A DNA stretch of 63,664 nucleotides, filler included. It is 13 parts of 13 records of this genome, joined end to end, with 100 filler letters (N's around TTAATTAATTAA, not from the genome) between each part and the next. Parts side by side here need not be neighbours in the genome. Positions count along the whole stretch, not along the records: positions 26,665 to 33,186 come from SRR15195285_156; 12 more parts are not named here. One strand, written 5' to 3'. A program made the translations under genes and the position numbers. Positions 1 through 63,664 of this stretch are shown here, piece after piece (position 1 is the stretch's first letter; each line of letters opens with the position of its first letter). Below the pieces are notes generated by a model that was not told where the DNA came from, ran no database searches, and was given only the letters and a program-made list of their open reading frames with translations.

Positions 1-120
1 GCTACTACAGTAGACAGATCCCTTTAAGTGTGGGTCTTTCAGCGTGCACTGAGCTCACCCGCCCCCCGGCCCTCGCCCGTCGCACGTCTCTCCGTCCGTG
101 GCTCCTCCGCAGGTGCTGTG

Positions 121-1503
121 ATGTCTGTATCCGAGGACAGCGTCTCCGCCCTGAGTGCCCCGGCGGTACCAGTGCCACTTCGGGTGCACTTCTCCGACGT
201 GGTGGACAAGACATGGCCGGAACTCCGCCCGCGTTTTCTCGCCCTGCTTCCTTCACTCGCGCCGGAGGGCCAGGTTGTCGTTACGGAGGGCGTGGGGCCG
301 TGCCCGAGCGACGCGCACCTGTTCGCAGCAGGCGGCGCTGCGGTGACGGCGGCAAACCTTGGGCCGCCGGTGGAGGCGGGTAATCTGAGGGGCGTGATTC
401 TGCCTCACGCAGGCATCCCACCTGGCGCTCGGGCCACCCTGCAGATGCCGGAGTTCAGTGCAGTCCGTCTTTTCAATCTCCATCACAATGCCACGCCGAC
501 GGCCGAGATCGCCATCACACTGATGCTCGCAACGAGTCGGCGTCTTGTGCCAGCAGATCGCGAGCTGCGGAAAGGGTCCTGGGAAGGCAGAGAGATTGCG
601 ACGACCGGCGCTGTGCAGTGTGGGCTTGGGGGCACCGTGCTAGTTGTAGGGTTCGGAGCGATCGGTAAAGTCGTCGCACGGGTCTGCAGCGCACTCGGGA
701 TGACGGTTCTGACCATGCGTCGCTCCGCGACGGAGAAATCGATCACTCCAGAGGGTTACGAGCTGCATCCACCAGGCAAGGGCTCACTACATGCACTGCT
801 TCCACGGGCCACGCATCTGATGATCACGTGCCCACTGACCGACGAAACTCGCTCGATGATCGGTACGCACCATTGACGCTCCTTGCGGGCAGTCCCATGC
901 GGGTGAGCACATTCCTTACATGCTCTCTGCGCCTCCTGATCGCCATGCTTGTGTTGGACTGGGCATCATGTAGGGGCGGAGGAGCTGGCGCTACTCCCAG
1001 ACTTGGCTGTGGTCATCAATGTGGGCCGCGCAGAGGTGGTGGATGAGGATGCGATGTGGACTGCGCTGCAGCAGCCGGTGGACGGGGGCGGCTGTTCACG
1101 AGTAGCGTACGGTTCAGACGTGTGGTGGGCCGAAGGACTCCCCGCAGCCGCCGTTAAACGCGGTGCAACTGTGCAATCCACCGCACCTCTGTCCACGGCG
1201 CCGTCTTCAACCGTGGAGGAAGGTGTGCCGAAGGATGCAGTACCTGAAGCTGCATCGGGCTCTGCATCACGATTAGAGCCTGTGCCACCTACTACTGACG
1301 TATTTGACTCGGTCGAGCGAAAGTACGGGTCCAAGTATCCCATGCACGAGCTTGATAATGTAGTGATGACGCCACATTATGGTGGGGGAAGAGGCTTGCC
1401 ACGTGTTGAGCCAGCTCGAGCGAACGCCTTGGGTGAGCTTGTAAGGGCGATTGTGACAGAAAAACAATGGCCATCTGGCGCCAATCTTGAGATTGGCTAC
1501 TAG
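121..1503 (+). CDS. D-isomer-specific 2-hydroxyacid dehydrogenase family protein (2 exons; intron 863-973)
   Basis: Rossmann motif VVGFGAIG, CPLTDET, INVGR, DVW and catalytic VMTPHYGG. The intron GTACGC...TAG joins ORFs 28..876 and 949..1503 in frame (MIG|AEEL). Confidence 0.9.
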
Positions 1504-2108
1504 CTGGAGAAATGGATTTTTGTGGAGGGACGTTCGTGCAGTGCGCCACACTGATCGAGTGCGGTCAGGCGCGTAAATAATGGGAAGTGGCTCAATGTTT
1601 GTACTAGTAGACCAGCTAGACATACTCAAAGTGAAGAGCACAGCAATCACGCCACGCGTCAGCTTCAGTAGCGCCACAGCCACCACCCAAGCGCAGAACT
1701 CGAGGAGACCGCTAGTGGTGCTGCGCACTAGTAGGCCATGCGAGAGGTCAATGGACTGATGATACTGCCTGTCTATGTACTACCAGATTGCCACAGTCCA
1801 GTGATCACTGCCATATGTTCCCCTGTGCCAGCCTAACGGCTGGTATTGGTCCCGATGAGTGCCTACGTTGATGTACTTGGCTTGACTTGAAGTCCTGCCT
1901 AAACAAGCAGCAGAGATCCGAGCGCCGAGCGTGAGTGCAAGGTCGGCCGCAAAGTCTTGTAGCTGACCGGCCATTTGCCTAGGCTGTGCAAAGAGGGCCC
2001 AGTGATCTCTTGAAAGCGTAGTTGTGTGACTCAAGAAAGTTTACAATACACCCAATTTACAAGAGTACATTTCTGGCCAGCAGGCCACAACTTGCCAGGT
2101 GACTATGC

Positions 2109-3017
2109 TCAAACTTCGGTCGGATGTTGCTGACAGGTGGTGAACTTAGTCGCCGGTTGGCCGATCCACAGGACTAAGCGCATGACGCCCGGGAAGCTGA
2201 CCCGCCCTCCTTTCGCTAGTCGCGTTAGGGTGCCTCTTTGCCAACCGCCACCAACCGCTGATGCCACATCATTCCAGCTGACGCCCAACTCGACTCGTTT
2301 TCTGTCGAGCGCGGCATGTAGTGCCGCCGTGTCCCAGCGTAAAATCTGCTTCTTTGTGGAGGGCAGCGCATGCGACGCTGAGTTGGCCATCTCGATTTTA
2401 GGCACGACGAAGCTCTCTGGACTGCGATTGAGCCAGATGAGCATCTGAAGCACTCCATCTCCCTCGGCCACTCCGGATTTGTTCTGTCCAACCTTGCTCA
2501 CTGACGACACTGCAATGCGGTGCTTCCAAACGCACCCCTCGTCCTCCCGGTTGATCTGCCTCGTAGCTGCAGCCCAGCTCAGCTGACGCCTTTGCCGCTG
2601 TGCATCCAGCGCTTCGCGAAGCAATGCTACGGAGAATCCTTGGGCGTGCCCGTCGGGCTGTGAATTCACGTGCTCCACAGACCGCGGCTGCTGCCGCAGT
2701 GACGCCCCCCCGCGCTGTCGTTTGTTTCCAGAGCCTGCTGCTGAACTCGTCGCGGTGGTGGACGAAGTTTTCTCCTCGTTGACAGTCACTTCCTGGTGCT
2801 GCTTTCGTTTCCCTGGCGGCAGTGACCACGTATGCACTTTGCTAAATCCCATTGCTCGCCGGCGCAGGCCGATCTCTTTCTCCAGTCGGCCCGTCCACTC
2901 GGGGCACGGCCGTGAGTAAGGCAGCTGCGCTTGCGCCTTGAGCTCTTGCCAGGTGAGCCCACCGCTGCTGTTGCACAGCGCCACGTGTACGGCGTCTCGG
3001 AACTCCGTGTACTTCAT
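2109..3017 (-). CDS. Hypothetical protein: small N-terminal winged-helix-like domain plus two tandem XRE/HTH-like repeats
   Basis: Intronless 302-aa ATG ORF. Internal repeat ALLREALDAQRQRRQLSWAAATRQI / AALHAALDRKRVELGVSWNDVASAV, each followed by a LxW(L/I)xxxxxxF motif. Confidence 0.7.
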   Translation of the reverse strand: MKYTEFRDAVHVALCNSSGGLTWQELKAQAQLPYSRPCPEWTGRLEKEIGLRRRAMGFSKVHTWSLPPGKRKQHQEVTVNEEKTSSTTATSSAAGSGNKRQRGGASLRQQPRSVEHVNSQPDGHAQGFSVALLREALDAQRQRRQLSWAAATRQINREDEGCVWKHRIAVSSVSKVGQNKSGVAEGDGVLQMLIWLNRSPESFVVPKIEMANSASHALPSTKKQILRWDTAALHAALDRKRVELGVSWNDVASAVGGGWQRGTLTRLAKGGRVSFPGVMRLVLWIGQPATKFTTCQQHPTEV

Positions 3018-3231
3018 CTGTATTCAGGCTTCCTGCTGACGGAGGCGCCTGAAGTCCTGAGCTGAACTTTTGAACGCGAACCCTGCATGCACGCGCACGC
3101 ACGCGCGGACGACTCCGTCGCGTCCATCCGTCCGCCGGCGGCGGCGCCGACGCGCGCGCGCCGCCGCGCTGTCGCGTGTCGGTGTCGAGGACCTCAGGCG
3201 GTCACAATGTGATTCCCAGGTCGGGGTGCGC

Positions 3232-3331
3232 NNNNNNNNNNNNNNNNNNNNNNNNNNNNNNNNNNNNNNNNNNNNTTAATTAATTAANNNNNNNNNNNNN
3301 NNNNNNNNNNNNNNNNNNNNNNNNNNNNNNN
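3232..3331. other. Artificial contig spacer (44 N + TTAATTAATTAA + 44 N); also at 7084, 11359, 18200, 22567, 26565, 33187, 37401, 44506, 49810, 54591, 60304
   Basis: The identical 100-nt spacer occurs 12 times. TTAATTAATTAA places stop codons in all six frames. Confidence 0.99.
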
Positions 3332-3592
3332 GGGGCCTCGACTCGGGCGTAGCACTCATACGCCGGCGCCGGCGCATGCATGCAGCGCGCCGGCGCGTGC
3401 GTGCGTGCGCATGCGCGCATGCATGCCTCTCGCCGCGCGCGCCGGCCGCGGCACGCGCCGCGCGCGCCGGCGCGCGCGTCATACACCGACTCTCGACACT
3501 CGCTCTCGAGGTGTGAACGAACGGAACGAGCCGGCGAGACCCTCTGGTGGAGCGTCGGAGAGAGACTATCAGCAACCTTGTCCCGCCCGCCG

Positions 3593-6500
3593 ATGCCCTT
3601 CGCCGCTGCCCGATGCTTAGCTACACTTGCCGTGCTGTGGCATGTAGCTGCCAAAGCACCGCAGTCGCCACAGCCCCCGATGCTCGACATCGACTTCATC
3701 GCCAATGGCTCGGCAGCCGGTTCCTTCGACGTCAAGATTGGTGGCACCAAGTGGCTCGGGAGCGGGCCCATCCGAGTCTTCGCAGCCGGCGCATGGGCGA
3801 CCCAGCTCATGCGCACGGGTGCTACACATTATGCTGGCAGCGATGTTCTCGTATGATTCACATCTTTGTTCGTCTGCTTCTCGCTGCGACCGCTTCCATG
3901 TGCACGCTAGACTACGGGCGCGCTAGCTCCTATGCCGATCGTGCTACGCGATGCATGTCTGCGTAGGGGACTTTCACCTGCACCAACGTGTCATGGACTG
4001 GGCCATCGGGGCTGGTACTGCACACCTCGCTTCGAAAGTACACGAGCAGCGCGGTGGCTGTGTTCACGCAACAGCTTCCACACGGGGCTAACAACACGAA
4101 TGCTTCCAACCCCTTGCTACCGAGTGGCGTGCGGGTAATGGACCCAGGAAACTACCCTCCCGTGGTCTCTTTCCCCTCCTTCTCAGGCGGCGAACTGGAG
4201 TCGCTAGGGTTCGTGACGTGGCAAAGCCGGATGATCAATGTCGAGTACGGGACGAACGTCCTACAAGGACCGGGTGGGGCGAACGAGCCGCTGATCGAGG
4301 GGCGAGGTCTGCAAGGGTTGTCGACTAGCGGACCAGTGGTGCTCTTTGACACCAACTTCACCAGTCTCGTCGTGGCTCCGATGGACAACTTCAAGAGCGC
4401 AGTGCATTTCGCGCGAGACGGCCACACATGGGAAACGGGCATCACTAGTGAGCTGGCCGAGCTACCACCTAATTTTGAGCACCGCACGTTGCTGGTTGCA
4501 GGCCGGGGCATCACAGCCACAATGGATAGCTTCGGGTGCGTCTGTGTGCTCATACATACCTTGTGTACCGTCATCCGTCACTAAGCGGTACCGTGCGCTG
4601 CACGGCCCCTTACGTGCAGACAAGCGCTGCAGAAGGTGCATGGTACGAACCGTTCATATGATCGGAACGTCGAGTATCTTTCTTACTGGACTGACAATGG
4701 GGCGTGAGTAAACACAGCGTCTCAATCTGTGCACAAACGAACTGTATCTAAAGCGCCTTTGCAAAAGAAATGTACTTTGAAACGAACACGTGCTATGTGC
4801 AATCTTCGATATTTTCCCTTGCACATATTCGAATGCGTACTCTACGCAGCTATTATTCGGGTGGAGCATGGGCACCTCCGAAAGGTGGCATCGGAGGGGG
4901 CACTGTAGTGAACGAAGCAGCGTTTAAGGCGGTGGCCGCTGGGCTGAAGCAACAAGATTTGCTTGGCGCTATCAAGGTCTGGCAGCTCGACGATTGGTGC
5001 GTCCGATACAAGCGCTGTCCATTCAGATTTGAAACGACCTGCTCACCTTCCAATATGACCTGCGATTGTGTGTTGTGAGTCTGCTGGTGCCTTCTGTCTC
5101 TCATCTCGGCCTGAAATATATGACTGTATCTACAGGTGGTATCACTCCAGCGTGCCACCGGGTGGGGTCTACTCTGCCTGTGTGAAGAACTGGTCCCTGC
5201 ACGAGAACACTTTTCCCTCCGGGCTCAAGCAGCTTAGTGATGCCTTAACCGTCAAGTGGTTGCTCTACGTTCCCTTTTGGTGCCCAGACAACATCTACAG
5301 CGATTCGTTCCGCTTCTTGACGAGCTACCAGAACGAGAGCAACGCCCACCTGCGCTTCAGCGAGCCACATCCTGATGATGCCCTCCGATTCTACCGCATG
5401 CTGTTTGACTACGGAGTGGAGCATGGGATGGTTGGCTATGAGAACGACTACCTCGACTACAATTACCTTGCCATGCCCTTTCTCCGCCGGAATTACGGCA
5501 CGGCGAATAAGTGGCTCGCAAGCATCAACACCGCCGCACTCGAGCGTGACATTCCTGTACAAATCTGCATGGCGCTGCCTTCAGATGCGATGGCTAGCGT
5601 GCAGTTCAACAGCATGACCAACGTGCGCTCGTCGACGGATTATGGCATCAACGACGACCGTGACGATTCCCCGGTCCAGCCAGGGGGGCTGTTTAGCGAC
5701 AGCAACTTTAATATCGGTGGATCCAGCTTGCTCGCTTGGGCTCTGGGCTTGCGGCCGAGCAAGGACATCTTTTGGTCTTCGCGACCAACGAATTGTCATG
5801 GAAACCACACAGACATGCCTCAGACCTGTGGGCGTTGGGGAGCGCACACGAATCCCGGTTCCAACTGTGAGCTCAATGCCATCGTCGCAACCCTGTCGAC
5901 AGGACCGCTTAGCTTGGCCGACAAAGCATATAGTACAAATGAGACGATTGTGCGCCGGTGCATTCGACGCGATGGGCGCATTCTGCAGCCAGATAGACCA
6001 GCGACTGCGGTCGATAGTATGTTTGCGCAATCTGGGTCTAGGCTACCACCATCGGGTCAAGTGTGGACGACCTCGGTGACTCTGGCGGCAACAGTACCAC
6101 CAAAGAACACCAGTGCTGCTTGCAACGACACTATGGTATGGCATTACGTCCTATCTGTGGATGTGAAGACGCCGTGGCACATCCACGGCAGTGATCTCTA
6201 CCCAATGATGGTTGCTGAGAAACCTGAAGCGCAATGGGTGGCACATTCCTGGTTTCATGGCCATGGACCAACGGCATGCACACACGGCAGCCACGCTGTC
6301 GCATCCGGCTGCATCAGCAAGAGTGGCCTCATCGAGTTCGCAGCTGACATCCCACCACTACACAATAAGCGCCCGATCATGGTCGCCAACGACACGAATG
6401 CTTTCGATTTGATGGAGCTCGCACCAGTGGCAAGAAACGGCTGGGTATTGCTAGGCGAGGTAGGTCGCTACGTTCGTGTGAGCAAAGACCGCTTTGACGA

Positions 6501-6720
6501 GATCACCTTTTCGTCAGGCGAGGGCACGGAAGATGACAGTGGTGGGATCCATCTCACCTTGAGCGGGAGTGCTGGCGAGGTCACGCAAGTGACGGCCCTA
6601 CAGCCCCTGCGCCACAAAGCAGCTCGGAGTGGATTGATCGAGTGGGTGGTGCAAGTCAAAGAGGTCCAATTCAGCGGGGATCGGGCCACGGTGGTGTTTG
6701 GTGGCGGTGGCGAACGTTGA
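3593..6720 (+). CDS. Secreted TIM-barrel glycoside hydrolase-like protein (clan GH-D/GH36-like); 5 exons, introns 3851-3966, 4536-4619, 4704-4849, 4997-5135
   Basis: Signal peptide MPFAAARCLATLAVLW. Spliced motifs SYWTDNGAYY, QLDDWWY, FPSGLK, YENDY, QICM, RSSTDY, LSTGP. All four introns are GT-AG and restore the frame. Confidence 0.8.
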
Positions 6721-7236
6721 AGAGTTGGCATTCATGATATGAAATGGCATTCATGAATGCGTTATTGCAAAAATGCGCACGAGAACACTGTTGCAATCAA
6801 TCAATACATTTTTTCATGCATGCATCGTGTATCCAAGATTATTCCGAGCAAACTTGCATCAGTGCATTCTATATTCAGGTACATATTGTACACTGGGTCC
6901 ATTTTGCCTAGCAAATCAGGCTAGGCTATTTTAATTACACCGAGCTGCCGTTAGCCTAAGACACGAAGGTACGAGCCTACCCGGCCTATCGTGTAAACTT
7001 ATGATGCGCGTGTGCCGTAATGCATTTGTGGAAGATGGTGTCGGGAAGGCGAGTTGTGTGTCTTAGAAAGCATCACTGTCCATNNNNNNNNNNNNNNNNN
7101 NNNNNNNNNNNNNNNNNNNNNNNNNNNTTAATTAATTAANNNNNNNNNNNNNNNNNNNNNNNNNNNNNNNNNNNNNNNNNNNNCTGGGGGAGGGGAGGGA
7201 GATATAGACGAGGGAGGGCACGAGCCGGTGGTACGT

Positions 7237-9288
7237 ATGGGCATGAGTGGGGCGGATCGTCGGCGCAAGCTGCTGTGCAGTATGGTGTACTATTGGTGGT
7301 ACTTCGCGCTGGGGGCGACCATCTCCTCCCTCGGCTCGCTGCTGCCAGGTACATGCATATGTATCGCAGAAACGTCCCGTGCAGTGTAGACCAGCACGAT
7401 TCGTTGATCAACGCAGCGTTTTTTCATTGCCACAGTCTGTCCATCGTGCTGCTGCATGTGCCTTGATTGTCTCGCTGCTGCCCACCAGGGATCGGCCGGC
7501 AGACCGGCGCCACCCTCGAGCAGCAGAAGTACCTGGTACCACCGCGGGCGACAGGCTTTGGGCTGGGGTCCATTGTGGGAGGCTGGCTGCTGGAGCGCGC
7601 CGACGGCCACCGGATCATGGCTGCTGCGGCCGGGGCGACTACGGTCGTGAACATTGTGATGGCAATGGCGTCCTCATTCGAGCTGGTGGTGGTGATGCAG
7701 CTGTGCTACGGCCTGCTCGGGGGTGGCTCTGAAGTCGTGATCAACACGCTGACCTTGCAGTGCGCTCTCAACACCCACTGTTGTATGTTCTTGCTGCCGT
7801 ATCGGCTGTTTTTCCTGCGGCTAGTACATACCGCTCGCTCCATCATAAGCGAACGTGGCCGGTATCATAGCGCTACTATGGTACTGCAATGCCACGCTGT
7901 CGTTCCATTACGGATGCTACACAACCTCAGAGTGCACTCAGCGGCGCAACTGCAGAACTCTGCTGTTTTCTTGCCAAGCAAAAAGCGTGCTACAATGCTG
8001 ATCGCCAGCCAGATGGCATGACTCTGCGGCATGACTTTGCTAGTACTGCTGACTGATCCTCGTCCTAACTTCTACTTGGCGACGGCCTGCAGAGTGTGGG
8101 GGGCCGAAGTGGGTCCATACATGCAGTTTTTGCATGCTTGCTTTGCAATTGGAACAGTGTTCGGCCCGCTGGTCGTCGGCATCGTTCTCGATATGTAAGT
8201 ATCACACAGTCATTGCCACGGTCGTCCTCCATACTAGTACAGCTGACCAGAAATATCAGATACGCTACATGATTCATAGTCAACATTAAGCGCGCAGCTT
8301 TGTTGCTTCTGATGGTATACCATGACTCGCGCCTCTCGTGGTTGTGTGCAATTACGATGTTGTGCATTCGACTTGTACGAGGTGCTACAGGTCTGGCGGC
8401 ATGGTCGCGCCAGCATTTGTCGTCTTCTCGCTCTTCACGTTCCCTGCTGTGCCACTGGCGCTTGCGATCAAGACACCGCGGAAGGATGATGACATGGACA
8501 GCAGTAAGGAGCAGGACGACAGTGCAGCAGCTGCTAATGCCACAGCAAGCAATGCCATGCGATACACTGTAATGGTCATGTGTGCCGCCATCCTGTTCCT
8601 TGGCGTCGGCGCTGAGATAGGCTACGGGACATGGATTGCAACATATTCTCTAGACAAGCTTGGGGTGAGCGAAGTGGCTGCAGCGTACCTGTCTTCGTCC
8701 TACTACGGTGGCTTCTTGTTTGGCCGATTGGTGGCAGTCCCATTGTCTACACAGCTTTCGCCACTACAGCTGCTGTATATATCGTACGTTGGTGGCACGC
8801 TCGCGCTGCTACCCCTGGTCCCTGGCGTTCTGGAAGCAGTCGGAATCGAGCTGCAACAGACACAGACACAGCTCGAAGGTGCATCGGACGTAGGGAGTGC
8901 TGGGTTAATATCTCCCGTAGAGCTCAGCGTTGGGGTCAGCATTGGTCTCGGCGTCTTCATCGCCCCAATATTCGCAGCGTGTATGAGTGTCTCTACAGTC
9001 GCTGGTCTACCCATGACGTCAGCAATGATGTCTTTTCAAGTGTCAGGCGCGGTGCTCGGAGAGATGCTAGTTACCGTTGCCATCGGCGCCCGAATTAGTG
9101 AAGATGTCGATGAATTCGCGACCCTTAACCTCGCAGTGATGGCCTCTGGCTTGATGCTATGCCTACTTCTCTCGGCGGTCTTGGCTCGCTTGCCTGCCTC
9201 GGTGGATGCACCAGGTACTGCATCTATTCACTCAGGAAAGAAGCAGGAAGAGGACGCAGCAGCGGAACGCGAGGCACTCATTGGGTAG
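7237..9288 (+). CDS. MFS transporter (MFSD4/FucP-like); 4 exons, introns 7349-7488, 7760-8092, 8195-8390
   Basis: Multiple hydrophobic helices. Spliced VWGAEVGPYMQFLHACFAIGTVFGP, LGVGAEIGYGTWIATY and FLFGRL motifs. The start codon (7237 or 7243) is uncertain. Confidence 0.85.
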
Positions 9289-9392
9289 TAGCTGGTGTCC
9301 CTCGACAATACACTGGGACTTGAAACATAGTACCGCAAGAATGTATTCTATCAACAGGCCATCTCGACCGCCCATGTTGCTCTATTGCCAAG

Positions 9393-10752
9393 TCAGGACG
9401 GGACGGTCCAGTCGACAGGCTCGTGACCCAACTTCTCCAAAGCAACATTGCACTTGGAGAACGTCTTGCAGCCGTGCCAGTACCGCGCCGACAGGGGTGA
9501 AGGATGCGCACACTCGATCACCCTATGCTTGATCTTGTTCACGATGGTGGCTTTTTTCTTTGCGAACCCACCCCAGAGCAGGAAGACCACCCCACGCTGC
9601 GACTGTGTTGAGATCGTTCGAATGACCGCATCCGTAAAGTCCTGCCAGCCGATCTTCGCGTGCGAGTTGGCATTCCCCATTTGGACAGTCAGCGAGGCGT
9701 TGAGCAGGAAGACGCCTTGCCGTGCCCAGGCCTCCAGGTTGCCGTGCTTCGGGGCGACGAAGCCAGGGATGTCAGTCGCCAGCTCCTTGTACACTGCGCG
9801 AGCAAACGTAGACAGCAAAGTGACAGGCCGACGTACAGGCACCCAGGACGGTGTCGGTAGCAAAGGAACGGCTCGAACGAAGCGGCCATGGACGACGTAC
9901 TGTTCCTCAGCGAAGGCGGGATGGCGACTCCCTTTGCGACGGAGAAGCACAGACCGTGAGCCTGGCCTGGCCCGTGATATGGATCTTGACCGATGATGAC
10001 CACCTTGACATTTGCAAAGGGCGTGTAGTTGAACGCGCTGAAGACCTCTGCAGCAGGCGGGAAGATCTTCTTGCTACGCCGCTCCTTCGCAACGTGTTCT
10101 ACGATGCGCTTGAAGTACGGCTTGTCGATCTCCCGCGAGAGCGCAGCACGCCACCCGGGCTCGGTGAAGTGTGCAAGCATGTCGTTGGGGTCGCCACCTG
10201 CAGGCGCAGCAGGCGAGATTGGGGGAGACGCTGCAGCGGGTGCTGCCGGGGCACTCTTGTTCGGGTTCTTCATCATCAACTGCAGCGGACTGATCCGCAG
10301 GCTCGACGGAAGAAAGCTATTCAGCTGCAGCACGAGCGAGTGGTTCGCGCCGACCGATAGAGCGGCCTTTGCGCGCTCGACGGCTTCGCTCGTGTCGATG
10401 CTGCCCGAATCGTGCGCAGTGAGCACAGCCAGCCACTCGCCGTAGCGGGCCGCACCGAGCTTCTGCTCGCATCGCTCCAGGTCTGCAGCAGCGGCACGCG
10501 TGCGTTGTGTCAGCAAGACAGCGGGATCACAGCGCGGCGACAGATGGACGCGTGACGAGATGAGCATTAGCAGGCGTTCTCACACTTCGCCGCCTTCTCC
10601 CGCAATGCTGGGTTCGGTTCTGGGTCTCTCAAGATCAGCAGCGAGCCCACCGGATCCGCCGTCTTGCTCCGCTTTGACGGTGCCATCTCACCAGCAGCAT
10701 CAGCGCTGTGCTTCCGTGGGCTGCGGCGCACCTCCTCCCCCGCCGCCATCAT
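9393..10752 (-). CDS. UNG: Family-1 uracil-DNA glycosylase with an N-terminal PAH-like domain; 3 exons, introns 10483-10583 and 9794-9900
   Basis: Catalytic motifs [32 protein letters not shown] and HPSPLS. Basic N-terminal APSKRSK could be an NLS. Confidence 0.93.
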
Positions 10753-11458
10753 AGCCTCGCGAGGTACCTCTACCTGTATGCCACAGTGTGTGTCACAGTG
10801 TACCGGTTACACAGCAGCCACAGACCTGGTCCGCACGCGCGCGCGCGCGCGCGCGCGTGCTCAACACTCCCTGCGTGTACGGACACTCACGAACACTGAT
10901 CCGCGCGTGCGGTGTGCAGCTCGCGAATCCGGCACACTTTTGAACGAGAATTCTGGACCATGCATTTCAGCATCTTGGCTAGCAATATCACACTAAATAC
11001 CGGAAAAGGACCCAGCCGTTCGAACGACCATACTAGATCTAGTACTGTACAGTCGTGATGCAGTCCTGTAGATGGTCCCGCACGCAGTCAACAGTGTGGG
11101 ATGAATCCCCCATTTGGGGATTCCCTCCAGTCACTGACAGTCATAATTTGAGCATGTCAGGACTGCATCACGTTCTAGTCGCTGGGGTACCATATCGGAC
11201 AAATACCTGTGCACCTACTACCGTACTAGCTTACTTTACTGGTATTGTGAGGACGTCGTTCCCGGGCCGCCCGGATGGATCACCGGCCGCGAGGGGGGGC
11301 GGGGTAAAAAAGAGGGGGTTTAGCTGGCTGGGGCGCAGCGGCGTCACTGGGGTGGTGGNNNNNNNNNNNNNNNNNNNNNNNNNNNNNNNNNNNNNNNNNN
11401 NNTTAATTAATTAANNNNNNNNNNNNNNNNNNNNNNNNNNNNNNNNNNNNNNNNNNNN

Positions 11459-14400
11459 ATGGCTCCGTACTCGCACAACTGCGGTGATGGTGAGACCGTA
11501 GGCGTTGAGTGTAATGCCTGCCACGAGAACAATTTCAAGACGTACGAGATAGGCGCTGACGCCGGCCCGTTCACTCACTGGGAGTGGCGTTTCAGCGCCG
11601 CCACTGCCGGCGGCGGGTTGGAGCTGCGTGAAGTAGCGCTGTGGAATTGCCGGGGCACGGACGCCGAATCGCAGGCACCCATCACCAATGTAGTGATCGG
11701 CGAGCGTTCAGGCACATATGACATGGTCCCAGGCACGGTCCAGAACGTGTGCTTCCCTGGTCAGACGGGTGATTGCACAGGCCTCAACAACTCGTTTATA
11801 CCTTCGCTTAATGAGGACACGTACTCGTTGTGGACACATTACAACCTACGCAGTGGGGTGGACTACATCATATCGTGGTGGGCACCGTGTGTCGACACCC
11901 GTGGTGACTATTTCTTCTCCGGGTTCCGCGAATGGATGGATCCGCGAGGCGACGACAGTACCTGGTACTTCGTATCAGGTCCAGACGGAACCGACATCGA
12001 CGAGAGCGCTGCGCTGATGGCCCAGCTTCCAGTAGATATCCCGGCAGGAGCGATCTCCCAGCAAGACCTGCCCAGTGGCCTCGGGCCCCATCGCAGGCCT
12101 TCTTTTGCCACGTTCGCCGGTATTGACGTTGAGGTGATGTGTGCGCTTGCAAACAACGGCGCGTGCAACGAGTTCGGCTCGGGGTGCATTGAGGTCGACC
12201 AGGCTACCGGTCAGTGCAGCGCATTCGATGCAGATGGCTCACGTAGCACATACTGCGCGCCTGGAACCGATCAGTCCGATTGCGGCGACGCTCCAGAAAT
12301 GGTGCCCGGTACAATCGAAATGCCCGGTTCAAGTAGCCTTGGCTCCCTGTCTGATGGGGATACTGTGTATGCGCAGAGCGGTGCATGTGGCTGGTGTGGC
12401 GCTAGAGGCTCTGAGCCGATGTGTGGCGATGGTCACGAGGCCGACACCTATACGTGGACTGCGGAAATCCTTGGCGGGACATATCACCAGATTGGCATTG
12501 CCACCCCGCTCTGGAACGGTAGGGGCACCGACTCCAGCAACGACTACGACAACTTTGCGGTGCTGTACTCGCACCACTCTGGTTGGAATCGCCATCGCGG
12601 TGCAGCGCGCGAAGTTGACGTGCACTGGGGTGGCACGTGGGACAACACAAACAAGGGTCGGATGTTGGACGTAACCTTGGACTGCAGCGCGCACACGTTC
12701 AACGTTCGCACTGAAACTCAGAACCTGGGGACCATGAGCTATCCGGACCACTGGACTGTGGTACACAGCGTCTTCGCCGGACAGTCTAATGACAACAGGT
12801 ACAGACTGCGCAATGCCGAGGTGACGGGGCCAGTTGATGACACGTGCAAAACTGCCAACGACGGCAAATGCGACTACGCTCCTTGCGAGCCGTACACTGA
12901 CAGCGCGGATTGCCAGGCGAGTGTCGGGTGTACGGACCCTCATGCGTCGAACTACCAGCCTGGAGCTTTCGCTGACGACGGCTCCTGCGCACACCTAGCG
13001 CACATGGTCAACGACCAGATTCCTTCTGGAGGCCAGCCGCGGACCTTCACCGCGTGGATCAAACCCGAGTGCGAGGCGGACATGTACGGCAACCTGTTCG
13101 GATACGGCGACCCGGACGCGGATGGCGCGTCGTCGTTCGCACTTGGTGTCAAGTGCGCAATGCCGACCCCAGGAGGGAAGGTAAACATTCCGTACTCGGG
13201 GCATAGCTACTCGGCAATCTGGGGTAACGAGGCAGTTGGCAACGGCCACGGGCAAGGCCAGCTTGCAAGCCCACAGGCTTGGTCTGCGCCGACCAATAAC
13301 CAGAACCAGTGGATGCAGCTGACGATCTCAGGAGGGGAAGCGTGGGTGTCGGGTGTCGTAACGGCTGGTCGAGCCAATTCCGGCCAGTGGGTTACGTCGT
13401 ACAAGATCTCGTTTCTTGACGAGGCGGGTTCCTGGCGGTACATGACGTGCGGTGGGTCACACTGCATCTTTGCTGGCAACCAGGACCAGAATACGGAAGT
13501 GCAAGGCCTGTTCGACGAGCCGGTCTATACCACCGCCATTCGAATCCACCCGTGGGCGTGGCACAGCCACGTCAGCATGCGAGCAGGACTCCTGCTGCAG
13601 CCGGATGACCCCAAGACTCTCGGAGTGAAAATTCAGAAGACGAACACTGTGCAAGATCTTGGCATATGCGGCGGCATCGACGATTGGGGAACAACGCAGA
13701 ACGCGCTCGGAGTGGTGGTAACCTGTGTCGACGGAGTAGCGTATGCATTGTACGACTCCGACGCGGACCCGAATAACGGCTTCAATGCAGGGGAACTCAC
13801 AGAAACCTACGAGCGGTGTGCTTCACTCGGTCTCGAACCAGTTGCGGTGAGGTCGGCCGCTCATGTCCACAATGTTCTGCGCCCACTTGTGCAGAACCAG
13901 TGCGACGGCTGGAGCAGCAATGTGCCGGGCGGAGTGTTTCCGGACGGATGTCCCGCGGAGACACGACTCGGAACCAGCACGAGGACCTGCGGTGCGAACA
14001 ACTGCGGAGGCGACTGTTCCGTTGGCGGTTGCGGTGAAGGGTGCGAATACTGCCGGACGGAGTGCAGCCAAGGCTGTGATGGAGAGTATCGGCCAGGGTT
14101 TGACACCAACAACGGCCGGGGCATCCCGTTAGGCTACCACTACGACGCTGACGCCAATAGAAATTATAGGTCAATGACTGACGAGGCAGATGATGCTGGT
14201 GCAATATTTGCGGAGCTGCAAAGCAGCTACGGCTACAACGGTGATTGGCATACGCATCAGAGTTCTCAGCACTGGGCCGGATTCGGCTGGGGCAGAAACC
14301 AGAACGACCCAGGCATTGAGGACTGGGGGCCCGAACATGAGTTTGCAGCGATCATCTGCTCTGACAACGGGCCGCCACCTCCGGTAGATAACTCCACGGT

Positions 14401-17400
14401 CTGGCTGCCAGGCCTCGCTCTGGACTACGAGTGGTCGCACGTTGCTCTGTCCTTCGCAGAGGACAACATGCTGACCCTGTACGTCAACGGTGAGCTCGTC
14501 GGCCAGTTCGCAGACCTGGTGGATGTCCCCATCGATACAGCGCCAGTTTCTGAAGATTTGCCGTTCGTCATCGGCGCCGGAGCCTGGGTAGACTATCCTT
14601 ACGAGGAACGATGGGACTTCAAGGGTTTAATCCACAGCGTGAAGGTCTGGAACCGCGTACTCACGGACGCCGAGGTGCGCCTTGACCAGGATACGTGCGT
14701 CATCCGTTCTCTGGGCCCGATGAGATGTACAGGCGATGACGACAGCACAGGCACACCGTGCACCCTCAACGCCGACTTGACCAATTGCGCGATCCTGGCA
14801 GGCGACTGCAGCTACGAGTCCGTGCCGGTGTCCGAACGCGATTTGTACACAGACGGCTCACTGGTCGCGTACTATAGCATGGACAAGACAGGGACGGTGA
14901 TTGACCGAACAACCAATTCACTGGACCTCGTTGACAACACTTGGCTTGTAGGCGGCGGCGGATCGCGCAACGCAACTGCACAGGAATGCCCTTGTGCTCA
15001 CGCCGACGCGGAATCCGGCGACTGTTTGCACCTCGTGGAGCCTCCGGTGACGATCGTTCCCGTGGCCAGCTCGGAGGTCTACAGACTGGTTGCGAACTTC
15101 ACATGCGTGGAGGGAGAACTCTCGGAACTGACCGCATTCGACGACTCGAGCAGTTGCAATGCAGAGCACATCATAAGCGATGATGTTCTCGATAGGCTCA
15201 TCACCGGCATTCGCGTCGTCCGTCTGGACGGCGGGGAGGCAAGCTGGGATTTCCCAGCAAGGACGTTGCGCGCCGCCTTTGACCAGGACTGGCAGAACAT
15301 CGGATTCGAGAATGATCAGTACAAATTGTTGGCTGGCGAGAGCAGCAACCCGAACGAGAATCTGTACATATTCAACGACGGTGATGCGTACAACTACGAC
15401 GCTGGCGGTTGCCCCGCAGCTGGTCCGTATTCAGCTGGGTGGCAGACTAGCTGTCCGGGCACCCCGAACGGCCTCGTGTCCATGACTCCAGGCAACTCAA
15501 TACACGGCGACGAAAGCTCCTGCAACTACCGGAGCACGTGGGGGCATATCGTACGGCAAATGTATGTCACACCTGCACAAGATTGCAATGTGACGGGTTA
15601 CATTCCACAAGCTACCGTTCCGTTCCCAGCAGACTGCTGCGCGCCAACGTGCACCGTTCTGCACGATGAGATCGGTGAATACGACGCAGGCGGGTGCCCG
15701 CCGATTGGAGATGCGCCACCGCCACCGCCGCCACCGCCGCCGCCAGAATGCACCGAGGGAGTGTGCCGGGTTGCCGCGCCCGAAGCTTCGCTTGGCTGTG
15801 CAAGCTTCAAGGTCACCGAGGACGGCTCGCAGAACAATGTGTACGGCCCCAGCTCGGAACATGGCGGGCACAGAACCACCACGTCCGACGCAACGGGCAT
15901 ATCTATGTTCAGCGAATGGGGCGAGAGCGCCCTGTATTCTGGTGGTGGTTCCGGAGACTGGTTCCGGTTCAAGGTCGAGTTCGCGGAACCCGTGTCGCTC
16001 AGTGGAGTCTCGATCAAGCAAGATGCCGGCGGTGAGTTCTTCATTAAAGATGAGAACGGAAACGAGTGGGCTCGAAGTCACTGCTACGTCACGAACGGCA
16101 ACAGCGTGAATGACTGCAACCTGAACTTCGCCACCCAGGCTGTTCAGACCGTGTACGTCGGCATGTGGAGCCACCACAGCACGTGGTCGTGGTGGAAAGA
16201 ACCCGTCTTCCGGTGCGCAACAGACTCAGATGAGTCATGGTCTACACCGGGAAACGCAGCCCTCCTGAATCGCAGGAACACCTATGCAGGTTTGGGCACA
16301 GTACACGGCCCGTGGGGCAACGATCTGCGCGACGTGTCTCTCACTCTCACTCTCGACACCGATGTCGAGAAGTGCTCGTACGCTTGGCGCCAGTGGTACA
16401 GCGACTCGCGTGACAGCGAGCGGGACTGGGTAGAGATAGATGGCGTCGAGGTGTGGGGAGAGAACATTCAATTCCATAACGATGCTCGCTGCATGTCCGG
16501 CTGGACCCGAGACCCGACAGGCAATTTTCCGCAGCCGTGGAACGGCGCGAACGCGCCGGCATGCTACAAAGATTTCCGAATGATCCTGCCGTGTTCCGGC
16601 TCGACCGTCGTTCGCTGGCGCTCGAACATCGATCAGGGGACCGCCGACGAGGCCTGGGGGTTCTCGGACGTCGTCGTCTCCGGTCGTATTCAAGACGGTG
16701 TCGAGTATGCCGACCTCGATTATCGTCCGCAGGATGCGTACGACACTGACGTCGCCACGTTCAGCCATATGGTTCCGGAGGGCTCTACCTCCCGCGTAGT
16801 GCAGTTGCAGTTCCAGACGGGCGAATCGCAGATTGTCCGCGGCATGAGGATGACGTTGGCGGGCGTGCCTGAACGAGCGGAGGGGCCAGCAGCCTACGAT
16901 TTCATCCGCGTATCGACGAAGGATGGTGCGTCTGATGGGGTAGAGGGCTTCACGGCTGTTGCGGGCTTGGAGAACGGCCTTGAAGGCGAGGAGTTGTTCC
17001 CGGACAGCTTCCCGCACAACATCGTAGTGCAGCCTCTGCAAATGGGTGGCACACCAACACTGGCCGCCGCACTGTCGTTCGATGCTGTTGTCGCGAACCA
17101 AGTGCAGCTGGAGTTCACAGTAGTCGGAGGAGGTGAAGTGCCAGTCAATTTCGATGCGGTCACCTCTATGCCGCTGTTTGAGGTCGAGCTCATCGGTGAG
17201 TGCCTCGGTGGCCCATGCGCGGACAGAACGCGCAACATCGGGCGTGGAACGGAGCTTCGAGAGTGCAGCGCACAGGAGATGGAGTCGACCATGCTGAAAC
17301 CACCTGCGCTGTTCACCAACCTCGGGAAAGGTGACACGACTCCGCGTGATTGCCGCGACGGCCCAACCAGCACTGCCGGATACACTGGCACACCGCTTGA

Positions 17401-18196
17401 GGGAGCGGTTGAACTCGCGGCCGGTATGCAGCTGTGGGAGGTCCCACGCTCAGGTCGGTACCGCATCACTGCCTGCGGCGCGCGCGGTGGGTTCCACGAT
17501 TCAGGCAGCAACATAGCCGGTCCAGGCGCGTGCATGTCGGGATCATTCCAACTCGACGGCGGCGAGGTGCTTCGGATCCTTGTTGGCCAAAAGGGAGATG
17601 ACCGCTTCAACCGGGGTGACTGGGGCGCTGGCGGTGGAGGCGGCACGTTCGTGGTGAAAAACGACAACTGGGCAGATCCCGACAGCGTTCTTGTGATCGC
17701 TGGAGGCGGCGCCGGCTCTGACGATCGGAACCAAAATAACGCGAATCTTGCCGTGATGGGCGGGTCAATTGACACCAGCGGCAACATGGGGTCCTGTGGC
17801 CAGCAGCCAGGAGCGAACGGTGGCGGAGGACACGGCTCCGCCGCATCAGGTGCAGCAGGCTTTTTACAGCGTGGCCTCAGCGGGCACGCTAGCACCAAGC
17901 CGCAGGCCTTCATTGAAGGCGGTCTCGGTGCCGATTACCACTGGGACGGAGGCTTCGGTGGAGGCGGTGGGCCGTACAATGGCGGCGGTGCTGGAGGAGG
18001 CTGGAGTGGAGGCTCCGGCTGCGACGCGAATTCATCTGGAGGTGGCGGCTCGCTGAACAACGGTGACGATCAAATTAACTGGTCAGCCGCAGCCCCATCG
18101 GACGATGATCAGGCGGGTAGCTTTGACGGGTACGGCGGGTGCCCGGACGGGTGCCCCGAAGGGAACTATGCCCAGGGATGGGTGCTCATTCAGTAG
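11459..18196 (+). CDS. Very large extracellular multidomain protein, probably 5' partial: Cys-rich repeats, SPRY-like, LamG/pentraxin, discoidin (F5/8C), and a C-terminal ALK/LTK-type glycine-rich domain
   Basis: 2245-aa ORF filling the contig. GCTDPHASNY...ADDGSC motif; discoidin QWMQL...GVVTAGR...QWVTSYKI...IRIHP...SMRAGL; LamG WSHVAL...LYVNG...FKGLIHSVKVWNRVL; QLWEVPRSGRYRITACGARGG...ILVGQKG...GGGGGTFV. Confidence 0.85.
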   Translation: MAPYSHNCGDGETVGVECNACHENNFKTYEIGADAGPFTHWEWRFSAATAGGGLELREVALWNCRGTDAESQAPITNVVIGERSGTYDMVPGTVQNVCFPGQTGDCTGLNNSFIPSLNEDTYSLWTHYNLRSGVDYIISWWAPCVDTRGDYFFSGFREWMDPRGDDSTWYFVSGPDGTDIDESAALMAQLPVDIPAGAISQQDLPSGLGPHRRPSFATFAGIDVEVMCALANNGACNEFGSGCIEVDQATGQCSAFDADGSRSTYCAPGTDQSDCGDAPEMVPGTIEMPGSSSLGSLSDGDTVYAQSGACGWCGARGSEPMCGDGHEADTYTWTAEILGGTYHQIGIATPLWNGRGTDSSNDYDNFAVLYSHHSGWNRHRGAAREVDVHWGGTWDNTNKGRMLDVTLDCSAHTFNVRTETQNLGTMSYPDHWTVVHSVFAGQSNDNRYRLRNAEVTGPVDDTCKTANDGKCDYAPCEPYTDSADCQASVGCTDPHASNYQPGAFADDGSCAHLAHMVNDQIPSGGQPRTFTAWIKPECEADMYGNLFGYGDPDADGASSFALGVKCAMPTPGGKVNIPYSGHSYSAIWGNEAVGNGHGQGQLASPQAWSAPTNNQNQWMQLTISGGEAWVSGVVTAGRANSGQWVTSYKISFLDEAGSWRYMTCGGSHCIFAGNQDQNTEVQGLFDEPVYTTAIRIHPWAWHSHVSMRAGLLLQPDDPKTLGVKIQKTNTVQDLGICGGIDDWGTTQNALGVVVTCVDGVAYALYDSDADPNNGFNAGELTETYERCASLGLEPVAVRSAAHVHNVLRPLVQNQCDGWSSNVPGGVFPDGCPAETRLGTSTRTCGANNCGGDCSVGGCGEGCEYCRTECSQGCDGEYRPGFDTNNGRGIPLGYHYDADANRNYRSMTDEADDAGAIFAELQSSYGYNGDWHTHQSSQHWAGFGWGRNQNDPGIEDWGPEHEFAAIICSDNGPPPPVDNSTVWLPGLALDYEWSHVALSFAEDNMLTLYVNGELVGQFADLVDVPIDTAPVSEDLPFVIGAGAWVDYPYEERWDFKGLIHSVKVWNRVLTDAEVRLDQDTCVIRSLGPMRCTGDDDSTGTPCTLNADLTNCAILAGDCSYESVPVSERDLYTDGSLVAYYSMDKTGTVIDRTTNSLDLVDNTWLVGGGGSRNATAQECPCAHADAESGDCLHLVEPPVTIVPVASSEVYRLVANFTCVEGELSELTAFDDSSSCNAEHIISDDVLDRLITGIRVVRLDGGEASWDFPARTLRAAFDQDWQNIGFENDQYKLLAGESSNPNENLYIFNDGDAYNYDAGGCPAAGPYSAGWQTSCPGTPNGLVSMTPGNSIHGDESSCNYRSTWGHIVRQMYVTPAQDCNVTGYIPQATVPFPADCCAPTCTVLHDEIGEYDAGGCPPIGDAPPPPPPPPPPECTEGVCRVAAPEASLGCASFKVTEDGSQNNVYGPSSEHGGHRTTTSDATGISMFSEWGESALYSGGGSGDWFRFKVEFAEPVSLSGVSIKQDAGGEFFIKDENGNEWARSHCYVTNGNSVNDCNLNFATQAVQTVYVGMWSHHSTWSWWKEPVFRCATDSDESWSTPGNAALLNRRNTYAGLGTVHGPWGNDLRDVSLTLTLDTDVEKCSYAWRQWYSDSRDSERDWVEIDGVEVWGENIQFHNDARCMSGWTRDPTGNFPQPWNGANAPACYKDFRMILPCSGSTVVRWRSNIDQGTADEAWGFSDVVVSGRIQDGVEYADLDYRPQDAYDTDVATFSHMVPEGSTSRVVQLQFQTGESQIVRGMRMTLAGVPERAEGPAAYDFIRVSTKDGASDGVEGFTAVAGLENGLEGEELFPDSFPHNIVVQPLQMGGTPTLAAALSFDAVVANQVQLEFTVVGGGEVPVNFDAVTSMPLFEVELIGECLGGPCADRTRNIGRGTELRECSAQEMESTMLKPPALFTNLGKGDTTPRDCRDGPTSTAGYTGTPLEGAVELAAGMQLWEVPRSGRYRITACGARGGFHDSGSNIAGPGACMSGSFQLDGGEVLRILVGQKGDDRFNRGDWGAGGGGGTFVVKNDNWADPDSVLVIAGGGAGSDDRNQNNANLAVMGGSIDTSGNMGSCGQQPGANGGGGHGSAASGAAGFLQRGLSGHASTKPQAFIEGGLGADYHWDGGFGGGGGPYNGGGAGGGWSGGSGCDANSSGGGGSLNNGDDQINWSAAAPSDDDQAGSFDGYGGCPDGCPEGNYAQGWVLIQ

Positions 18197-18299
18197 CCCN
18201 NNNNNNNNNNNNNNNNNNNNNNNNNNNNNNNNNNNNNNNNNNNTTAATTAATTAANNNNNNNNNNNNNNNNNNNNNNNNNNNNNNNNNNNNNNNNNNNN

Positions 18300-21022
18300 C
18301 ACAGCCACAGCCAGAGCCACAGCCAGAGCAGCCGGCGCCTAGCTGGGCTAAGCCTGCGCTGGTGGCGAAGCCGGCGGTGAGGAATGAGGCGCCGCAGGCT
18401 GAGCGACAGCCGGATCTACCGACATCCGGACAGTCCCAAGCTGTGTTGGCGAACCTCGGGGTTGCATCAGCCAATGCTGCGTCAAGCAGTGCTGCGCCAA
18501 GCAGTGACGCAGCAATGACCTTCAAGCAGTTGACAGTTACCCTGCAACAGCTCGAGGAGGAGGCTCGTGCAGGCAAAGCGGCACAGAAGGCTCTGGAGCA
18601 TCTGCACCAAAAATGCGACGGCTTGCAGGCGGAACTTGCCGAAGAACGGCACAGGTCTTCTGCAGCGGTCCAGCTCTTGGACAAAACAGTGGCTGACTGG
18701 ACCGAGCGGTGCAATTCAATGGCAGCCGATACCAAACGCCTCAACGCGGAGGTTGTGGGACAGCGCGCAGAAATCTTACGCCTTGCCGCTGAGAAGGACG
18801 CCTTGGCGCAGCAGCTCAGGGCAGCGACCCAGCTGTCGACTTCTTCTCCAAGGCGGAGCGCCAGTAGCGTTCCACCTCGCAGCCGGCGCACCAGCAGCGG
18901 TTCACCTCGTAGAACTCCATCGACACCGCGGGCAGCTTCTCCGGTTGGTGTGGTGCTGTATGAAGTTCTGCGCCGCGCTCGAGTACGAGCTGGTTGTGAG
19001 GTCGACTCCCCAGAGATCGGGTACCTGGAGCCCGGAGAGCGTGTTGAGGTGATGGAGGGTCGACCTTCACGCGTTGGTCACAAACGCCTCAAGGTACTAT
19101 TTCAGAGTGGCGTGGTGGACTGGACGGGCCAGCGCCGCGTAGGTTGGACTTCGGCGATGAGCGCATCGGGGTCAATCCTTCTGCAGCCCGCTAGTGCGGG
19201 AAGTATCCAACGCAACGAGGACACCGCTGCCGGCGATGATACCGCGTCGCGTGGCAACCACGACACGCGGAGTAGTGCGACTCGGTTGTCTTCGCCACCT
19301 GCTCGATCGCAGACACCGCAACCTGTTGGGACGCGTGATGCGCCTTCCTTGCGCCTGGAAAAGCAGCCTGATGCCGAAGCAGCCTTTGCCCCTGCCAACG
19401 CAGGGGCAACCAGTGCTGAGGGTGCAGAGCAACTCCGCATTCACAGTCTGCAGGTTACCCTGAAGGAAGCTCAGATGGCCACAGAAGCAGCTCGGCGACA
19501 GGCCCGACGTGCAGCGTACAAGCAAACGTACGCAGAGATTCGAGTCGTCCGTGTTCGCCAGACTGCCGAAGCAGGTCTGAGGCGCCGGGCCCTCTATGCC
19601 GTAGTGCGTGACGGCTTTCGGCGCTGGAAGCAGCTTACACCCTTGCCCGATGCAGCTCAACGTCAGACGCAAGTGCAGCCGCAGACGCAGCCTCCACCAC
19701 TCCCTCGAGCAATTCTGGCACCGCCACAGGACCAACCGCCGCTGCACGTTTCTGTGGACAATCTGCAGAAAGTGGCTGAAGGTCTGCATCGAGATGTCCT
19801 CGCACTTCGCAACTCACCGAGATTATCCCCAGCTTCAACGAGGCTGACCACTACAACGCCAAGCATGTCACGATCTCGGTTGGACCTTACTCCAGGAGAA
19901 AAGGAAGAATGGCAAGAGCTGCTGCACCACAGGCAAAGCACCACCCCGCCACAATTTGGAGACAGCCTGGTTGGCGAGAAGCGCGACGTGTCCCAGCGTT
20001 TGAAGTCTTGTGGAGTCGGTTCGCGAAAACTTGAGTCCTTACGACAGCGCATGAAGGCGCATTCGTATGGTCAGAGCGGCCAGGACCCGCGAAAACTGTT
20101 CCAACACTTTGACCGCGACAATACCGGCGAACTCGGGTTCGAAGAGTTCAAAGCAGCAGTAAGAAAGGTTGGCCGAATGACGATCAAACAGATTACGGAC
20201 AAGGTATGTGCTGCTGGATCCACCAGTGCATTTGAATCAATGAGATACTCATCTGCCTTGTCGCCCTTATAAGAAGCCGCAGTACCACGATGCATAGTTG
20301 TCCATCGTTTGCACTTTCGTGAGTAACAACTGTCCCCATGGTGTTTGCAGGAGCTAGTGAAGCTGTTCCGGGTGCTCGATGAGGACAATAGTGGCAACGT
20401 CGACATCGACGAGCTGACTGCATTTATATGGGGGCCGGGAAAGACGCAGCAGCACTCGGCGTCGCCGATCAGCTGTGAGCCAACCTCATCGGCGGCAGAG
20501 CCGATGCCAGATGAGCCATTGATTGGCGTAGAGCTGACACCTACAGTGGAAAGGCACATCATCAAAATTCAAGCTGCGGTGCGTGGGAAAGCGGTCCGCA
20601 CTCCACCAGGGATGCCCGGGCACTCGTCTGATGAGGACGATCAGGACACGACGATGGACCGCGTCGAAGCCGCGGCAGTTGCAATTCAAGCGCGAGTACG
20701 TGGTCGGCTGGTGCGGCGAATGGCTGCTACGGAACGGCTTACTCTGGCCAAACTGGCACCACATTTGCGTGTCGAGCTAGGCAATGACATTGATGTAGCA
20801 CAGTGGCTGGTTGCCCAAAATGCCGAAGACCTAATCGATGGCATTAAGCACGACTTCGGCATCATGACACTGCGTGATCTGATCGCCGTCGTGCAAGAGC
20901 CAGTTGACTGGAGCATATTCATTCCTGACGACGAGGCACGAGGCATGTCACTATGGGCGGCAATGCAGGCAGAAAAGTCACCAGGGCCTCCGGCCGGCAA
21001 TGGCCATAGTGATAGATTATGA
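18300..21022 (+). CDS. Coiled-coil / SH3-like / EF-hand pair / IQ-motif protein, 5' partial; intron 20204-20350
   Basis: Starts in a QPQPEP repeat. YEVLRRARVRAG...GYLEPGE...GWTS (SH3-like), EF-hands DRDNTGELGFEE and DEDNSGNVDIDE, IQ motifs IQAAVRG and IQARVRG. Confidence 0.8.
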
Positions 21023-21297
21023 CAATCACCGATACAGTGACATGAAATTAGGGGGCGATAATTATGGTAGACTAACAGCGAATGCAGCACATTCACGTTC
21101 GTCACTCGTGGGCGTCTACGACTGTATCGCTGGCGGAAGGTGTCCCCGCTGCACAATTGACTCACAGCACCGGATGCGTGCATGCATTGCTGCGTAGTAC
21201 ACGAATCTGCCTAGAAGCTTGTGCAGTATAAGATCGGGAGAGAGCGGTCCGTAGTGCATAGGCAGAACACTTAAGTCTTCAAATTGCTCCAGCTCAC

Positions 21298-22101
21298 TCA
21301 GAAGCTCTCAGACTGAATCGCAGCTGCAGATGTCCTACTCTTGGCCTCAAGATGTCGCGGTCGTCGTTCCCAAGCAGCCGTGGCTCCTAGGACCAGATCG
21401 GGGGCGCGCGCACGGTCCGTCGTAGCTACGTCTGCGTTGCTTGGGATAAGAGTTGCCACCAACGAGCAAAGGTCCGGACTGAGCAGCGCCACTGGACTGC
21501 CTTCGCCAAGGCGTGCGTGCATTGCTGTTGTCCATGAAAGCGTTTGGCGCCTCGCGACAAGCCGCTGAACACGCGAGAATGCGTTGCGCAGCTTGTGCGC
21601 GCCCTTGCCACCTTTGGTCATCACAATATCGTATGGTGAAGGAGCGGAAGTCTCCATGCCCATCGGCGCCCCAGCGCCCAGAAGCAGGTCGACAATACCG
21701 ACGGTACCCTTTTTGACGGCAAAATGTAGTGGAGTCCACGTCTGCGCTGTTCCGCCTTCAAACCTCGACGCGATTTTCGCCCTGGCAGACAAGTTCGCGC
21801 CACCAACTACCAGAATTCTGGCCAGCTCCAGGTCGCCCTCTTCACAGGCTTTGTGCAGAGCGGTCCCACCGTAGCCGTTAAGGTCGGCTGAGAGATCCGC
21901 GCCCTCACTCGCCAGCTGCCTCACCGCCTGGTGATGGCCCTTGGGCTTCTTCCAGTGCTGGCACCCACGTCCGTCCGGGCCGGCCAAGCTGCCGGCGAAC
22001 GTGCCCCACGTACACTGCACTAGCCGCGCTGCCTGCTCATCAGATAGTTCAATGCAGACCCGCGTGCTGGGCGGCCGTGGCAGCACGCTCGCTGGCAGCA
22101 T
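21298..22101 (-). CDS. Ankyrin-repeat protein
   Basis: GTALHKACEEGDLELARILVVGGA and WTPLHFAVKKGTVGIVDLLLGAGA. ATG taken at 22101; the start is uncertain. Confidence 0.8.
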   Translation of the reverse strand: MLPASVLPRPPSTRVCIELSDEQAARLVQCTWGTFAGSLAGPDGRGCQHWKKPKGHHQAVRQLASEGADLSADLNGYGGTALHKACEEGDLELARILVVGGANLSARAKIASRFEGGTAQTWTPLHFAVKKGTVGIVDLLLGAGAPMGMETSAPSPYDIVMTKGGKGAHKLRNAFSRVQRLVARRQTLSWTTAMHARLGEGSPVALLSPDLCSLVATLIPSNADVATTDRARAPDLVLGATAAWERRPRHLEAKSRTSAAAIQSESF

Positions 22102-22739
22102 GGACCCTGAATCCGGGCCCGCCGCTCCGCAAGTCTCGCTGTGCGCTAATCTGCAGCTGGAGAGGTATTGGATGGCTCGAGCCAAACTACTGGCACAGCA
22201 GTACCGCTCGGATCCTACATACATGCTAGCGCTAGTGCACGCGTGGCCGTGCACCGGACGGTCCATCCTAACCGATACCCCGCACATGCGTGCCCTGGCA
22301 TCTTCAACCTACTAAGCTCTAACCCTGTTCCCCAGCTCCCGCGAGCCCCAGAGCCCCGTCTCGCGATTCAACTGCAGGATCGACGATGCGCACTATCGAA
22401 TACTATACGGTATACGGCGCGCGCGCGCGCGCGTACGTACCGCCCACACCGGATTTTTACTACTAGATCTAGCTAGTAGGAAGCATATTCATAGTCGACA
22501 TAGTACACCGCCGCCGCCGCCACCGGCGTGCGGCGATGATCTTGGAGTCAATCGATAAGCGCCGGANNNNNNNNNNNNNNNNNNNNNNNNNNNNNNNNNN
22601 NNNNNNNNNNTTAATTAATTAANNNNNNNNNNNNNNNNNNNNNNNNNNNNNNNNNNNNNNNNNNNNTGGTGGTGGTGGTGTCTTGAGGCCACTTTCGCAG
22701 GGCTGGGGTGGGCAGGCTGCAACTTTTATTGCCCCCGAG

Positions 22740-25700
22740 ATGCTGCCACACATCGGGGGCGCAGCGACGGAGCGGACGAGGGGGCGGAAGGCGAACCGGT
22801 TCGACTCCGCGGTGGAGTACACGCGGATGGTGGACCCGACGGTGATGACGGACCTGCGGCAGGCGAAGGCAGTGTCCCTCACAGGGCTGTCGAAGCAGCA
22901 GCGGACCCCGCGCTTCAAGCGCTTCATCAACACTGCGCCGCTGGATCGCTTCTTGCTGGTACGCGCCGCCTCAGAGATACTCGAGCACTATTCTCGGCTT
23001 TCCCAGCCGCTACAGTCTGCCGCTACGTCCGCCTGCCTCGGTCTGTCGCTCCCTCGCTTTCTCGCTCTCTCGTCCCTCCCTCCCGGTTTCTCGGCGGTCC
23101 TGGTCTCCCGGTGGATTTTGTAGCTGACAGGTTTTGCCGCGCGTAGGAGTGCCAAGCTTACGTCGACCTGAAGTTCGGCAATGTCGAGGCCGATGACGAG
23201 CATGGTGAGAGCACTTCGTCCGTCCAGGCCAATCAGGCTGAGCTGGACGCGCAGATGAAGGGCATGGCGCAAGCCTATGCCTTCATCCTGATGAAGGAGG
23301 GCCACAACTACCAGCAGATCCACAACGAGAAGATCTTTTTTGAGACTCTGTACGACTTCACTGTCCGCGTCACGAATCAGCGGTTCGGGCCGCGCGTTTG
23401 GTGAGTGCGCACCCATCTGATAGGCTGCCTGGCCTCACCGGGCTGAAGCTCTGCTGTCGGATGTGCCCGCAGGCCGGCTATCACCCAAGAGCTCAACCGA
23501 GTATTTCGATCAAACGGTTTCAACCTTGCCGACGACACACGGGGAGAAAAGGCCATGCAACACTCATACCTGCCGGTGCGCCGCCTGTTTGAGCTGCGAG
23601 AAAACCAACGGATGCAGGGCACTGCTCTTTCCGGGACGCGGCCAGACGACACTCCTCTCCATGGTCTCGTGGCTGCCACTGGAAAATCTCCGATTATCAT
23701 GTCTGCCTTTCACAAGCCAATGCTGCCACACCAGTTGGCTGCCATCGAGATGAGAAAGCCTAGCCCGCCGAGAGTACGGCTGCCCGGGATAGGTTCACGA
23801 AATTCGCAGCAAGTTAGTATGATGGCCCGTGTGAACTCGTACCACGAAATACCGAAAGAATCGAGCACAAGCAGGCCTCGCAGGGTTATGAGAGCAGCCT
23901 TGCCTCCTGCTGGAAAAGTTTCGCCCAAGCCTGAAGAAAAACGTGGCGAAAACATAGCAAAAGAATACAACTGGGCGCGTGCCAGGCGGTACGTGCAGAT
24001 GTCCTCAATACTCGGGTCGAATATCAGTTCGGGCCGCAGGAAAAAGGCCCAGGTCAGCAATATCGCGCCGGCGGCGGAACCTCCGTGCGCAGTGAAAGAG
24101 CCTCGGACTGTGTCGCGAGAAGGCGTCTCGCTAGGGTTTTTGAAGCACATCGTTCAGTGGAGCATGGCATCGCAATACCCGAGAACAATGAGTGATGGAA
24201 GGGAGGTGCATTCCTATCGAGAACTGACATGCGAGGACATCGTCAACATCCTCGTGCTACCGCGCACACACGATGAGGAGCAACAGGAGAGCTGCAGTTA
24301 CACGGAAATTTTAGTGCGGAATCGCCAGGCCTATGATAACCGCCCTGCAGCTGGCAGGGCGACTGTATTCGTCACTTACTGTCGCCGGTATTTGTTTGTG
24401 GAGCTTGTGGAAGCGTTGTCCGATTTCCAGGACAAGTACATGTGGATTGACATGTGGTCAGTAGACCAGACTGAGCTCATCAAGAATCGTATCGATGCAG
24501 AGTGGCTCACAGCTTTGGAGAAGACTGCGAAAGAAATTGCACACACAGTTGTAGTGTTTGACCAGTGGGAAAGCGCCATGCCGCTATCTCGTTTGTGGTG
24601 CCTGTACGAGCTCGCCATTACTGCAGGCACCTATATCACCTTCGGTGTTGTACTGATTGCACAGGGGGCGTCTGATCTGCAACAGGCTATGATGAAGTCG
24701 TTCAAACAGCTAGCGGATTCGGTGCAAATTGACTTCGCCAATGCGAATATCGAGGACGACAATGAGCGCAGTGTGCTCATTGGTGCTCTCGGTGACGACA
24801 CCCTAATTGATAGGCAAAGTGATATCGAGAGCATGATACGGGACTGGCTGGCCGATCAGGGACGGAAAGCCTTTCGCAGCATGCCGTCAGAGCTACGTGC
24901 AACGTCGGACCTAGCAGAACAACTTGTAGAACAACTGAAAAGTCTTGGCAGACTAACTGAGGCGCTGCCCTTGACGCGCCAACGGCTGGCTGGTGCAAAG
25001 ATGAAGCACGGTGAAAATTCAAAAGAGAGTCTGGCATGCATGCATACCCTCGGCGAGCTGCATCATTTGCGTTGGGTTTGCAAAGATGGCGATGCTTACA
25101 ACGAGTTGAGTTTGGCGTTGCCGCTGCTTTCTGAATCTCTACGAGGCCGACGTGAGCTTTTTGGGTTGATGGACATAAACACGCTGAGTACGGCAGACAA
25201 GCTTGCCCTGGTGCATTACGATATGGGTGACCTTGAGTCTGCGCAAGCGCTTGCCGAAGAGGCAGTGGCAGGTTTCACCAAGTTGCTAGGCGACAACCAC
25301 CTTTACTTGCTGACGGCAAAGCAGAATCTGGGCCAGATCTTGCGTGAACTGGACCTGTTGGATAGAGCGCTGCCACTGCATGTGGAGGCGTACGAGGGTA
25401 AGCAACGTGCCTATGGACCAGATTCACCTGAGACAATCGATTCAGCCAGCGCGCTTGGGTTATTATATGCGGCACGTGGCGAGAACGGGTCGGCCGCTGA
25501 AGCTCTTCGTACGGCATTCAAAAGCAATTGCGCCGTGCGCGGCAACAGCCACCCCAGCACCATCATGGACGCGAAGAAGCTGCGTAGTGTGCTGATTAAT
25601 CTGAAGGCGACGTCGGTCAACGAGACTGGCGTCTACAATCTCGAGCTCGCGGAGCTTGACAAGTTCATCGACGGCGAGAGGAAGAATTCGACTGGCGTTC

Positions 25701-26200
25701 TGGCTCAACTTGATTCCATGGCGTCAACAAGCGTCCGAGGCCGACGTGGCGAAAATCTCGAGATCATGGAGTCGGTATACGACGACTGCCGCAAATCACA
25801 CGGCAACCATGACCCTCGAACGTTGGAATGTCTTGCCTTGATCGGCTGGCACCATCACGTACACGGAACAAACTCTAATATCGCGGTGAACAACCTCAGG
25901 CAGGCATTAGTAGGTCTGACTAATTTGGTAGATGAGAACGGCGTCCACCACCCGCTTGTGCCCAAGGTAGCGAAGCAACTGAGCGTGACGCTAGAGAAGC
26001 TATCACAGCAAGAAGTCGATGGCCACCAGGAGCAGGTGCAGCTCGACGCCTCGGAGATGCACATTCTGAAGGAATTGTGCATGTCAACACACGAGAAGGC
26101 TCAGCGAGGACGTCGGCGCGTTTGGAAGGCCGCGAAGACGGCAGTCATGTTGCAATCCGCGCTGACAAACTCTATCGACCAAACGAACGACCATGAATAG
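22740..26200 (+). CDS. PPP1R36-like N-terminal region + TIR/HET-like domain + kinesin-light-chain-type TPR repeats; introns 22959-23146, 23401-23472
   Basis: Spliced FFETLYDF...ELNRVFRSNGFN. ATVFVTY...MWIDMWSVDQ...PLSRLWCLYEL. TPRs such as LGDNHLYLLTAKQNLGQIL and YGPDSPETIDSASALGLLY. Confidence 0.75.
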
Positions 26201-26521
26201 ATGTGGCCTTAGCAATAGTCTTCCTGCAACTCACTTTGCCTACTAACCAGTTGTGGCATGGCAATCATTTTAGGCTCTATTGACAATAGAAACCGAGGCT
26301 GAGTGTGTCCTAACCGTCTGTGGCGGTTTCCGCTAGTAAAAGCAGAAACCGCCACAGACGTCGCCAAGCTGGCCACGTGGCGCCAATCGGCGCTGGGCGG
26401 TGAGCGGGTGGCGGCACCAATCGGCACTGAGCGATGGCGGCGTGGCGCTGGGCGGTGGGCCGTCGCCGTTAATTCACGCGGAATGATTCTGAAGCGCCGG
26501 GGTGCTTCGTAAAATAAGACA

Positions 26522-26554
26522 TGTTGAAGACCTGTTGAAGACCTGTTGAAGACC
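26522..26554. repeat. Tandem repeat (TGTTGAAGACC)x3
   Basis: Three exact 11-nt copies at the contig end. Confidence 0.9.
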
Positions 26555-26664
26555 TTACATGTAANNNNNNNNNNNNNNNNNNNNNNNNNNNNNNNNNNNN
26601 NNNNNNNNTTAATTAATTAANNNNNNNNNNNNNNNNNNNNNNNNNNNNNNNNNNNNNNNNNNNN

Positions 26665-28190
26665 AGGAGAACACAAGTTTGGAGGATGGATCTGCCCGAG
26701 GCGGGTGCCGAGTTGGGCAACTGCTGGGGCGCGTCGAGACCAAACCTGATAGGAATTCTGCAAAATCGCCAGGAATTGCAGTTCTCTGCGAAGGATCGCC
26801 TGCCACTGCAGAGGACGGCAAGGCGATCGTGCTGACGCCGGAGGAGCGGCGCCTTACGCTGGCCCACTGCCTGATGAAAGTCGGATGGACGATCGGGTTT
26901 GGGCTGTCGTCGGCGGCGCGCATGGAGCACGTGATTGCGCTGTGCGGGAACGACATGGTTCGGCTCTCTCAGTTCAACAGCACCGCGTGGGGCCTCAACA
27001 GAATGTGCGCGGCCGTGTTAGGCCCCATCGTCGCCTCGCTGTCGGATGCGTACGGTAGGCTGCCTTTCTTGCTGCTCGGGCGCCTCGGCCTCGGATGCTG
27101 GTTTGCGGGATGCGCGGCGAGCACCAAGCTCTGGCACTACGCCCTGACTGAGCAGCTCACGTGGGGTTTCCTCATGTGTGGCTGGGAAGCTGTTGAGGAC
27201 GCGTTCTTTGCAGATCTCTTCGGCGAGAGGCCGGAGCTATCAGGTCGCATTCGCTCCCGCAATGGGTTTTGGTCGGGGATCGCAGGCTTCGTTGCGCCGT
27301 TCGTGGGGATCGCGTGCGCCTCGCGCAGCCGACTCGGAACGATTCTTCTTGGCGCCGTCAGTCAGTTGCTGCAGTGTGGCGTGATTCTGTGGCATGGTGA
27401 AACTCTGTCTGCGCCAAACCGAAAACCCTTCAAGCTGGCGATGGCCAATCCTTTCTCGTCACTGACCCTGCTCTTCCGAAATGGTCAGGGGTTGCGTCGT
27501 CTCGGTTACTGCGCGACCTGCTTCACTGGGTGTGCCTCGTCGTGGGGCACCCAAGAGCCGTTCCAGTTTGGCGCACCACCGGTTGGCGTTGGAATGTCAC
27601 CAGCAGAAGGGTCCGTCTTCGACGCCGTTTTCCAAGCATCCGGTGCCGTGAGTCAGGGATTGGTCGTCCAGCCACTCTTGAAGCGCCTTGGCAATCGCCG
27701 CTGCTTTCAGTGGACTTCTGTGAGTGCTGCTGTGTTCTACGTTCTCATGAGCCAGTCGTGGCGTCCGCTTGGGGCCTCGCACTACCGTCGATTGGCGCAG
27801 TACTTCGTCGCGATGGCTTTGCTACAGTCACCTTTCAACGAGCCAAGCTTCTTTTGCATCCAGCCGATGGTGATGAAGCAAGGCATCGCCGCTTGTCCAG
27901 AAGCAGGCAAAGGGGCGATCGCAGCGGCATACTCTGGACTGGAGAATGTCATGGGCTCCATCGGTATTTTCCTCCTTGGCTGGCTTGCGCGGGGGTTTAT
28001 CCGAGGGGAACGTGAGGGCTGGTTGCCGCGGTGGTTGGCTTGGGGAGGTGGCGGACACTTCGTGCTGTGCGCTATGGTGCGCTTTATTGGCGCTGTGATC
28101 CTCTGGACGACACCCGACCACCAACTTCACCTGACAGAAGAATCAACCGAGGCTGTTGCAGAGTCTAGCAGGGACGAAAAGCGGGAGTGA
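26665..28190 (+). CDS. MFS transporter (DHA1/TetA-like), probably 5' partial
   Basis: MFS motif A SLSDAYGRLPFL; FFADLF; ETL...RKPF...NPFS linker; LLKRLGNRR; many TM segments. Confidence 0.85.
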
Positions 28191-28335
28191 ATGCAAGACA
28201 ACTGTCACAATACGTACTAGACGCGTTTTGCCGGTGCTGTGACTGGCAAAGCCTCGCACCGCCGTCCTCGCTCGGCGCTTTCAACTACACATCCACTGCA
28301 GTGCGCGCGATCGAAGCTGAGAACGATTGAAGCAC

Positions 28336-28435
28336 GAACCTTCTCACATTACGTCTCACCACTGTAAGCCCCGGGCGTCACGGCTTGGGTCCCCCCAAGG
28401 CGTAGCCCCCGAAACTCACAGCGGGTCACAGATCC
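28336..28435 (-). promoter_or_regulatory. Putative non-canonical SECIS element in the thioredoxin 3' UTR
   Basis: Sense strand reads GUGAC-[17-bp helix, 12 Watson-Crick + 5 G-U]-apical stem with GGGA loop-UGAG, about 40 nt after the stop codon of a gene with an in-frame TGA. Confidence 0.6.
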
Positions 28436-28469
28436 AAGCCAGCCTGGCTCCACATCACTGCTCCTTAAA

Positions 28470-28946
28470 CTAGTCGCTCTTGGTGCTGGTTCCAACGGCC
28501 CCATTCTCCACGAGTACCTTGGCAATAGCATCCTGGGCGAAACCGCCCTGGGTGAACACCTCGGCCTTGTCCTTGAAGACTTTGAAGGTCGGGAAGGCTG
28601 ACACGTTGTTCGCTGACAGTACCTCCCGCGCCTGATCACCGTCCACCTTGACGAACACCACGGACTCCTCCGTGTACTTCTCGCTCATCTGACCGTAGAT
28701 GGGCGCGACACCCTTGCACGGCGGTCACCAGGTGGCGTAAAACTCAGCACATACCACCTTTTTCTCGGCGGCGGCCTTTGCAAGCGTCGCTGTCCAATCT
28801 GCCATCGAAGCGATGGACTTGACTCGGCCGCCGGTCTCGGGGAAGGGCTGCTGGGACTGCCAGATCCGGTAGATCACAAAAAGCAAGAGCAGTGCGTTGA
28901 GTGGGTTGTCCTGCAGGTACGCGATCACGCTGCCCACGTCCAGCAT
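28470..28946 (-). CDS. Membrane-anchored thioredoxin with a selenocysteine active site (WUPPC), 158 aa
   Basis: ORFs 28725..28946 and 28470..28688 share a frame. The sequence reads VVCAEFYATW-TGA(28727-28725)-PPCKGVAPIY...VFVKVDGD...VSAFPTFKVFK. N-terminal hydrophobic segment LNALLLLFVIYRIW. Confidence 0.9.
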
Positions 28947-29089
28947 GGGGGGCGCACGGGATCGGACGACTGCGCACGTGGATGGATCCGTCCGCGGAGT
29001 CTCGGCGCGCGAGCGCGCGGGTGACGACGACGACGTCCACGCGCGCGCCGCCGGCGCCGCGCTGGCCCGGGCGGAGCTGGCGCTGGCCG

Positions 29090-29980
29090 ATGATGGTGCA
29101 GCTGGTCACTGTGCTCACGCTGGCGTCCATCGCTGACACACATGCCGCAAGCGGCAGTGACCAGGGCACGCGCGTGCCGTCGCCGGTATTGGCGCCGCCC
29201 AGCTGCAACGGTGGGTTCTGCTCCTCGCTAGCGCACTATCCGGTGAACGGGACGCAGACATACGCTGAGTTCGATGTCCCAGCTCTGCCGAAGAAGATTG
29301 GGCCAACGTTCTTCGTTTATTACAACATCGACTGGCAGGCGGCTGGACCCAAAGGCTCAGACGCTAGGATGAATCAGTTCGTTCCGCAGCTCATGCTGGG
29401 CAACCCGCTGTGCAACTCCTCCGGCCCGCCAGATTACAGACCAAAGTGGCACGAAGAGAGCACGTGGGTGTTCGGAGCACAGTATTTCTTCGAGATTTTC
29501 AATGAGACTGCCAACGCGACACAGGGCCACGCGGCTACAGGTGAGATGTTTGGCACACAGGAGGGCGAGGTCATCTTCACACGGTACACGTTGTCGAAGG
29601 ACTGGGTTTGGACACTGGAAATGGGTGTCAAAGGGGACCCGTCGCGCCTCAGCACTGTAATCGCTGAGAAGCCGTTTATGGGCCTGCTGCCTGAGTCGCA
29701 AACCAAGTCGTGGTCGGAGCCGATCTATGCAGAAGCATGGGGCAACGCGTGCTGGGAGCTGTACGGAATCGCAGAAGCAGCCAACTATCCAAGCAGTGGA
29801 ATGACCTTCACATGGACTGTCACGGCAGATGTGCCGGGGTCAATCGAGTGGAGCGATTGGAGCGCGCACTCCGCAACTTGCCCCGGTCATCCACAGCAAA
29901 ACATATCTTGGACGAATACCCCTCAGCAGCAAGTTGTCACATGGAAAATTTACTACGAGGAACAACAGCCTGGCGCTTAG
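29090..29980 (+). CDS. Secreted hypothetical protein (296 aa, beta-rich)
   Basis: Signal peptide MMVQLVTVLTLASIADTHAA. Intronless, Trp/Tyr-rich, with NQFVPQLMLG and CWELYG motifs. Confidence 0.75.
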   Translation: MMVQLVTVLTLASIADTHAASGSDQGTRVPSPVLAPPSCNGGFCSSLAHYPVNGTQTYAEFDVPALPKKIGPTFFVYYNIDWQAAGPKGSDARMNQFVPQLMLGNPLCNSSGPPDYRPKWHEESTWVFGAQYFFEIFNETANATQGHAATGEMFGTQEGEVIFTRYTLSKDWVWTLEMGVKGDPSRLSTVIAEKPFMGLLPESQTKSWSEPIYAEAWGNACWELYGIAEAANYPSSGMTFTWTVTADVPGSIEWSDWSAHSATCPGHPQQNISWTNTPQQQVVTWKIYYEEQQPGA

Positions 29981-30065
29981 CGAACAGCGAGGATGTAGTT
30001 TATTGCAATTAAAATGCTGAGTGCATCAACCACTGTGCGAGCCTACGCGTAGTAGTGATGTCGAT

Positions 30066-32026
30066 CTAAACGTGCGGTGGAGCCGCAGCAAAGGCCGACC
30101 CCATTCGCCACGCGCTCACCATCGCCGTACAACTGGTTGCAGATTGAGCGTGGACGTTGCCACTGCTGGAGGCAAAGACCTGCACGCCGTTTCCGTAGCC
30201 ACGCCCACGTCGCGATGAGCGGTGAGAATCTAGATTGCTGCTGATGCTCGTACCATTTTCGCTGACAACACTAAGCAACCGCATTGGCACGGACATCCGA
30301 AGCCTGCCATACTGTGCGTACACCTCCACAACTGGACGATCGAGGAGCACACGCAAGCTAAAAGTCTGCTGCATCTCCGCCTCGCGTCCGACCAAAGGCA
30401 CAGGCACGATCTTGGAGCTCCCTTCTGATGGTGACACAGACATGCTGGCGCCAGAGGCACCACTGCCGCCTGCAATCCATGAGAGGTTGAAGCGCGCTTC
30501 ACCCCATTGCTCCACGCCAACACGGAACCTCACACCAAAACTCAGATTGCGACTGTTGCTCGGACTGCGATGAAGACTTTGTCTAGCTGGTCGTGTAAAA
30601 CTGAAGTTCGCGACAATATCGAGAGAGTCGCCTGCATTGTGGCAGCCGGGCACGTCAACGCCTGTCTCTGGTGCGTGCAGTGGTACTTCCACGCCTCCCG
30701 CTTGGGTAAGCTCACGCTCTCGCAATTGGGCCACCTCAGCAACAGGATTGATGAGGAGTTGCTGCGTGGTGTTGTCCCATACGACCTCCCGTGGTACAGA
30801 CATGTACCCATCCATCAGGACCCCCGACGTGTTCGCTCCATCGGACACGACTGGAGACGCGATCCAGCTCCAGAGGAGCCGTCTTTGAGTGACCGGATCA
30901 GTGAAGGACTTACTAGCGTGGCCACGCCCAGCATCGTAGTATCCATTAACGAAGCGTGGAGTGAATTGCACACTGGTCGCGTTGTAATCTCCGATCCAAA
31001 CTCGATCTTTGCCACAGAGCGCCTCGTAGACTCTCTCGTTCGGAGCCATTCCAGGGGCGCGGTAAAGCTCAGGGCAGCTGACGAAGGGACACTCGCTGCC
31101 GCGGTCAGTCTTGTTGACAGAACCATCAGGATCTAGTGGCGTCACGATATCGAACAATGAGTGCTCTCGTCGCCAGGAACGGAAATCGGCCGAAGAGTAG
31201 AGCAAGTTCAAGCCATACTTCCTCGCGCGTGGCCGAGAGCCGACGGGCAGCGTCTTGCTTCCAGCTACGAACATCCACCACCGGCCATCTTCCCCTCTCC
31301 ACGCTGCCGAGTCGTCGTGGAGGCGCGAGCTGTTGATTGTCTTTGAGTCGGACGGAATCACGAGGCGCTTTGTCCAGTGGCGAAGTAGTGGGTCATCACG
31401 ATCAGCGGGCAGAGCCAGACACTGTCCCATGTCGATGTACGGCCCACCGCCGGAGCCAGCCGGTGGGGTAACGGTATGTACGCCTGGATACATCAGCGAC
31501 GGGATGCCGTCGACAATCGTGGCTGAGCCAGTGAAGCATCCCTCGATGTCTGGACAACTGGTCTTGCCATCAGGCTGGATCGGCTCGCCCAAGTAGCTCC
31601 AGCTTGCCAAATCCTTAGAGATGAAGTGGCTCCAGCCTATCTTGTCTTCTTTTCGCAGACGAAACTGCATGAACAGATGAAAATATCCCGTCTGTGGGTC
31701 CCGGAACGGCGCGTTGGGCTTCATTGCGTCGAGCCAAGTTAGGTGAGATAACAGCGCCGCGGCGAATCACACGTCGGAGGTGGTCAGAGGTGGACACACA
31801 ATTTCGCAGCAGCTTGCAGCGGACCGGGGCGCAAAGTTGGGAGCTGCGCGGGGTCTGAGCTCACGTCGTTGACGTGACCGCGCGGCGGCCTGATGTGAAA
31901 AACAGGGAAGAAACTCTCGTCGAATTGCCTTGCACGATTGCCTACTGTACTAGCAGCTGCTGGAGCGGATCGTTCAGAGCACCACAGAGTGGGAATCATG
32001 ACCAGCAGCCGGGCAAGCACCGCCAT
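30066..32026 (-). CDS. Secreted glycoside hydrolase family 32 (invertase/fructanase-like); intron 31719-31864
   Basis: Splicing rebuilds FHIRPPRGHVND|PNAPF. FHLFMQ, WSHFISKDL, GCFTGSAT, ASKSF, RRLLWSW, SVPREV, and the C-terminal LRVLLDRPVVEVY sandwich. Confidence 0.9.
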
Positions 32027-32190
32027 GAACCGAGCTCTCGATCGCGCGCCGCGCGCGGTCGATCTTCACGCGCGCAGTTCGTTCGCGTTTAGCTCGCGCA
32101 TGCGCCGGGCCCGCGGACACGATTATATATCATGCATATATCAATATTTACCGACCGCGCGCCGGTGCTGCTGGGGTGGGGTGTGCGGAG

Positions 32191-33186
32191 ATGTGGTGGC
32201 TGGCGGCCAGCGCAGCAGTGGCTCTCGTGGACATCGTTGGCGGACAGAGCGTGGCGTGCGATCTGGCGAACTGCACGTGCGGTGGAGTGGACCTGAGCTC
32301 TCTCAAGGTTCGTCCAGCACCGCTCTTCTCCTGCGCGCATGCCTGCCGCCCCCTCGCGGAGTCCCCTCCGCCCCGGGCGCCCGCGCGCACCAGTGCCAAC
32401 GCCCGCCACCATCTCTGACACAGCCCCGGAGCCATGCGCCGCTGCAGCTGATACGCCAATGCCCGCCCCGTCCCTGCCACACGCGCGCCCTCCCTGGCAA
32501 CTCCTGCCACGGACGACCCAGCTCCACCTGGGGCTGACCCGCCGCCCCGTTCGACTGTGTCTCAGGGGAAGGTGTACAAAGCGCCGACAGATGCCGAGGG
32601 ATATGCCTACAGCCTCGCTATCTGCGGCGAGATCCCGAAGGCCGAGTTGCCGTCCGGCTGCCAGCAGTACGCGGAGCACCCGTCCGTGGTCAAGTACAAG
32701 GGCGACAACCCCGCCGACTGTATCGAGATAGGTTCCATCGGGCCATGCTCCCAAGGCGAGTGCGGCATGACGGGCGCGCCGGGCGCGGGCGGTGGGGTGG
32801 TCGTGACCTACACCTACACGTACGGGTGCAAGAACACCTTCACGCTGACCATGACCCCGGGGAACGCCCCAGCCCCGGGCCAGGTCACGTCCAACGAGTG
32901 CTCGTACACGGCGTCGTGGGCAGGCCTGCGGTCGAAACCCCTGCCGCCGAACCCTCCGCTGTGCATGTCCAAGTTCTGTGAGCGGACGAAATGCCCAGCC
33001 AGTCACCCGGTCTCGAAGTCGGTCGAAGGCGACTGCTGCTTTGGCTGGCTGGGCAAGTGCCACGAGTGCTGCACGGCCACGCGTTGTGAGCCCAAGCCCG
33101 GAGAACCACCGGCGTACAAGGCCGCCTGCGAGGCTGCAACCACGGAAGCGGAATGCGCCAAGCTGAACCAGACGTGCACGTGGCCC
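32191..33186 (+). CDS. Secreted/luminal protein with an MRH (mannose-6-phosphate-receptor homology)-like domain and Cys-rich tail, 3' partial; intron 32308-32565
   Basis: Signal peptide; DLSSLK|G...YAYSLAICG...C...IG...GVVVTYTY...C...ECSYTASW pattern. Confidence 0.65.
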
Positions 33187-33378
33187 NNNNNNNNNNNNNN
33201 NNNNNNNNNNNNNNNNNNNNNNNNNNNNNNTTAATTAATTAANNNNNNNNNNNNNNNNNNNNNNNNNNNNNNNNNNNNNNNNNNNNACTCCACAAGAATC
33301 CAACCCAGCCTGTGTGTGACTCGGGGTCGGCGCCTGGGAAGGCCTATACCTTGGGTATAGACCCATTTGAACTGCAGG

Positions 33379-36300
33379 ATGAGCGGCAAGGAGTACGAGC
33401 AGGTGGCGAAGGAGGAGTCGGTTGAGGTGTCGACCGAGGCTGGCGAGGAGCAGGCTGGCGAGGAGGGCGGGTGCTGCGGCGCGGTGCGTGGCGGGGGAGC
33501 CAACGCTCTTTTTCTCCTGCATGGGCGGTGCTCTTGTGTTTGCGCGCCTACCTGTAGCTCCTATCGCTCCGATGGGTCTGCTCCCATGGCAGTGCTTCTT
33601 TGTTTGTGCGCTCCTGTAGCTCCTTTTTGTAGCTCCCTTTTTAATGCCTCCTATCTGCAGCTCGTAGAGGTCTTCTTAGGAGGCGGGGTATACGTTTCGT
33701 GCTCACAGTTGTTCACGCTGTTGTGCTGCTCTGCCACTCCACGGCGTGCGCAGCTGTGCAAGAAAGACGAAGTTCCTCATGACGTCGACCCGGAGCGCCA
33801 CAACCACTGCCGCGATACCCTGTGCATTCTCATATTCGGCGCCTTCTGGGCGTTCCTCGTCGCAATGTTCGCGTTCGTGTGGGCGTACGGCGATTTGAAC
33901 CGCCTGGTCTATCCATCGGACTACAACGACTTCCTGTGTGGCATGAATACCGGCGACGTGTCCAGTGACGGCGCGGCATTGGCCTCACTTGGCAACTTGG
34001 AGGCGCGCACGTACGCAACCTTCCCGCGCCTTGCAGACGACGTGGCCTCCGTGATGCAGGGGAGCACCTGTGACGACGTGTCTGAATGCACGATTGAGCT
34101 GTTCTCGGTGTGCACAGAGACGTGCCCAAAGCAAGGAGATATAGTCTGCACGTACCAGATCGAAGAGACGAACCCGAGTGAGGCCGAGAGAAGAGACCTG
34201 GCACAGGCGGGCTCTACCGGCTCATCCTCGGGCTGCTGGTTCACGCCGATCGACACCGTCGCGTACTTCGGGCGATGCATCCCGTGGCCCGAGAAGCTAG
34301 CAACTGAGACATACACATGCAAGGACGCCAGTGATGACAGCGTGGAGCTCTACAAAGGCCCCGAGATGTGCTACAGCCCTGCCAGCCTACACAGCTCTAG
34401 CGCTGACGGTGGATCATGGGTTGACGATGATGACGACGACGTGTGCAAGGCGGTGATGGACCACAATGCGTGGAAGACGAACGCCGGGTGCGTCCCGGAC
34501 GACGAGTCTCACCCGCTCAGGGGTCACACCGTGCTTCGCAATCCGTGCCGTGTTCCAGACAACCGCGATCTCTGCTTGGGTACTTCTGGCTGCGCGTACG
34601 TTGGCCCATTCGGGACTCCTCCGCCAGGTCGGCGAGACAGCGATTGCTCTGGCGTCGTCTACAGAGTGCAACAGTCCAATGAGATGACAACTGGCGGTAG
34701 CGATATCCTGATGGCGATGCTCGTGTCGTACACGACAGTGGCACAGCAGATCTTTGAGGATGTCATCTCCACCAGCAGCCTGGTCTTGCTCTGCGGATCA
34801 CTCGTTAGCATCCTTCTGGGCTTCGGCTTCCTGTTGCTGCTGTACATTTTCGCTCCCTGCATCGTTTGGGGCCTTGTCATCGCAGTGTTCGGCGCCATCG
34901 GGCTGGCCGACGCGTATGTGTCTCTCAAAGCGGGCGAGTTTTTGATTTGGGATATTTCCAACCTCACGTCCACAATTCAATCTGAGGCGGAGATCATCAG
35001 CGCCAACACGGATCCGGGTCAAAATCTTGACGTCGACGAGTGGGCTGCAGTCAGTGACCCAGACAACATCGTGTACTGGAGAATTGCATCCTATGTCCTT
35101 ACCATTGTGTGGGTTATGTACGCTTGCTTGATGATCTGTGGTGTCGAGAAGATTCAGTTGTGCATCAAAGTCATCAAAAGCGCCAGCGACATGATCGGCA
35201 CGGTGCCGGGCGTCATCCTTGTGCCGGTTTTCATATATTCCCTGCAGCTCTGCTTCATGGTGTTCTTCGCCTTTTATATCATGATGCTCAAATCTGTTGA
35301 CTCGTTCACTGTTTCAGACTTAGCCGCAGCAGCGGAGGCTACTTGCCAGGGTACTTGCGATACGACAGATAGCAGTTGCCTGACAAATTGTGTCCAGGAA
35401 GCAACCGCCGGTCACGAGACTGGCATCGTGGCCGAGGCGACTCCGGAAGCCGCAGCTGACGCCGCAGAGGAGGACAATCTTGCCTTCTACATGATGTGGG
35501 TGGCATTTTTCGGCTTCCTCTGGACAGCCAACATGTTTGCGGGTATCGGCACCATCGTGATGTCACGTTCAGTGGCCGACAACTACTGGCATGATCCGGA
35601 AGACACGCACCCGCTGCCCACCATGCCGACTGTAAACGCGCTCAAAGGCACACTTTTCTACCACCTCGGCTCAGCAATATTTGGGGGGCTTCTCATTGCG
35701 ATTATTCAACTGATCCGGGCCATCATCGAGTACATTGATCGTCAAACCAAGGCGCTGCGGGAGCACAATCCCTCGCTTGAGTGTGTGTTCAAGGTTCTTG
35801 CTTGCTGTTCCTGGTGCGCCGAGAAAGTCGTGAAGTACCTCACCAGCAATGCCTACATCTGTGTTGCGATCACTGGCAAGGCATTCATGCCGTCAGCGTG
35901 GCAGGCGTTCAAGATCCTCCTGAAAAATCCGGCTCGCTGTGCCATCGTCCAGTCGGTCACGTTTCTGGTTGTGTGGCTCGGCAAGATCTGCATCACCTTC
36001 GGCGCAACATCCATCTTCTACTATACCATCACGACCGATCCCGCATATCTACAACCGACGCTGTGTGCCGAAGGCGTCAATTCGACTCGCGACGATGGTC
36101 TATGCGGCGGAGAGCACGAAGTTTCTGACCCCCGCCTGCCTTGCCTCTGCACTGCTGTCATGGCTTTCTTTGTAGCCAACGTGTTTATGGCTGCCTACGG
36201 CGTCACAGCCGACACGCTTCTCTTCTCGCTGTGCTTCGACGAGCAGTGGCAGGAGGAGGGGCTGTATGGCGACAAGCCTTTGTACTGGGTGCGCGGCGAG

Positions 36301-36420
36301 CAAGATAGCGACAAGTCCGCTCAGAAGCTAGATGAGTTCAAGGGGCACATCGATGACAACCAGAGCTCGTGGTGTGGAGGTAGCAAGAAAACCGAGGAGA
36401 GTGACTCGGCCAAGCCCTAA
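33379..36420 (+). CDS. Choline transporter-like (CTL/SLC44) protein; intron 33484-33753
   Basis: CRDTLCILIF, GDLNRLVYPSDY..LCG, YHLGSAIFGGLLIAI, YLTSNAYICVAITGKAF..SA, ADTLLFSLCFD. The in-frame 270-nt pyrimidine-rich GTGCGT...CAG segment is read through by the ORF track. Confidence 0.92.
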   Translation: MSGKEYEQVAKEESVEVSTEAGEEQAGEEGGCCGAVRGGGANALFLLHGRCSCVCAPTCSSYRSDGSAPMAVLLCLCAPVAPFCSSLFNASYLQLVEVFLGGGVYVSCSQLFTLLCCSATPRRAQLCKKDEVPHDVDPERHNHCRDTLCILIFGAFWAFLVAMFAFVWAYGDLNRLVYPSDYNDFLCGMNTGDVSSDGAALASLGNLEARTYATFPRLADDVASVMQGSTCDDVSECTIELFSVCTETCPKQGDIVCTYQIEETNPSEAERRDLAQAGSTGSSSGCWFTPIDTVAYFGRCIPWPEKLATETYTCKDASDDSVELYKGPEMCYSPASLHSSSADGGSWVDDDDDDVCKAVMDHNAWKTNAGCVPDDESHPLRGHTVLRNPCRVPDNRDLCLGTSGCAYVGPFGTPPPGRRDSDCSGVVYRVQQSNEMTTGGSDILMAMLVSYTTVAQQIFEDVISTSSLVLLCGSLVSILLGFGFLLLLYIFAPCIVWGLVIAVFGAIGLADAYVSLKAGEFLIWDISNLTSTIQSEAEIISANTDPGQNLDVDEWAAVSDPDNIVYWRIASYVLTIVWVMYACLMICGVEKIQLCIKVIKSASDMIGTVPGVILVPVFIYSLQLCFMVFFAFYIMMLKSVDSFTVSDLAAAAEATCQGTCDTTDSSCLTNCVQEATAGHETGIVAEATPEAAADAAEEDNLAFYMMWVAFFGFLWTANMFAGIGTIVMSRSVADNYWHDPEDTHPLPTMPTVNALKGTLFYHLGSAIFGGLLIAIIQLIRAIIEYIDRQTKALREHNPSLECVFKVLACCSWCAEKVVKYLTSNAYICVAITGKAFMPSAWQAFKILLKNPARCAIVQSVTFLVVWLGKICITFGATSIFYYTITTDPAYLQPTLCAEGVNSTRDDGLCGGEHEVSDPRLPCLCTAVMAFFVANVFMAAYGVTADTLLFSLCFDEQWQEEGLYGDKPLYWVRGEQDSDKSAQKLDEFKGHIDDNQSSWCGGSKKTEESDSAKP

Positions 36421-36503
36421 GTACACGAGGATGTGGTGGGGCAGTCTTATTGGCGAACCGAGTGGGTAGGCGTGCTGGATCAAACAAAGCCCTCGTCACG
36501 AGG

Positions 36504-36594
36504 CGGGGTTGTTGCATGTAAAGAGTCGGGGTTGTTGCATGTCTGACTAGCTTCGTCTTAGTCAGGGTTGCTGCATGTCTGACTAGCTTCGTCT
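36504..36594. repeat. Imperfect local tandem duplications in the 3' UTR/intergenic region
   Basis: CGGGGTTGTTGCATGT occurs twice (36504, 36527) and GGGTTGYTGCATGTCTGACTAGCTTCGTCT occurs twice (36529, 36565). Confidence 0.85.
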
Positions 36595-36809
36595 GCAGCG
36601 ACTCACTAACTAGTGCCCTTCGTATGACGAACGGGCACATCATCGGTACCGGACCCAGCGATGCTGCGGTCGTGTAACGCCTTGGCCGCGAGTCTGGCTG
36701 CAAGGCCGCTGCATCCCGGCGAGACAGCCAAGGCTCAGCTCACTTTTACCGGGTACGATGATCCGCTTCCTGGAACGAGTTTTGAGTGGTAGCTGCTCAC
36801 CAGCAGTCC

Positions 36810-37274
36810 TCACTGCGACAGCGAAGTCGATGGTGGCACTGACGCTGCGATGACACGCGTCGCGCATCGAACGAACACGTCCAGCTGTTTCTCGACGCAT
36901 ACGGTGCCCTGCTCTCCAGATGAGCAGTGCGACAACCGATCCCGCAGCCCCGCCCGATCGCAGCGTGTTGCAATAGCGTCTCGTACCGTTCCAGCTCGCG
37001 CCTCGGCCAGCCGAGACTCGTGCGCCTCGGGTGCGCAATGGCCCCGGCCGCATGGCAAAAGCTCATGAGAAATGCCCAGGACCCACAGGCCTCGGACAAA
37101 CTTGGAGGCAACCGCAACCCGAGTCCTGCAGGTGTCCATCTGCCGCGCCGCCTCGCGCTCGACGGCGTCGAACAGCAGACCGTCCACTCTCCTGGCAACC
37201 TTCGCCTCATGCTTCTCAGCGGCGCTGGCCGCCTTCCGGTCGTAGCCAAGCGGGCAGCCGCCAGCGGACGACAT
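36810..37274 (-). CDS. Hypothetical helical Cys-containing protein (154 aa)
   Basis: ATG-started ORF with protein-like composition and spaced Cys pairs (Cx11C, Cx10C); no recognised family. Confidence 0.4.
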   Translation of the reverse strand: MSSAGGCPLGYDRKAASAAEKHEAKVARRVDGLLFDAVEREAARQMDTCRTRVAVASKFVRGLWVLGISHELLPCGRGHCAPEAHESRLAEARAGTVRDAIATRCDRAGLRDRLSHCSSGEQGTVCVEKQLDVFVRCATRVIAASVPPSTSLSQ

Positions 37275-37286
37275 AAGCTAGCTGGT

Positions 37287-37322
37287 CAGCCTGACCACCA
37301 GCCTGACCACCAGCCTGACCAC
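37287..37322. repeat. Tandem repeat (CAGCCTGACCAC)x3
   Basis: Three exact 12-nt copies immediately upstream of the 37274 ATG on the minus strand. Confidence 0.9.
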
Positions 37323-37500
37323 TAGCCCTGTACGTAGCGGTACCGGAATGTCGTCCACCCGCTGGATTCGCTGGGAGTACGGAAAACTCACTGAGAACTG
37401 NNNNNNNNNNNNNNNNNNNNNNNNNNNNNNNNNNNNNNNNNNNNTTAATTAATTAANNNNNNNNNNNNNNNNNNNNNNNNNNNNNNNNNNNNNNNNNNNN

Positions 37501-40148
37501 GCCGGAGCCGGAGCCGGAGCCGGAGCCAGCCTTGGAGCTGGAGCTGAGGTCGGAACTGGAATCGAAGCCGCAGCACACGATCTCAGACAAGCCAGATCCA
37601 CAGCCGTCGCATAGGTCGCAGCGTTTGAGTCGGACACGTGCGCACACAGATGGCGCAGCGCTTTCCAGTGGTCGTGATGAAATGATCGAGGGTGCATCCA
37701 GTGGCAACGATGACGTCCTTGCATTCAAGAAGCGGAGAAAACGACTTGTGAGCTACGCTAAATATCCGGCTTCTGGGTCGGACGACGACATACAGCTCGG
37801 TAAAAGGAAGTCGACTTCGTCCGAGAAGTCGGATGCGGTGCTCATGACAGAGTCAACACAGCAGCTGCTCCAGAAAACAACGCGTGTGACAATGAACACA
37901 GACAGCGAGAAGGCGATGGCACAGGAGATTCAGCGGCTAGCACAGCTGGAGGCGAAACAAAAGAAGTGGGCCTGGCTCACCTCGCTAAGGCTCATGCCAA
38001 CGCTGACCATCATCGCTGGCTTCATCTTTATTATCCTCCAGCCCGACCTCGTCTGTTGGGCTTTGTACAGCGGATCCAGCTCGTTTTGGAGCACCGACAT
38101 GAAGATTGAAGAAGTGTGCCAAGGGCATTCAGGTCTTGCAGTCTTTCTTGGGGCCGGTCAAGAAATCGTGCCGGATCCTGAGCCTGAACTGCCAATACGT
38201 GCCGTGGCGAACCCTGGGTCGCCAAACCTTTCTGAAGCTGAAATCGCCCTGCTTATTGAGGCCGTTCGTAATGGCAACGATGCAATCAACTTGTTGGTTG
38301 CCACCTCGCTACAATCTGGCGGCGTGTCCAACACGTCAGCTTTGGCCCTGTTTGGGGTGAGCGGCAGTACAGCTTACACAGACGGCAGCTTGGTGCAGCA
38401 GTTTGACGTAAACGATGCGATTTCAAATTATCTTGCGGTGGTGGGTCTAATATACGCACTCATCTTTTCACAGCAGTATGCAAGCGCAATCTCCCGGCAG
38501 CGAGAGATCGAAGACAGCTTGGCTACCGAGGCAGGTGGAATTCAGATCTGCATGAATCTAGTTCGAATTCTGGATGATCGCAGCAAATACAATTCTGCAA
38601 AGGTCAAGGTCCTACTTCTGTTGTCAAGCTACGTGGAGGATCTCGCCAGCCACATTGCAGTGGTCGCTGGGTACGTATCCACAGTCTCATTGCCTCAGTG
38701 TACTCGTCGTCATCTTCATCATCGTCCTCCTCCTCCGCCACTGCTACTGCCGCCGCCCACCACCATTCCAATTACGTGCTGAGCTGAGCTGACTTGCACT
38801 ACAGGCGGGAAGCTGCGAAAGACGATGCGTACTTGCCATTGGAATCATTGTATTCGGTGGTGCCGATCTTAGCAGAAATCAGCCAGGATGGTAGAGATGA
38901 ATTAGGCGTCAAAGGTGATAACATCGATCGACTGCTGCTTGAGCGCAACCTAGATCTCATCAATCAGGTACGCGTGTCCCGACGCAAGTGTCTTTGAAAG
39001 ACACTTGTGTCTTTCTTTCTCTTGTTTGCGTCCGCCTCGGATTTTGAATAGGCAAATCGTTGTGAGGCAGGTAGTACAAGCACGCCAGTCTCGTCTCACG
39101 TCTGAGAAGCGCAGAATCTCAATGTGGGTCTGGGCGCTTTTGTTTATCTTGGCGATGTCGACTCTCTGGGGAGTCATCATGATCCAAGGCGGCTCCTCGG
39201 CGCTCAATCGCACGTTTTGTGTCGTGACCCTTATTGTCATGACCGGAGGATTTATGGTGAGCTCACCATAAATCACAAACAGCGTTCTGTTGAACTTCCG
39301 ATCCAGCATCAGCAATAATTTAACAGACATTGTGCGTCAGGTCCTGGCCGACATGGAGCAGCCATTTGGTGGCTTTGTACAGATCGACGTCGCTAGCTTC
39401 CATACAATTCGGAAGGACATCCGCATTGTCCTGCGATCTGCACACCTGACGCAGCTCGAGCAGGTAGCGGACCAGGGGCAAGACCTGACCACTTCGCAGA
39501 CCTCGATGCTGCAGGAGCACAAGCGAATGTCTGCACGGGGCAAGTCTGTTGCGATGCTCGACACTGGCAACGCGCTTGCAAACGCAGAGCGGCGGCTGAC
39601 CGCCAGTCCACACGTTGCTCCGGTACCGACACGGCGGAGATCAGTCACCGAACTATTTGCCCGAACTCCGCGGGTGCGCTATTCTCTCGGCATCTTGTTT
39701 CCTCTGGGAGAGCGCGTGCGCCGTTCGCTTGCCCGTGCACCCCCTGTCACGGATGTTTACAGACTCTGAACTGATTTTCTTTGGCAGAGAGACGAAGAAG
39801 AGGGCGATGGAGGGCAGGCATTTGTGGCACAATTCGCATCCATGGTCTCAGATGATGGTGCGGCGCATCATTTTTAGACGTAGCAGTAGAGTTTGGAACC
39901 CGAGGCGATGGTTTCAGCGCCCTGACTGTGAATCGCTGGACATGTTGCTCTCAGGTACAGTACACGAACCAAAAGATTCAGAGACCCGCAAATCGGAGGC
40001 GAGCACGGTAGATCCTTTGCTGTCACCAGCGGTCCTAGAGAGGATGAAACAACGCCGCGCTTCGATCCAACCGCAACTCGCCCCAAGACGCAGCAACTCC
40101 ATCGACCTCAGCTCTTTTGGGAAGGGCTTAGTGATTGACACATTTTAG
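37501..40148 (+). CDS. Membrane protein with a DUF4239/bestrophin-like domain, 5' partial; introns 38671-38804, 38968-39070, 39257-39340, 39674-39787, 39858-39954
   Basis: Starts in a PEPEPE repeat. YLAVVGLIYALIF...LATEAGGI and spliced VLADMEQPFGGFVQID. Five GT-AG introns give one continuous frame. Confidence 0.7.
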
Positions 40149-40391
40149 ACTACTTCGTCAGCTGAGGTAGGCCATTCAGGGCGTTGTAATTATCATAGGC
40201 TGAGCGTTGCTGAAAATCACGGACACCTACGCTAAACATTTAAGTCTTGGATCGCAGAGCGGAGCCATGAGCGCCTGGTATGTGGACGGCATGCGTTTGC
40301 ACAGACCTAGCAGATGAATTTCGAATTGAGTGTCCACGCTCGGACCGATTTTGTTTGTCACATTCACATGCATACCCCCCGCGCTTGTACC

Positions 40392-40834
40392 GTACCCTGG
40401 GCATGGTGACACCGGGCATAAGGCGCCTTGTGCCCGGTGTCACTGCAGCTGTACTTTACCATTCCGGAAATCCAAGAAGCGCCCTCCACACCACTGGCCC
40501 GGTGGTAGCAGTCACCGTCCAAGCGCCGGGGGATCGGTGAATGCATGTTCGAGGGTACTCTAAGGTAGGGAAAGGCCAATAGTGTACACTACAAGGCCAC
40601 CGCGAAATCAAGGGTGTCACAAAAGCGGTATGCGCCATATACTATTCCTAGTCTGGGTGGCTTTGGGATGTGTACCGTGTGTTTCACTTGAGTGTCGCGC
40701 CGGGCTTCTGTTTCGTCTCGGCGGGGCTGCCCCGCGCGGCACCAGCACCTAGAGCGAGACGAAGCCCTGAAGCAGACCCAAACCAACCAGTGCCTTCATC
40801 ACCCGACCCGGGTATGCTTAGCTGTAGAATAAGC
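40392..40834 (+). ncRNA. Candidate structured non-coding RNA or structured element of unknown family
   Basis: At least nine hand-identified helices, including a 38-nt near-perfect palindrome (40406-40443). Irregular pairs are G-U on the + strand. Confidence 0.4.
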
Positions 40835-41050
40835 TCGCAATGCCACCCTCAGCGTGTCCACGGCATCAACCCTTTAAAGTCCATGGTCATGCTATGAAGA
40901 GGGCCCCGGTGCTGAATGAACAAGTACAGCCTGTGTTCTATATTGCTTACACCCCGCTTACCTTCCGACTGTAGTGAGGGTTGCGAGGGATGCACTTGCG
41001 AATCATGACTGAGCTTGGACGAAAGTGACCTCACTATCGTTGTCGTCACT

Positions 41051-44000
41051 TCACTCAAGCAAGGAGAGCTCACCATGCGCGCTGCTCAATAGCAACGTCC
41101 CATCGCCCGCAATTGTCGCCACCGCCAGCGCATTCGCCCCGCCAATCGCATCCAACTGGCATGTCGTACTATTCCCCGTGCTGTCGGTCATGATCAGTGT
41201 AGATCCCGAGGGTACCCTGTACATGCAGTAGTGAGTGGCTCGAGATTCAACCAAACAAGCCCAGAGTGCAATGAATGCGAAATTCCTTACCATGCCGTGC
41301 CGCCGACATCGATAGTTAGGGCCGCCGCGCTTACGACGCCCACACCACATCCAGGACCAGTTTTGTACGGCCACACTTCCTCGCCGGTATTTATGACCAA
41401 CTTGGCTACTTTGTCCGACCCGCAGCCTGGCGTGTTGCCGCTTATCAGCAGCACGTGCTTGCCATCTGAAGTGATTGCACCCATGGTTGAATGAAAAGTG
41501 GACATGTTCTTTGCCCACAAGATCTTTCCTGCAACAGACACCGCCGTAGCCAGTCCACCGCCGGAGGCGCCGTAAATGACGGTGCCAGATGGAGCAACAG
41601 TCGGGGATGTGTAGATCACTTGTTGGGTCTGGACAACCCACCGCTCTTTCCCTACACAATCATTCATCAAAGGTGTTACAAGCTGCATGAAGGTGAAATG
41701 AAACAAGTGGATCATGCCATACCAGTTGCAGCATCAAGAGCGTAGAGCGCCCGCCCTGCTGGAAAGTGAATCACAGTGCCATCGGCGCTCACAGCTGGTG
41801 TCGCCCTCACTTGAGCCATCGTCCCAGAGTCCTTGTCCACAGCTTGATATTTCCATTTCTGCTTCCCATTCATTGTGTTAAAGGCATACACACATCCGTC
41901 CCATGCTCCCACGTAACCTGTCTCAGGCTTCGACTGGCCACTGTGAGTTGCTAGTACAACGCTGCCCGTCACAGGTGCGCGACCAGTGCCGCCATCCATC
42001 CCTCTCACCACACTTCCCGTCTCGAAACTCCACACGAGTGAACCGTCGGCTACACTGAACGCGTACACCGTTCCCGCGCCCGTGCCTGCAATCACAAGAT
42101 CGTCACCAGATGAAGCAGGCGCGATCGCCGGCGTGCTGAAGAATTCGGATTTCTGTGAGGTATTAACGGCTGTGTCAAATTTCCAAATACTGTCACCATC
42201 GCTCATGGAGACTGCCCAGAGGCTGCTGCCACTGCCCACAAAGGCACGCCCACTGTGATGCACAGCAACGCTGGACTCTGTCATCCCATTCCAGCTGTGG
42301 TTATCGTGTCCCATGGCATTGATCCATTTCACCGCCGTGGGGCACTTAGAGGGTCCCATGTAGGATGACCGACCGGTGTGACTAGAATCCAATCCTCGCA
42401 TCGCCACGACAACAGTGGCATTGGTCGATCCAGAGCGATTTGACATCGCCGTTGGGTGGCTTAGCACCACATCATCTATACTGTTGTCCAGAGTCGAAGG
42501 ACCAGGAACCGAGGGCGGCACGGGCACCGTCTGTGGCTGATGCTGTGTGCGGCTGCTGCGGCTTTGGGCATGCTTTGGTGGGACCAGTGCTGTTCGAAAT
42601 TTGCTTGCCTGCGCTGCTGCAAACTTTGCTGCCATCACTGCATCGTTCGCACTGATCTCATATTTCGCTGCAAGTGACTGCGCTAGTCCACGGTCGGTGA
42701 TTGGGGTCAGGCGCAGCATCCTGACACCATGAACAGGAACGTCTACTGTGATATTTCCTGCGAGAGAAAGAGTCCCGTCAGTGCTACAGGCTTCATGCAA
42801 CCACACATCTCGGCAGCTGATCTTCGTCACCAGTTGGTCATCCGCTTCCACATTGTCGAAGTCCCCTAGCAAGCTCAGAGGGAACTGCACAGCGTTCTGC
42901 GCTGTTGAGCCACCGTTGAGAAATAGCAAGACCTTGGCTCCGGCTTCGAGCGGACCTGCCCACACTTCGACAGCAGCGCCAGGAAAGGCAATGCGAGAGG
43001 CAGGCATCGCTAGCGGATCTTGTGAAATTGCTATGGCCTCCTTGTTGAGAAAGATCTCATAAGCGTCTGCTGCTGTTCCATTCATCACCTGTGCGTTCGA
43101 AAGATCGCATCCGAGCAAAAGCGGCGCTTTGGCGATACACCACAGTGAGAACTGCGTCGTGTATTCTGTCTTGTTCTGCCCTCCATTTCCAATCTCCAAC
43201 ATGTCCAAGTCATTGAAAAATCCACCTTGGCCTGGCACTGCCCGAATCTCAGTCACATTCGGGGCCGTGTGAAACTCGCCTAATGTTGCTCCAAACGAGT
43301 CACCAATATCCCCTCCCACACGACGTGCATTGGAGACATTACGTGCGTCCCACGGAGCAACCAAAGAAGGATTCTCGATGGAGAAAAACATGGGCCTACG
43401 CGTGGCCTTGAGGCCTGTGAAAAACCGCTCATACAGGAGGTAACCAACACCCTCTAGATTTTGATTGATGCCCCCTCCTTTGATGTTGGGAGTTTGCGGA
43501 TAACACGCATCGTTTTTGACGTAATCAACACCCCCTGTCAATGACGTCAAGTTGGCGCGATATCGTGAGTGATACCGGCAATGAATGCTAGCTGGATCTA
43601 GCACACACGGTATACCTCTCTGGGTGGTAGCTACGGATGTGTGCGCACGAGGTCAGCGCAGAGGAGAAAGCAACTCACAGTCGGCAAACGTCTGGGCGTC
43701 AGTGAACTCGTTGTCCAAGGTGCCGGGACGATCTTGGCATGTACGGTAGCCGGAATCAACGTAGATGCCGAACTTGTTGCCCTCAGCGTGGATGTCGGAG
43801 CAAAGCTGCTTAATTCCGCTGGGGAAGATGTGCGGGTCCGCTTGAAGGCGACCTTCCGTGTCGCGGAATTGAGCTTGCCAGCAGTCATCGATGTTGACGT
43901 ACTCGTATCCTGCGGCAGCGACTCCCGTCGTTGTGTACAGCCGTGAAATGTTGCGCAGGATAGCTTCGTTGACGGCACAGTGATAGTGATTCCAGGCTGC

Positions 44001-44294
44001 ATTGGTAGACAACACAACCGCGCCCGCCGTGAGACGTAGTCGGTTTTGTAGCTGCTGCGTGCGCGACTATTACCAATATACGACCACAGCTGCCGTGCAA
44101 AGTGCTAAAGGAAGTGGTGGGGAACTGGGGGCTGCATGCATCGCACAGTTCCATCCCATTGGCGGGGTGGCAGCCACACTGGTCGCGTTGGGTGCAGTGC
44201 CAATTGGTACATGGGCAGCTGCAGCAACGGCTGTGACAGATACTAGCCATACTGCTAGTGGTAGCATCTTCAGCGTCAGCGTAAGCAGCAGCAT
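41051..44294 (-). CDS. Secreted GH27 alpha-galactosidase/NAGA fused to a C-terminal PQQ/BamB-type beta-propeller; introns 43997-44146, 43535-43678, 41652-41722, 41217-41290
   Basis: TPPMGWN|SWN, YVNIDDCW, FPSGIK, W|GVDYVKND, RVGGDI, FNDLDMLEIGNG, APLLLGCDL; then repeats like VYAFSVADGSLVWSFETG and VYAFNTMNGKQKWKY. Confidence 0.9.
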
Positions 44295-44706
44295 TGCGAG
44301 GGACACGGAGTGCGCGGTCTGGATTTGCTTGACGTTTGCCTCTGCCAGCACCCGCTCCTATTGCATTGAACACACACGTACAGTATGATCGATCGCGATC
44401 CACTACCAGCGTACTATTCATATATTCGAATAGTACATCGCACCGGCGAGCGCGCGCGCGCGCGCGCGCGCGTACGTTGTCGATCGCGCGCGTGCTGTCA
44501 TTCTGNNNNNNNNNNNNNNNNNNNNNNNNNNNNNNNNNNNNNNNNNNNNTTAATTAATTAANNNNNNNNNNNNNNNNNNNNNNNNNNNNNNNNNNNNNNN
44601 NNNNNCTGATCTCAAGAGTAGCACATGTACCGGTACAGTACTGTACCCGGGTAGGGGACACTATCTTGCTACACTTTGTTTACAAATCCAGTCATTACAA
44701 TTTGCA

Positions 44707-47700
44707 TTACTCTCGTGTCGCCGGTCTACTAGGAGCGGGCTGAGTCTTGGTGACAGCAGCGACAACGCTCACGGCGGCGTTCCGTTTTTGCCTCAGCCTA
44801 AAGTTGGCGCGCCGCAGCCGCTCTTCAGCATCTTGGGTCTCCGCGTGCGCTGGACCATGCACTTCCTTGTATCCCGCAGCCACCACACCAAAGAGTTCAC
44901 GCGCTCGGCTGAATTCCTTGAAGCGACGGCTCTCCAGCAAGTCCGCGAGGTTGTACATTGTATCTAGCGTCTCAGGGTGATCGGCACCGAGCGTCTCGGC
45001 CTGGGCCTGGACGATGTCCTCGTACATTGCACGGGCGGACTCGCGCTCGTTCATTTGGTCGAGCAAGCTCGCAAGATTGAAGCGTGTGGTGAGAGTCGTG
45101 GCGTGCTTCGGTCCAAGTTCGGCAGTCTGAGCTTCGATCGACTCCTCGTACAGCCCCCGTGCCTTGTGTTCTTGACCTGTTGCCCTGAGTGATGACGCAA
45201 GATCGCATCTGCTCTCAACTGCCGTCAAGTGTGTGGGGCCGAGCTGGTCTGCTAGACCTGCAATGACTTCCTCAAGCAGCTCCTGCGCACCACTGTGATT
45301 GCCGGCTTTCTTCATCGCAATCGCTTGCATGCGTTTGGTCTGTAGCGTCTCCAAATGATCTTCGCCCAGCGCCATAGACTGCGCCCTGACCACTTCATTG
45401 AAAACCGGTTGCGCTGTTTCCGGGTCTGCCATGTTGCTCATAACTTGGGCGAGGTTCGCCTTCGCTCGCATTGACTCGATTCCAGAAGCCTCGCCAGGGC
45501 TATCATTCATTCCATCCAGCAGTGAGGTGAGCACGGTTTCGGAGAGAGCGGCGTCACTCTGTACCTTCAGCGCGGCGTCAGCTGCTGCTGGAGAGTACGC
45601 GCATGCGCGTAGTAGATCGGTCTGGGCCTTCATCACCTGAGATTGTGCACGCAAGACCGCTGCAGCGGCCTGATCAACCGAACTGAAATGGCGACCATCC
45701 GGTAGAAATGCAGTCTTGACCCCCTTCGCCATTCGTCCTTCCGGTACCTCTACGAGTATGTCTTCTTCCTCTGGCCGGAGTGGTCGCGGTTGACCCACCA
45801 CCATGGGTTGGTCGCTATCGGCAGAATCGCCGACCCGAAAGGTCCTTCCGGTGACCGAAGGTCCCTCTGGCGGAGCAGGTGAAGTTGGCGTGCTAGCCGC
45901 CAGCGCACTGCGCAATCCTTCCACTTCTGCTCGTAGTGCTGCAGTTTCTTTTTCGGCCAGCGCCTTGTGTGCAGCGTTTCGGGCCTTCTCCTCGTCCAGC
46001 TGCATCTGCAGTGGCGAGTGCAGCGGGTCGACAACTTTGGTGTCTCCTATCGATGGCGGAAGCAGTATGTCAGCGTCCGTGTCACCCGACGTGTGAAGAA
46101 CTGACTTTAGCTTCTGCAGCGTCTTCTTCTTGTTGCCTTTCGTGGAAAAGTTTTTCCCAACGAGATTAAAATTCGAAAGCCTGATCTTCAGCTCTGGATA
46201 TCGAGAAACGATGCTGTCCACATCCTCCAGACGAATCACACCAAGATCACACCTGCAGAGGGTTCTCACGGTGCGCGTGCGTATGTTGGCACCATTGCCA
46301 CCATTGCCACTGATGGATTCAATTAGAGGACCCTCACCAAAGAACGCACCCTCTGACAAAAAGCCTAGACGTTCACCGTCGAGGCTGACCTCCACCTCAC
46401 CTCTGACGATGAAATACATCTCTGTACCATACTTTCCCTCTTGGTAGACGATTTGTTCTCGACCCAGGGTCACATCTCTGACCCATCTGCACGTCTCTGC
46501 AATTACCTCCTGTCCGAGGTGGCGAAAGATAGGTATCCTCTCAATGTGGCCGCCGTACATGAAGAATGAAACATCAGCTGACAAAGACGGCGGCAGCTCT
46601 CTCAGTATCTGATCCTGGTCGAATCCGGACAATTCTTGCTGCGCGTTGAACGCCGCCAGGATCTTGACGCGATCAGACGTCTTTAGATCTCGGGCACGCA
46701 TCCACGCACGCAATTGTAGCATCTTGGCCATGGCATCTTGTTGACCGGCACCAAGTGTCACCATGATTCCACTGATGATTCCAGCGAGACTACCAAAGAT
46801 CAGACCGAGGACAAGCTCACTCATAATGCCCACTTTCATCTCGTTTCCCGTGTACGCGAATTTGCTCTTGAACACGCTGTAGACAGAATCGATGTACTTC
46901 GTGCCGAGTGTCGTGGCTTCCGGATAATCTTGGCGTATGACCCAGCCAGACACGGGAAAGTGATACCCGCCACCCGGTTTCTCTACGCACTCTGTATCTC
47001 CAATTCTGCCAAGGATGTCCGCGTACTCGTGCGTGGGGTCGCAATCTATCGTCCCGTAGGCGTTGCCGCAGTAAAACCACAAGCACGATAGGAAATGGCC
47101 AGAGATGACAATAGTGCCAAGCGTCCCGATACTACCGAGATATGGCGTAACGTCCCCAATGACGCCGTTGTCCTCGTACTTTTTCAGCACCGCGCGAAGT
47201 CGTTTGAAGCGAATGATCTTTGAAAGCCGCAGCAAGCGCTGATACCCATTTCTCTCACCTCTCGTGTCACCTGCCGCCAGCCTGGAGATCAACAGAATGT
47301 ACGTGATAGGAAACGAAGAGATGAAGTCAATGCTGAACCAGCCGCGGCAATAGGCACGACGAATCTTCTTTGGGTTCGTTTGCAAGACTCCGCTTGGGAG
47401 CCATTGCGCCGTGTTAAAGTTCAGGTAAATGTCAAATATGAAGTAGATATCTATAATCATATCCACAAAGAAAGGGAACGAGAGTAAAGGAACCTCCACA
47501 GCAAAACCCACTCGGACCGGGATGATCAATATGATGTATGTCAGAGCGAAGAACTGGAAAGTATCCCAGTACTTCATGAACGCCGAATCGGGATCGTACA
47601 AACCATCAGGAATCGTTTGGGTATCAAAGAGACCGCCTCCTGTCCCGTAGAGGTCTTGCACCCGCCCCCACTGTACCTGCAGCTTCACTATCAAGCCGAG

Positions 47701-48960
47701 TCGGAGCCGAAGGTAGCGCCATAGGTCCTTGCCGGATCTGTTTCCCAGACCTCGACCATCGCTCAGAGTCTTTACCTTCTCCACCATATATTCGGGGAGC
47801 ACCGGGATGTCAGCCTCAGTGTCTCCAGATCGGACCTTGAACCAGGCCGTGAAGTGTTCTTTTGTAACATACCCTTTGCCATCCGGGTCCATTGCTGGAT
47901 AGTCTACGGCCAGGCTAAACGGCGGGTCAAATTCTGCCCCAGAGAATTTCTTCGCAATCTTCGCTGCCACCAGACCAATCTCCATGCGGTCCAGCGTCCC
48001 GTTGCCATCCTCATCCATCATTGTGAAGATGTGTTCAACGTTCTTTCGCATCTCTCGCCGCGCGGTGTCCTCCTTCAGCCTCCACCACTTCTTGAAGCTC
48101 TCAAAATCAACTGCACCCGTCCTCTCTGGATCCATGCGATAGAATCCTTCCTCTAGAGTACTGTTGGATATCCTGTCCCCCAGTTCCCTGCAGAGCTGCT
48201 TGACCTCCTTTAACTGCAGCGACCCGCTGCCGTCTGTGTCCGCCCGGTTGAACAAGCGGCGCATCTTGTCGTCTTCTTGCTGCCGCAGCGCGCTGCCCTT
48301 GAGCTTCGCCAGATGTTTCGGCATCCCTGCAGTTTTGTCAACCGTCGGTTTATACTTTTGCTCCGCTTTCTTTGGAGCTGGTGGCCTGCTGTGGTGGTGG
48401 TCACCGGAGGACTCCTTCGGCCCTGAACCTGACTTCCGGCGCACGGAGTTTGGTGCCACCCCGGTGAGCCCGTCCCTAGCATCTGACACGGTGTTGGGCG
48501 GCTCAGGTGGAGTCGTATTCGGCGAGGCGTCGTAGCCGGCTGGGAGTCGCATGATCAGGTGCAACCCCGAGTCGGTTTCAACGACATCGCTCACCTCCCA
48601 GGGCGATAGCTCGGCGATGGCTAGCTCGAACTCCTCTTCCAGTTCGCCCATGTCGATCTGCCCGAGGTTTCCACCCTCGCGCGCCGTGCCGCAGTCGCTC
48701 GTCTGAAACGCGAGCTCGGCAAACTGGTGCGCTCTGCGCTCGCCGCTCAGCTGCTCCAGCTGCTGCCTCAGCTCGCTCAAGGTGGCTGCGGCCTCCTCTT
48801 TCGTGCGTGACGGGATACGCAAACCCTGCGGATCGCGCCACGACGCCTGGCGGGCGGAGCCGGCATGCTTGACCAGGATGTGCGCGACGCTGAAGCCAAT
48901 GCTCGGCTCGTCCGTCACAAGCTGCTCGATCTCTTCCCGCGCCTCCAGCCGCGGCGGCAT
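44707..48960 (-). CDS. Parvulin PPIase - EF-hands - CNBD-family (KCNH/HCN-like) channel-like domain - TPR fusion protein (about 1417 aa, intronless)
   Basis: VAHILVKHAGS...SDCGTAREGGNLG...SDVVETDSGLHLI. EF-hands DTDGSGSL, DPERTGAV, DEDGNGTL, DPDGKGYV. WFSIDFISSFP, RLLRLSKIIRFKRL, EMYFIVRGEVEV...GAFFGE...RTRTV. TPRs LGPKHATTL and LGADHPETL. Confidence 0.88.
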   Translation of the reverse strand: MPPRLEAREEIEQLVTDEPSIGFSVAHILVKHAGSARQASWRDPQGLRIPSRTKEEAAATLSELRQQLEQLSGERRAHQFAELAFQTSDCGTAREGGNLGQIDMGELEEEFELAIAELSPWEVSDVVETDSGLHLIMRLPAGYDASPNTTPPEPPNTVSDARDGLTGVAPNSVRRKSGSGPKESSGDHHHSRPPAPKKAEQKYKPTVDKTAGMPKHLAKLKGSALRQQEDDKMRRLFNRADTDGSGSLQLKEVKQLCRELGDRISNSTLEEGFYRMDPERTGAVDFESFKKWWRLKEDTARREMRKNVEHIFTMMDEDGNGTLDRMEIGLVAAKIAKKFSGAEFDPPFSLAVDYPAMDPDGKGYVTKEHFTAWFKVRSGDTEADIPVLPEYMVEKVKTLSDGRGLGNRSGKDLWRYLRLRLGLIVKLQVQWGRVQDLYGTGGGLFDTQTIPDGLYDPDSAFMKYWDTFQFFALTYIILIIPVRVGFAVEVPLLSFPFFVDMIIDIYFIFDIYLNFNTAQWLPSGVLQTNPKKIRRAYCRGWFSIDFISSFPITYILLISRLAAGDTRGERNGYQRLLRLSKIIRFKRLRAVLKKYEDNGVIGDVTPYLGSIGTLGTIVISGHFLSCLWFYCGNAYGTIDCDPTHEYADILGRIGDTECVEKPGGGYHFPVSGWVIRQDYPEATTLGTKYIDSVYSVFKSKFAYTGNEMKVGIMSELVLGLIFGSLAGIISGIMVTLGAGQQDAMAKMLQLRAWMRARDLKTSDRVKILAAFNAQQELSGFDQDQILRELPPSLSADVSFFMYGGHIERIPIFRHLGQEVIAETCRWVRDVTLGREQIVYQEGKYGTEMYFIVRGEVEVSLDGERLGFLSEGAFFGEGPLIESISGNGGNGANIRTRTVRTLCRCDLGVIRLEDVDSIVSRYPELKIRLSNFNLVGKNFSTKGNKKKTLQKLKSVLHTSGDTDADILLPPSIGDTKVVDPLHSPLQMQLDEEKARNAAHKALAEKETAALRAEVEGLRSALAASTPTSPAPPEGPSVTGRTFRVGDSADSDQPMVVGQPRPLRPEEEDILVEVPEGRMAKGVKTAFLPDGRHFSSVDQAAAAVLRAQSQVMKAQTDLLRACAYSPAAADAALKVQSDAALSETVLTSLLDGMNDSPGEASGIESMRAKANLAQVMSNMADPETAQPVFNEVVRAQSMALGEDHLETLQTKRMQAIAMKKAGNHSGAQELLEEVIAGLADQLGPTHLTAVESRCDLASSLRATGQEHKARGLYEESIEAQTAELGPKHATTLTTRFNLASLLDQMNERESARAMYEDIVQAQAETLGADHPETLDTMYNLADLLESRRFKEFSRARELFGVVAAGYKEVHGPAHAETQDAEERLRRANFRLRQKRNAAVSVVAAVTKTQPAPSRPATRE

Positions 48961-48974
48961 CTCAGCTGGCTGCT

Positions 48975-49034
48975 TCGCCCACGGCGCCGGTTGCGCCACG
49001 TTACTCGCCCACGGCACCGGTTGCGCCACGTTGC
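48975..49034. repeat. 30-nt tandem duplication upstream of the channel gene
   Basis: TCGCCCACGGCRCCGGTTGCGCCACGTTRC x2. Confidence 0.85.
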
Positions 49035-51294
49035 TGCAACGGCCGCCCACGCGCAAAAATGCTGGCGCACGCCCAGTCCCACGCTGCCGCACCCCTCCAG
49101 CTCTACACCTCCCCGCCCCGCACCCGAACCATCAGCAGCCCTTGCCTCCCTGTCCCATCGCCAGCCCTCCCACCGCCAGCCCGAGCTCCATCTGCCCACG
49201 CATCGCCATCAAGAGGGCGTGGCCATCATGAGGTCGCAAGAGCGCCGCGGACGGGCGGACCCTAGCCTGCTGCATAACACATGCTCAAGAGACAAGTACT
49301 GTACTGTACTGTACAAGGTACTCCGGTACATGAACATGTACTGTAGCCGGATTCCTACTACCGGTACGGTATCATTGTGTACACTATTCATGCATGCATG
49401 AATTGTACTACCGGTACCGGTATTGGTCCCATAGTAATTAGTACATTTATATAAATTGGTTATGCCAGACGAATTCCCAATTCCGAGAAAACGATGGTGG
49501 TGTACACAGTACACGTACCGTACATCTATTATACGGTAGGTACACTTGGTACAGTTTCCAGTATTCCAGTAGGATTTCCAATGTGTGATGTCGACCGCAT
49601 ATCCTCGCCGGTATTCGATGACTGCGCGGGCCCTACCCACCTTGTGCGCGATTTGACCGATTTCACGACGTGACCTGACGTGGAAGCTGTTCATCACGAT
49701 CACGACGAGGGTCGGTTGCGTATTTGTCCAGAGTACGATTACAGGGAATCCATGAGGGAATCCCATTGCAAAATACCAGTACGGCTGGATTCATTGAAAA
49801 AACAAACTCNNNNNNNNNNNNNNNNNNNNNNNNNNNNNNNNNNNNNNNNNNNNTTAATTAATTAANNNNNNNNNNNNNNNNNNNNNNNNNNNNNNNNNNN
49901 NNNNNNNNNTCTAACAGGCTGACCAATCGGTGCACTCCTGATCTAGTCGGATTCATGGGCCAATAAGCCTGCAATACGCGCGCCCGTCCTATTATTGAAA
50001 ATCAATTGCTCGAGAGTGGGAAATCCACTAGTGAGCGTCTTATTCGTACTACATAGTAAGCGGGTAACTGTAGGACCTGTATGACTATCATACAGTAGTA
50101 CAATTGATAGTACTCAAATACAAAATGTACAAAAGCACTTTTGTAGGCGTGAGTCGAGTGGATGATTTCACCGCAGTGGAATGTGTGGCTGCGGGTGAGG
50201 AAAGCTTTCTCACTCATTCCTCACTATCGCCTCACCATGCGCCTCACCCGACCCGAGGAAGAACAGAAATTCGGCTCATTTTCCGCAATCCCGTCCGTAA
50301 TAAATCTGTGGTGCGAACCCTGAAGCGAAGACTGCGGGGACGTGTGGAGGGATCATCCGAAGGCATGATGGACGGTATACCGTTTCTTCTTCTCTAACCG
50401 GCGTACACACACCCCAATTGACACCAGAAAATACAACAGCAATTCCTGATCCATACACAAATGCAGTGACAATCCACAATTGTCGGATGACCACACTGAA
50501 AGATGTAAAACGGAAGTATCCGCGAACGTAGTTGAAAAACAGTACGCCATGCAGTACGTCCAGGCGAGAGTGATTTCATTCCGGATTCCCCGCAATTGTG
50601 CGTGGAGAACAACACCGACGTCACGCCCGAGTCACGACGGACTCAAGTACCGTACCAAAACCACCCGAATTTCCGATACATGTAGCCAAATCCGGTGCAA
50701 TTCCGGCGGCCAATAATGGTACCGTAGGAATCCTACAGCTGTACTATTCATATAATGTACAGTACGTACTCTCTAAGAGATGTACAATCAATAGTAGCAC
50801 TACGAGGAATCCTACCTGAATCTGTACATGTATTCATGGTGTCCCGCTCACGCCATCATCGATGTACGACGCGGCACTTACTATCATACGGTACAGTAGC
50901 AGAACTACATACTAGCTAGTACGCACACCTGTCGGTTACACAACGGCCCGTTTGAACGCACTGGGGGGTTGCAGTACGTGATTGGTGTTGTGAAGCGACG
51001 GGAAGGGGGTACTACAATAGTAGGTGCTGGGTTGCGAGCGCGGTGCTGACAGTGCAGCGACTGGCTGCGCGTACGTCACGCACGCGCTTACGGTACCTGG
51101 TCTGTGGCCAACCCACAAGCGCCGCAAAGGGACTACGCAAAGGCGGCTTACGGCGCTGGACGAGGAGGCTGGTGTGCGGCGGGGTGTGCGCGGGGTGGCC
51201 GGCGAGAGAGTGCAGTGGGCGCCAGGGTGGGGCAGAGCGTGCGTGACGGAGTGAGACGGACTCACCCGCCTGGCGGAGCCTGCGGCTGAGAGGA

Positions 51295-52449
51295 ATGGAG
51301 TTGTTGTGTGCTGCCGCTTGTGCGGACGACGGCGCGCAGCACACTGCACTGGCAGGCAACAACAGTGTGCGTGGGGTGGATGCTGCACACGAAAGGCGTC
51401 CGCTTTCTGCGCAGATCAAGACGCTCAGCCCGGTATTCGGTCCGGTGACGCCCGACGAGCAGGAGTACGTCTCTCCATTGAATATCAACGTGGCGCCAGC
51501 AGGGCGCGCCCCCCGAGCGACCACGACGAGCGCCTCCCTCCCAGTTGGCGGGCTGCCGCTGCAAGCGCGTTCTAGTTCTACGCCGCCGCCTCAGGAACAG
51601 CACGCTGGAGTAGTGCAGCACGGAATCCGACGGGAGTATCTCGCCGCAGAACAGCCCGAGTTCACGTACTGCTTGGTCTGCAGCTCCGTATTTTCGCAAA
51701 TGGCGGGCGCCACCGCGGTGGTGCGACCGCGGCCCGGTTACTGCGACCATACCTACTGCAGAGGATGTTATGAGGCTGCTGCTGGCAGACGGCTACCGCA
51801 GTGGCCGTGTCCCGATTGCGAACGGACAGCAGAGGTACATCGGATGCCCAGTGCAGAGCCCCTCGCACAAGTTGGCCCTGGGGTATTGACAGGACCTAGG
51901 TCAATGCATCCAATGCATCCTTGGCCTGCGGCAGGACCGCCTCAAGCCAACCTGATAGGACCAGGACGCCCGTGGGGCTCGAAGGTTGCCATGATGCCTT
52001 CATTCGGGCCCAGCGAAGCTTTGCGCAACAACCTTATACAAAGACCTATGGTGCCAGCATCTGTCAGGCCCAGCGGGAAAAGTCTTGAGGGATCCGGCCA
52101 GCCGGCCGTGCCAATTATTGAGGGCGCCATCTGCAAACGAGGCGGTGGCAAGGGCGGCAGGCGTTCTGTCTGGGCGTGCGCTCAACCCGGGTGTCTGTAT
52201 ATCGCCAACTCCTCTCGGCATATGCTGCGACACATGACGACCCACAGCGGCGAACGGCCTTTTGCGTGCAAATGGCCAGGCTGTAGTTACCGGGCAAAGC
52301 AACGCGAGCACCTCAAAACTCACGAGCTGAAGCACTCGAACTTGAAATCGTTTAAGTGCGACATTTGTGATTTTGCTACCAAGAGGAAGGAGCACCTGAA
52401 GCGCCACTTGCAGAGGCACGCCTCGGAGCGCGGAGTCGGGACGCTCTAG
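51295..52449 (+). CDS. RING-like + three C2H2 zinc-finger protein
   Basis: CLVC...CDHTYCRGC...CPDC; CAQPGC...HMTTHSGERPFACKWPGC...HELKH...FKCDIC...HLQRH. Confidence 0.85.
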   Translation: MELLCAAACADDGAQHTALAGNNSVRGVDAAHERRPLSAQIKTLSPVFGPVTPDEQEYVSPLNINVAPAGRAPRATTTSASLPVGGLPLQARSSSTPPPQEQHAGVVQHGIRREYLAAEQPEFTYCLVCSSVFSQMAGATAVVRPRPGYCDHTYCRGCYEAAAGRRLPQWPCPDCERTAEVHRMPSAEPLAQVGPGVLTGPRSMHPMHPWPAAGPPQANLIGPGRPWGSKVAMMPSFGPSEALRNNLIQRPMVPASVRPSGKSLEGSGQPAVPIIEGAICKRGGGKGGRRSVWACAQPGCLYIANSSRHMLRHMTTHSGERPFACKWPGCSYRAKQREHLKTHELKHSNLKSFKCDICDFATKRKEHLKRHLQRHASERGVGTL

Positions 52450-52577
52450 CGGTCAGCGGGATTCTAAGGGAGTTTGCGTTCGCGGATGTATGTGAATGAC
52501 TGATGTTACTATTGTCTTCCTTTTCCTCCCGCCGCCCTTTCTTTTCTAGATTCTGACCGTCGAGAGGCGTCAAATTA

Positions 52578-53100
52578 TTACGAGGGATTGGTTGTTCCAC
52601 CTGACCTCGTCGGCCCCGCTCCTTCTACCTCCTGCTCTCCCTCAGCCGCCGCAGCAGCGCGGACTGGGTAGAAAGGGCTCGAATTGATCTGCACGTGGTC
52701 AAGGTCGTCCATTAGGATCTCTGCCCCCCAGTGCATTCCATTTGCATGCAGTTCTAATCTGCTCCAATCTGCTACGAGCTTGTGTTCGGAGTTTTCGATT
52801 CTGTAAACGTGCAGGGTCTTCGCGTCACAGTCCAACACCATAACAAAGTCTCCCCATTTTACCAGGGGGGGGTCACACAGCCCGGTCAATATTGTGGGTT
52901 CGGCAGTGAGCATGCCGCCTGCTGTAGCTGGAGCGTCACCCGATATAAATAGCTTTCGACAGCCGACCCAACGTACGTAGCAGTAGCTGCCGACACATCC
53001 AGGGTGCACGGCACCACCCCAAAGGCAACGGGTACATCACCGTCGAACCAACCATATTGAAATGCGTGACACACAGGGCCGCGCCATATGCCCTGTCAGC
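52578..53100 (-). pseudogene. Degenerate SPRY/B30.2-like gene fragment
   Basis: SPRY-like pieces sit in different frames (RAYGAALC; AFGVVPCTLDV...SYLY; GDFVMVLDCDAKTLHVY) with no convincing introns linking them. Confidence 0.35.
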
Positions 53101-53362
53101 CCTATTTGTCCGAGGGGTGCAGGCTGTTCATTCTCAACGGCAGAGACTATTGGCACTACTCGACGCTGGTTGCTGCGGGGGAAACTGACTGTGGTGTGAA
53201 AGGGCTGCCACAACGTTCGATACTGCACGAGGAGCCTGCAAGCGTGTAGTGGGAGCTCTACTTGGGCGACACTGGCTGGTAGCGAGCGGGACGAGATTGA
53301 TCGTCATTGTGATGATCTATAGCTAGCTAGTAAAACTGCACTAATCTCCCACAAACATCATC

Positions 53363-54590
53363 TCAGTCCACAGCCCCGCAGTCCGTGACAGTCACCGTTA
53401 CGCCGTCAGCCGGCACATCTTCCTCGTCCGTGGGAACGGCTCCAACCGACCTGACGACATCCATCCCCTCGACCACTTTTCCAAAGGCGACGTTCTCACC
53501 GTCCAGACTATCGTACGGCGCCAGCGTGATAAAGAACTGGCTCTGATTGGTGTTCTGCCCCATATTGGCGGAGGAGAGGATGCCTTCTGAATCGTGCTTC
53601 AGCTCGAAGTTTTCATCAGCAAACTCTCCGCCGTAGACGCTCTCGCCACCGAGGCCGTTGCCACAGACAATGTCACCGCCCTGGCACATCCTGCAATGGC
53701 AGTCCACGGCAGGCAGGTGAGTGAGTTGTGACCCTCAGGCTGACCCGAGTAGGCATTGGCACATCTTGACACTCCTGTCACAGAGGTGTGACTATGCTGG
53801 TCGTAGGACAGCTACTCTAGGCACGCTCACATGTCCGCGATAATCCGGTGGAATACAGACCCACGGAAGGTTAGTGGCTTGCGATCCACGACGCCCAGCC
53901 CCCGCTCGCCGGTGCACAGCGCGTAGAAGTTGTAGGCAGTGATCGGTGTCACGTCCGTGTTTAGCTCGAAGGTGACTCGGCCGCCTGCTTCCTCACCGCC
54001 GCTGCCACCGGCGATGGCGAGGTCCATGAAGCAGCGCACCGGCTTCCCTTGTCCCCAGCCAGCGCGCGGCCGAAAGAAGTCGTCGCCGTGCGCCAGCGCC
54101 ACCTCCGCTTCCGCGACCGCCACGCCGAGACGGGGCGCATGCTCGCGAAGGAAGTCCATGAGCTGGCCCGCAAGGTCGGGACCGTCAGCCATGCCGTTGG
54201 ACTGGAGCGTCAGGTCGTTCGCAACCCTGCACAGCATTGACGCGAACTGGGCGAGGCTGGCAGGGCCGGTTTCGGCGTCCTCGTCGTCCTCGGGGTAGCC
54301 GACCACCTCATCGTAGTGGTTGCCCAGCATATCCTCGTCCAGATCGATTTTCATCGCTGACGTGCACTCCGCCCATTGCGCTTTGGTCATTGGCTCTGAT
54401 ATGCTGGTAAACTTTGCAAACAGCTGCGCCAGCGTGCCCTGGTGCACCGTGACGGTGTCCTGCAAAGCGACGAGCGCGCGCCCGCGTCCGAGCTCGGCCG
54501 CCGAGAACCACAAGTCCTTGACAGCGTCGAACGCTAGATCGATGCTGAGCTCTACTGCCCGGGGCTCGGGCTCGGGCTCGGGCTCGGGCT
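53363..54590 (-). CDS. Cyclophilin-type PPIase with an N-terminal PEPE repeat and helical extension, 5' partial; intron 53691-53830
   Basis: [14 protein letters not shown]...FHRII...|MCQGGD...GGESVYG..FADENF...SQFFIT...[11 protein letters not shown]. Confidence 0.92.
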
Positions 54591-55006
54591 NNNNNNNNNN
54601 NNNNNNNNNNNNNNNNNNNNNNNNNNNNNNNNNNTTAATTAATTAANNNNNNNNNNNNNNNNNNNNNNNNNNNNNNNNNNNNNNNNNNNNGAGATGGGCA
54701 GAGTGCTGACTGGGTCGTAGTGTCTATGTAGAGATATAGCAGAATAGCAGAATATCCATGGAGAGATGTGCGTACCGAAAGCCAGCGCCGTGCACGCATA
54801 TGCAGATGATACCGGTTTAGTACACCCAGCGATGGAGGAACAGAGCTGTTGCCACTGCCTGCGTGAGCGTTAGCGACTGTGCTGTCCGCAGCGAATGTCG
54901 GCTGGCTCGGGATATTCCTGCAGCGCATGGCAGATGTGGAAACGGCGAAATTTGGCTTGAGCTTGATTGTAGAGCTCTGAACACTGCACTCGCTGGTTCG
55001 GTGAGA

Positions 55007-58000
55007 ATGTCGCAGCGGGTGCTGGTGGTTGTGGGCATAGTCACCGCGCTGTACTTTGCCCTGAATCTCATGTTCGTCACGCAGCTGCACACGCGAGATT
55101 CAATTGCCGAGGTGGACTGGCAGACTACACTGCACCGCGCGCGCCACCGTGATCGGACCACTGTCGTTATTGGGAGTGTCCCTAAGTACGGTACAGCGCC
55201 GCCCGTCGTCCGACCAAAGCCGACGCCTCCGGTAGTTGCACAGCACCTCCCAGGCATTCAAAATGACGCGACAGGCGAGGATGCTGGCGGTGACAATGTT
55301 GTTGAAGTCTCACCTCGTGTTCGGCCTCCACCAGGAACTGCTACGCCGGAGCAGCCCTCTCCTTCTTCACATCCTCCGGCAGTGCCACCAGCACCTACTC
55401 GGCCACAAGCGGTTGATGAAACCAACGCTGGGGTTGGAAAGCGGCCTTTGCTGCTCTATCGCACGCGCTTTCGTGAACCGTCCGGGTTCTCGCAGGAGGC
55501 GATTGACTTCGTGCGCGGTCTGTCAAGGCACTACTACGTCGGCCTGCAGATGGAGGGCAACACGATAGATGGCTACGTGGCGTCATGGTCTCCGGAGCTC
55601 CGGGCGATGATTGATCGCTATCATGCCAGGGAGGGCTACATATTAGCGCGCCCACACACACTGATTCATCACGGTGCTGCTGGTGACTTCTTCTGTGACG
55701 ACAAGCCTGAGCGACCGATGTTCTGTATCGGCAGGGCGATGTTCGAGACAGATCGTGTCCCGTTCGGGTGGGTTGATAACCTCCAGACACAGGACCAGAT
55801 CTGGGTGCCCTCGCAATTCAACGTCTTCACCTTCGCGCGCTCTGGACTCGACCCAGCGAAGTTGATGGTCGTGCCAGAGCCTATGAATGTGACTTTGTTT
55901 GATCCAGACACGACGACTCCGCTACGTCTGAACACCGGCAAGTCCTACCACTTTCTCGCTGTGTACGCCTGGAACGACCGAAAGGTATATATCGCCACAT
56001 TAATTAGGGAGTGAAGGTGCCAAGGAAAGCTATTTGGATAAATAGTGCTCAGCATCGCTGCGCAGATTTTCGTGCCTGGTGATGAGTCAGTGTTGAATTG
56101 AGTGTGCACTGCTACGCTGTACAGGGGTGGGATCTACTGCTGCGCGCTTACTGGGAAGAGTTCTCGAAAGACGACGACGTCTGCTTGGTGCTGCGCACTT
56201 TTCCGAAGCACAAAAATGACGCGAACTTCGATCCAGAAGCGAGCGGCGAGTGGGTGCACATGAAGCTTCGAGGTGCAGCGCACACCTGGTTTACGAAGGG
56301 CGCGGAAGATATGGCATGCGTGCATGTGCTCGCTACCCACATTTCTGAACGTGATCTCCCACGCCTGTACAAGGCCGCAGATGCGTTTGTACTGCCTTCA
56401 AGAGGGGAAGGCTGGGGTCGACCGATGGTCGAGGCCATGTCGATGGGTATGCCCACAGTCATCACGGACTGGGGAGCGCCCACGGACTACGCGAATACCT
56501 CTAATGCATGGCCAATTCCGGCCGCTGGGCTCTCCTGTGTTAACTCTGAGCCGAGACGTGGAAACCCGGCTGGTGTGTATGCCGCACATAGATGGGCTGA
56601 AGCATCAATACCAGAACTACGGCGAACACTGCGAATGCTGTTTACAAACACAGACCCGCGGATTGCACGACGTGCTGCAGCAGCGCGTAAAACGATGCGT
56701 GGTTACGGTTATGAACAGATCAATCGTATCTGCGAGTCGCGTCTGGAGCTGTGCGCAACCCGCATGACGAATATCCCATGCATAAAGTGCTAGCTTTCCT
56801 TCCAGCTAATGGCCGTCCTTGTCTCTGTGCTATTTGTGGTTCTGCAGCGTGCCGGAGAAGTACCGAGTTGACCCACATGGACGATTGCGCGACTTCTACG
56901 AAGACTTCATGCAGCGACCGCCGACGGATGAGGAGATCAAGTGGGCGGATACCAACCATCGGGGCTGGCAGGACGGCGGCCACGTGTGGCAGAGCCTGCT
57001 ATGTGGGCTTTGTACGCAGCATGAATTCTTGGCACAGTGGGATGCGAAGACGATGGCTACCTGTGGCGACTGTGGAGCACCACTTACTGAGGCACTAGCG
57101 CCATATATATCAGAGCTCCAGGTGTGCACCGATCAAGGAGTTGATCTCGTTTATACTTACGCAACAGACAGCGATGAAAAGTGGGCGGCAGATCGCACGC
57201 ACTGGTGGACCAGTTTGGGCTTTTTTGACAGGAGCAGCGTTGACACTGCAGACGCAGCTGCGACAGCGAGGGCAAGGGGTTCGTTAGTGGAAATCCTCTT
57301 GCGCATGTCCCTACGCTCCGTGGCATTAAATGCGCGGTGGGTTCGTTCCATTTTCGTTGTGACGGACAGCCCTCCAGCTTGGCTTGTCACGGATGCAACT
57401 GGTACTAACGGATTCCAAGCCACAATCGTCCCAACGTCAGCAATCATGCCTGCAGAGCACCTGCCTACGTTCAACTCTCACGCTGTGGAGGCAAACTTGC
57501 ACAAAATTACTGGCCTAAGCGAGTGCTATGTCTATATGAACGCGGACTATTTCTTCGGCAGACCGTCTTCGCTTTCGGACTTTGTCGACGTGGCCAAGGG
57601 GCAGTATAAGGTCATGCTAGAGATGGACCGCGTCAGTGCCGCTGCCAACCAGCTCACCCGACCCCCGGCCGCACACGACGCTGCGTTTCGCAACGCCAAT
57701 ATACTGCTTGACGAATGGGCTATCACCAACAGTGCTAAACGGCCAGAGCGACACTTCATCCCACATGCACCACACTTCATGCGGAAGTCGCTGGTCGAAC
57801 AGCTGGCAGTTAAGGCGGCAAGTCAATTCCAAGCCACGTCTTCGCACCGGTTCCGCTCGTTCGAGGATGTTCACGTCGCATACCTGCATGCCTACTGTAA
57901 GTCTCTGTACATCTCTTGGTGTTATCCGTCCTCCTGATGCATTGTGTGTTTGTAGATCTGCTGGAGCAGCCAGACAAATTTCTTGCGAAGACAGTCCAAA

Positions 58001-60247
58001 CGACGGAAGCATCTCCGATGCCTGACAAAGCCACGTACACCGTGTATCTTTTCAATGGCGCCAGGCAGCCGACTAGTTTCTACGCTGAGCTAGATGTACT
58101 GCGCCAGGCTGCACAGGCGGGAGGAGCAGAGCGTATGCCTCGCTTCTTCTCGATCAATGACGCCATGGATGATCCTGGCTCAGACCACATTGTCGCCTTT
58201 GTCCGGGACAGCTTGTTAGCGATCTTTCCATCGCGATCAGCGTTCGAGAGCGATTCAGCAAGCCTTGGATTGAATCTTCCTGATCCGAACCCAACGAAAC
58301 AATGCCCGGACGATTATTTCTCGTGCGCGCCAGTATTAAACCATCTAGCACCACGTCGTTCCCGGATATGTCATCGCAATCAGCTATCGACGATTGACAC
58401 GATGAGATCTGTGTAAATGTTGGCAGGTCCCGGACAGATGCTGGTGGCCACTGCCCATCGGACTACCCTTCATCTCAAGGAATCTGCACCGCTATGCAAG
58501 GAAATGTCGCGGCCGTCTGCGAGTACACAGTCGACTCACGCCCTGCACTCTGCCGTTGCTGTTACCCGGCTCGACTTACGTGGGAATGTCGCTACACGGA
58601 TGATCTTGGCAATGACGCGGGACAAGGTGGAGATGCCCTTGTTGATCCCGCGACATACTACCACAAAATTGCGGTACGTCGATTCAACTACGCTGTTATG
58701 CTCAAGACAAGTTCGGTTGATCTCCAACTAGCTTCTTCCTTCCTCATGAGATCGTTTGAGATGAGATCAAGACCATGCACTGTTGGACTGATTGATCCAT
58801 GAGAGTGTTGTGTACTGCGATGTGGTGGTCACAACGCAGTGGAGAGGGCGGTCCAACTCGGGCTTGGATGTTGAGGCTCCGAATGTTTGGTCGGGAGAGC
58901 TTCAGACTGATCGTGCAGCATTTGAGAACGCCTGGGGTCGGTGTCAAAGTGCGTAGCTTGCTACAGAGATCTTTTGCAAGTTTATCGTACCCTCACCAGC
59001 AACATATAGGCCGAAGATCGCTGTTGTCAGGATGTAATGCGTTGTATGTGCTTATGTTTATACTACTATGGTTATTCGCAGCCGTCGGGGCCATCGATGT
59101 ATTGGTGGCAGTCCCATATGATGATATTGTTCCCTGTCCAGTACGAGAGAAGATGTTCGAAGCGCTGGCTCGGCTTGAGTGTGGCTCTGGCTCAAAGTTC
59201 AATCTTCATCTCGGTCTCGTTGACGACTGGGAGCCAACACTGCCAGAAGACCTCGGCCGACGAGCTGCAATTGCACGGCTGCGCAATCACTTGCTGGACA
59301 AATTTCTGAAACCGGAGCAGTGCGCGTCCCCTTCGAAGCGCAGCAGACTCTACCAATATCCTCACTGCGTCGACAGTGCACGGATACTGACTGTCTCTGC
59401 GGTTGTGTACAGTGAGTATGTGCTGTGGCTGGACGGTGGTGTTGTCGAGTATCCTGAAGATCTCGTGGCAAAGCTGCATGGAGTAAATCCCGATGGTGTC
59501 ACTGCACCGTTGGTGCTGGTCGACGGGTCGGACTCGATGCAGTATCACCAGCGGTTTTGTGGAGCAGTGAATTGTGGAGGGTCGTTCGTCTCCGCACGTT
59601 CGCACAAACTGCATGATCCTAGGGGGTTCTTCGTTGCTGGTCGTCCCGTGCGCCGCACCCTGCCGTCTTACTCCTGCAAGTATTTCCACTGCCAGACTTA
59701 CCGCCGCTAGCACTAAGTGTCTCTGTTGCTTTGCAATAGGTTGGCACTGATGCAGCTAATCCAGCAAACGCAAATGAGTGGTCGCCGTACCTTGGAGAGA
59801 CTACCAGCAATTCAGTTGTGGAGTGTGAGTCTGTGGGTGTGAGCTACCTCGCTCCGGCGAGCATCTATCGTCAGCCGACGGATAAGGTCCCTCGCTACTT
59901 TGCTACCCCACTAACAGAACACTATCCTGTAATTCATGCGGCCAAGTACGAGCTTGGCATGCGAGGTACGGGCATCTCTCTTGGTAGTACCTTGCGGTGT
60001 TCAATGTGCTTTTCCTTGAATTCTTGCATTTGTATAATCGTGTTCTTGACCTTGCTATACAGTCGTGACGGACACGTCCGTTCGTGTGTTCCAAGCATTT
60101 CTACCCAGATGGGGGACGCAACTTGAGGGCTACAACCCACCATTCGACGATGCTCGGATCGAATGGCAGCAATGGCTCAAACCATTTCTTGGGAAGCAGC
60201 TGGACGCCCCAGAACTCCGCACAACTCCACCTGCGCCTGTGTCATGA
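55007..60247 (+). CDS. Type II membrane multi-glycosyltransferase: GT4 + Stealth phosphotransferase + Anp1/GT62-like domain; 9 introns (55985-56124, 56787-56847, 57897-57955, 58323-58426, 58674-58839, 58949-59081, 59320-59412, 59648-59739, 59966-60062)
   Basis: N-terminal TM and Pro-rich stem. MFETDR, RK|GWDLLL, FVLPSRGEGWGRPMVEAM. VDLVYTY, LRMSLRSV, LPTFNSHAVE, HAPH, FFSIND. IARLRNHLL, VLWLD, ESVG, TEHY. All junctions are GT-AG and frame-preserving. Confidence 0.8.
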
Positions 60248-60651
60248 CTGACAGAGTGATCAATTGGGCGGCAGCAGCGGTGGTGGCGGTGGCGGTGGCG
60301 GCGNNNNNNNNNNNNNNNNNNNNNNNNNNNNNNNNNNNNNNNNNNNNTTAATTAATTAANNNNNNNNNNNNNNNNNNNNNNNNNNNNNNNNNNNNNNNNN
60401 NNNTCGAAGACCGGATCGTTGCTGGGGCGCCCTCCCTGGGCGGGTCTGTGCGGCGGCCGCACGCGCGCGCGCGATCGCGATCGCGGCAGCACGAGAGCAC
60501 GACGTGGGCGTGCAGGTCGAGCTCAGGGCACCTGGACAGAGCGCCGTGCCAGTTACATGGAAACACAGACGCTGCTAGAGTTCGAACGTCGCCTGCTAGT
60601 CCACTCAAATGAGCTCCAGCAAGTAGAGCACGACTGAGGTCAGCTTTTTTC

Positions 60652-61879
60652 ATGCATAGCGGCACGCCGTCGCATCACACCCCAGCATCGTACGCAACTA
60701 CTGGTAGCACTGCTGCGCAGCAGACCAACTTGAAGCACGAGCCGCTGCTGGCTGGCGAGCGATCTATGCCTCCCGCTCCTCCACTAGCTGCAGTGGCAGA
60801 TCTTCGGCGACCAGCCCTTGAGCTGCTGCTGTCGCTTGGCGCTATAACAGGCGCGGTGCTGCTAGTTCTGTGGCAGTATTCTTCGGTGCTTGGCAGCCCC
60901 GTTGCAGTCGTTCAGCCCGCGCACCCGGCTAACGATCCAGCGCGGTCCGTCTACTTGGGCATGGGCTGTTTCTGGCACACGCAGTATGATACATTCCTTG
61001 TCGAACAAAAGCCGCCGTTCTCTCGGGTTGCAGACAAGACAATTACCAGTCTCGTCGGGTACGCTGGTGGAAGCTACATGAGTCCTGATGGGTCTGTGTG
61101 CTACCAAGGAACTCCTAGCACTGACTACAACCTGCTCGGGCATGCAGAGGTCGTATCCGTCGAACTAGACCCGTTGACAGGAAACACATCGACGCGAGCG
61201 GCCGCACAGTTCGAAAGCTTGATCAAACACTACTTCGACGAAGGATTTTCCCGGCTTGCGGATGGCAAGCTGCAGCGACTTGACCCGATGGATTCAGGCC
61301 CTGAGTATCGAAACGCCGTCGGCCTTCCAGGCGGCAACGGCAGCGCGCTGTATCCAGCGCTAGTTCATGCCGCTGCGGATGCAGGGATGCCACTACGGGA
61401 CGGACTTGGTGGGCCACACCACGACAAGCAGGATGAGTTCGTGGTATGGGTGTATGACTCCACTCACTTCCCCTTCTTCAAAGGCGAGGAATACCACCAG
61501 TTTCATCCTAACACAGTGCTAGGGCGTTGGGTCCCGGAGTCGTGCGTGCTGCCCCAACTTTCTGCCGGATTAGCCTTATGGACATTGCTACAAAAATGCA
61601 GTAATGAACTTGTGGTGTGTATACCTGAGTGTGTACTCGTCCGCTGACACTCACAGGTACACAGGAAGGCTAAAGACCGTGCAAGAGGCTGAAGGTCGCC
61701 TTGACCTGGACGGGTGTGCAGGTGAGGGAGCCGGCACACTGCTCAGTTTGTTGCCGGTCGCAATTGGAGTCCTAGGTCTGTGCGGCCTTGCACGTGCGGC
61801 CGCGGCCGTCGGACATTTGTGCGATAGCGTTCGCGGCAGCGCCGTGTCTCGCGCCAGAAGCACGACTGTGCAGTGCTGA
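60652..61879 (+). CDS. msrA: MsrA-like peptide methionine sulfoxide reductase with N- and C-terminal hydrophobic segments; intron 61542-61656
   Basis: YLGMGCFWH, VGYAGG, LGHAEVV, GPEYR, GEEYHQFH. The active-site residue is Cys (TGT). The start codon is uncertain. Confidence 0.8.
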
Positions 61880-61953
61880 ACCTCTTGATCAAAAAACTAG
61901 TCCGAATGATCGTGCATTCCTGTATACGCGTTCATTTATTGCTGCTGGCCACA

Positions 61954-63230
61954 TCAGGGCTTGAACACAGTAAACGACGCAATCCCTTCAAAAATGATCA
62001 TGCTGATATTGTTCCGCATGTAGAACAACCCTATCCCTTCCTCGACGCCTTCGGCTCCGGGTCCTAACAGCGCCATGGATGAGTAGCTCGCGGCTGGCAC
62101 GCATGGTGGATCGCAGCCGGCGCCAGGGCCCCAAATCTTGGAGTGCTGTTCCCAGGTGTGTCCCTCATCAGTGCTAACCTTGACATTCATATCGTTTCGA
62201 AATAAGCCATCAGGTGGGTCGGGATGGGCATCTGCACACGCATGAGAACAGAGCTCAGTCACAAATATAGTGCGTGCTGGCTTAGTGTGTTGAACTCACA
62301 GTAGAGCTTGCCGTTCGGATGCAGCACCACAGAGCCTTCGCATCCACTAACAGGCTCTGGTAACTCCGGCGCGGGCTTTGTCGACGTCCACGTCTTACCC
62401 GCATCTTCACTCCACGCCTGCAGCCGGTGTGGCGAGGAGCGCAGGCTTGCAAAGAGTCGATTCGGGGATGCTTCGGACAGTTTCGTCAGAACCCATTCGT
62501 TTGGAGGAGCGTCGAGCTCGCTCCGGATGTGCCAGGTCGCGCCTCGGTTTTCTGATGCAAGGACGAAAGAGTTTGACCCACCGCCGTAGCAAGGAATCAA
62601 CAGAGTACCAATGCCTGGTGGGTGATGTAGCAGCTGCAGTCCAGCTGCGTGGCCGGTGCCGACAAAATGCGATCGATCGCGCACAGCACTGCTGGAGATG
62701 TTGCGAATGGCAGCCCAGTCCTCTGTGACCACGTTGTGACCCAGCTGTGCCACGCGGGCGGAGTATGTGTAAAGAACATCAGTGTTGTCTCGTGTGAACA
62801 CAAGATGCACCACCCCAGTGTGCTCGTCAAGAATTGGCAGCGCATCGCCGATCGTGTGCCAGCCAGCAGGCTGCCCTGCGCCGCCTGTAGAATCACTGTG
62901 GACGAGAGAGGGGCGGCTCCAGTTTTTCCCTAAGTTGTCGCTCGTTTTCAGTAGGAGATCGACGTAGCCCTCGTCATCGCACGAGTACTTGCGTGCTTCG
63001 ATGAACGCCAACACACGCTGGCTTCCCGGGATCCGCAGCAGCGAGGGGATCTTGAAGCAGCCGTAGCCGTAGTCCCCTGGGCAGAACAGGTCCTGCTGGC
63101 CGTCCGTCGGCAGGCATCCAGGTGGCAGCGATGCAGGCGTGCCATGGCCATGGTTGGGGCGTTGGCTGGCGACCAAGTTGCTGCTGTACAGCAGCGTAAC
63201 CGCCAGACTATTCATAGCAGCCCGAGTCAT
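61954..63230 (-). CDS. Secreted sialidase/neuraminidase (GH33-like); intron 62232-62299
   Basis: Signal peptide; FKIPSL, AFIEARK; Asp-boxes SDNLGKNW, SENRGATW, SEDAGKTW, STDEGHTW; CEGS; SYSSM. Confidence 0.88.
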
Positions 63231-63664
63231 CCAGCGCCCTTTCGTTCACTTTCGTTTGCACTGAGTATACACAACTTACTGATGCATTCACGCGCGCACG
63301 CGCCGCGGCTGACCCGCCGGCGCGTGCGACGCGTCCGTCGCGCGCGCGTCGCGTCCCGCGCGCGCGCGCCACACGAACCGCGCGTGGCGCGACCAGCCCA
63401 CGCCGGGGACCTGGGCCAACTTCGCGTGCACGTATATAGTTATATACTAGATCTAATATAACCGCGCGCGTGTCGGCGCCACGCGCGCGCCACGTGGTGG
63501 GCGTATCGTAGCACGCACGTCGCGTGGGCCTATCCGCCGTGTATAGCAGTGACGATCTCTGCATTGGTACTGTTGGGTGCGAAGGAGGTATTCCGTGGGC
63601 TACTGCCCGACGAGATGGTGCAGTCGGACGGTCATGACGAAGAACAATGCCAATATGGTGGAAC

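Follow-up and report, generated by a model that had tools for sequence, protein, structure and literature searches.

A candidate AAR-free SECIS hairpin downstream of a putative thioredoxin-fold Sec gene in marine DNA

Eukaryotic SECIS elements, as PMC2746813 outlines them, combine two helices with a kink-turn built on a GA quartet and an AAR at the apex. Can a hairpin that keeps the flanks of such a quartet and carries no unpaired adenines at the usual place direct Sec insertion? This question is raised by a thioredoxin-fold gene from a marine source that has a TGA within its reading frame and a long hairpin past its stop codon. An earlier note, made from the letters alone, had read the hairpin as a SECIS variant with an extended, GNRA-capped stem and no AA.

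The window analyzed here, a stretch of 63,664 nucleotides including filler, is composed of 13 contigs placed end to end. Each of the 12 joints (3232-3331, 7084-7183, 11359-11458, 18200-18299, 22567-22666, 26565-26664, 33187-33286, 37401-37500, 44506-44605, 49810-49909, 54591-54690 and 60304-60403) comprises two 44-N runs enclosing the linker TTAATTAATTAA, whose letters were read at 26609-26620, the other eleven joints being judged by their equal 12-nt spacing. Since TTAATTAATTAA is a six-frame stop linker between contigs, genes of different segments are not necessarily neighbors; the gene discussed below lies on the contig at 26665-33186. The gene content of the window is eukaryotic, with choline-transporter-like, cyclic-nucleotide-gated-type ion channel, ankyrin, TPR and Stealth proteins, and among the matches listed a near-identical stretch was present in 19 public runs from 15 studies, six of these runs being RNA libraries.

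A thioredoxin-fold gene with an in-frame TGA

The gene and its neighbors are arranged as follows.

28470..28946, minus strand: thioredoxin-fold coding sequence with an N-terminal membrane anchor, 158 aa by translation, from ATG at 28946 to TAG at 28472-28470
28725..28727, minus strand: putative Sec codon TGA, codon 74, within the active site W-U-P-P-C
28982-29980, plus strand: flanking gene, 332 aa, no Pfam match
26874-28190, plus strand: flanking gene convergent on the selenoprotein gene, 438 aa, many hydrophobic stretches, no Pfam match

The encoded protein matches the Pfam Thioredoxin family (PF00085; E = 4e-21, 75.4 bits against a cut-off of 23.5) over residues 49-145, a span that runs across the TGA, and codon 74 aligns with the first Cys of WCPPC in five homologous proteins and 13 metagenome loci. 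The full-length metagenome homologs, which share 47-53% identity, are Cys forms with WCPPC. At the DNA level, the W-C-x-P-C motif was found in 71 of the 80 metagenome loci kept, always with TGY, and CPPC in 13. All 80 are Cys forms; since the retrieval patterns demanded either Cys or an FKVF motif and thereby favored Cys, this uniformity is no evidence that Sec forms are rare.

TGA terminates 12 of the 22 long ORFs in the window and is thus an ordinary stop in this organism, so that the TGA at codon 74 requires a recoding signal. The codon appears with 0 differences in contigs of four RNA libraries from four studies (records 2, 10, 19 and 22). In a diverged relative (X16 record 18, which over 28408-28624 differs at 30 letters and has 4 gaps), 10 of the 15 differences listed for the coding sequence after the TGA fall at third codon positions by hand count, a bias which argues that the region downstream of the TGA is translated. 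Furthermore, the called ORFs of two close relatives, P0007 and P0009, both start after the position of the TGA, as they would if that position held a stop codon in them as well.

These observations bear on an alternative in which the TGA does not specify Sec at all, being instead an assembly or strain artefact, the end of a 73-aa stub or a site of near-cognate readthrough, with the hairpin serving some other regulatory purpose, for example as a small-RNA precursor. Selenium incorporation is itself a prediction from the sequence, and the hairpin does bear a faint resemblance to a miRNA precursor (mir-77, RF00827; 16.2 bits, E = 0.99), a candidate that we rejected with its score far under the gathering score of 83. 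Against this alternative stand the unchanged TGA in RNA libraries of four studies, its alignment with a catalytic Cys inside a domain match that spans it, and the starts of the P0007 and P0009 ORFs, and we accord it only a slim chance. We regard the gene as well supported as a Sec gene, with Sec predicted at residue 74.

All 166 of the 166 TGA-spanning frames of the window were scanned against Pfam, yielding five matches at 1e-4. The thioredoxin gene alone has its TGA within the domain at a catalytic position; the other four were set aside, with the TGA lying outside the domain or within an intron, and no second selenoprotein gene was found among these frames. A search of the window with ARAGORN gave no tRNA gene, tRNA-Sec included.

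Several further observations concern Sec-like signals or the surroundings of the gene. At 41715-44066 (minus strand), a Melibiase_2 (alpha-galactosidase) match improves from 1.1e-10 to 6.7e-45 on reading through one TGA; after ...DAQTFAD this gene has an apparent short in-frame intron, starting GTGAG, rather than Sec, which indicates that the organism has short introns. An ORF at 60406-61644 (plus strand) reads ...GMGCFWHTQ..., with Cys present, and gave no Pfam match at 1e-4; the string resembles GCFW, which forms the active site in methionine sulfoxide reductase A, an enzyme that is a selenoprotein in some algae. Just 5' of the thioredoxin gene, the GC-rich stretch 29024-29059 resembles many unrelated RNA contigs at <90% identity in all four runs and probably represents a common GC-rich motif of low complexity; positions 28996-29085 fold at −56.7 kcal/mol.

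Structure of the hairpin past the stop codon

The hairpin (28429..28355, minus strand) measures 75 nt and begins 40 nt after the TAG of the thioredoxin-fold gene; the G of GUGA lies at 28429, and the sequence and position were given correctly in the earlier note. Its parts, listed in mRNA order, are as follows.

28430..28435, minus strand: possible helix I, 5' strand GGAUCU; the relative has no listed change
28425..28429, minus strand: SECIS core, 5' half GUGA-C; fits UGAN, and no change is listed in the diverged relative
28408..28424, minus strand: helix II, 5' arm CCGCUGUGAGUUUCGGG; pair probabilities of at least 0.96
28376..28407, minus strand: upper part ("mini-stem"); the sequence differs in the relative and is self-complementary there too (paired by eye)
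28359..28375, minus strand: helix II, 3' arm CCCGGGGCUUACAGUGG; from RNAfold pair probabilities
28355..28358, minus strand: SECIS core, 3' half U-GA-G; K-G-A fits the consensus, and the final letter is G, not W
28336..28341, minus strand: possible helix I, 3' strand AGGUUC; 13 nt past the 3' core, by inspection

RNAfold reproduces the structure that had been claimed for the arms: helix II comprises 17 bp (12 Watson-Crick and 5 G-U), fully paired, with every pair at a probability of at least 0.96. The mini-stem contributes about 11 bp above this 17-bp helix, for a hairpin of about 28 bp in total, and is composed, in order, of an internal loop (GGC/ACG, holding a single G-C pair), UACG/CGUG, a mismatched C-C, CUUGGG/CCCAAG and a loop of GGGA (28393-28390). 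The 82 nt at 28352-28433 (minus strand) fold at −49.3 kcal/mol, a value equalled or bettered by 0 of 200 shuffles (z = −5.21), whereas the opposite strand reaches −34.1 kcal/mol, equalled or bettered by 3 of 200 (z = −3.08). As the opposite strand is about 15 kcal/mol weaker, the strand-specific G-U pairing that the earlier note described is real.

The text of PMC3753652 gives the SECIS core as UGAN/KGAW, above which adenines usually stand, with cytosines occasionally in their place. The flanks of helix II have this register, in agreement with the quartet geometry that had been suggested, but the final core letter is G where the consensus has W. The helix I that had been suggested is possible: GGAUCU and AGGUUC can form 6 bp, 2 of them G-U, across a 1x13 internal loop, but this helix is absent from the MFE fold, in which RNAfold pairs these letters otherwise.

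The AAR is described in PMC2375036, PMC3753652 and PMC2746813 as unpaired, either in a terminal loop (Form 1) or in a bulge (Form 2), with the core about 10-13 nt below. Here the 5' strand of the hairpin has no AA, as had been noted, and unpaired AA or CC is absent at the usual place. The site of the AA(R), 12-14 nt after the UGA, is occupied by UUU (28414-28412), wobble-paired with GGG (28371-28369) at a probability of at least 0.99.

The position of this patch invites the explanation that the element is a SECIS of the ordinary kind that folds otherwise than RNAfold predicts, a part of the helix opening in the protein complex and exposing an unrecognised apical equivalent, with nothing mechanistically new. 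Three consecutive U-G wobbles exactly where the AAR usually lies would suit such an opening, and one unpaired A, that of GACG in the internal loop on the 3' side, is seemingly shared by the window, the relative and P0007, as judged by eye. On the other hand, all pairs are predicted at a probability of at least 0.96, and the 5' strand has no A at the AAR place, with the comparisons between relatives covering the 5' arm. Of the alternatives weighed here, we find this one the least probable.

Chance occurrence, competing signals and conservation

We scanned the window for RTGA-N, an uninterrupted helix and N-GA, with 60 dinucleotide shuffles as the chance set. Two matches were obtained, the 17-bp helix of the hairpin and a second one of 10 bp at 58799-58925, which we rejected: it is at chance level, is unused in the MFE fold and has no selenoprotein upstream. 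The shuffles contained a mean of 1.08 helices of at least 9 bp and 0.05 of at least 12 bp, with none of at least 15 bp and a maximum of 13 bp. No flanked helix was found beside the Cys-homolog genes, where 320 kb from 80 loci gave 3 matches of 9-10 bp, all located elsewhere.

When ranked by folding with correction for GC content, the hairpin is among the best 6 of 4094 90-nt windows, the others being very GC-rich stretches and the palindrome at 26311-26400. The strongest folds of the window, reaching −73 kcal/mol per 90 nt and present on both strands, occur at 3346-3510 and 63271-63420, both of which have a GC fraction of 0.74-0.86 and lie close to contig ends. The palindrome is near-perfect over about 20 bp, folds on both strands (−57.9 and −53.4 kcal/mol), has no UGA/GA flanks in the RTGA-N scan and follows the stop codon of the TPR gene at 23555-26200 by about 110 nt.

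Such a structure near the end of another gene favors the alternative that ours, too, is a generic 3'-end or intergenic hairpin (a terminator, a stability element or a palindromic insertion) with coincidental flanks, the true SECIS being unrecognised or the gene decaying. The setting would suit it: the stops of the two convergent genes, at 28190 and 28470, are separated by 278 nt, and the hairpin lies inside that interval. The missing AAR and the missing Rfam match point the same way. Flanks in register with so long a helix, however, arose in 0 of 60 shuffles, and the bias of 15 kcal/mol toward the strand of the selenoprotein mRNA is unlike the palindrome at 26311, which folds both ways.

This alternative also leaves the Sec gene to be served by some other signal, and no other candidate was found. 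Between the convergent stops no other structure was detected (28195-28352, z = +0.58), and just after the UGA there is no bacterial-type SECIS (28650-28730, z = −1.10, 31 of 200 shuffles as good). A canonical SECIS elsewhere in the UTR would have counted against the proposal of the earlier note; a loose canonical pattern (UGA, helix, AA/CC, GA) matched 25 times in the whole window and 0 times in 27300-28475. The Rfam SECIS families gave no match either in the 501 bases around the hairpin (E ≤ 10) or in the whole window (gathering score or E ≤ 10), so that the hairpin escapes these standard models as had been anticipated. Among viral contigs there were 0 exact matches to the 19-nt core string; 77 thioredoxin loci found there were generic. 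The hairpin is thus the best and only SECIS candidate found for the Sec gene between the convergent stops.

Two RNA-library contigs from two studies run from the last part of the coding sequence across the whole hairpin and show 0 differences (X13 record 8, 28288-28489; X16 record 17 of a poly(A) library, 28342-28521); these contigs indicate neither strand nor ends and may include DNA, and thus are no proof of transcription. RNA contigs give no cover at 27900-28031 and 29088-29200, which is uninformative either way.

The diverged relative X16 record 18 offers a comparison that covers one locus and its 5' arm, the 3' arm of relatives lying outside it. Across the UTR at 28438-28470 this relative has 9 substitutions and 4 insertions, and no difference is listed at 28408-28437, which contains GGAUCU, GUGAC and the 5' arm; as 6 of the 30 differences are unplaced and omissions may occur near the aligned end (about 28408-28414), conservation is firm for about 28415-28437. 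Past 28408 the relative departs from the window, and the 30 letters shown there are CGTCGCGCTCGGGCCCCCCCGAAGCGCGCG (plus strand). Inspected by eye as mRNA, CGTCGCGCTCGGGCCCCCCCGAAGCGCGCG forms a nearly continuous stem with a GGGG loop, in which a U-A pair is replaced once by C-G and the C-C mismatch or bulge is retained. Being self-complementary yet different, it suggests that the long upper stem is conserved as structure rather than as sequence, and the apparent GGGG loop suggests that the GNRA cap is probably no constraint. P0007 (91% identity over 30% of the query), whose ORF continues into the UTR, retains SVTRCEF, into which the core and lower arm translate, and then diverges; it ends ...QW, at the place of CAG UGG in the window, after which comes the UGA of the 3' core. 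A search with the UTR-derived part of P0007 recovered P0007 alone.

A core that is kept beside a diverging UTR, together with third-position-biased change after the TGA, argues against a generic hairpin, and taken with the chance tests leads us to consider that alternative, the strongest of those weighed here, unlikely.

Relation to known SECIS elements and significance

We conclude that 28429..28355 (minus strand) is most likely a functional SECIS of the adjoining gene, of a G-preceded, long-mini-stem type without an AAR, with a probability of about 0.65. In the mRNA 3' UTR, GUGA-C and U-GA-G would form the tandem G-A/A-G core, to which a SECIS-binding protein would bind; this protein would recruit the Sec-specific elongation factor with Sec-tRNA to codon 74, whose UGA lies about 296 nt upstream, and the active site would be made as U-P-P-C. 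Helix II would continue through the UUU·GGG wobble patch into the upper stem, in an arrangement otherwise like Form 2. What the data themselves establish is a gene with TGA at a Cys position, a fold with a strand bias, a core that is in register and conserved, and the presence of the element in RNA libraries; function, and with it protein binding, Sec insertion and any substitute for the AAR, is inferred. Counting against the SECIS reading are the lack of AAR or CC, the G rather than A or U as the last core letter, the weak helix I, the lack of an Rfam match, the strong hairpin at 26311-26400 that has no selenoprotein gene, and the fact that one locus is concerned.

Much of this architecture has precedents in Ostreococcus, Chlamydomonas and Dictyostelium. 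According to the text of PMC2375036, a G precedes the quartet in all but one of the O. tauri SECIS elements, almost all of which have a long mini-stem; the same is noted for some Chlamydomonas genes, and an "extremely long mini-stem" for a Dictyostelium deiodinase-like gene. The same text lists a thioredoxin-fold selenoprotein for Ostreococcus-type algae and gives a Dictyostelium search pattern with AAA after 10-12 nt. Neither the G before the quartet nor the long mini-stem is therefore new. Like the Form 2 elements of Ostreococcus tauri and O. lucimarinus, the hairpin stands in a 3' UTR with a GA quartet, a preceding G (28429) and a long mini-stem, a likeness in architecture by published description. 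Unlike them, it has no AA or CC where their consensus places unpaired A's in an apical bulge, and helix II runs on for 17 bp. The hairpin of the earlier note thus stands as the best candidate with its AA indeed absent; its extended stem belongs to a known kind, and its GNRA cap is likely to be incidental. The further suggestion of that note, a lineage-specific Sec-insertion code, gains no support from the one selenoprotein gene found in the window. What sets the hairpin apart is the missing unpaired AA(R), in place of which there is a UUU·GGG wobble patch.

Replacement of the apical adenines is not in itself unprecedented. Mammalian SelM and SelO have cytosine-bearing SECIS elements. The description of SECIS elements with apical cytosines in PMC3753652 offers a case in which the adenines were replaced and the GA core was retained. 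Those elements present unpaired conserved nucleotides at the usual distance, whereas here the UUU is predicted to be paired with GGG. The Rfam SECIS covariance models, RF00031 and the related SECIS families, target the same kind of element, and the hairpin is unmatched by them at E ≤ 10. On the protein side, the gene resembles EhSEP2 of the marine alga Emiliania huxleyi (-UGHC-), as characterized in the text of PMC6254913, in that Sec would take the place of the first Cys of CxxC within one thioredoxin-fold domain. It differs from EhSEP2, a PDI homolog, in being a short, N-terminally anchored thioredoxin with UPPC, whose nearest full-length relatives are Cys forms. The text of the literature searched, figures and supplements aside, contains no description of a SECIS without an apical motif.

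The AAR is treated as defining and as functionally required in every eukaryotic SECIS, and search tools rely on it. Even a single odd element would be useful for SECIS training sets. If the hairpin functions as proposed, a working AAR-free SECIS would mean that the AAR requirement is not universal and would provide a natural test case for the actual role of the apical motif. We put forward more tentatively, as a possibility about which we remain doubtful, that an uncultured, abundant lineage of marine picoeukaryotes uses a class of AAR-free SECIS elements in which the UUU·GGG patch, one helical turn above the core, or the conserved unpaired A on the 3' side of the internal loop replaces the AAR. 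Elements of this kind would evade pattern and covariance searches. Surveys of marine picoalgae, in the text of PMC6627142, report selenoprotein genes without a predicted SECIS, and AAR-free elements could explain such genes; current tools would then under-count the selenoproteomes of marine protists, the organisms richest in selenoproteins.
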